DNA from: an uncultured Methanotrichaceae archaeon
GTDB lineage: Archaea > Halobacteriota > Methanosarcinia > Methanotrichales > Methanotrichaceae
Direction of reading: 5' to 3'
Length of the DNA: 28,047 bases
Assembly (NCBI GenBank): GCA_964556405.1
Contig: CAZKWM010000002.1
Coordinates: 1 to 28,047 of the forward strand
The notes under the pieces are model-generated. The model worked only from the letters and a program-made list of their open reading frames with translations, did not search any database and was not told where the DNA came from. How positions within the stretch are numbered: the first letter of the stretch is position 1; each line of letters begins with the position of its first letter. A program made the position numbers and the translations under genes. Below, one piece after another: positions 1 to 28,047 of the stretch.

Positions 1-133
1 CGCTGGCAATACTTCAGCTATCTACAACAACAGATTTGGGACGCTTATCTACGGGGAGAACGTCCAGATTTACGATAATGAAGCTCCCAAAGATATCTTA
101 AGTTTGGGGCGCACGGAGATGGCCTTTGATTGA
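1..133 (+). CDS. 3' end of a gene entering the window (partial; possibly a beta-helix/NosD-like secreted protein)
   Basis: Open frame from position 2 reads AGNTSAIYNNRFGTLIYGENVQIYDNEAPKDILSLGRTEMAFD and ends TGA at 131-133. The Asn/Ile/Tyr spacing only weakly suggests beta-helix repeats. Confidence 0.5.
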   Translation, partial: AGNTSAIYNNRFGTLIYGENVQIYDNEAPKDILSLGRTEMAFD

Positions 134-141
134 GCGTTAAA

Positions 142-165
142 GAGCCCGGTCCCCGCGCCGGGCTC
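142..165 (+). terminator. GC-rich hairpin, probable terminator
   Basis: Perfect 8-bp stem GAGCCCGG (142-149) / CCGGGCTC (158-165) with an 8-nt loop, 8 nt after the stop at 133 and followed by AT-rich sequence. Confidence 0.5.
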
Positions 166-230
166 AAAGTTTCTATTCTATATAAATATAAATATTAATT
201 TAGTTATGGATACCCGCGGGGTAAGAGAGT

Positions 231-554
231 ATGCCGAAACATAAAGCAGCGATGGTGACGTATCTACTGATTTTCAGTATCACCGTCATGGCTTTCGGGG
301 AGTCCGAGAGCCCTGGGGGAAAGGTCGTAGAGGTCAAATCGCAGAAAGGGCTAGCATCGTTAGCGGGTGAACTTAATTGGAGTGACAATAATACAATTTA
401 TGTAATGGTTCCAACCTCATCACAGGAGAATTCTACTTCGCCTGCAAATGATGAGATAGACCTCGAGGAGGGCCTGGCTCTCCACGCTCAGTTACCTTTC
501 GCTAGGTGGTATAATAGCGTTTTGAATGTCAGGCCGCCCGTATCTCAAGCCTGA
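231..554 (+). CDS. Small secreted hypothetical protein
   Basis: 107 aa. Basic N-terminus plus hydrophobic stretch (MPKHKAAMVTYLLIFSITVMAFG) is signal-peptide-like, and TATAAATA lies upstream near 181-190. The 3' end overlaps the cas4 remnant, so the C-terminus may be truncated. Confidence 0.55.
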   Translation: MPKHKAAMVTYLLIFSITVMAFGESESPGGKVVEVKSQKGLASLAGELNWSDNNTIYVMVPTSSQENSTSPANDEIDLEEGLALHAQLPFARWYNSVLNVRPPVSQA

Positions 555-971
555 ACTAAGCTACCTGCGTTGATAGTGATGGCATAACGTTCGTTAGTGC
601 CGAAGAGGTAGAGATAGCCCATCCTCACAGGCTCGCCCAGATAATCTTCTAGGAGCATGCAGTAAGTTGCTAACTGGATCTCATCGTTGTCATAATAAGA
701 TGAGCCTCGCTTGCGCTCTATCGGTACCAAGGTGGGTCCAGTACTCTTACTATTTTTAGATTCAAGGATATCTACCTTTCCATGCAGACCAAGGTTTTCA
801 GATCGTAGATAAAACTCGTGTATCCAGCCGTCTCTTCTAGACTGGTTTTGGTGCCTAAGTAGTCCATCCTTGTGGTAGGCATTCATTTCTACTGTATCAA
901 AATAAGAACGATAGTAATATCTACGCGGGCAATAGAAATATTGATATCGATAGTAAAGGCCGGGCTTCCAA
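545..971 (-). pseudogene. cas4: Orphan Cas4 (RecB-like nuclease, type I-D-like), broken at both ends
   Basis: QYFYCPRRYYY (943-911) is in frame upstream of the ORF-track ATG. Motifs LGLHGKVDILE, PIERKRG and DEIQLATYCMLLE are present. The C-terminal CxxC...C cluster is absent, and the plausible TTG start (971, LEARPLLSIS) is out of frame. Confidence 0.85.
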
Positions 972-1082
972 AACAGGCTGTGGGGTTGAAAAAAGCCTCC
1001 AATACGGTAATCGCAAAGTTCGCTTAAATCAAGATTGAAGAGGACGCCGGCAAAGCCGCTCCTCTATACATCTTTCAGGCTT

Positions 1083-1466
1083 TTACCGCAGATCCATTTT
1101 GGTTTTGCCAAGGACGCTTATGTAAGTTACTTCCTTGCCCTGCTCCAGCTTTGCCTTCATCTCCTCGGTGATGGGTACATCGATGGTGCTGTAGTCGCCC
1201 ATATCCATGAGCTGGACTGAGTTGTCGCTTAAGGATAAGACCTGGCCCGACTTTCTTTCCACTACGGGGACGTAGACCTTGGAGGTGACGGGGGATACCA
1301 TGGATCTCTTCTGGTTATCGAATATGCCTATGCAGTCAACCCTGGCCTTGGCAGCGCCGTGCTTTCCGGGCTTGGAGTGGGATATGGCCTTGATGATGCA
1401 TGGTTCATCGTCAATGATAACGTATCTTCCTTCTTTGAGCTCTCTTACCTCTACCTGTTCCTTCAT
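1083..1466 (-). CDS. eif5a: Archaeal translation factor aIF5A
   Basis: Hypusine-site motif SKPGKHGAAKAR; 127 aa; typical two-domain sequence. Confidence 0.97.
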   Translation of the reverse strand: MKEQVEVRELKEGRYVIIDDEPCIIKAISHSKPGKHGAAKARVDCIGIFDNQKRSMVSPVTSKVYVPVVERKSGQVLSLSDNSVQLMDMGDYSTIDVPITEEMKAKLEQGKEVTYISVLGKTKMDLR

Positions 1467-1501
1467 CTCATCACTCCGAGCCCGGAATGCGCCTCTCCTA
1501 T

Positions 1502-2605
1502 TTAAAGAATGCCTCTCATCCGTCTCAAAGCTTCCTCTATTTTGTCTCGAGAGGCCGTGTAGGAGAGCCTGAAGTGCTCTTTTCCACCTGGGCCGAAGGC
1601 CGAGCCCGGAACAACTATTACTCCTGCATTGGCCAGGCTGCTTGCAGCTAAATCGCCGTTACCGGCCTTAGGAAACAGGTAGAACGCTCCCTGGGGAACC
1701 TTAAGATCCACACCCATTTCCTTAAAGCCCGTGGCTAGAATATCCCTTCTGACCTTGAACTCGTCTCTCATGGCCTTCACACAGTCTTGGGGGCCGGTCA
1801 GAGCGGCCAGGGCCGCTGCCTGGGAGATGGAGCTGGCACAGGCCTGGATGTACTGGTGGACCTTGAGGAGCTGATCTAAAGCATCGCCCTTGGCTCCGAG
1901 ATATCCGAGCCTCCATCCTGTCATGGAGTAGGTCTTGGAGACGGCGTTGATAGTTATCACGTCATCAGCAAACCTGGCGGGGCTCACGTGTTCTCCTTCG
2001 TAGAGGAAGTGCTCGTAGACCTCGTCCGAGATAACAGTCACGCCTCTGTCGCTGGCGATCTCGGCTATGGCCTTGACCTCCTCCTTCGTCTGCACGGCGC
2101 CAGTTGGGTTGGAGGGAGAGCAGATGACCATGGCCTTGGTCTTGGGGGTGATCCTCTCCTCCACCGCCTGGGGAGACATCCTGAGATCCTCGTTCAAGGG
2201 AATGCCTACGGGCTTTCCTCCCACCAGATGTGTCAGGGCTTTGTAAGCGAGAAAGCTCGGGTCGCCCATTAGAACTTCTTCTCCTTTATCCACCAAGGCT
2301 GATATGGCCAAAAATAGAGCTTCGCTGGCGCCGCTGGTGACCATGATCTCGGAAGGTAAGTAGTCGACGTCGTTTTCCCTTTTGAACTTCTCGCTGACCG
2401 CTTTCTGCAGATCCGGATAGCCGCAGTTAGGGGTATAGCCGGTCATCCCTTTTTCTATTGCCTTGATGGCAGCCTCCTTGATATGAGCGGGCGTGTCGAA
2501 GTCGGGCTGACCTATGCCCAAGTTGACGGCATCAGGGCCGGCTCCCTCAAAGGCTTTGCGTATGCTGGATATCTCTATCTCCTTGGTGCAGCTTGAGAAT
2601 CTCAT
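1502..2605 (-). CDS. PLP-dependent class I/II (aspartate-type) aminotransferase
   Basis: Motifs NLGIGQPDF, CSPSNPTG, SDEVY and PLP-lysine motif SKTYSMTGWRLGY; 367 aa. Confidence 0.95.
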   Translation of the reverse strand: MRFSSCTKEIEISSIRKAFEGAGPDAVNLGIGQPDFDTPAHIKEAAIKAIEKGMTGYTPNCGYPDLQKAVSEKFKRENDVDYLPSEIMVTSGASEALFLAISALVDKGEEVLMGDPSFLAYKALTHLVGGKPVGIPLNEDLRMSPQAVEERITPKTKAMVICSPSNPTGAVQTKEEVKAIAEIASDRGVTVISDEVYEHFLYEGEHVSPARFADDVITINAVSKTYSMTGWRLGYLGAKGDALDQLLKVHQYIQACASSISQAAALAALTGPQDCVKAMRDEFKVRRDILATGFKEMGVDLKVPQGAFYLFPKAGNGDLAASSLANAGVIVVPGSAFGPGGKEHFRLSYTASRDKIEEALRRMRGIL

Positions 2606-3129
2606 TTGGAATTACCTCGGCGCGGGCTTTCTGCTTTCTTGGTCTGCCCTTCTTTTACCTCCTCCTCTTTATAAACGGCGTTGGTAAAATGGAAGCACCC
2701 TAGCCTTTCCAGCTCCTGGCAGGTGACCTTCATACTGGACCTTCCTCCGACCCGGTGTAAGTCAATCCTGACATCCTCCTTCTTCAGGTCCTCGGTGATG
2801 GAATCGATGAACTTCTCCAGGGCCGTTGGGCTGGAGAAGGGGATCACGAAGATCGCATGGTAGAGGGAGCCCTTTTTGGTGTAAGAGGTCAGAATATAGC
2901 CCCTGCTCTCAAACTCGCTTATCTTCTCGAAGCTGCAGGCCACCTCCTTCTCGTGCTCCGCAGTGGAATCCAACCTCGAGATTATTATGAGTATCTTGGC
3001 GGCCAGGGACCTGTCCAGACTTTTGCAGAACCAGAGGTTTATAGCCCCCTGGCTCAAGGTCACCGAGGCCTCATCTCCCGTCATCTCCAGGGAGAGCAGC
3101 TCCTGCCTACATCTCTGGGCGTAGGGCAT
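2602..3129 (-). CDS. Hypothetical protein translationally coupled to the aminotransferase
   Basis: Long ORF with an ATGA-type 4-bp overlap with the aminotransferase. The start was moved from 3183 to the ATG at 3129 because 3183 overlaps the divergent paaI ATG and a TATA-like element lies about 25 nt upstream of 3129. Confidence 0.7.
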   Translation of the reverse strand: MPYAQRCRQELLSLEMTGDEASVTLSQGAINLWFCKSLDRSLAAKILIIISRLDSTAEHEKEVACSFEKISEFESRGYILTSYTKKGSLYHAIFVIPFSSPTALEKFIDSITEDLKKEDVRIDLHRVGGRSSMKVTCQELERLGCFHFTNAVYKEEEVKEGQTKKAESPRRGNSK

Positions 3130-3150
3130 CAATGGCTGATGAAGCGGAGT

Positions 3151-3160
3151 AGATATAACC
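3151..3160. promoter_or_regulatory. TATA-like element centred between divergent genes
   Basis: AGATATAACC (GGTTATATCT on the minus strand) lies about 22-25 nt from both the ATG at 3129 (-) and the ATG at 3182 (+). Confidence 0.4.
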
Positions 3161-3181
3161 ATTTCGAGGATACTCCCTGCC

Positions 3182-3589
3182 ATGGGAGAATCACTTGATA
3201 AGCTCTTTGAGGTTGAGCCCTATGCCAGGAAGCTAGGCATGAGGCTCCTGGAAGTAGGCCTGGGGATGGCCATGGTAGAGATGAGGATCACGAAGGACAT
3301 GAACAACATCTTCGGATCAGCCCATGGCGCAGCCATATATGCCCTTATGGACGTGGCCTTCGAGCTGGCTGCCAACTCCCATGGGACGGTCTCCGTCGCC
3401 CTGGATGTAAATGTAAACTATCTATATCCCGCCGTGGCCGGAGACCTTCTGATTGCCTCCGTCCGGGAGATGAGCAGATCCCCCAAGATCTCCACTTACT
3501 TCATTGAGGTCAAGAAGGAGGACGGAAGGCTCGTCGCGACAGCCCAGGCCATGGCCTACAACAAGAAGGACCCTCTGCCCTCCCAATGA
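3182..3589 (+). CDS. paaI: PaaI-family hotdog-fold thioesterase
   Basis: Motif NNIFGSAHGAAIYALMDVAFELAANS matches the PaaI N...G..HGG.I..L.D pattern; 135 aa. Confidence 0.88.
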   Translation: MGESLDKLFEVEPYARKLGMRLLEVGLGMAMVEMRITKDMNNIFGSAHGAAIYALMDVAFELAANSHGTVSVALDVNVNYLYPAVAGDLLIASVREMSRSPKISTYFIEVKKEDGRLVATAQAMAYNKKDPLPSQ

Positions 3590-3636
3590 GGAGAGGACTT
3601 ATAGCTGATACAAAATAACTCCTCCTCAGGTGGACA

Positions 3637-4866
3637 ATGAGGCTGAGGTCGTGCTTGAAGAGGTACAGGGGCGACACCCACAGGGCCCTCTCTCCCGAGG
3701 AGACCCTGGCGAAGGTGGAGCCCAAGATGCCCGCGGCAGGCATCACCAGGGTGGCGGATATAACCAACCTTGATAGAGTAGGAATTCCCGTCTTTTCATC
3801 CATAAGGCCCATGGCCGACAGGGGGGCCGTCTCTGTCTACAACGGCAAAGGGGCGTCTCCAGTGGAGGCCCGGGTCTCCGCCATGATGGAGGGGATAGAG
3901 AGGTACTCCTCCGAGGTGAGGGACAGGCATCTTACCGTTGCTAGGTACTCGGGCCTTTGCCAGAGCGAGAATGCCTTGGATCCTTCAGAGCTCATCCTCC
4001 CGGTAGGGGCCGACCCCAACTCCGATATTCCCTGGATCCTGGGCCAGGATATACTGAACGATGAGGAGATAATGGTGCCTGCCAACGCCGTCTTCCATCC
4101 CCTGACTGAGGACTATCGGAGGCTTTTTAGGACGAACACAAACGGCCTGGCCTCAGGAAATGAGATGGAGGAGGCGGTCTTCCACGGACTGGCTGAGGTG
4201 GTGGAGAGGGATGCCTGGGCCCTAGTAGAGGCCAAGCGGGACACAGGGCCCGTGATAAGGAACGTAACAGATAGCATCGCCCTTGGACTCCTGGATAAGT
4301 TTGCTACGGCTGATGTAGCAGTCCACTTGAAGGACATCACCAGCGACATAGGCATACCCACCTGCGCCGCTTCTTCAGATGATGTCAAGCTTAAAGACCC
4401 CATCCTCCTCACCAACGGCATGGGAACACACGTCAGCAGCAGGATCGCAGTCCTGAGAGCCTTGACTGAGGTAGCCCAGAGCCGTCTCACCCAGATCCAC
4501 GGGGCCAGGGAGGACACCGTCAGCGCCGAGATGAAGCGTCAGATAGGCTACGAGAGGATGAAGCGCATCAATAAGCACTGGTTTGATGAATCCAGGGAAG
4601 AGGACTTCTCAGCCCTGCCGAGCTTCGAGAGCGACGACTTCCTGGAGGACGTGAGGTACATCACCAGGAAACTGGAGGAGGCAGGCCTGGAGAGGGTCAT
4701 CGTTGTGAACCTGACCAGGAAGGAGATAGGCGTGCCCGTGGTCAGGGTGATAGTCCCAGGCCTGGAAATGTCTGCGGTGGACCCGGAGCGGGTTGGAAGG
4801 AGGCATCTCAATGCCAGGAAAGCCAAGGGCCGTCATCTTCTTGGGGCCAAGCCTGCAGCTAGATGA
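3637..4866 (+). CDS. ycaO: YcaO-family thioamide synthetase (methanogenesis marker protein 1)
   Basis: GITRVADITNLDRVGIPV, YNGKG, EGIERYS, TNTNGLASGN..EEA..HGL.EVVERDA and PVVRVIVPGLE; RBS-like AGGTGG upstream. Confidence 0.95.
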   Translation: MRLRSCLKRYRGDTHRALSPEETLAKVEPKMPAAGITRVADITNLDRVGIPVFSSIRPMADRGAVSVYNGKGASPVEARVSAMMEGIERYSSEVRDRHLTVARYSGLCQSENALDPSELILPVGADPNSDIPWILGQDILNDEEIMVPANAVFHPLTEDYRRLFRTNTNGLASGNEMEEAVFHGLAEVVERDAWALVEAKRDTGPVIRNVTDSIALGLLDKFATADVAVHLKDITSDIGIPTCAASSDDVKLKDPILLTNGMGTHVSSRIAVLRALTEVAQSRLTQIHGAREDTVSAEMKRQIGYERMKRINKHWFDESREEDFSALPSFESDDFLEDVRYITRKLEEAGLERVIVVNLTRKEIGVPVVRVIVPGLEMSAVDPERVGRRHLNARKAKGRHLLGAKPAAR

Positions 4867-5485
4867 GGCTGAAAAGATCCTGGGCCTTGGGGACGGGGCC
4901 GAGTTCAGGCCTCCTGCCAAGAGAGGCGACATCTTCAAAGCAGCCGAGGATGGAGCCGAGTTGATCTGCCTCATAGACGGGTTCTTCTTCCAGGACTGCT
5001 CCGTGGCCCACAAGGAGATTCTGTATGCCTTGGAGCATGGGGTAAAGGTAATTGGGGCCTCTAGCATGGGCGCTCTGAGGGCTTCGGAGATGGATGTCTA
5101 CGGCATGGAGGGCGCGGGGGAGATTTATCAGGCTTATAAAAATGGAGCGCTTGAGTCGGATGACGAGGTGGCATTAACCTTTGATCCCTACACCTTTACG
5201 CCTCAGTCCGAGCCCCTGGTGAACGTGAGGCATAGCCTTACGCTGGCAATAAAGCAGGGAGTTTTAAACCAGGAATCGGCAGAGGTCATACTGAGGGCGG
5301 CTCAATCCCTTTACTTCCCAGATAGGATCTACGACAGGATATTGAAGGCCGCCGGGACAAACGGGGTCTCCTCAGAGGCCATCGATGGGTTCAAATTGTT
5401 TCTAAAGTCTGGCGAAGGGGATCTTAAGGGTAAGGATGCCAGAAAGGCGCTAAAAAGGTCTCGGGAGATACTGGAGAATGGCTGA
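4811..5485 (+). CDS. tfuA: TfuA-like protein, YcaO partner
   Basis: VIFLGPSL, PPAKRGDI, IDGFFFQDCSVAHKEI, GASSMGALRASE and SDDEVA. Probable start is the ATG at 4811, which overlaps the ycaO 3' end by 56 nt. Confidence 0.93.
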   Translation: MPGKPRAVIFLGPSLQLDEAEKILGLGDGAEFRPPAKRGDIFKAAEDGAELICLIDGFFFQDCSVAHKEILYALEHGVKVIGASSMGALRASEMDVYGMEGAGEIYQAYKNGALESDDEVALTFDPYTFTPQSEPLVNVRHSLTLAIKQGVLNQESAEVILRAAQSLYFPDRIYDRILKAAGTNGVSSEAIDGFKLFLKSGEGDLKGKDARKALKRSREILENG

Positions 5486-5590
5486 AGTCCTGTATCCGAT
5501 TATGATATAGTCCTTTCGTACTTTTTCACACGGTAATTATTTCTAAGACTTTTCAAAGACATCTTTTGTTAGGGCATCAGTATGCTATCG

Positions 5591-5639
5591 ATAACTCTCT
5601 TAGTTATATCAAAAAAACTTATTACCAAGCCTGGTAATA
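5591..5639. promoter_or_regulatory. Promoter region of katE with two inverted repeats
   Basis: ATAACT-N5-AGTTAT (5591-5607) and TATTACCA-agcc-TGGTAATA (5620-5639) flank an A-run/CTTATTA BRE-TATA-like element. Confidence 0.4.
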
Positions 5640-6553
5640 TATCTTCTGAAGTTGTTGAGGTCAAACATACCGTAAAACCCATCCCTTAAGCCTTCTTGGC
5701 TCTGTTCAATCTTCCAATCAGATTTAGCAGTTTACATAACGAGTTTAGCTGTAATAGAGGTATCTGTAAATGAACGACCGCAATGAATCGAAGCCAGTAG
5801 ATAAGAACCGCAAGGACCAGCAGCTCGATTATTATACGGAGCACCCTGAGGAAACACAGCTTACCACCAATCAGGGCGTAAAGGTCAGCCGCACCGATGA
5901 TTCCCTCAAGGCCGGTCTAAGGGGCCCACCCCTCATGGAGAATTCTCATTTCAGGGAAACGATAACCCATTTCGACCATGAGAGAATTCCTGAGAGGGTG
6001 GTTCATGCCATGGGAACGGGTGCTTTTGGCTACTTCGAGTGCCTTAAAGCCCATGGGCGAATATACGGCAGCCAAGTTCCTTTAGGAGGTGGGAAAGAGG
6101 ACCCCAGTCTTTGTGCGGTTCTCCACGCCAGCTTCAGGGGATCGGCGGATACGGTTAGGGACGTGAGGGACTTTGCCACCAAGTTCTACACCGAGGAGCT
6201 CATATCTCCCAGGAAGATTGGAAGGCTGGTCCTGAACAAGACGCATGAAAACTTCTTCGCCGAGGTAGAACAGGTCGCCTTCTGTCCTGGAAACGTGGTG
6301 AAGGGCATAGACTTCACCAATGATCCCTTGCTTCAGGCCAGGCTCTTCTCCTACATAGACACCCAGATAGGCCGCCTTGGAGGCCCCAATTTCCACGAGA
6401 TACTCGTCAACAGGCCCATCGCCCCCGCCCACAACAACCAGAGGGACGCCATGCACAGGATGATGATCAACACCAGCAAGACCAGTTACTTCCCCAACTG
6501 CCTCGGCAGCAACTATCCGATGTCAACATCCTGGGATCAGGACGGCTACACCC

Positions 6554-6579
6554 ACTACATGGAGACACTACATGGAGAC
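6554..6579 (+). repeat. Perfect 13-bp tandem duplication ACTACATGGAGAC x2
   Basis: Read directly at 6554-6566 and 6567-6579; it frameshifts katE. Confidence 0.95.
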
Positions 6580-6733
6580 GGTGGAGGGAAGGAAGGTCCG
6601 GGAGAGGAGCGTAGAAGTTCAAGGATTTCTTCAGCCAGGCCAGCCTTTTCTTGAACAGCATGGCCGACTTCGAGAAGCTTCACATCATCAGAGCCTTCCG
6701 CTTCGAGGTAGGCAAGGTGGAGAGCAAGGAGGT

Positions 6734-6829
6734 CCGCCAGGTTTGCTGATGACGTGATAACTATCAACGCCGTCTCCAAGACCTACTCCATGACAGGATG
6801 GAGGCTCGGATATCTCGGAGCCAAGGGCG
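6734..6829 (+). repeat. Exact 96-bp inverted copy of 1885-1980 (aminotransferase segment) inside katE
   Basis: CCGCCAGGTTTGCTGATGACGTG...CTCGGAGCCAAGGGCG matches the reverse complement of 1885-1980 base for base. Confidence 0.95.
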
Positions 6830-7380
6830 TTGGTGCGGATCCGTCGACCCAGGGTGCCGATGCCAGCAAGTGCGGTAGATCTCCTGCCCTTAGATATGGC
6901 CAACACTCCTAAGAACACCCTCAAGAGCAGGATGATTGCCATTCTGGACGAGGATGGGTTCAATGGTACAGAGCTTACGAAGGTTACGATGGCTCTGGAG
7001 GATGTGGGTGGTCATGTCCAGGTTGTATCCACGCTTCTGGGAAGGATCAAAGGCGCCGACGGCCAGGAGTCAATGGTGGAAAAGAGCTCTCTTATCACTC
7101 CGTCCGTGGTCTTCGATGTCGTCTTCATCCCAGGTGGAAAGAAGAGCGTCGATGCTCTGAAGGCCAATGGGGATGCGATGCATTTCGTCAACGAGGCCTC
7201 AAGCACTGCAAGGCTATTGGAGCTGCCAGGGAGGGCATTGGTCTTCTGGAGGCTTCTGATATCAAGGGCTTGGTCTTTTCTGATCCTCAGGGAAAGGTAA
7301 AATCAGAGCTTGGTAGTAGTGACGGTTGGAACTGCTTCAGATGTTAATGCCTTCTTGGGAGCGTTTATCAAGGCGATAGC

Positions 7381-7673
7381 TCAGCATAGGTACTGGGGTA
7401 GGGAGAAGATGCTGCTGCCCCCTGATTGCCTTCCGATCTCTGTTTTCCAGTAGGCATTGTACCAGAACCTGTGCCCTTTCTCATTCTGCCTCTTGTCATG
7501 GGCGACCCATCCCCATCTTATAAGTGCCCTCAATGACTTGGCCAGCTTTCTTTCTGCTCTGACCCAATCTGTATAGGTTGAGATCTCCAATCCCATGGCT
7601 TGAGCTATCTCTTTCATGGATTTGGCTTCCGCTTGGCTATCAGGAAAAAAATTAAAAGAGATTCGTGATTCAT
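7381..7673 (-). pseudogene. Small winged-helix-like protein, probably frameshifted in an A7/T7 tract
   Basis: The ORF body (MKEIAQAMGL...LRALIRWGWV) is wHTH-like. An ATG at 7673 preceded by AGGTGA is 56 nt upstream; one extra base in the A7 run at 7645-7651 would join the frames. Confidence 0.55.
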
Positions 7674-7833
7674 CGGTTCACCTGTTATCCCTAGTTCTTA
7701 TTTGCGTGCCGTATATAAATTTCTGCCCTTGCCAAAAGGTTACAAGCTCTGCCGTAAGTCAACGGCGGGCATTGGGTCGCAGCACACCGAAAAGGCTACA
7801 TCACATCGGTTCAATTGGTTTTTTGGTTTGGAA

Positions 7834-8340
7834 ATGAAACTGAAGATAATGATCACTGGCCACAAGGTCCATGACGTAGGCTACAGATACCACCTGCTAG
7901 GCTTGGCTAGAAGCAGCAAGCTGAAAGGATTCGATGCCGAAAATCAGATAGCGGATGTAAAGCAACATGTCGAAGTCCTGGTGGAGGGCGGTGATGCGGC
8001 GATCAGAAAATTTGGGGATATCATCCAGATCTTCAGGACTCCAGGCGCTGAGATATCAGATATTTCCTTATCCTCCTATAAGAAATGGGCAATGAAGTTA
8101 GCGGAATACAGTGGCTGGTGTACCAATATCCAGCTAAATATGGGCATACAGGCTATCTTAGATAGCAATAAGATCATAGAGCGTGTGGATAGCTGCCAAG
8201 AAGATACCATCAAGGCAGTGCAGGAAAATTGGGCCTTCTTTGCCTTCTACTCAACCATGCTCATCCTTATGGCCTTTATTGCCTTTGCAATCATTTTTAC
8301 GGCTATAGGCACAGATTTTGACCTTGATTTCGCCAGATAG
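7834..8340 (+). CDS. Acylphosphatase-like domain protein with a C-terminal extension
   Basis: ITGHKVHDVGYR resembles the acylphosphatase V.GVGFR motif, with a downstream Asn (DAEN). The start was taken at ATG 7834. The C-terminus ends in a hydrophobic stretch. Confidence 0.7.
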   Translation: MKLKIMITGHKVHDVGYRYHLLGLARSSKLKGFDAENQIADVKQHVEVLVEGGDAAIRKFGDIIQIFRTPGAEISDISLSSYKKWAMKLAEYSGWCTNIQLNMGIQAILDSNKIIERVDSCQEDTIKAVQENWAFFAFYSTMLILMAFIAFAIIFTAIGTDFDLDFAR

Positions 8341-8404
8341 GAGGCTCGGAGGACCTCCCTGCCCCAGGGAAAAGGGCTTTAACCAGGCCATAGATCTCAT
8401 AATT

Positions 8405-9667
8405 ATGAGCTTTAGGGGTTTCCTGGAGGAGTTGAGATCTAAGGCCCTTTTAGAGGAGGTGCACAATGCCGCCTCTTCCAATTTAGAGGTAGCCCAGGTG
8501 TCCTGGAAGGCAAGGCCCATCCTTTTTCACGACGTAGATGGCCAAAAAAAGTGCTGCCTTAACATAATTGGCACCAGACACCTCCTGGCCATGGCTCTGG
8601 GGGTCGAGGCTACCAAACTGACCAGGTACCTGGCGGGCATCAGCTACCAGGGCCAGGTTGTAGAGGTGGAGTCATCGCCCGTCCAGGAGATAGAAGGGAT
8701 GCCAGATCTCTCAAGGCTTCCCATACTGACTTACTTCCAGGGCGACGGAGGGCCGTACATCACCGCGGGAGTGGTGACGACCAGCTACCAGGGCCACCTC
8801 AACGCCTGCGTTCACAGGCTCCTGGTCCTGGGAAAGGACAGGCTAGCGGCAAGGCTCGTGCCCGGCAGGCACACCCACCAGCTCTACCAGAAGGCCATGG
8901 AGGCGGGCGAGGAATTGCCCATAGCAATATCCATAGGCGTAGATCCTGCGATCCTCATAGCCGCCAGCACCAGGGTGCCTCCGGAGATGGAGTACCAGTA
9001 CGCAAGCGCCCTCAGAGGAGGTCCTGTGGAGGTCGTGCGTCTAGAGAACGACGTTCCAGTGCCACACGCGGAAGTCGTCCTGGAGGGGTACATCACCACC
9101 GAGAGATCTGATGAAGGCCCCTTCGTGGACATCACCGGCACCCGGGACCTGGTGAGAAAGGAGCCCGTCATCCGCCTGACCAAGATGATGACCAGAGAGG
9201 ACCCCATCTACCACGGCATAATGCCAGCGGGCGGAGAGCACAAGATGCTCATGGGAGTGCCCTACGAGCCCCTCATCTTCAGGGAGGCCTCCAAGGTAGC
9301 CAGGATCAAAGACGTCATATTAACTGATGGGGGGTGCAATTACTTCCATGCCGTGGTGCAGATAGAGAAAAAGTCCGAGGATGAGCCGAGAAAGGTCATA
9401 GAGGCTGCCATTAAAGCCCACGGATCTTTGAAGCACGTGCTGGTAGTGGATGAGGACATCGACATCTACGATCCCAGGGACCTGGAGTACGCAGTTGCCA
9501 CCAGGGTTAGAGCTGATGAAGATGCCATACTGTACCCCGGAGTCCGGGGTAGCACTCTTGATCCAAGGAGCGTTAACGGCATTACCACAAAGGTGGGATT
9601 GGACGCCACAGCCAAGCTCGACAAGCTCTGGAAGTTCCAGAGGGTGATGCCCGGAGGTAGGCCTTAA
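8405..9667 (+). CDS. ubiD: UbiD-family prFMN-dependent decarboxylase (likely the archaeal mevalonate-pathway anhydromevalonate-phosphate decarboxylase)
   Basis: DGGPYITAG, EGPFVDITG, HLKHV-like GSLKHVLVVDEDIDI and GSTLDP...TTKVGLDAT; about 420 aa from ATG 8405. The pathway assignment is inferred from knowledge of Methanosarcinales UbiD homologues. Confidence 0.88.
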   Translation: MSFRGFLEELRSKALLEEVHNAASSNLEVAQVSWKARPILFHDVDGQKKCCLNIIGTRHLLAMALGVEATKLTRYLAGISYQGQVVEVESSPVQEIEGMPDLSRLPILTYFQGDGGPYITAGVVTTSYQGHLNACVHRLLVLGKDRLAARLVPGRHTHQLYQKAMEAGEELPIAISIGVDPAILIAASTRVPPEMEYQYASALRGGPVEVVRLENDVPVPHAEVVLEGYITTERSDEGPFVDITGTRDLVRKEPVIRLTKMMTREDPIYHGIMPAGGEHKMLMGVPYEPLIFREASKVARIKDVILTDGGCNYFHAVVQIEKKSEDEPRKVIEAAIKAHGSLKHVLVVDEDIDIYDPRDLEYAVATRVRADEDAILYPGVRGSTLDPRSVNGITTKVGLDATAKLDKLWKFQRVMPGGRP

Positions 9668-9758
9668 GTTCAGAGTTCTATAAAGGAGGCCTGCGCTATT
9701 ACCCCCAGCTACACCTGCAAAATTATTTATGGCTTAAGCCTTTACATCATACCATTTT

Positions 9759-10101
9759 ATGCTGAAGATTCTACAAGGAAGGGAGCTCTGCACAGGCTCC
9801 TGAAATTCTGTCTGGTGGGCACCATGGGGGTCATAGTCAACATGGGTCTACTGTGGCTGCTGACCGATCTTGTAGGCATTCAATATCTGATATATCTTCA
9901 GCCTTGGCCATTGAGGCGTCGGTGGTGTCCAACTTCCTTATCAACGACTCCTGGACCATTAACGATGTGGAGACCTTGAGCGCATTTCCCATACGGCTTT
10001 TGAATATGAACGCCGCCTATGGCGCAGGTATAGGCATAGCCTGTGCCACCCTTCTCAACTTCGCCATGGCCAAGAACTTTGTCTGGAGGTCCTGCCCTTG
10101 A
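9759..10101 (+). pseudogene. gtrA: GtrA-family membrane protein, frameshifted
   Basis: Stitched frames read HRLLKFCLVGTMGVIVNMGLLWLLTD...SALAIEASVVSNFLINDSWT...NFAMAKNFVW. Frameshifts occur at CTCT (~9786) and ATATAT (~9890). Confidence 0.82.
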
Positions 10102-10290
10102 GATTGTCGGTGATCATCCCTGCCTAAAATGAACGCCCTAACCTGGATCGCCTGGTGAGGGAAATATCCTCAGCCCTGGAAGGACAATGCGATGATTACA
10201 ACACATTCTTCATCTACGAAGGCAATGATGGCGGAGAAAAGATTTTACAGAACATGGCTAAAGACCTGGGCTTCTGCTCTATCGCACGGC
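10098..10290 (+). pseudogene. GT2 (GtrB/Dol-P-sugar synthase-like) glycosyltransferase N-terminal remnant
   Basis: The TTG start overlaps the gtrA stop (TTGA), with GGAGG upstream. It reads LSVIIPA*NERPNL, with TAA (10125-10127) replacing Tyr in the IPAYNE motif, and is truncated after about 60 codons. Confidence 0.8.
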
Positions 10291-10309
10291 CGGTATTAAA
10301 GAGAGAGAA

Positions 10310-11251
10310 TATACCCTTATCCTTTGGGTGCTGAATCCCATAATGCACTACATATTCTTCATGTGGGGGCAGATAGATATAATCCCCTCATTCTTCACTG
10401 CCATGGCCACGTAATGTGCCAAAAAGGGCCTAGATGAGGGCCCTCTAAATCCTTCATTAAATTGAGCAAACTCCTTAGAATCTTCTTTGAATCAGAGCAA
10501 GGCCTTATCTCTGCTCGCCCTGGGCCTGGGCGACTGCTTCAAAAAATTCCAGCTTTTCCTCCTTCCCATCTTCGCTATGGGACTTGAGGGGAACCACATA
10601 TCAAATCTCATAAAGCTGATGGTAATAGGGTCCTTTCCTTTCGTCGCCATCATGCTCCTCTTTCTAGTCACTGAGGCCCTCCGCACGACGGCCCTCATTT
10701 CGAATCAGAACCAGAGAATTTTCTACCTTTCGTTGGATGTGGCACCAAACCACAGTGCTTATACCTTCCTCTTAGGCCTCTCTGCTTCCTACTTTTACGT
10801 GATGTACTTGAGCCAGGAGAGATCCTTCGATAGCATATGAAAGCATTCTTTAGCGGTTTTTGCCATCTTCTACTCCACTACGTTCTGGCATCCTCAGTGG
10901 TATCTCTGGTCCCTCCCCTTCCTGGTCCTTGCTATATCTAAAGATAGGAGGCTAATGGTCATCCATATGCTTATAGTAGCCTCCGTCTTCGCCTACATCC
11001 AGGAATGGGGTAATCCTCTTACTGCGGTTCTCTTTTACTCAGCCTCCCCCATCTTTAGAGATTTTCCATGGATCCTGGAGATAATACCCGGGCATACGAA
11101 AGTCCTGGGAGTAGTGGCCTACACCGGCTTCATAGTCTTATCCCTGGGCATGATCTTACCTGTATCTTTAAGGGAGACGAAGGCCTGGAGAACGATAAAA
11201 GATCCCTACCTGAGGAGAGGTCTTCGCTGGATAAAAGGCCGATATTTATAG
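10310..11251 (+). pseudogene. GT-C fold (GT87/DUF2029-like) polytopic glycosyltransferase, fragmented
   Basis: LWVLNPIMHYIFFMWGQIDIIPSFF and FWHPQWYLWSLPFL motifs plus many hydrophobic segments, interrupted by stops and frameshifts; the N-terminus is missing. Confidence 0.68.
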
Positions 11252-11484
11252 TACTGGAGCTGTCTGCACCCTTGAGGATATTCTTTGCTATGATGGCTGC
11301 ATCATTTCTTATCGACTGCAGCAGCTATTACAGCATAGAGCTGAGCGATATAAACAATCCTTTTTTACAGGCAGTAAGGGGAGATGAGATCTTCTTTGTC
11401 CTCTATGCCGTCATGCTGCTGAGCCTAATCTCCCTGGCAGTCGTAGTTCTTCTCTACGTCCTAAAGATGGAAGGAGGGTATTGA
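11227..11484 (+). CDS. Small membrane protein (start uncertain)
   Basis: Two hydrophobic segments lie in the 3' part of ORF 11068-11484. The 5' part overlaps the GT-C frame and is probably not coding. Confidence 0.4.
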   Translation: MDKRPIFIVLELSAPLRIFFAMMAASFLIDCSSYYSIELSDINNPFLQAVRGDEIFFVLYAVMLLSLISLAVVVLLYVLKMEGGY

Positions 11485-11563
11485 AATAATCTTTTACTTA
11501 AAGTTTTAATGCTAAAAAAACATAGGGTATAGGTGGAAAGCAGAAGGCGTAAGGTGGATCTTC

Positions 11564-12100
11564 GTGGCAAACGTACAGGATAATCGGTGTGCTGGTAACA
11601 TCAACAGCCTGGCCGACATCAGGATCTCCAGGAGGGATCTAGTAAGGCTGCACGATCACTTGAGCTACCTCCAGAACGGCTTAAAGGAGATGGGTACCGA
11701 TATCTCTGATATTCAGAAAAGGATTTATAAGCTCTCCAGGGACGCCGATAGATTGGGAACCCTCTTCGACTCCCTCTTCGGGGATCAGATAAGCTCAGTG
11801 ATAGGCGGGGGAACGATCATCTCTTCACCATGTCTCTCGGCCGAGGAGAAGCTTTTGGATGCCATGGACTCGGAGCTCATAACCCTCGGGCCGGACAGGC
11901 AAACCTGGAAGCAGATGCTCTCAACCATCGATATAATAAGGCGGGTAGAAGAGGAGTTTGGTGGGATTGCGCCTAGAGAGGAGGTTTTGGCCCAAACGGC
12001 CGAGATCCATATCAGTTCAGATAAGCTCGATCAGATTCTAAATACGCTCAAGAAATCCGGAGCCCTGGCTGAGTCCGAAGATGCCGTCAGGCTCATCTGA
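11564..12100 (+). CDS. Coiled-coil protein with an MCM-C-terminal-like winged-helix domain
   Basis: Intact 178 aa with a GTG start after AGGTGG. The N-terminus has a heptad pattern. The C-terminal IDIIRRVEEEFGGIAPREEVLAQ...SDKLDQILNTLKKSG...VRLI resembles archaeal MCM C-termini. Confidence 0.7.
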   Translation: MANVQDNRCAGNINSLADIRISRRDLVRLHDHLSYLQNGLKEMGTDISDIQKRIYKLSRDADRLGTLFDSLFGDQISSVIGGGTIISSPCLSAEEKLLDAMDSELITLGPDRQTWKQMLSTIDIIRRVEEEFGGIAPREEVLAQTAEIHISSDKLDQILNTLKKSGALAESEDAVRLI

Positions 12101-12110
12101 TTTTTTCTTT
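12101..12110 (+). terminator. Oligo-T archaeal terminator
   Basis: TTTTTTCTTT directly follows the stop at 12100. Confidence 0.5.
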
Positions 12111-12259
12111 ATCCTCTGGCGCTGAATGGGCGAAACAATAAACGCCAATTATAAAGGTACAATCGCGCCAAGAAGCTCCCTTAATATCGGTGATTGATCA
12201 ATTCATCCCATGGAATCCATTTATGCTTTTGTGACTCTGTGGTTTTCCTTTGTATTCCA

Positions 12260-12281
12260 ATATATATATATATATATATAT
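12260..12281. repeat. (AT)11 microsatellite
   Basis: Perfect alternating A/T run, read directly. Confidence 0.95.
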
Positions 12282-12291
12282 TCTTGAACTC

Positions 12292-12466
12292 TCAGATCTC
12301 CAGGTACATGCGCACGCTGTATAGAGTGGCCAGCACCAGCACCAGGCCAGCCCCCAGAGCCAAAAGCTGGAATACCAGATCGCTCAACCCGATCGCCTCC
12401 CGGATAACATATCTTTTAAATATACCTTTTAAAGGAATCGCCTGGTAACTCCAGCTTTAGCATCAT
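12292..12466 (-). pseudogene. Small single-TM membrane protein frameshifted by a 13-bp duplication
   Basis: MMLKLELPGDSFKRY joins VIREAIGLSDLVFQLLALGAGLVLVLATLYSVRMYLEI* if the imperfect repeat at 12408-12420/12421-12433 is collapsed. Confidence 0.45.
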
Positions 12467-13030
12467 CAGCTTTGACACTATAATTCCTGATCACATCACA
12501 TGGTCCCAGGACCTGGGCCGACCGAACCTCGGTGATGATGGCCATCATCCTCACCTTGCCCTCAAAGTCTTCCCTGATCCTGGGCCCCCCATATCCCATT
12601 GGCTTTCTCATCCAGCTCCTGGGTCAGTGCCCCGGCCAGGGCAGCGGCGCCCTTGAGGGTGGGGTCAAGCCCTCCGATTATGTGGAGAAGGCATCCCTTA
12701 GTGCCCCCTGTAGTCGATGTCCAGAAGAGGATTTTGCTTGATAGCCGAGCGAACGATCTCCTCAGGAGGCTCATACAAACAGCCCTCCCCGACTATCATA
12801 AAGGAGGGGCCTCCCGAGCTCATGATGGCCCTCACATAGGCGTAGTCCAGGTTGATGATGGAGGGCACGGTTATGGTCTCCATAACCCCTTTTATGATCC
12901 CGGTTATGAGCTGATCCACCACCGAGAAGGCGTGCTCCACGGGGAGGTTCGGCACCAGATCCAAGAGCCTGTTGTTATCTATGACGAGGCGGGTGTCGGC
13001 CTCGGCCATTGCCAGGTGCCGGCAGCCGGT
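12429..13030 (-). pseudogene. ftsZ: FtsZ (FtsZ2-type) C-terminal half; 5' half lost, frameshifted
   Basis: EADT.LVIDNNRLLDLVPNLP, ITVPSIINLDYAYVRAIM, NPLLDIDYRG, GCLLHIIGG and IWGARIREDFEGKVRMMAIIT are spread across three frames. The GGGTG signature region is missing. Confidence 0.9.
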
Positions 13031-13034
13031 GTTG

Positions 13035-13070
13035 ATTCCAATCCCCAATGGGTTTTCGATAACTGTTGGC
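13035..13070 (+). CRISPR. Single putative type I-D-like CRISPR repeat (no array)
   Basis: ATTCCAATCCCCAATGGGTTTTCGATAACTGTTGGC resembles GTTTCAATCCC-N4-GGGTTTTC type I-D repeats of methanogens and haloarchaea (recalled from memory). No second copy was found in the window. Confidence 0.45.
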
Positions 13071-13120
13071 GTCAACTACCCCGCCCTAAAGGCCGGGGAC
13101 CCCGGCGCTGACTGTTAAGT
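13071..13120. mobile_element. IS200/IS605-family end (omega-RNA/HEARO-type terminal hairpin), no transposase or nuclease ORF
   Basis: GTCAACTACCCCGCCCTAAAGGCCGGGG has a TAAA-loop hairpin, and GTCAAC can pair imperfectly with GCTGAC at 13107-13112. On the minus strand it reads CTTTAGGGCGGGGTAGTTGAC, the typical IS605/IS1341 terminus. Confidence 0.7.
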
Positions 13121-13213
13121 TGATTAAAGAATGTTTGGAATTGGAAGAGTACGAAATGTTGTATGCTTGCGCAATTCTGAAGCATCATGATGCAAAAATG
13201 AAGAGGAAGTCTG

Positions 13214-13712
13214 ATGAGTGACGAAAATTTCGACCCAATGGAAGAGAGCCTTCGAAAGATATCGAGGGCTCCAAGTCTTAGCCCAGAACAATCGAACGCC
13301 ATAGATTTACTAATTCTCGGAAAAACTGATCGTGAAGTTTCCGAATTAGTTGGGTTTTGTCTGTAAACAGTCACAAAATAGCACAAAAATCTGTTTTTCC
13401 CCCCCCCACGCCGAATTGAACCTGAAAAGAGATGATTTATGGGACGATGCAAAGATCAGATTAGAGACTTTAGCGAATGAAGCAGTGATCGTCCTATCCC
13501 AAGGCCTTCACAGCGAAGACCAACAAATAGCTGTCCTCACTGCTACCAATATCCTTAAATGTGTCGGCCTCTACGATTCAGGAAATGGGATCTATGCCAA
13601 TCGTCCCAAGACTCCTGAAGAGGTGGTCTGTAGTCAAATGGTAGATTTGGGCTCTAATTGTTATATAGGAGTTAGGCCTGACGCATTCTCCGATCTTCAG
13701 CTAGAGAAATAG
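13214..13712 (+). pseudogene. Phage/integrated-element-type HTH protein (phBC6A51-like), disrupted
   Basis: LSPEQSNAIDLLILGKTDREVSELVG..TVTK*HKN..AELNLKRDDLWDDAKIRL. It has stops at 13364 and 13379 and a frameshift at a C9 run (13399-13407). Confidence 0.6.
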
Positions 13713-13968
13713 ACAGAGGTGGCGGGGCAAGATTTAGCAACAAAATGAATATTTTTTGAGTACGAAAAAGCTGTGATGGAGCAATAAAAGGGGCTTAAGC
13801 AGTACAAAAAGAAAATTAAAGGATTAAAATCTAGCGACATAGAGCCCGTGCCTATAGTCATCGAGCCCGTGTAGTGCGTTTTAATTAGACATCGTTCTTG
13901 GGATCAGAGAGGAGTAGTTAGCCACTGGCAGAGAACGAGTCTTTAAATTGATTATAGAGGCTTGAATT

Positions 13969-14430
13969 ATGTTAGGAGATAAACTAGATGCTGCATACGA
14001 GATAGGCCATATGATAAAAGTTGTTGAGCTCGGCCACTTCTTTATGGGCGTTGAGTTGACTGATAACGGTGGCGGCGGAACCCGCTACGATGCCCAACAC
14101 ATTGGTGACCCCATACCGGTCTTAGATGAGATCCGGATAATCCTCGCTGGATACGTCGGTCAGTGCCATGGTCAGGGGACCGCCCCGACCATGGAGGGGT
14201 TCGAAAAGGACCCTAACTGCTTTGAGGATAAGGAGCTATCTCTATGAGTTCCTGGATGAATACTATGATCAGTTCGTGCCTTACATGGCCTCTAAACTCG
14301 CGAAGTACAGCAAGGATCTGGACGGTCCCTTTGAGCTCCTATTTGACGTATTCACAGGCGCGTTGATTGAGCGCCGGAAGTTCTACGGTGATCCTTTAAC
14401 TCATGATTTTTTTACGCAGCCTGGCAGGGC
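13969..14430 (+). pseudogene. Small M41/FtsH-protease-like remnant
   Basis: AAYEIGH is an AYHExGH motif lacking the first His. GGGGT and IILAGYVG segments follow, and after a frameshift near 14240 the sequence LIERRKFYGD resembles the M41 tail. TATA and AGAGG lie upstream of the ATG. Confidence 0.45.
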
Positions 14431-14488
14431 CCGGCCTTTGGGCGCAAAGGAGAAATCCTCATCTTTTCAAGGTGCTAAGGGGATAGAA

Positions 14489-15199
14489 TTGAACCTTGAA
14501 GAAATATCTGACGCCTTAAAGACGTCCCTTCATCTCAGGGATAGCCCTGTGGGCGTAGCTCTGTTCAAGCGCGAGGAAGATATACCCAAAGATATTGGGA
14601 TCGCTGAGAGGCCTTTTAACTACTGCCAGATGATACAGGAGGCGAGGATCAAGGGCGAGAGCTTCCTGGCCCACGCCGACTACCACAAGTGTAAGGGCGG
14701 GGCCTCTGGCCTGGGCCTCCTGGAGTGCCCTGAGAACATATCCTCGGGCAACCTATACTTCGAGAAGCTTCACAAGTGCGCGACCAGGGAGGCCGGCGCT
14801 CGGATCGCAGGCAACATGCCCAGGATTCAGGCAGGGTCCACCGTAGCCACCTATGTGGCTCCCTTGAACAAGATGGTGAAAAATCCCGATGTAGTAATAA
14901 TAGTTGGGACGCCCCTCACCGCTAGGAGGGTCGTACAGGCCGAGATGTACACCCGCGGCGGCAGGGCGAACATAAGTACTGCAGGCATCCAGTCCTTCTG
15001 CGTTGACGCTACAGCCGTTCCTTACATCAAAGGCGAGGTCAATGTGTCCATGGGCTGCGATGGATCTGCCAGGAACGCCGATCTGGAGGGCGAGAGCGTT
15101 GTAATCGGCATTCCCTTCGGCATTCTCCAGGAGATCACCCCTATTCTCAAGGAACATTACGAGGGCTGGGACGCCTTCATGAGGACCAAGCCCACCTAA
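14489..15199 (+). CDS. DUF169-family protein
   Basis: LRDSPVGV, YCQMIQEAR, CKGGASGLGL, PDVVIIVGTP, QSFCVDATAVP and SMGCDGSAR. Probable TTG start at 14489 within the longer ORF 14168-15199. Confidence 0.82.
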   Translation: MNLEEISDALKTSLHLRDSPVGVALFKREEDIPKDIGIAERPFNYCQMIQEARIKGESFLAHADYHKCKGGASGLGLLECPENISSGNLYFEKLHKCATREAGARIAGNMPRIQAGSTVATYVAPLNKMVKNPDVVIIVGTPLTARRVVQAEMYTRGGRANISTAGIQSFCVDATAVPYIKGEVNVSMGCDGSARNADLEGESVVIGIPFGILQEITPILKEHYEGWDAFMRTKPT

Positions 15200-15299
15200 A
15201 GACCGAATGTAATAATAGCGCCTTTTTACGGCACCCTTCCAACAAATTTTTTGCTTTAAACCGGAATAAATCAGCGGTATAAATCAATCGGGAGGTTTT

Positions 15300-15767
15300 G
15301 TGTTCGATAGGATTTTAGTGGCCACAGATGGCTCTGAGCACAGCGAGGGAGCAGCCAAGTTTGCTGTAGATCTAGCCAGGCTCCCCACAGGAAAAGTTAC
15401 GGCTCTCTACGTTGCCGATACTGCCAAGTACTTCACCTCCGCAGGAGAGGTAACTTTCAATATAGCCGATGAGATCATAGGCCGCGTCAGAAGCGCGACC
15501 CTGGAAGAAGGCGATAAGGCCACACGTCGAGTAGAAGAGATTGGTAAGGCCGCTGGGGTGGAGGTGGAGAGAAAGGTGGTAGAAGGAAACCCCGCCAAGG
15601 AGATCCTTAAAGCTGCGGAGGATATGCACGCAGAGGTCATAGCCATTGGAAGCATAGGCCGCACGGGTATAGAGGAGTTTCTCCTGGGAAGCGTGGCCGA
15701 GAAGGTGGTCAGGAACTCCAAGGTACCTGTCCTGGTGGTGCGCAAGGACGGGTCTCAAGGATCTTAA
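15300..15767 (+). CDS. uspA: Universal stress protein
   Basis: ILVATDGSEHS...IAIGSIGRTGIEEFLLGSVAEKVVRNSKVPVLVV; GGAGG RBS and TATAAA upstream. Confidence 0.95.
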   Translation: MFDRILVATDGSEHSEGAAKFAVDLARLPTGKVTALYVADTAKYFTSAGEVTFNIADEIIGRVRSATLEEGDKATRRVEEIGKAAGVEVERKVVEGNPAKEILKAAEDMHAEVIAIGSIGRTGIEEFLLGSVAEKVVRNSKVPVLVVRKDGSQGS

Positions 15768-16432
15768 GGCCGCTTCATACGCCATTTAAGGAGGGCGCCG
15801 TCGCCCAGCCTCTCCAAGGCCACCAGATCAAGCTCAGGAAAGTTGAAGGCAAATCCCAAGCCGTCTACTAGAGTTGGCGCACTCTCTCCGCCAATGATCA
15901 TAGGACCAATGTATATGTAAATCTCATCTAAGAGCCCAGCCTCCATTAGGGACCAGTTCAGCGTCGCCCCGCCCTCGACCATCAGCCTTCTTACGCCCCT
16001 AGAGCGAAGATTTGCCATGAGCGCTCCTAAATCCACCCTGGAGTCGCCAAAGACCACGATATCTGCCTTTCCCCCCAGCTGCTCCAGACGGTCTTCGGGT
16101 GCAGCCTTGGAGACCGCCAGGATGCATCCCTCTCCTAGGACCTTGGCATCAGGATGGGTCCGGGCCAAGCTGTCCGCCACCACCCGAATGGGATTCTCGG
16201 CCTTTCCTGCCCTGATCCTCGCTCTCCTCAGATCCGCGGACTTTACCCTGAGACCTGGGTCGTCCGCCAGGACCGTTCCCACGCCCACCATGATGGCATC
16301 GCTGGAGGCCCGGAGTTCTGCAACCCTGGAAAGATCCTCTCTTTCCGAGATGCTGATCTGATGGCGCCGAAAGGAGCTTATCTTGCCATCGGCACTCATG
16401 GCACTGTTGATGAAGATAAAGGGCCTCTCCAT
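15764..16432 (-). CDS. arfC: 2,5-diamino-6-ribosylamino-4(3H)-pyrimidinone 5'-phosphate reductase (RibD C-terminal domain, archaeal)
   Basis: FINSAMSADGKIS, DAIMVGVGTVLADDPGL, LMVEGGATLNWSL and GGESAPTLVDG. Confidence 0.93.
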   Translation of the reverse strand: MERPFIFINSAMSADGKISSFRRHQISISEREDLSRVAELRASSDAIMVGVGTVLADDPGLRVKSADLRRARIRAGKAENPIRVVADSLARTHPDAKVLGEGCILAVSKAAPEDRLEQLGGKADIVVFGDSRVDLGALMANLRSRGVRRLMVEGGATLNWSLMEAGLLDEIYIYIGPMIIGGESAPTLVDGLGFAFNFPELDLVALERLGDGALLKWRMKRP

Positions 16433-16486
16433 GGCTGTCCCAAGATCGAGAGAGGCTAAATAGCTTCTCGCCCAATTTTAAGGCAG

Positions 16487-17542
16487 ATGGTCAGATCTGA
16501 GGAGATGGTTCTGTCGGGGACTGTGATCTACGGCGATGACTTCGACGTTGTGCAGGGCTACGTCTGCCTGAAGGACGGCATCATAAAGGAGGTGGGAGAA
16601 GGCAGGGTGGATTGTGACCTGGAAGGCATCATCTGCCCCAGGTTCGTCAATGCCCATACCCACCTTGGAGACTCTGTTGCCAAGGACCCGCCCTTCATGG
16701 ATCTCCGTAACCTGGTGGGGCCAGAAGGCTTCAAGCACCGCATCCTGGCAATGACCGCCAGAAGTCTCCTGGTGGAGGGGATGAGAAGGTCCGTCCTGGA
16801 CATGATTTCCACTGGGACCTTTGCCGTCCTGGACTTTCGCGAGGGGGGGCCAGAGGGAACTGAGATGCTCCTGGAGGCTATTCAAGGCCTGGACGTAGTC
16901 TGCTCCATCATGGGAAGGCCTGACCAGGGATCAACAGAGATAGACGACAGGTGCTTCGGCCTGGGCATGAGCAGCACCAGGGATATGCCCTTTGATCTGG
17001 CCAGAGAATGTGTGAGCTGCGCCAGGAGCCTGGGCAAGGGGTTTGCAGTCCACGCAGGAGAGGCGAGCAGGGACGACATAGAGGGCGCCCTGAGCCTCTG
17101 TCCCGATTTTCTGGTCCACATGAACAAGGCTGATAGATCCGACCTGGAGAAGGTGGCCAGAAGGGAAATTCCAGTGGTGGTCTGCCCCAGGTCCAACCTC
17201 TTCACAGGGGTGGGCCTGCCCGATGTCGGAACCATGGCGGACCTGGGAATAACCGTGGCCATAGGGACGGATAACGTCATGCTCAATTCGGTAAACATCC
17301 TTGAGGAGATGGCTCTGATATCCAAGTACCTCCTCCACGACGATAGACAGGTATTTAAGATGTGTACGCTAAATGGTGCAAAGATTGCTGGTATCGATAA
17401 AAAGGCCGGCTCGATACTGGAGGGGAAGGAGGGCAGAGTGATGGTCATCGACGGATCGTCGAACAACATGTGGGGATCCACGGATCCCCTGGCCAGCATC
17501 GTCAGGAGGGCCAGGCCCTCTGATGTCCTGGCCGTGTTCTAG
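16487..17542 (+). CDS. Metal-dependent amidohydrolase (deaminase-like)
   Basis: FVNAHTHLGDS (HxH), VHAGE, LVHM, CPRSN and IGTDN metal-ligand motifs. Confidence 0.88.
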   Translation: MVRSEEMVLSGTVIYGDDFDVVQGYVCLKDGIIKEVGEGRVDCDLEGIICPRFVNAHTHLGDSVAKDPPFMDLRNLVGPEGFKHRILAMTARSLLVEGMRRSVLDMISTGTFAVLDFREGGPEGTEMLLEAIQGLDVVCSIMGRPDQGSTEIDDRCFGLGMSSTRDMPFDLARECVSCARSLGKGFAVHAGEASRDDIEGALSLCPDFLVHMNKADRSDLEKVARREIPVVVCPRSNLFTGVGLPDVGTMADLGITVAIGTDNVMLNSVNILEEMALISKYLLHDDRQVFKMCTLNGAKIAGIDKKAGSILEGKEGRVMVIDGSSNNMWGSTDPLASIVRRARPSDVLAVF

Positions 17543-17553
17543 GTGTTAGAGAG

Positions 17554-17991
17554 ATGTTCGAGAAGATCATGGTGGCAACGGACGGATCAGAGCACAGCGA
17601 GAGGGCAGCAAAGATAGGGATTGAGATCGCCAAGCTTTCAGGTGGCACCGTGACCGCGATCTATGTGGCCGATGTGAGAAGGAATAGCCACCTACCCGAT
17701 GCTTTGCTCTTAGTGAGCATCAGAGAGCTTCTGATCAAGGAGGGCAAGGAAGCTGTAAGTGTCGTTGAGAAGGCCGCCAAAGAGGCAGGGGTTCCTGTGA
17801 AGAAAGCCGTGCTGGAGGGAAATCCAGGAGAGGAGATCGCCGGTTTTGCAGTCAAGAACGACGTGAGCCTCATTGTCATGGGCAGCGTGGGCAGGACTGG
17901 GCTAGACAAGTTCCTCCTAGGATCCGTGGCTGAGAAGGTGGTCAGAAACTCCAAGGTGCCGGTCCTCACTGTGCCCAGGGAGGCAACTTGA
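17554..17991 (+). CDS. uspA: Universal stress protein (paralogue of 15300-15767)
   Basis: IMVATDGSEHS...GSVGRTGLDKFLLGSVAEKVVRNSKVPVL. Confidence 0.95.
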   Translation: MFEKIMVATDGSEHSERAAKIGIEIAKLSGGTVTAIYVADVRRNSHLPDALLLVSIRELLIKEGKEAVSVVEKAAKEAGVPVKKAVLEGNPGEEIAGFAVKNDVSLIVMGSVGRTGLDKFLLGSVAEKVVRNSKVPVLTVPREAT

Positions 17992-18848
17992 TACAAGTAA
18001 AAGATATGATGGTCAGGGATGTGGCTCACGTGGCAGTCCCGGGCAACAGGACTGAGGTCCTCAAGGTCCTTCAAAAGAGGCAGGTTTCAGGATTACCCGT
18101 AGTCAAGGCCGGCGAGGTGGTGGGGATGATTACCAGGTCAGATCTCCTCAGAAACCCCGAGGAGGATCAGACGGCACTGATCATGACCCGAAATCCGGCC
18201 ACCATCACCTCTGAGAGCACCATGGTCGACGCCGCCAAGGCCATCCTCCAACACAGGGTAAGAAGGCTGCCGGTGATCGAGGGGAGAAAGCTTATAGGCA
18301 TCATATCCATCGCCGATGTGGTCAAGGTAGCGGTGGGTCTTGGCATCGAAGAGAAGATAAGCAAGTACATAGAGCGCAACGCCGTAGCCCTCTGGGCAGA
18401 CACACCCCTTCCCGTAGCCGGGGCCATCATGGAGCTGGCTCAAGCCGAGGCCTGCCCAGTCCTGGGATCAGACTTAAGGATGGTAGGCATAATCTCCGAC
18501 CGGGACCTCATTAACGCCAGCATCATCACGGATTCCACTGCAAAGACCAGCTTGGAATCGGCCGCTGAGGACGACGACTACCAGTGGGATAGATTTAGAC
18601 AGCCTGACAACTTCTACTACGGCGTTTCCAAGATAGAGTTGAAGAACGTTCTGGTAAAAGATGCCATGGTCCCCGCCATGACCGCCCGGAGAGATAATAC
18701 TGTCAGCGAAAGCGCCGAGGTCATGAGGAAAAATAGGATAGATCAGCTTCCTGTGATCACCCCTGGCCAGAAGTTGGTGGGGATGTTCAGGGATAGGGAC
18801 GTGACCAAGGCACTGGTGGATTATTATTCTCATGGTCAGAAGGGCTAA
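17988..18848 (+). CDS. Tandem CBS-domain protein
   Basis: Four CBS-like repeats (VKDMM, SGLPVV..VVGMITRSDL, RRLPVI..IGIISIADV, DQLPVI..LVGM). The TTG start overlaps the USP stop. Confidence 0.92.
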   Translation: MIQVKDMMVRDVAHVAVPGNRTEVLKVLQKRQVSGLPVVKAGEVVGMITRSDLLRNPEEDQTALIMTRNPATITSESTMVDAAKAILQHRVRRLPVIEGRKLIGIISIADVVKVAVGLGIEEKISKYIERNAVALWADTPLPVAGAIMELAQAEACPVLGSDLRMVGIISDRDLINASIITDSTAKTSLESAAEDDDYQWDRFRQPDNFYYGVSKIELKNVLVKDAMVPAMTARRDNTVSESAEVMRKNRIDQLPVITPGQKLVGMFRDRDVTKALVDYYSHGQKG

Positions 18849-19186
18849 AAGGCGGTTTTAAAATCTCATTTTTAGAGATATCATCGGCTCCAAGAATAAC
18901 GATCTATTATCCCAAGGGCACTGTAGGGATCGGATATCTGTTCGAGGATCCTACTCCAATAGTCGATGGCTGATAGCTGGTGCCCGGAAGATCCTGAAAG
19001 CCCCCTGGGATAGCTCCAGATCCTATGGTGCTACACGGACTGGGCACTGCCATAAGGACTGCTGTAAGAATACAGGGATTGGCCAGGGCCGACGTCGATC
19101 ATCAAAGGTAGGCAGACATCCTTGAGATGCTTGGTTCTTGAAGCACAAGATATGCAGTTTATATTATTTTATTCTAAGATCAACAT

Positions 19187-19959
19187 ATGATAAAGCATTT
19201 AACCCTCATTCCAGCCACAGGCAAACGCCTTATTGCCAAAGCAATAGCCGTCCATCCTACTATCCAGGCGGCTTTAAAATCAGGCACTTTAGCCATCATC
19301 GCCGGCACAACCAATGGTTACGTAGCCGAGGAGATTCTGAAAAGCATCGGCCAATCAGAGGGTTTTTCCAAAAAGCGATTCTTCCGCGGCGTCGTCATCT
19401 CGCCTCAGCTGCCGGTAACCGAATCCTGGCGCCTTAAGGAGGAGAGCGGATTTCCAGGCGATGCGGTAATAGCAAGTGGCACCTGGCAGAGAGGAAAGAC
19501 CATCTTCGACGTGGTCGGTGACTTGAAAGAGGGTGATGTCATCCTCACGGGAGCCAATGACCTCGACCTGACCAATCGCCAGGCAGCCGTTCTCTATAGG
19601 CCATCCAAAAGGATGCACTGTAGGTGCATCCCTACAGGCCGTGGTGGGACGGAGGGTAAGGATGATCCACCCTGTCGGCCTGGAGACGCGGGTCAACTGC
19701 AATCTGAGGGAGCTGGCAACGAGGATGAATTTACCAGGGATCCATGGGTCAAGGCTTCTGCCCGTGCCCGGAGAAGTCTTCACTGAGATCGATGCCATCT
19801 CCCTAATGACCAGGCGCCAAGGCCGAACTTATTGCGGGCGGCGGAGTTGGCTGAGCTGAGGGCAGTATCTGGCTGGCCCTGATGGGTAACGATGATCAGA
19901 TGGCTAGGGCTGAAGAGCTGATGAAAGCTATATCCTCGGAGCCCATGTTTGAAATTTAA
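19187..19959 (+). pseudogene. Conserved hypothetical protein (CoA-transferase/RpiA-like alpha/beta family), disrupted
   Basis: Stitched frames read [59 protein letters not shown]. Frameshifts occur near 19593 and 19812, with an in-frame TGA near 19855. Confidence 0.7.
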
Positions 19960-19961
19960 GG

Positions 19962-20840
19962 TCAAAGAACTTCCTTGACCACGTCATAGGTGAAGACCGG
20001 CCCATCCTGGCAGGCATGGTAAGGCCCTATGCAGCAGTGCTCGCACTTTCCCACGCCACACTTCATGTGCCTCTCCATGGAGACGTATATATCCGAGTGG
20101 TCAAAGCCCCTGGCCATGAGCTTAGCAGCCACGGCGTTGATCATCACCGAAGGGCCGCAGATGGCCGCCGAGCCCGCCAGCAGGTTGAACTTATCTATGA
20201 GGGCCGGGACCATGCCCACATTTCCTTTCCAGCCCTCATCGCCGATATCCACGGTCACGCTCACATCGATCCCCGCCTGCTGCCAGCCTTTATACTCCTG
20301 CATAAAATAGAGGTCCTGCCTGGTCCTGGCGCCATAGGCCACGGCCACCTTCCCGAAGGAATTCCTTCTGTCCACGATGTAGTTGATGAGGGACCTCAAG
20401 GTGGCAAAGCCCGATCCTCCGCCGGCGATGAGGATATCCTTCTTCATACGATCCAGGGGAAAGCCGTTTCCGCAAGGGCCACGGATGCCCAGGACATCCC
20501 CGATCCTGGCATCCATGATGCCGTTAGTGATCCTTCCAGCCCGCCTTATACAGAGCTGAAGGGAACCCCTGGTGGGAGTCGAGGTTATGGATATGGGGCA
20601 CTCGCCCAAGCCAAAGACGGAGACCATGACGAATTGGCCGGGCTTGTAGCTGAAATCAACGCCTGAAGGAAGGACCAGCGATATAAGGTAGGTGTTGGGG
20701 GACTCCACGTCGATATCCACGATCTCCGCCTGCAAGGGCAGGTAGCTGCCTTGGCTGCTCCGTCCACTGTATTTGCTGCAGCCGCTGTAACTGTTATTGC
20801 TTTTACTTATGTTGCTACTGTTGCTACCGCGATCGCTCAT
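19962..20840 (-). CDS. FAD/NAD(P)-binding [2Fe-2S] subunit (AsrB / sulfhydrogenase-gamma / FlxA-like)
   Basis: PGQFVMV, GECPISI, RGPCGNGF, GGGSG, AICGP and ERHMKCGVGKCEHC..ACQDGPVF. Probable ATG at 20840 overlaps the upstream stop. Confidence 0.9.
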   Translation of the reverse strand: MSDRGSNSSNISKSNNSYSGCSKYSGRSSQGSYLPLQAEIVDIDVESPNTYLISLVLPSGVDFSYKPGQFVMVSVFGLGECPISITSTPTRGSLQLCIRRAGRITNGIMDARIGDVLGIRGPCGNGFPLDRMKKDILIAGGGSGFATLRSLINYIVDRRNSFGKVAVAYGARTRQDLYFMQEYKGWQQAGIDVSVTVDIGDEGWKGNVGMVPALIDKFNLLAGSAAICGPSVMINAVAAKLMARGFDHSDIYVSMERHMKCGVGKCEHCCIGPYHACQDGPVFTYDVVKEVL

Positions 20841-21831
20841 CCAAAACCTCCAGCCTCCACCTATCGATCTGGGCCAGACAGATCTCGTCGCATCTTCCGC
20901 ACCCAACGCAACCGATAAGACCTGTCCTCTCGGGCAGGTGCTCGAACTTGTCCAGGTACCAATTCCTCATCATCTCGCCTATGCTCCTCAGAGGGTTGGC
21001 ACCGCTGGTCATCCTGGAGAAGCCCGAGAGAAGACAGGTATCCCTGCACCTGACCCTTTCGCCGTCAGGAACTCCAAGGTCTGCTATGCTGAAGCAGTGG
21101 CAGACGGGGCAGATGAAGGAGCATCCACCACAGCTCAGGCACTGCCTTCCAAGATATTCCCAATCAGCGGATCTAATAGCCCTGCGCAGATGCTCTACGG
21201 ATCTATCATCGTACTTCTCAGCCATGACAGACCTGGCCTTCTCCAATAAAATATCCCTAGAAGCCTCATGGGACCCATCCGCCTCTAGGAAGAGGCCTGA
21301 GGAGCAGCCCTTTATCAGCAGAACTCCGGCCGCGGACCCGGCTTCGGCCAGGTAGCCGGAGCCAAGGTCGGTGAGTGTCAGATCAAAACCTTCCAGGGAG
21401 CCTGGACCCGAGCCCATAATGGCACAAAAACACCGAGGGCCCGGGTCCGTGCAGTTCAAGGAGATCAGGAGGGTAGATCTCCTCTTGGCCAAGTAGGGAC
21501 GGTCTGTGGGTTCAGAGCCAAAGATCCTGTCAAGAATGGCCACGGCCTTGAGGTCACAGGGCTTCATTCCGACTACGACCCTGGTTGGGACATTGGGCTC
21601 ATCAAAGGTATACCTGCCGCTGTCCTGAACATATCTGAAAAGGACATCCGTCCTGGGCATGAGTACCTCTATAGGGGAGCTGAGGGTATTTCCGATCAGG
21701 ACCGGAGGCTGACCCTTCCAGGTCTGGTAGACCACCTCGCCTTCCACGTCCACCGGGGCTATCACTTCCAGACTGGAGCTTAGATCCTTCAGCCACGGGA
21801 TCAGGTTCTCCTTTGGCAGAAAAGCCTTCAA
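20824..21831 (-). CDS. 4Fe-4S dicluster subunit (AsrA / sulfhydrogenase-beta / FlxB-D-like)
   Basis: GMKPCDLKA, LNC...CFC, GFDLTLTD, CLSCGGCSFICPVCHCF and DKF...GCVGCGRCDEIC. Confidence 0.9.
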   Translation of the reverse strand: MKAFLPKENLIPWLKDLSSSLEVIAPVDVEGEVVYQTWKGQPPVLIGNTLSSPIEVLMPRTDVLFRYVQDSGRYTFDEPNVPTRVVVGMKPCDLKAVAILDRIFGSEPTDRPYLAKRRSTLLISLNCTDPGPRCFCAIMGSGPGSLEGFDLTLTDLGSGYLAEAGSAAGVLLIKGCSSGLFLEADGSHEASRDILLEKARSVMAEKYDDRSVEHLRRAIRSADWEYLGRQCLSCGGCSFICPVCHCFSIADLGVPDGERVRCRDTCLLSGFSRMTSGANPLRSIGEMMRNWYLDKFEHLPERTGLIGCVGCGRCDEICLAQIDRWRLEVLDERSR

Positions 21832-23849
21832 GGGCTCACCTTCCTCAGCCTTGCGGCGGAGATCTTAAGCTCAGGAATCTTGGAAGAGGGATCCAAGAAA
21901 GCACCAGTCAAAAGGTTGGCCGGAGCCTCACTGAAGTGGAAGGGAACAAAGAGGATCCCCCTGGGCACCCCGGGAGAAACCTTTACCTCCAGCTGAAGCT
22001 GCCCTCTCCTTGTCTCCACCAGGGCCTTCTGGCCATTCCTAAGGCCAGCTCTACTCGCGTCCTCAGGGTTTACCTCCACGAAGGGAGAGGGCACTTCCCT
22101 GTCCAGAAGAGGGCTCCTCCGGGTCATGGTACTGGTGTGGAAGTGATACAGGCACCTTCCTGTGGTAAGGAGCAGAGGATACTCGCCATCCGGACCCTCG
22201 GCAGGCTCCATGTGATCCACGGGCCTGAACCTGGCCAGGCCTATGGGAAATTTCTCAATATGCATGATCTCCGTGCCTGGATGATCCCTGGTGGGGCAGG
22301 GCCACTGGAGGCCGGCGGCTCCCAGGCGGTGGTAAGTGACTCCCCCGTAATTGGGGGCCAGGGATGAGATCTCCTCCATGATATCTGCCGGAGAGCTGTA
22401 ATCTCCGGGAACTCCAAGCCTCCTTAGAAGCTCTGCGGCCACCTCCCACTCGGACCTGCTCTCCCCAGGTGGATCCGTCGCCTTTCTAATCCTCTGTATG
22501 CGCCTCTCGGTGCTGGTGAAAGTTCCTTCCTTTTCAGCAAAGGAGGCCGCGGGAAGGACGGCGTCGGCTAGCTTCGAGGTCTCAGTGGGAAAGATATCAC
22601 ATACTGCTAGAAACTCCAGCTTTTCCAGGGCTCTTCGGACAGAGCTCCTGTCTGGATAGCTTACCATCGGATTCTCCCCGATGATGAGAAGGCCCTTGAT
22701 CTTTCCCGTCTCAGCGGACTGTATCATCTCCACGGCTGTCAGGCCTGGGACTTTGGGCAGCTTCGTGGACCAACCCTTCTCGAACTTGGCCCTTGCATTG
22801 GCGTCCACAACTTTCTGATATCCTGGATAAAGGTCCGGCAGAGCACCCATGTCGCACGCCCCCTGGACGTTCTGGTGGCCCCGGAGGGGATAGAGTCCAG
22901 TTCCCGGCCTGCCCAGGTTGCCCGTAGCCAGGGCCAAATTGGCCAGGGCCTGAACGTTGTCGGTGCCCGTGATGTGCTGGGTGATGCCCATGGCGTAGAT
23001 TATGGAGGCTTTATCGGCAGATCCATAGGCCAGGGCGGCCTCCCTTAGAACCCCGGCAGGCACTCCGCAGATCGTCTCCACGATCTCGGGGGCATAGGAG
23101 AGCACTGATTCCTTGACTGCCTCAAAGCCCATAGTCCTCTTGGTTATAAAATCCTGATCAGCCAGGCCTTCTTTGATGATGACATTGAGCAGGGAATTTA
23201 TCCAGGCCACATCGGTGCCCGGCCGCGGAGAGATGTGGATGTCCGCCAGGGAGGCTATCTGGGTCCTCCTGGGATCGACAACTATAAGCTTCGTACCCTT
23301 GGACCTGGCCTTGAGAACATAGGAAGCGACCAGAGGATGCTGCTCCGTGGTGTTGGACCCTACCACCAGAATGGCATCGGCCTCTTCAAGGCTGGATATG
23401 GGATTGGTGGTGGCACCGCTGCCGAAGGCGTAGGAGAGGCCGGTCACCGTCGGAGCATGGCAGAGCCTGGCCACGTGGTCCACATTGTTGGTCTTGAAAC
23501 CCGCCCTGGCCAGCTTGGAGAAGAGGTAGTTCTCTTCGTTGGTGCCCTTGGCAGAGGTAAGAACCCCCACTGCCGATGGATCCATTCCCGTAAGACTGGA
23601 GGCAACCAGGGAGAGGGCCTCGTCCCAGCTAGCCCTAAGCTGCCTCTCACCCTTTCGGATCATGGGATAGCTAAGCCTGTCTGGATGGTTGACGAAATCC
23701 CCGGAAAGCCAGCCCTTGATGCACAGCCTTCCTTTTGAAGCAGCATTCTTTCTGGAAGGAGATACGCCTACTACCCTGCCCCCATCCACGTGGAGATACA
23801 GCCCGCAGCCACAGCCACAGTAGACGCAGGTCGTGAGAATCTTCTCCAT
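21828..23849 (-). CDS. fdhA: Formate dehydrogenase alpha subunit (Mo/W-bisPGD, Cys ligand)
   Basis: TTCVYCGCGC..LCIKG [4Fe-4S] motif, ARLCHAPTV active-site Cys-His, PLRGHQNVQGACDMG and the C-terminal LTTGR...HFHT; GAGGTG RBS. Confidence 0.93.
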   Translation of the reverse strand: MEKILTTCVYCGCGCGLYLHVDGGRVVGVSPSRKNAASKGRLCIKGWLSGDFVNHPDRLSYPMIRKGERQLRASWDEALSLVASSLTGMDPSAVGVLTSAKGTNEENYLFSKLARAGFKTNNVDHVARLCHAPTVTGLSYAFGSGATTNPISSLEEADAILVVGSNTTEQHPLVASYVLKARSKGTKLIVVDPRRTQIASLADIHISPRPGTDVAWINSLLNVIIKEGLADQDFITKRTMGFEAVKESVLSYAPEIVETICGVPAGVLREAALAYGSADKASIIYAMGITQHITGTDNVQALANLALATGNLGRPGTGLYPLRGHQNVQGACDMGALPDLYPGYQKVVDANARAKFEKGWSTKLPKVPGLTAVEMIQSAETGKIKGLLIIGENPMVSYPDRSSVRRALEKLEFLAVCDIFPTETSKLADAVLPAASFAEKEGTFTSTERRIQRIRKATDPPGESRSEWEVAAELLRRLGVPGDYSSPADIMEEISSLAPNYGGVTYHRLGAAGLQWPCPTRDHPGTEIMHIEKFPIGLARFRPVDHMEPAEGPDGEYPLLLTTGRCLYHFHTSTMTRRSPLLDREVPSPFVEVNPEDASRAGLRNGQKALVETRRGQLQLEVKVSPGVPRGILFVPFHFSEAPANLLTGAFLDPSSKIPELKISAARLRKVSP

Positions 23850-24099
23850 GGAGCACCTCTAGGGATGATAATTAGCTGATGACTACTAGATTGATGATGG
23901 AAACAATGCATGAGCTAAATATGTTTGGGTGGGCACGGCCTTGCCATCGCGATGTGTTAGATCTAATACCCTTCGAAGTGATATCCTCCGAGATAATAGG
24001 ATCTGGCACAGAAGGGTCTGATTGAAAGTCTAAGCATAGTTAGCGCTATATACGGAAGAGATAAATAGTATCATTTGGCGAAATCTTATATAATTGGTG

Positions 24100-24118
24100 T
24101 ATTAACACTGAGTTAATA
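24100..24118. promoter_or_regulatory. Inverted repeat in the fdhA / surface-protein divergent intergenic region
   Basis: TATTAAC-actga-GTTAATA, a perfect 7-bp palindrome just downstream of TCTTATATA. Confidence 0.35.
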
Positions 24119-24237
24119 TAATTACGTTTGTAGCCTAAAGCGTCCGTCGCTGACATCAGACGATGGCGATGAGTTACCTGATCGTCTAGGTGATCTGATA
24201 GCCAACATAAGCTGAGGACAGCCGGTATCAGGGAGGG

Positions 24238-25824
24238 ATGAGGGGAGTAGAAGCCCCCATATCGCTTGCTTTCTTAGTTAGCCTAGCTTCGGGAAATCCG
24301 CCACTAAAAGAGCCTATACAATACGAGCAGTTCTACACCGACACCAAAGTGAGCGGCTCAGGGAACGTGGATATGAGCGCCTCGGCGACAGATAAAAGAA
24401 TAGCCCTCGACTACTCCAGCACCCTTTCAGGAAATGGCGATCTGGAGATGGACCAGGAGAAGGTTCTGTCTGAGTCTACAAGGAACCTCCCCAGAAACAT
24501 CAGCTCCATCAAAGAGATCCGCCCCTCCAACCTGAACCTCTTTGAGTGCTCCAAGATAACTTACTCATGCTCAAGTCCCCAGGTAGGGGGAGAAGTTCAT
24601 CCGCTCCAAGGCATTCTATGGGGGCAAAGACGCCTCGATCAAAGAATCCTTCAGCGCCAAGGAGATGGCACAGGAGCGGGAAAGCTACTTCGGCTCCATA
24701 GCCCGCTGCTTCAGGAACCCACATCCTCGGCACCGATACCAAGGGCACCTTCAACGGCACCTGGAGCACGGGCACCATGGGATACAGCCTCTTCTACAAG
24801 GATATAAAGTCCCACCAGAGCTTTACGGGCACCTTCGAGGTGAAAACGGGCATAAAGGTCCACGAGAAAGTGGTCCACTCCTCGGCTCTCCAGTGCTGCA
24901 GGACGCCCTGCAATGCCAGCGTTAGTGAAGGGGATATAGTTGATTATCAGTACAGTGTAACCAACCAGGGTGGAACTGTGGTCTCAGGTATATCCGTGGT
25001 CGACCAAGCCTTAGGTCCTATCACCTTATCCCGAAATGCCCTTAGCCCAGGCGATTCTGACATTGGAAAGGCATCCTACAGGGTGACCTAAGAGTACACC
25101 CTAAGAGGGCTGATGATGGATGTCATTACTGTCAGGTGCTATAATAACTTGAAGGATGATGAGATAGCGCAGTGCTGGTCGGTGCTCACACCCATGGCTT
25201 ATTATTCTGGCAACATCTTCACCGTCCCGTCCTGCCCACCCTGTCCTGATAATAAAATATGCGCCGATGGCAAGGGCTACGCCAGGTGCATAGTAGGGCC
25301 TGATACCTTCGACCTGACTTGAGGAATCCTTACATATCTATGCACTAAAAGTGAACATGACCCAGAGCCGCTTCCCAAGGCCCTCCTGCCCCTACAAAGC
25401 TGGCCGTTGCCCCTGATCTCATCGGTCATAGAGCTTGGGGCCACCAACAGCGCCTTTGCGGGAATGCTCAACCCAGTCAACTCTACCTGGGAAAGCCTGA
25501 CCCAGGAGCAGGGATATTACCTAGCTAATCAGGCTTACAGGGGTGGATCTCTGATTTAGGGATCATCCCTAGCCTGGAAGACGGCCTACGTCGGAAGCAA
25601 TCCTAACGGCGGATTCTGCTGCGCCAGAGATCCTGACTATGACACCTTCGGCATGAAGCTAGTGCTGATGGATATAGGGCCAGGTATGGGGCTTAGGGAT
25701 GAAGCGTATCAGAGGGTCTACAAGTCGTCTGAACCATCGGAGCAGCCGGTTCTAGTGGTTAATCGTGGGGGAAAAGAAAAGCCCCCGCCCCCCCCAGGAC
25801 GTGCCTGAGATGGCTCTGGATTAG
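24238..25824 (+). pseudogene. Large secreted/surface protein with a DUF11/DUF7507-like Ig domain, disrupted
   Basis: Signal-peptide-like start, and GDIVDYQYSVTNQG..VSGISVVD..LGPITL...LSPG..GKASY. It continues through frameshifts (~24570, ~24720) and stops (25089, 25320, ~25556) to a TAG at 25822-25824. Confidence 0.7.
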
Positions 25825-26157
25825 ACGGCCCTTAGGTACTTTATAGCTTAGTGGGAAACCTGAACACATCCATGATGGGAGGAACGATATCATGGTCAAG
25901 AGTAGTGGTAGCGAATTAGGGCCTCTTGGCCTCCGTTTTTCTTCAGGGCTAAAAGCTCTGCCGAGTCAAAACAGGGAAACATCATTCAATCCATACCGCG
26001 ATGCAGTGAGGATTCTTGATAGCTTATAGCCCCTGCGCCGGAGCACAGCACCGGACGAAATCGCCATTAGTTTCCGTCTTATTGGCAATCTGGGCCATCT
26101 CATGCCTATCATAAAATTGAGGCTGCCGGCCATCGCACGGGGTAGGTGCACTTATTC

Positions 26158-26241
26158 ATGCGTGATATCAGTATCTTAACCTTACTACTAGTAGCCCTAG
26201 TAAATCTCCTCTACGCAATGAAGGTTTACACGATCCTGTGA
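26158..26241 (+). CDS. Candidate 27-aa single-TM microprotein
   Basis: MRDISILTLLLVALVNLLYAMKVYTIL; AGGTG lies about 8 nt upstream of the ATG. Confidence 0.35.
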   Translation: MRDISILTLLLVALVNLLYAMKVYTIL

Positions 26242-26298
26242 CGCATCTTACTTAAAACAGAAGGTGCTATCGCGGTAGTTCCGGCTTCTTGAAGCAAT

Positions 26299-26325
26299 AA
26301 AAAAAGAGCTAAGGAAGCTTAGCTC
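26299..26325 (-). terminator. Hairpin plus T7 terminator of the glutamate synthase-domain gene
   Basis: GAGCTAAG-gaag-CTTAGCTC (26306-26325), followed on the minus strand by T7 (26299-26305), 3 nt after the stop. Confidence 0.75.
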
Positions 26326-26328
26326 AAT

Positions 26329-27918
26329 TTAAGCTTCCAGTATCTTCTCAGCCTCAGCCCTGCGTGCGTTCATGACGTAGGGTATGCCCGAGACCTTGGA
26401 GGCCTCCTCGGTCAAGGCCATGGTATCCTCCCTGGAAATGGTTCCCAGGCGGAAGTTTCTGGACCCTGCCATGATCTGCTGAAGACCGGTCTTGAACTTC
26501 TGGCTGTAGGTGTACAGGGCGATGGCACCCATGGGCATGTTCTTGATATCGTTGCCGTACTTGGCCTTGAGATCCTCGTAGGAGACGAAGATCTCCTCGG
26601 GGGTGGAGCCGTACTTGGAGACGGTCCTGGGCAGATCGCCCTTGGCCAGCCACTCCTGTATGTTCTTTCCAACCATGCCGGGTATCATGAGGGCCCTTCC
26701 CATGCAGACGGCCTTGAAGTAGGGGGCGCCCATGGCCAGGACCTTGAAGACTCCGTCCTCAGTGGAGAAGCCGCCAGCCATGGCCAGGTCTGGAACTCTC
26801 ATGCCCTTCTTGGTGAGCTTCTGGGCGAACTCATAGGCCAGGGACTGGAGGTAAAAGGTGGGTATGCCCCACTCGTTCATCATGGGCCAGGGGCTCATGC
26901 CGGTGCCGCCGGGTGCTCCGTCGATGGTCAGGAGGTCGAGCTTGGCCTCGGCTCCGTACCTGAGGGCCATGGCCAGCTCCACCATGGAGTAGGCGCCGGT
27001 CTTCAGAGTGATCCTCTTGAAGCCCAGGTCCCTGAGCCTGTCGATCTCGGCCATGAAGCCGTCCTGGGTGACGAAGCCGAGCCTGGAATGCCTCTCGAAC
27101 TCCTTGATGGCTCCGGACTTGAAGGCGGCCTGGTTCTCGGGCAGGGATGGGTCGGGGGAGACGACGTATCCACGCCTCTGAAGCTCCAGGGCCCTCTCCA
27201 GGGACTTTACCTTGATCTCTCCGCCTATGCACTTGGCACCCTGGCCCCACTTGAGCTCGATGGTATCCAGGTTGTGCTTGGAGGAGACGTATTCAGCAAC
27301 GCCCAGACGGGTATCCTCGACGTTCATCTGGACCAGCATCTCGCCGTAGCCGTTGTAGTATTTCTTATAAGTGTTGATTCTCCGGTCCATCTCTGGAGAG
27401 AGCTGGACCTTGCCCTTGTTATTCAGAACGAGGCCCGGGTCGATTCCACAGACGTTCTCGCCACAGACGAGGGTGATGCCAGAGATGGCGGCACCAGCTG
27501 CGAAATGCTCCCAGTTCTTCCTGGCGATCTCAGTCGAGCCGAGGGCGCCGGTGAAGATGGGCACTTGCATCTTTACCTTCTTGGACCAGCCGTACTCGGT
27601 CTGGGTGTCTACCTTGGGGAAGAGGGCGTTATCGGGGTTGGCCTCCACACCCTCGGGCAGGCCATCGGCACCGACGGCATATCCCTGGATGCTCAAATGG
27701 CTGTAATCAAGGGGGTAGTCCTTGTCGGCTCCTGCGGTGATATCTCCGAAGGGTCCGGGGTAGAGAACCTCCCGGCCCCTGAAGGATGCGAGCCAGGTCT
27801 CACAGTTGCCCTTACATCCGTCGAGACAGTCGGCACAGATCCCAGAGGATGGGACTACGCTCCGGGACCGGTTAGAAGTTCCGGTAGCGGCGTTGGCATT
27901 AGGTGTTCTAAGATTCAT
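26329..27918 (-). CDS. Stand-alone FMN-binding glutamate synthase domain protein
   Basis: ELKWGQGAKCIGGE, TLKTG, TIDGAPGGTG, AGGFSTED and CMGRALM; N-terminal CxxCxxxCxxxC. No glutamine amidotransferase or GXGXG domain is present. Confidence 0.9.
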   Translation of the reverse strand: MNLRTPNANAATGTSNRSRSVVPSSGICADCLDGCKGNCETWLASFRGREVLYPGPFGDITAGADKDYPLDYSHLSIQGYAVGADGLPEGVEANPDNALFPKVDTQTEYGWSKKVKMQVPIFTGALGSTEIARKNWEHFAAGAAISGITLVCGENVCGIDPGLVLNNKGKVQLSPEMDRRINTYKKYYNGYGEMLVQMNVEDTRLGVAEYVSSKHNLDTIELKWGQGAKCIGGEIKVKSLERALELQRRGYVVSPDPSLPENQAAFKSGAIKEFERHSRLGFVTQDGFMAEIDRLRDLGFKRITLKTGAYSMVELAMALRYGAEAKLDLLTIDGAPGGTGMSPWPMMNEWGIPTFYLQSLAYEFAQKLTKKGMRVPDLAMAGGFSTEDGVFKVLAMGAPYFKAVCMGRALMIPGMVGKNIQEWLAKGDLPRTVSKYGSTPEEIFVSYEDLKAKYGNDIKNMPMGAIALYTYSQKFKTGLQQIMAGSRNFRLGTISREDTMALTEEASKVSGIPYVMNARRAEAEKILEA

Positions 27919-27924
27919 TTAGTC

Positions 27925-27948
27925 GCCTCTTTTTGCTTTTTATAATGC
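27925..27948 (-). promoter_or_regulatory. TATA box and RBS of the glutamate synthase-domain gene
   Basis: Minus strand reads CATTATAAAAAG about 20-25 nt upstream of the ATG, and AGAGG 8 nt upstream. Confidence 0.55.
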
Positions 27949-28047
27949 AACGATTTTTATTATCCCTGGCGAAGATCTCCCCTTGGATCTATTTAGGGGC
28001 ATGCCAGCTCCCCTCTAGGGAGGAGGTTATATCTATCAAAGGCGCAA

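Follow-up and report, generated by a model that had tools for sequence, protein, structure and literature searches.

How did a piece of one gene come to be written, exactly and in the opposite direction, into another gene almost 5 kb away? This is the question raised by a decayed catalase gene (katE) of an uncultured Methanotrichaceae archaeon, in which a stretch of 96 nt matches the opposite strand of an intact aminotransferase gene. The window analysed here is the whole stretch of 28,047 nt in which both genes lie. The answer reached is that katE, itself no longer functional, very probably carries an inherited, microhomology-primed templated insertion that was made by two template switches.

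The patch, its donor gene and the direction of copying

The patch occupies positions 6734-6829 of the plus strand and is the perfect reverse complement of 1885-1980, with 96 of 96 nt identical and with the identity breaking off exactly at both ends, just as the first-pass annotation had described it. The pair is the only long inverted repeat that a repeat search returned in the window, and in an exhaustive search the next-longest maximal exact match was at most 24 nt, this being an (AT)n run. When the window was block-shuffled 20 times the longest exact repeats reached only 14-20 nt, therefore the 96-nt repeat is real and far above what chance provides. An 18-nt direct match between katE at 6667 and position 14757 falls inside the range of the shuffles. 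When read in the sense direction of the aminotransferase the patch encodes ...ARFADDVITINAVSKTYSMTGWRLGYLGAKG; there is no sign that it has a function where it now lies, within a gene that is broken many times over.

The donor is the minus-strand gene at 1502-2605, which encodes a class I/II aminotransferase of 367 aa that matches nearly the whole of the Pfam profile Aminotran_1_2 (PF00155, profile positions 2-360 of 361). Members of the 90% cluster to which its protein belongs are labelled 'aspartate aminotransferase' in public sources. The donor segment itself (1885-1980, minus strand) contains SK...GxR, which we take to be the PLP-binding lysine motif of the fold-type I aminotransferases. 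It is apparent from the full-length reading frame that the donor gene was kept intact and unchanged after it had been copied.

The direction of copying can be read from related genomes. Among species-representative genomes the nearest by YcaO is Methanosaeta sp. UBA114, also of the Methanotrichaceae, at 94% amino-acid identity. Positions 940-5607 of the window (4.67 kb) have about 93% nucleotide identity both to UBA114 and to a second sister lineage (L083-L088), and this shared block holds eIF5A, the aminotransferase, a 193-aa ORF, a thioesterase, YcaO and TfuA. Its breakpoints are sharp and fall at the same places in both sister lineages (L003 and L083-L088 were compared). Outside the block nothing is related to the flanking sequences of the sisters, neither the Cas4-like ORF to its left nor, to its right, the katE pseudogene and all that follows. 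The lineage of the window has therefore rearranged, or gained, DNA on both sides. A katE gene beside TfuA is absent in UBA114 and in L083-L088, with which nothing but the block is shared. The ORF on the left (545-886, minus strand, 113 aa), which is placed just outside the block, gives a weak match to a Cas4/DUF83 nuclease domain (E = 5e-6); a CRISPR array is not apparent anywhere in the window.

Within the unbroken block the 96-nt segment is found at its usual place in the aminotransferase orthologues of the sister lineages (87-90% identity), and more distant relatives have it too (78-83%). Catalase homologues, by contrast, lack the segment, so that it must have passed from the aminotransferase (the donor) into katE (the recipient). 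Furthermore, the patch matches its own donor at every position and differs from the sister orthologues to the extent just given, thus it was copied in this lineage after the split from its sisters.

A number of other features are found further along the window. A perfect (AT)n microsatellite of about 24 nt is present at 12259-12282, within a stretch of lower GC (0.44-0.51 over 12-14 kb) that has short ORFs only. A direct repeat of 112 nt with 76% identity (15637-15748 and 17870-17981) falls within the ORFs at 15300-15767 and 17554-17991, which are probably paralogues, and the counterpart of the first of these ORFs on another contig (L001, see below) matches the universal stress protein (Usp) family. 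Between 19962 and 23849 on the minus strand three adjoining ORFs encode a molybdopterin oxidoreductase (673 aa), a 4Fe-4S dicluster protein and an FAD/NAD-binding protein, the last of which carries a dihydroorotate dehydrogenase B-type Fe-S domain; this set may be a formate dehydrogenase-like module.

The decayed catalase gene and the two junctions

The recipient extends from about 5770 to 7453 on the plus strand and derives from a gene for an HPII-type large-subunit catalase with a DJ-1/PfpI-like C-terminal domain (PF00199, PF01965). Its best PDB matches are HPII/KatE-type catalases of the E. coli type (E = 6e-80), and both the catalase core and the DJ-1/PfpI-like domain can still be recognised, yet they do not lie in one open frame. 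With the frame broken at least 6 times and about 165 codons deleted, katE is a pseudogene, in which at least 8 lesions are present besides the patch. Two mutually compensating frameshifts lie near 6050-6130, and these are followed by the internal deletion (6193-6201), where FATKFYTEE is joined directly to LISPRK and HPII residues of about 196-360 are missing. The residues EE(L) are common to both sides of this junction, which suggests a microhomology-type deletion. At 6553-6578 a 13-nt tandem duplication, in which CACTACATGGAGA occurs twice and is followed by a C at 6579, shifts the frame of katE and makes HYMET appear in two frames, and further frameshifts are found near 6615, 6885, 7195 and 7290. 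The tandem duplication and the overlap deletion read as further slippage or microhomology-type lesions and fit the neutral record of an error-prone process. The active-site motif at window positions 5990-6010 reads RIPERVVHAMG, compared with RIPERIVHARG in HPII; the active-site histidine is retained, and the residue two after it is Met where HPII has Arg, a change that fits decay after function had been lost.

No katE allele free of the patch was found in metagenome scans, at the sister loci or in a search of catalase homologues, and when a close intact katE was sought as a source of the ancestral DNA the best homologues were only 51-55% identical, the ancestral nucleotides of katE at the two junctions being those implied by protein conservation among such homologues. 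An allele of this kind would serve to confirm a templated insertion and is no part of its definition. The left flank of katE and the core of the patch gave no match in two exact-pattern scans of a collection of metagenome contigs, so the species of the window is absent from that collection.

The patch meets katE at each end through a short sequence that fits both genes. At the left junction the overlap is CCGCCAG (7 nt, 6734-6740, plus strand). The catalase frame 5' of the patch reads ...FEVGKVESKEVRQ, and the last 7 nt of this are the first 7 nt of the patch, with the overlap completing the (V)RQ codons as (GT)C CGC CAG, such that GTC CGC CAG finishes at 6740. At the right junction the overlap is GCCAAGGGCG (10 nt, 6820-6829, plus strand), which is again common to donor and katE and is read as GCC AAG GGC G, giving AKG(V) of the catalase, and the same catalase frame then runs on as VGADPSTQGADASK. 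Past this overlap the donor and katE have an imperfect similarity, amounting to 17 of 22 nt when counted from the start of the overlap, and this may have aided the annealing on return.

What has been lost between the two overlaps can be judged from an alignment with seven catalase homologues, the consensus of which is FEVGKVESKEVRQ-RMVxLFNxVDxxLAxxI-AKGIGV, with EVRQ and AKG[VI]G conserved in the seven at a distance of 17 residues. These 17 residues, or about 51 nt, are missing from the katE of the window, therefore the stretch was replaced and not displaced. In its place are the 79 donor-only nt of the patch (6741-6819, plus strand), so that katE has become 28 nt longer on balance and its frame is shifted. 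Had the patch been inserted bluntly, the donor would need to match five conserved catalase residues in frame, for which the chance is estimated at 1e-6 to 1e-7; true overlaps of 7 and 10 nt are by far the simpler reading of the sequence. Two earlier claims, that the left 7 bp and the right 10 bp also fit the catalase and that the catalase stretch was replaced rather than displaced, are thus borne out, the first by conserved residues in the correct frames and the second by comparison with the homologues.

How the patch may have been copied

An exact copy, a donor that has been retained, overlaps at both junctions, an established direction of copying and an absence of the hallmarks of transposition are together the features of a templated insertion. 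In the sequence of steps that is proposed, the plus-sense 3' end of katE, ending in ...CCGCCAG, would leave its own template and anneal, 4.75 kb upstream, to the complementary CTGGCGG of the aminotransferase gene (plus strand, 1974-1980), where it would be extended by 89 nt, down to 1885. The extended end would then dissociate and its new end, GCCAAGGGCG, would re-anneal to katE about 51 nt past the point of departure, with the outcome that 51 nt of katE would be swapped for 79 nt of aminotransferase sequence. The first candidate for such a process belongs to the repair of a break or gap, in which a long 3' tail left by resection, or a nascent strand that had been displaced, would snap back. 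A second candidate is that a nascent leading strand would switch to the lagging-strand template behind a stalled fork. The order of the two switches, a break as opposed to a fork as their start, and the polymerase involved are all parts of this reconstruction that we infer from the finished product.

The position of the donor does favour a mechanism in cis, as donor and priming end share a strand, the donor is to the 5' side, and its orientation is inverted. The plus strand of the window has CTGGCGG at just two places, 1974 and 8630, and of these complementary 7-mers only that of the donor lies 5' of the katE site. Sites on the opposite strand are nearer, such as that at 8961, about 2.2 kb away, and would have given a direct copy; they were not used. 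Cumulative GC skew climbs from the left end of the window to the right, a trend that fits, though weakly, a fork moving in that direction. The double template switch to a locus about 4.8 kb away that was proposed in the first-pass annotation is supported by the intact donor, the exactness of the copy, the overlaps at its ends and the loss of katE sequence between them; MMBIR and a polymerase-theta-like route, which that annotation named, are no more than candidate pathways.

The alternative that survives best is that neither a snap-back nor a fork switch took place, and that a free fragment of aminotransferase DNA, or an mRNA or cDNA template, was captured by microhomology-mediated end joining at a double-strand break in katE. 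Fragment capture and RNA-templated patches are both known in yeast and human cells, and the product of such a capture would look identical to the patch. In the case of RNA, the patch lies in the sense direction relative to katE, so that the aminotransferase mRNA could be primed by the 3' end of the minus strand (...CGCCCTTGGC). A preprint reports that a bacterial group II intron-like reverse transcriptase is active in microhomology-mediated end joining (bioRxiv 10.1101/2022.03.14.484287). Against capture of either kind, however, is the fact that the donor lies on the same strand as katE and so near to it; donors taken from anywhere in a genome, here assumed to be about 2-3 Mb, would be as near in only about 0.4-0.8% of cases. 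In addition, no reverse transcriptase was detected in the larger ORFs of the window. Capture of a fragment or of an RNA is thus rather improbable.

It might also be argued that the patch is not present in cells at all, but is a chimera produced by assembly or by amplification (MDA or PCR). MDA chimeras are reportedly inverted in the typical case, drawn from nearby sequence and joined through short overlaps, a form that the patch resembles, and an artefact would also give exact identity. What decides against a chimera is the presence of the patch elsewhere. A katE fragment of 294 aa, the same in every residue, is also encoded by two other public contigs, k141_1812921 of ENA ERZ27250145 (24.7 kb, here L001) and Ga0455670_0054913 of JGI 3300041809 (11.3 kb, here L002), both of which carry the patch at the same position, and the second of which also includes the donor, identical to its patch. 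L002 differs from the window at 6 positions in 9.4 kb, and L001 differs at 8 positions and by a 4-nt indel, to which a cluster of 20 SNPs near its contig end must be added, such that the three assemblies are nearly clonal, with about 0.06% divergence outside this one cluster. As the same patch is found at the same site in three assemblies that differ in SNPs and come from different samples and pipelines, a chimera of any single assembly or single amplification is excluded. On one further JGI contig (20.4 kb; 20,400 nt) ORFs start or stop at the patch, a pattern for which there is also a matching 'gem' source entry, and the same patch is present in L091 among the methanogen loci that were compared. 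Look-ups of neighbouring ORFs for more contigs with the patch returned one short Logan contig, which ends before the patch is reached. In addition, two switches with a return to the same gene 51 nt further on are unlike the usual artefact, which has a single junction. The amplification chimera that had been put forward as an alternative in the first-pass annotation is refuted by the SNP-distinct assemblies from other samples.

Two further observations concern the ends of contigs in this material. The SNP cluster of L001 (97-343, corresponding to 3871-4117 of the window) comprises 20 SNPs, all less than about 350 nt from the contig end, of which 19 have the allele found in the sister lineage L084. 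Either strains were mixed here when the end of the contig was assembled, or ycaO contains a short tract of recombination. The ends of another contig, L038 (1-88 and 10008-10095), form an exact inverted repeat of 88 nt, which is the pattern expected of an assembly artefact, in contrast to the katE patch that is internal and reproduced.

The near-clonal assemblies prove that the patch is heritable, not that it is of great age, and the copying event predates the common ancestor of the populations that were sampled. An upper limit to its age comes from the patch itself: with no mismatch in 96 nt, pairwise divergence is at most about 3% (95% upper bound), compared with a divergence of about 7% between the block and UBA114, from which it would follow that the event is younger than about 40% of the time since the split from UBA114. 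It had been suggested that perfect identity implies either a very recent event or a chimera; the observation of perfect identity holds and the chimera does not, and a very recent event is not required, as any age within this bound is compatible with the data.

The possibility that the patch is a mobile element (a MITE or transposon remnant), one of the repeats of a diversity-generating retroelement or the result of homology-driven ectopic gene conversion is negligible, for although two copies of about 100 nt a few kb apart are what such processes could leave, there are just two copies, of which one is a coding segment that is both ancestral and conserved, no terminal inverted repeats or target-site duplication are present at the patch and no transposase was detected in the larger ORFs of the window, a diversity-generating retroelement is rejected on window ORFs in which no reverse transcriptase was detected and on repeats that are inverted and 100% identical with no adenine-specific mismatches, and gene conversion is rejected on flanks without homology past the 7- and 10-nt overlaps and on a replaced catalase stretch that is unrelated to the patch.

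Known classes of templated insertion and the meaning of the patch

An inherited templated insertion made by two template switches, as favoured here for katE, falls within a mutation class already known, the microhomology-mediated templated insertion, and resembles several kinds of event from other organisms, each of which also differs from it. One likeness is to the templated insertions attributed to FoSTeS/MMBIR (Hastings, Lupski; for an approach to their detection see PMC8421209), in which a segment is copied and not moved, and comes from the same genome. As in katE, there are overlaps at both junctions, two switches and a small loss of the target, and an inverted orientation is possible. 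Such events have been described in eukaryotes and E. coli, whereas the patch is archaeal and comes without evidence of a broken fork.

Inverted copies in bacteria are known from quasipalindrome mutations, studied by Ripley and by Lovett, which are driven by imperfect inverted repeats that lie tens of bases apart and are corrected towards perfect palindromes. There too the copy is inverted, and arises when synthesis switches template within a strand or across the fork and then switches back, but katE had no inverted repeat before the event and the distance is about 100 times larger. Long insertions at breaks, such as those of yeast dna2 mutants and the templated-sequence insertion polymorphisms of humans, have donors that are found genome-wide, often at fragile or highly transcribed sites. 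These insertions share with the katE patch segments of about 100 nt and up, distant loci and microhomology at the junctions, and they differ in that the donor of the patch is close and in cis.

A further likeness is found in Pol-theta end joining and in the fold-back inverted insertions of yeast, in which a 3' end primes on a short complement, often on its own strand (PMC11724301). Here also extension is followed by release and by joining via a second overlap. These insertions are mostly of 5-34 nt and come from tens to hundreds of bases away, in contrast to the 79-96 nt brought from 4.75 kb in katE. Archaea, to our knowledge, do not possess Pol theta and have only a relative of the Hel308 helicase type. 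It is conceivable, if unlikely, that the patch records an alternative end-joining or gap-repair route that has so far gone unrecorded in archaea, in which a 3' end would prime on a microhomology, either kilobases off in its own resected strand or in RNA, be extended by about 90 nt and then be rejoined. Such a route would be a functional counterpart of Pol-theta repair, with archaeal enzymes such as Hel308 together with PolB, PolD or PrimPol doing the work. If true, such a route could be mined systematically from the pseudogenes of methanogens.

Within the archaea, we know of no reported outcomes of microhomology-mediated end joining other than deletions. The archaeal form of this repair is like the event in katE to the extent that short overlaps join the ends and some sequence is lost (PMC8708640). 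The same review of archaeal break repair does not use the word 'templated' and treats microhomology-mediated end joining briefly, and a complete Ku-dependent end-joining set is described only for Methanocella paludicola (PMC8708640). Full-text literature searches on templated insertion, template switching and microhomology in archaea or methanogens found no such event, in agreement with the earlier expectation that these are poorly documented in methanogens. The class of mutation is therefore one that is already known, and it is apparently unreported for methanogens.

It does appear that patches of this kind are rare. When 1.33 Mb of methanogen loci were searched for other isolated inverted copies that are exact over at least 25 nt, none was found apart from the same patch in L002 and L091 and the contig ends of L038.

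As a single neutral event the patch alters no current view. The value of scars in pseudogenes is that they record which error-prone routes of repair and replication are in use without having been filtered by selection, and this is of particular interest in Methanothrix-type methanogens, which grow slowly, are hard to manipulate genetically and for which very little is known of how breaks are repaired. The patch in katE is a clean, inherited example of unusual reach and length. It indicates that copying primed by microhomology takes place in this lineage, and it supplies a well-defined pattern with which a genome-wide survey could be made.

Follow-up and report, generated by a model that had tools for sequence, protein, structure and literature searches.

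Archaeal MCM helicases end in a C-terminal domain that consists of a linker and a truncated winged helix, from which the wings are absent (PMC4357721). In the MCM of Sulfolobus solfataricus (Sso), the linker and winged helix together lower the ATPase activity 3-5 fold, an effect that depends critically on the linker and on the beginning of helix 1, and DNA binding is independent of this domain (PMC4357721). When the helicase is recruited in Sulfolobus, the MCM C-terminal winged helix contacts Orc1-1 bound to ORB (PMC12141716); the contact with Orc1/Cdc6, which an initial annotation of the DNA studied here had given as background, is in the literature for this genus.

Here, we describe a small protein, X (also P0001), that carries such a tail outside of any helicase. 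X is encoded at 11564-12100 (+) of the window, by which we mean the entire stretch of DNA that was analyzed, a whole contig of 28 kb (28,047 nucleotides; contig C2). The contig belongs to a 2.3-Mb metagenome-assembled Methanotrichaceae genome (303 contigs, 88% complete). Throughout, genera are labeled g1, g2, and so on, and genomes are labeled from G000 upward; g1 is the genus of the window and G000 is its genome.

An intact gene between two broken neighbors

The coding sequence of X is complete, reading from a GTG start to a TGA stop over 178 amino acids, and the exact coordinates of the intact, stand-alone reading frame proposed in the initial annotation were borne out. No open reading frame longer than 48 amino acids overlaps it on the window, and orthologs of the same length, with 88% identity, are found in two further assemblies of g1. 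Four nucleotides before the GTG, a Shine-Dalgarno-like GGTGGAT (11553-11559, +), unchanged in both of these assemblies, corresponds to the ribosome-binding site that had been claimed and, by its sequence, may function as one. Further upstream lies a TATA-like, A/T-rich box, AAAGTTTTAATG (11500-11511, +), placed 53-64 nucleotides before the start and directly past the stop codon of the preceding open reading frame; it is a putative promoter element. The orthologs in g5 and g15 (loci L022, L023, and L024) share a conserved CCGAAAG(C/T)TAGATCAA ~25-45 nucleotides before the start codon, directly past the stop of the UbiD gene discussed below, where g1 carries AAAGTTTTAATG instead; this element may be a promoter or an operator. 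Immediately 3' of the X stop codon, a T6CT3 run (12101-12110, +) represents a candidate archaeal oligo-T terminator, in line with the T-rich terminator described earlier, and one RNA-library contig stops within it, at 12106, which is a weak hint only. Judging by these signals, X probably has its own promoter and oligo-T terminator. A low-complexity AT repeat (12252-12290) lies further downstream, before the ftsZ remnant, and neither Rfam nor tRNA scanning of the window gave any match.

The conserved upstream neighbor of X is a gene encoding a UbiD-family decarboxylase (8318-9667, +; Pfam UbiD_N, UbiD, and UbiD_C). At six loci from five other genera, X is found ~70-230 bp downstream of this gene and on the same strand. 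In the window, a membrane-protein gene (10487-11484, +) is inserted between the two and is broken into three open reading frames in different frames. The insertion is seen in the window's genus only, with two open reading frames in the related contig L005, and its sole match is a weak one to DUF401. On the other side of X, and convergent with it, tblastn searches with intact Methanotrichaceae FtsZ revealed a pseudogene remnant (12492-13000, -), in which residues 192-359 of ~374 are left, spread over frames -3, -1, and -2. The same ftsZ is fragmentary in other g1 assemblies (L005, L006, and L027) and intact in other genera. The decayed regions reported on both sides of X were thus recovered as two broken genes, for the membrane protein upstream and for FtsZ downstream.

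Among the loci whose far flank was checked, a convergent ftsZ stands next to X in g1, g3, and g14, and the position of X on the chromosome, UbiD-X-(convergent ftsZ), is fixed. Three genomes that lack X (G016, G058, and G022) have an intact ftsZ directly convergent with UbiD at a distance of 40-256 bp, and no remnant of X was detected between the two genes at E < 1. Given this fixed synteny with UbiD and ftsZ, X is a chromosomal rather than a mobile gene, and nothing in our analysis pointed to an origin from a mobile element. X is not located near mcm, orc1/cdc6, the replication origin, or the origin-adjacent initiator; in G019, for example, it lies 110 kb from mcm, and orc1 is on another contig. 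Elsewhere on the window, a catalase gene (4793-6654, +) is also broken: its 294-amino-acid open reading frame at 5770-6654, which is preceded by a separate one, has two stretches of similarity to the Catalase family, the better of which is at the C-terminal end of the model (positions 281-381 of 383).

X is a real gene that is under purifying selection while both of its neighbors are broken. Within the genus, its dN/dS is 0.22-0.25 (about 0.23), and that of the half not related to MCM is 0.16-0.20; family alignments further show that both halves are conserved between genera. Contigs from wetland metatranscriptomes of three studies cover positions 11679-12106 with 99-100% identity (0-3 differences), and a fourth RNA library, from sediment, contains a relative at 93%. 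As the runs were picked using X itself, and contigs from RNA libraries are no proof of transcription, we consider this a weak positive. For the same reason, the absence of cover by these contigs at 10400-11360 and 12107-13200 is uninformative. The zero-difference contigs do show that the assembly is accurate at this place.

The C-terminal module is an MCM tail by sequence

Residues 100-178 of X (11861-12097, +) form an MCM-derived module, comprising a linker motif (ITLG..S..T) and a truncated winged helix. The likeness to MCM that had been noted for the last ~60 amino acids was found by sequence, profile, and fold. The Pfam model MCM_WH_arc (PF21120) matches residues 120-170 with 27.3 bits (E 3.8e-6), passing the gathering cutoff of 26.1 bits, and 10 of 11 X-family members match it at E <= 1. 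When scanned singly, orthologs score below the cutoff (23.8 and 16.7 bits) or yield no match at E 0.01, so the family, taken together, is borderline for this model. The NCBIfam model of full-length MCM aligns only through its last 74 positions (603-676 of 682), which cover residues 100-173 of X. Similarly, the top matches in a sequence search of the PDB were 2ma3 and 2m45, both solved C-terminal domains of archaeal MCM. Comparing the C-terminal half of X with 21 Methanotrichaceae MCM C-termini using hhalign gave an E of 2.9e-22 and a probability of 99.5 over 78 columns.

Searches in the opposite direction gave the same picture. The X-family profile retrieved MCM C-termini in ~75 Methanotrichaceae genomes with E of 1e-10 to 4e-22, and nothing else beyond orthologs; in nearly every Methanotrichaceae genome, its positions 98-174 match a single long open frame, at the C-terminus. 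Six-frame searches of 41 and of 105 genomes, conducted with either the protein or the profile, returned orthologs and the C-termini of long frames, mostly of ~700-1,280 amino acids. All 21 long frames that we read out finish in MCM C-terminal sequence. Since these searches return orthologs of X together with MCM C-termini, the similarity between X and the MCM tail is not due to chance.

The two tails have in common the linker motif (I-T-L-G-x-S-x-x-T-R in X versus I-I-A-T-G-x-S-K-S-T-R in MCM), a G-P-A-P turn, a third helix of the form E-E-I-x-x-R-h-R-R-x-G, and a terminal hairpin. In g1, the winged helix has drifted from the family consensus, with GGIAP in place of GPAP and K in place of R in the third helix, and the X of the window's genus is the least MCM-like member of the family, with a mean identity of 29%. 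An uncharacterized archaeal family enters the comparison through its C-terminal domain, DUF5817_CT (PF22798), which matches 10 of 11 members over the third helix and the hairpin. These matches cover ~40 residues and never reach the cutoff of 29 bits, the best member scoring 24.6 bits (E 2.2e-5); the window's own X has no match in a Pfam scan at E up to 10. DUF5817_CT is probably a related small winged helix, and by hhalign the lineage's MCM tail is far closer to X.

The N-terminal half is a predicted coiled coil

Preceding this module, residues ~20-84 (11621-11815, +) form a coiled-coil region, modeled in the monomer as two long helices (residues 23-45 and 50-81). In one heptad register, 13-14 of the 19 a and d positions are L, I, V, M, or F. 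Sequence searches of the PDB and Pfam with the N-terminal half returned coiled-coil matches only, and the structural matches to this region are helical hairpins with Z about 8; relatives of the N-terminal half were not detectable in these searches. The coiled coil of the initial annotation thus finds support in the heptad pattern, with 14 of 19 a/d positions hydrophobic, and in the nature of the matches. At the beginning of the protein, family alignments reveal a conserved motif (residues ~9-31; 11588-11656, +) consisting of a single Cys, INS, and a VSRRDLVRLRD-like start of the first helix.

The MCM AAA+ model (PF00493) has no match in X at E up to 10, and neither an OB-fold nor a zinc-binding domain was found with Pfam or NCBIfam, in agreement with the absence of AAA+ and OB domains that had been claimed. 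With only 178 amino acids, X indeed has no room for either domain, and lacking both, it is not an MCM helicase. We also considered the N-terminal half as a relic of the lid of the MCM AAA+ domain. In a greedy hhalign run, the alignment grew collinearly as far as the sensor-2 helix (VSRRDLVRL versus VTARQLEAL). This extension was insignificant once the N-terminal half was tested alone (p 0.058, which does not surpass the mismatched controls at p 0.24 and 0.0034), and no MCM_lid Pfam match occurs in the X family. The lid origin is not supported.

Structural comparison with other winged helices

We modeled X with AlphaFold2 from an 11-sequence alignment. The mean pLDDT is 71 and rises to 81-88 over residues 112-178. 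Following the two coiled-coil helices and a further one at residues 93-103, the model shows a winged helix at 112-178, built of three helices (112-132, 138-147, and 152-164) and a short hairpin (strands 168-171 and 174-177), that is, a truncated winged helix.

The model was aligned to all 48,161 PDB representative chains. The first-ranking match was the Sulfolobus MCM C-terminal domain 2m45 (Z 10.0, 81 aligned residues, rmsd 5.7), followed by its Methanothermobacter counterpart 2ma3 (Z 9.7, 67 aligned residues, rmsd 3.4). The next winged helices in the same search were those of Nse1/3 (Z 8.3), Stn1 (8.2), Fur (8.2), Rpa2 (7.9), and RPA32C (7.6). In a list seeded by Foldseek, a chain of an archaeal MCM hexamer, 8x7t_B, aligned over 70 residues with Z 9.2 and rmsd 1.7. 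Foldseek itself ranked 2ma3 first in the PDB (E 0.039), with no match at E <= 0.001. An ESM Atlas feature search returned viral hypothetical clusters at best, with values of 0.80-0.81, which is the noise level by the tool's own calibration.

An RPA32/Stn1-type winged helix was considered and rejected, as it had no Pfam match at E up to 10 and reached Z 7.6-8.2 versus 9.7-10.0 for MCM. The DNA-binding domains of Fur, Mur, Zur, PerR, IscR, and CAP aligned to the model with Z 7.6-9.0; generic DNA-binding winged helices (Fur and Mur) come within about 1-2 Z units of MCM. The initial annotation had named a better fit to a generic or RPA32-type winged helix as one result that would speak against its reading; both sequence, where MCM families alone pass or rank first, and structure (Z 10.0 and 9.7 versus 7.6-8.4 for Stn1, RPA2/RPA32, Fur, and Nse) favored MCM.

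Distribution and origin of the family

Full-length orthologs of X were found by six-frame search in 14 of 105 Methanotrichaceae genomes, representing 8 of 16 genera; in the largest genus, only 3 of 59 genomes carry it. A six-frame search of 401 genomes drawn from across the phylum recovered two with full-length X, both Methanotrichaceae; the 389 genomes of this sample that belong to other families yielded none. X is also absent from all complete-looking, reference-quality genomes searched. A related-locus search with a narrower family alignment returned five loci, all titled Methanothrix or Methanotrichaceae. An exhaustive HMMER search of 1.84 billion representatives detected ~ten clusters, nearly all of 168-178 amino acids, the remainder being fragments and one false match to a coiled coil. 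Likewise, a word-indexed search of 5.8 billion proteins detected close copies and more members of 167-181 amino acids. Overall, the open frames of the family span 174-208 amino acids, and the likely proteins 168-183. The members are named in public databases as "hypothetical", not at all, or spuriously.

In a maximum-likelihood tree of the C-terminal modules, X forms one clade (82/74), which joins the MCM tails of Methanotrichaceae apart from those of Methanosarcinaceae (100/100); one row of this tree, X_G001, was mis-extracted and was left out of the reading. The X tails are on average 36% identical to Methanotrichaceae MCM (50% at most) and 28% identical to Methanosarcinaceae MCM. By these sequence comparisons, the tail of X is a diverged paralog of the lineage's own MCM linker and truncated winged helix. 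It most likely originated by partial duplication of the 3' end of the host mcm, after Methanotrichaceae and Methanosarcinaceae split, and on the simplest reading this took place in the Methanotrichaceae stem or crown. Taken jointly, we hold this identity and origin with high confidence. In a single-gene Orc1 tree, the genera bearing X all fall within the clade that excludes g6 and g9, where they are mixed with genera lacking it; one gain followed by several losses is possible.

Our literature search found no description of a stand-alone MCM winged-helix protein or of DUF5817, nor did we find a named family for a stand-alone MCM-tail protein. Since the MCM winged helix is a known module and no such stand-alone protein has been described, X is a new domain architecture made from a known domain.

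Replication genes in the same genome

In G000, MCM AAA+ matches occur on contig C53 only. The MCM frame there (C53:8192-9406; loci L003 and L004) is 969 amino acids long, and about 176 codons interrupt its AAA+ match. The length of MCM open frames varies among Methanotrichaceae, from about 700 to 1,276 amino acids, which suggests one or more inteins that only some genomes carry. The MCM tail of G000 reads N in part, precluding a full comparison with X. An Orc1/Cdc6 of the origin-adjacent type is cut by the end of its contig (C38:3-1073, -), and its last ~45 residues are found at the end of another contig (C29:15094-15216, -). A second Orc1/Cdc6 paralog is complete on C144. In finished relatives, the chromosome record opens with the gene of the origin-adjacent type.

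Possible function of X

The best explanation of the findings as a whole is that X is a real MCM-tail paralog gene, joined to a coiled coil, whose product would modulate replication via the site of the MCM tail; we put the probability of this reading at roughly 55%. The initial annotation had pictured X as an MCM mimic or adaptor that tunes replication initiation or ploidy, oligomerizing through its coiled coil. Its architecture, a coiled coil plus an MCM-type winged helix, stood up to both sequence and structural analysis, and the modulator mechanism taken by itself is a tentative proposal with less than an even chance.

According to this proposal, the coiled coil would assemble X into a dimer or a higher oligomer that shows two or more MCM-tail modules. 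X would then occupy the site normally taken by the MCM tail, via protein contact and not via DNA binding. Such a site is where X most likely works, as the protein is acidic (family pI 4.6-5.3; winged-helix net charge -4 to +1) and the MCM tail serves for protein contact rather than DNA binding. One option is a site on the origin-bound Orc1/Cdc6 loader, where X would compete with helicase recruitment or bridge it. Another is a site on the AAA+ tier of MCM, where X would act in trans on ATPase or helicase activity; trans action on the MCM ATPase is equally possible, as the linker by which the ATPase of Sso MCM is controlled is part of the copied segment. In both cases, X would modulate replication initiation or helicase activity as an accessory protein and not as a core factor, as most of Methanotrichaceae do without it. 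Any role must be dispensable, given the patchy distribution (14 of 105 genomes). This patchiness counts against a core role in replication, as do the absence of linked replication genes and the drifted winged helix of g1. A more specific version, in which X is a trans-acting decoy of the tail on ATP-bound Orc1/Cdc6 or on the MCM AAA+ tier and throttles loading or activity, is speculative, and we regard it as unlikely. When residues 92-178 of X were folded together with ATP and the cognate Orc1/Cdc6 of the origin-adjacent type, the score was 0.20, where the mark was 0.32, a value that counts neither for nor against binding.

The foremost alternative is a neofunctionalized DNA-binding regulator, either a transcription factor or a nucleoid protein, in which the winged helix would be the DNA-reading head and the coiled coil would dimerize. 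This layout of a dimerization helix and a winged helix is standard and common among dimeric regulators, the Fur, Mur, Zur, PerR, IscR, and CAP domains match the model as detailed above, and most members keep an R-L-R-R-like basic patch on the third helix. However, X as a whole is acidic, its winged helix has a net charge of only -4 to +1, no regulator family reaches the Pfam cutoff, and there is no conserved divergent target, the neighbors being UbiD on the same strand, whether X is present or not, and the convergent ftsZ. Furthermore, the parent MCM winged helix is wingless, and Sso MCM binds DNA without needing it (PMC4357721). A regulator of this kind would be a minority outcome, to which we give a low chance.

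A role in cell division or chromosome organization seems to us quite improbable. Here, X would serve as an adaptor working with the adjacent FtsZ paralog or with SMC/kleisin-type machinery, its winged helix resembling those of KITE proteins or ScpB. The convergent ftsZ beside X in g1, g3, and g14 is compatible with this role, as are a weak match to MksE (E 0.07) and the structural match to the Nse1-Nse3 winged helix (Z 8.3). Nevertheless, X in g1 is intact and under purifying selection next to an ftsZ that is decapitated and frameshifted, and genomes without X keep the UbiD-ftsZ arrangement. X and ftsZ do not form an operon, as they are convergent, and the likeness to MksE and Nse is sub-threshold or generic, compared with a specific homology to MCM. 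Finally, a dead leftover of a partial mcm duplication that is open by chance, or an annotation artifact, is strongly disfavored: the stretch does hold several pseudogenes and X is missing from most Methanotrichaceae genomes, but 14 genomes from 8 genera have the frame open at similar length, both of its halves are conserved, its dN/dS is as low as reported above, and the gene has a start context and a terminator-like run and is found in RNA-library contigs.

Comparison with known systems

Whatever the function of X, it represents a clean, datable domain capture from an essential replication gene, in a family that is unannotated in public databases: this lineage copied the tail of MCM alone onto a predicted oligomerizing stalk, as a separate gene. 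The family is narrow, dispensable, and known from metagenome-assembled genomes alone. If X competes for the contacts of the tail, it would be a regulator that evolved by partial duplication of its own target, and it would provide a natural tool to dissect helicase recruitment in archaea.

The closest described relative is the archaeal MCM C-terminal domain (2m45 of Sulfolobus solfataricus and 2ma3 of Methanothermobacter thermautotrophicus), with homology across the whole ~78-residue module. In contrast to this domain, the tail of X is free of the helicase, fused to a coiled coil, and somewhat more acidic, and it has a gene of its own, far from mcm. Licensing factors of the WhiP/Cdt1 type, found in Crenarchaeota and eukaryotes, are likewise small winged-helix proteins at origins, where they contact the Orc/MCM machinery and DNA. 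They have tandem winged-helix domains of a family other than that of MCM, and no search returned a WhiP/Cdt1 sequence match to X.

Eukaryotes and bacteria have well-known accessory and negative regulators of helicase loading, whereas such regulators are, to our knowledge, barely known in archaea. Geminin, the metazoan licensing inhibitor, binds Cdt1 through a coiled coil and has no MCM-derived domain. Its likeness to X, and that of decoy regulators in general, would be a functional analogy only, with no homology: a contact needed for helicase loading could be blocked by a small oligomer built on a coiled coil. If the decoy version of the proposal is true, X would be a counterpart in archaea of eukaryotic licensing inhibitors such as geminin, evolved independently and made from a piece of the helicase itself.

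Follow-up and report, generated by a model that had tools for sequence, protein, structure and literature searches.

The question raised by this locus is how a single CRISPR-like repeat came to lie directly against the end of a transposon, and whether the two together ever acted on the CRISPR-Cas system of their host. The window was a 28,047-nt stretch of DNA, bases 1-28047 of contig C2. The host genome (G000) is a 2.3-Mb metagenome-assembled genome (MAG) of 303 contigs and is 88% complete. The region is a patchwork containing broken genes, with catalase, DJ-1, gtrA-like, Cas4 and ftsZ fragments. No tRNA or att site was found in the window by ARAGORN, and no Rfam family was found in it at gathering thresholds. 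The stretch was also present in public runs from wetland and peat metagenomes, and no RNA run was listed among those carrying it. Contigs from three independent studies among these runs bridged the junction of repeat and transposon (12977-13402, 13046-13271 and 12884-13084), so the junction is not an assembly artefact.

The lone repeat and the host CRISPR-Cas system

The repeat-like unit at 13035-13070 was classed as a degenerate lone copy of the 37-nt type I-D CRISPR repeat of the host family, with its crRNA sense on the minus strand. This assignment was based on similarity, shuffles and a family profile. The host repeat starts with GTTTCAATCCCTATTGGGTTTTC and is found at three contig ends in G000, with a further, orphan copy in C85. 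Over its first 23 nt the unit was identical to the host repeat at 19 positions and to an orphan repeat in the sister genome G001 at 20. Compared to the C85 orphan repeat, 29 of 37 nt were identical with three indels. Alignment scores against the host repeat and orphan copies were 14-17, while shuffles had a mean of about 3 (sd 1.5), and 0-1 of 5,000-20,000 shuffles reached the score of the unit (0 of 20,000 in the larger set). When the genome was searched with nhmmer, using a profile built from 11 family repeats, only the four true repeats ranked above the unit (12.9 bits; 4.6 million positions in the 2.3-Mb genome). The next match scored 9.0 bits. As a blind genome-wide search the E value was 0.22, which is not significant. 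A 36-nt repeat-like unit had been proposed here by the first-pass annotation, and its likeness to the host repeat (19/23 in the first part) was above chance. From its sequence the unit was taken to be a degenerate CRISPR-derived repeat, with a residual chance of coincidence.

The limits of the unit agree with two independent boundaries, the end of the ftsZ homology at 13036 (compared to G001) and the start of the transposon end at 13071. The last 8-10 nt, on the side of the transposon tip, aligned poorly, so the term flush is accurate only to within a few bases. In crRNA sense the unit ends in ATTGGAATC while intact repeats end in ATTGAAAC, indicating a mutated 3' handle. No second repeat was found near the unit; the sole other weak match to the family profile in C2 was at about 17.6 kb (6.6 bits). 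A k-mer scan found no array, and 13035-13070 is a single copy. No cas genes adjoin it and the nearest relic is the Cas4 fragment at 545-886. Two further candidates were rejected. The region 13071-13107 was considered as a spacer preceding a further repeat, and repeat-like sequence was absent beyond it. The DNA from 13124 onward was considered as a CRISPR leader, and comparison of 13124-13263 to the leaders of metagenome contig L068 and G001:C23 gave a p value of 0.59. The unit resembles orphan or terminal degenerate type I-D repeats in its sequence family, its length of 36-37 nt and its decay, which is concentrated at the ends as in the trailer-end repeats of relatives. It differs from orphan type I-D repeats in having no array, leader or adjacent cas genes and in being fused to a dead ftsZ and a transposon scar.

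In relatives belonging to the same family, this type of repeat forms regular arrays of 10-60 copies with a period of about 73-74 nt. Those with arrays keep a conserved leader, which borders the repeat on its ...GCAAC side, so that the crRNA sense is GTTGC...GAAAC. Cas10d/Csc3 lies within a few kb of the arrays in G012, G016 and G046, placing the repeat family in type I-D, the type to which the repeat had first been assigned. No Cas10d match was found in the genus, G000 and G001 included. Neither cas1 nor cas2 was found in the G000 MAG by tblastn. Absences of cas genes and arrays in G000 are to be read as not found and not as proven, due to the incompleteness and fragmentation of the MAG. G001 keeps a decayed cas1/cas2 module consisting of cas2, a cas1 fragment and one repeat. 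A metagenome contig near-identical to G000:C257 encodes cas1 and cas2 with a leader and a single repeat, and adjoins uvrA. The Cas4-like fragment of the window (545-886, minus strand; Pfam PF01930, 5e-6) adjoins eIF5A and is 12 kb from the repeat unit. It resembles the region beside cas1/cas2 in G001:C23 and is a relic of the decayed, lost CRISPR-Cas locus, located at the left edge of the window.

An intact repeat with the same leader start forms the end of three G000 contigs, C55 (11885-11935), C224 (1-53) and C257 (2706-2759). Their flanks are housekeeping genes, namely Tex, PspAB/M48 peptidase and UvrA. In metagenome contigs L067 and L068 the repeat and leader start continue into the leader, cas2 and cas1. 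A module of cas1, cas2, leader and single repeat is therefore joined to at least 2-3 different flanks in the population, suggesting collapsed arrays and/or rearrangements at the repeat. The orphan repeats at G000:C85:6129-6165 and G001:C23:1044-1080 are both located downstream of the same orthologous zinc-ribbon gene, in opposite orientations. In G001:C23, cas2, a cas1 fragment of 92 aa and an ORF of 395 aa come after the repeat, and the C-terminal part of this ORF resembles the Cas4-like fragment of the window. The cas genes are gone from the C85 locus.

The ftsZ pseudogene and the breakpoint

The repeat unit is bordered on its other side by the 3' part of an ftsZ-paralog pseudogene (12380-13036, minus strand), the translation of which aligned to the FtsZ paralogs of relatives. 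The pseudogene is frameshifted and cut off at about codon 36. G001 (C67) has a contiguous ftsZ pseudogene which is uninterrupted at the repeat and transposon site. The DNA of G001 is 87% identical to 11000-13007 of the window and 80% identical to 12992-13036, and the homology stops at 13036. The missing 5' part was located at G000:C82:1348-1492, where it is fused to unrelated DNA through about 20 nt of filler. No source of this filler was found in the genome. There is a possible overlap of 3-4 nt (ATCA) between the two ftsZ break ends.

The minus-strand frame is open through the 36-mer and runs into FtsZ-like sequence, and the 36-mer was at first a plausible part of the ftsZ coding region. This was rejected. 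The true 5' continuation is present in G001 and G000:C82, and the 34 nt beyond the homology are unlike that 5' part (p of about 0.4 compared to shuffles). The treatment of the 36-mer as sequence belonging neither to ftsZ nor to the interior of the transposon was upheld.

An internal deletion of 293 nt was present in the pseudogene between two short repeats coding for EADT (window 12992-13006). It is polymorphic, as the undeleted form was found in public contigs from two studies. One of these is still joined to the repeat, making the junction of repeat and ftsZ older than the deletion.

The pseudogene is the edge of a 4.7-kb block at 8317-13036 which runs from UbiD to the ftsZ 3' part and has different neighbors in G000 and G001. 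In G001 (C52 and C67) the block lies between a left flank of the C82 type and the ftsZ 5' part. In G000:C82 (1-3222) these two old flanks are joined directly and the block itself is on C2. The comparison gives an arrangement of the cut-out-and-moved type, and the junction on C82 contains short filler. The block was also considered as a giant spacer between two repeats and this was rejected, since the left junction has no repeat.

The single-hairpin transposon unit

The repeat unit is followed by a closed 53-nt mini-unit at 13071-13123, made up of a right-end (RE) tip, a single hairpin and a left-end (LE) tip, without tnpB. All three parts were assigned to the minus strand. The RE tip of a TnpB-type IS200/IS605 element (13071-13078) reads GTCAACTA on the plus strand and TAGTTGAC in tnpB sense, and is the end that abuts the guide in the omega RNA. 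The subterminal hairpin (13079-13098) has the form CCCCGCCC / TAAA / GGCCGGGG and is of the kind found at both the LE and the RE of the full element. The LE tip (13099-13123) ends in ...GCTGACTGTTAAGTTGA on the plus strand. The site had been described as a transposon end; what is present is not a broken end but this closed unit with both tips.

When the genome was searched with 13035-13120, only the second half recurred. The motif GTCAACTACCCC...GGGG was found at at least 10 other sites in the genome. It always started with GTCAAC, its left flanks were unrelated and it was often located at contig ends. A fixed start, unrelated DNA to the left and placement at contig ends are as expected of a multi-copy element. 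The sequence 13071-13098 was 89-93% identical to element ends in at least 10 contigs, and the hairpin unit aligned with copies in C94, C155, C124, C53, C21, C252 and C91. In C53 the TnpB zinc-ribbon domain (PF07282) runs into the RE and the frame stops at the TAG in ...GGGG TAG TTGAC. C215 is arranged alike, and a TTCAC variant was present in C140, C100 and C116. The tnpB stop codon TAG is within the RE tip in C53, C215 and G024, and tnpB is encoded on the strand opposite to the plus-strand reading of the hairpin.

A full copy of 1.22 kb was found in the relative G024:C3 (L061 1501-2721), encoding a 383-aa protein with PF07282 and PF01385. Its RE consists of GTCAACTA plus the hairpin and its LE of the hairpin plus ...GTGTTAAGATGAA. 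The two hairpins are direct repeats with 19 of 20 positions identical. One is followed by TAGTTGAC at the RE, and the other is preceded by a conserved 27-nt LE tip. The LE tip of the window matched that of the G024 element at about 20 of 25 nt by manual count, and G001:C50 and G000:C21 share the inner boundary of the LE tip. In these two contigs the LE-type relics of this IS (L052 from about 2720 onward for G001:C50; from about 2860 for G000:C21) give way to short sequence resembling tandem repeats.

Beyond 13126 the sequence resembled none of the IS copies. No tnpB or tnpA coding sequence is present between the tips, which are separated by one hairpin only, and the neighboring ORFs had no Pfam match. 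There is no TnpB or IscB ORF in 13000-14400, in agreement with the earlier observation that no nuclease ORF remains at the site. Elsewhere in G000 there were 21 TnpB zinc-ribbon matches, many of them fragments. IscB (PF14239) was not found in the MAG, and an IscB-type element was rejected on this basis. The interior of the multi-copy IS was sought by extension from the contig ends and was not found in the MAG. Judged by its ends, the unit 13071-13123 is a remnant of a TnpB-only IS200/IS605 (IS1341-like) element.

The LE flank of the window unit has TTTAA at its end. None of six other LE flanks shares this ending, and only a loose TA-rich pattern emerged among them. A consensus TAM was sought from these flanks and the pattern was not clear enough for one to be stated.

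A second single-hairpin unit was found at G000:C94:11-64. It is 54 nt long with the same order of RE tip, hairpin and LE tip, and belongs to a different subfamily of the same IS. Either elements of this kind have collapsed to a single hairpin more than once or units of this build can move. It is conceivable, though improbable, that the 53-54-nt units of the window and C94 are the smallest mobile IS200/IS605 derivatives yet seen; no evidence was found that the 53-nt unit can move. Derivatives without protein and with conserved ends (PATEs) have been described (Meers et al., bioRxiv 10.1101/2023.03.14.532601). The elements described here share with IS1341-like TnpB-only elements and PATEs the subterminal hairpins, a tnpB that runs into the RE in full copies, the guide-adjacent RE tip and the multi-copy occurrence. 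Unlike the PATEs described so far, which keep separate LE and RE hairpins, the window unit has 53 nt and one hairpin serving both tips.

The hairpin had also been identified as an omega-RNA-type, guide-adjacent end of an IS200/IS605 element, and this identification was confirmed. At a permissive threshold the HEARO model (RF02033) gave a partial match on the plus strand starting at exactly 13071, with 24 bits and an E value of 0.003-0.009. This is below the gathering score of 83. The alignment was good for the P1 stem and first hairpin only, where the consensus GUCAacuaCCCC...GGGG was followed near base-for-base; the RE tip 13071-13078 corresponds to consensus positions 1-8. C53 gave the same weak match, and full copies have a tnpB ending in the same GGGG-TAG context. 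The similarity to the HEARO/IscB omega RNA covers the first approximately 30 positions on the plus strand (GUCAACUA, the CCCC...GGGG hairpin and P1 closure). The other 150 or so positions are missing, the genome yielded no IscB, and in full copies TnpB is encoded on the opposite strand. According to Meers et al. (bioRxiv 10.1101/2023.03.14.532601), the scaffold of the IscB omega RNA comes from the RE of the transposon, outside of which the guide lies, and the RE is where the TnpB omega RNA stops. This accounts for the resemblance between the reverse complement of a TnpB-element RE and the 5' end of HEARO. One RE can therefore be read as the 3' end of a TnpB omega RNA and, on the opposite strand, as a HEARO-like 5' end, and the HEARO likeness reflects a shared type of RE and not an IscB locus. 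In this archaeal family the first approximately 30 HEARO consensus positions are near-identical to the reverse complement of the TnpB-only REs. Low-threshold HEARO matches can accordingly mark TnpB right ends on the wrong strand, which is a caveat for annotation.

Functional TnpB scaffolds are around 100 nt or more in length. About 28 nt of the omega RNA scaffold remains in the window, too little for an omega RNA directed at arrays to be produced now. The sequence at the guide position matched the host repeat at 10 of 20 positions, ungapped, as read from the sequences. The fold of 13030-13130 was no stabler than that of shuffles (z -1.1). For the proposed repeat-derived guide aimed at the host arrays, the geometry was found to be right, while a guide working at present is contradicted by the short scaffold and the 10/20 match.

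Origin of the site and rival explanations

The crRNA-sense strand of the repeat is the minus strand, which is also the sense strand of tnpB. The former order was thus tnpB, RE and repeat in the same direction, with the RE tip in contact with the repeat at its leader-proximal end, give or take a few bases that align poorly. An OMEGA element inserted into a repeat had been proposed. The repeat is instead nearly full-length, and the unit directly abuts it at the leader-proximal end. The identity and exact limits of the three pieces, the break in synteny and the existence of the junction are established. Each piece is of a type already described: the repeat is an orphan of type I-D, and the hairpin unit is what is left of a TnpB element of the IS200/IS605 family after collapse. 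The site as a whole is probably a composite decay scar without present function. In this reading a mutated lone type I-D repeat at a rearrangement breakpoint, which cuts a dead ftsZ paralog, lies next to a collapsed TnpB-only IS200/IS605 (IS1341-like) element.

A TnpB-only element probably once sat with its RE flush against the leader-proximal end of the repeat. Its omega RNA would then have taken the opening 16-20 nt of the repeat as its guide. The element would later have collapsed through recombination or replication slippage, with its two near-identical 20-nt subterminal hairpins as the partners, removing tnpB and most of the omega RNA scaffold and leaving the 53-nt sequence of RE tip, hairpin and LE tip. 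Such an interior deletion between hairpins would be the simplest origin of the mini-unit, although the unit could have arrived as a mini-element instead. The former full element is a reconstruction, as no version of this site was found to keep an intact tnpB. The LE-side flank has no leader or spacer-repeat pattern, and for this reason the repeat may have stood alone as an orphan before the arrival of the element.

The origin of the repeat itself could be different. The CRISPR likeness of 13037-13070 may be coincidental, with the 34 nt representing filler or a templated patch from microhomology-mediated break repair. The genome-wide nhmmer E value of only 0.22 is in keeping with this, as are the weak alignment of the 3' third of the unit and the similar stretch of sourceless filler (about 20 nt) on the C82 side of the same break. 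However, the segment is delimited independently by the end of the ftsZ homology and the transposon tip and spans the full repeat in register. It was equalled by 0-1 of 5,000-20,000 shuffles and is the top non-array match in 4.6 million positions. Coincidence is considered unlikely, with a small share of the probability left to it. A slightly smaller share is given to a repeat brought in by the DNA on the LE side of the mini-unit, as a solitary repeat of a virus or plasmid and not a relic of a host array, with the IS inserted inside this DNA. That DNA (13124-14388) is an AT-richer patch of broken small ORFs which occurs once in G000 and of which one 135-nt piece only was found in G001. It encodes a 120-aa ORF with homologs in only 5 of 104 family genomes. 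The patch is probably foreign DNA, and if the 53-nt unit is removed it is directly continuous with the repeat. No repeat-like sequence was found within about 1.5 kb of the homologs of the 120-aa ORF in the five other genomes, however, and the patch had no Pfam or PHROG match that would support a viral origin. No integrase or att site was seen. A virus-borne solitary repeat was rejected on the ORF homologs without a nearby repeat and the lack of a PHROG match.

Both remaining alternatives give the site an activity, beyond the composite scar that is preferred here. The RE tip abuts the repeat and a full element would draw its guide from it, so an active OMEGA element might have attacked the host arrays and driven the loss of the type I-D system. 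In keeping with this, Cas10d was not found in the genus and the cas1-cas2 locus of the metagenome contig near-identical to C257 has a single repeat. Yet G001 equally has no Cas10d match and has decayed cas1/cas2, with ftsZ uninterrupted at the site. As neither genome has a detectable I-D effector and the junction of IS and repeat is present only in G000, a causal role is without evidence, and the suggestion that the element promoted the loss of the I-D system was not sustained. TnpB cleavage needs a TAM 5' of the target, and 5' of each target in the arrays this position would fall in the variable spacer ends. The sequence in the guide position no longer matches the repeat well, as described above. 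When 185,579 species genomes were pattern-scanned, such an RE flush to this repeat type did not recur, and the one match was an unrelated one in Cytophagales. An attack of this kind is very improbable. Even less probability is given to a unit that still works as a small RNA, through a read-through transcript processed at the repeat into a crRNA-like or regulatory product. There is an AT-rich stretch upstream on the minus strand and most of the conserved repeat core is kept. Against this, the fold is not stabilized relative to shuffles, Cas10d was not found in the genus, the 3' handle of the repeat is mutated and the flanking "spacer" is a dead gene.

The lone repeat is taken as CRISPR-derived, and the hairpin is a genuine OMEGA-type end. 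Since the locus is dead, destruction of the I-D system cannot be attributed to it. The site is a clean example of how an IS200/IS605 element can collapse to a single-hairpin unit through its own LE and RE hairpins. By one proposed route, type V systems arise when TnpB inserts beside a pre-existing CRISPR array (Altae-Tran et al. 2023, PMC10691335). The former arrangement at this site resembles that route in having the repeat downstream of tnpB in the same direction, as in Cas12 and its arrays. It differs in being a dead remnant without nuclease or array, and with no sign that TnpB ever used the repeat. As a fossil of TnpB beside a repeat it serves to illustrate one of the steps considered in the origin of type V, without adding a mechanism. 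It is a doubtful but conceivable reading that the site is the fossil of a TnpB transposon which landed flush upstream of a pre-existing type I-D repeat in the same direction, with an omega RNA that once ran into the repeat. If this were true, the raw event of one proposed route to type V would have been preserved in an archaeal methanogen.
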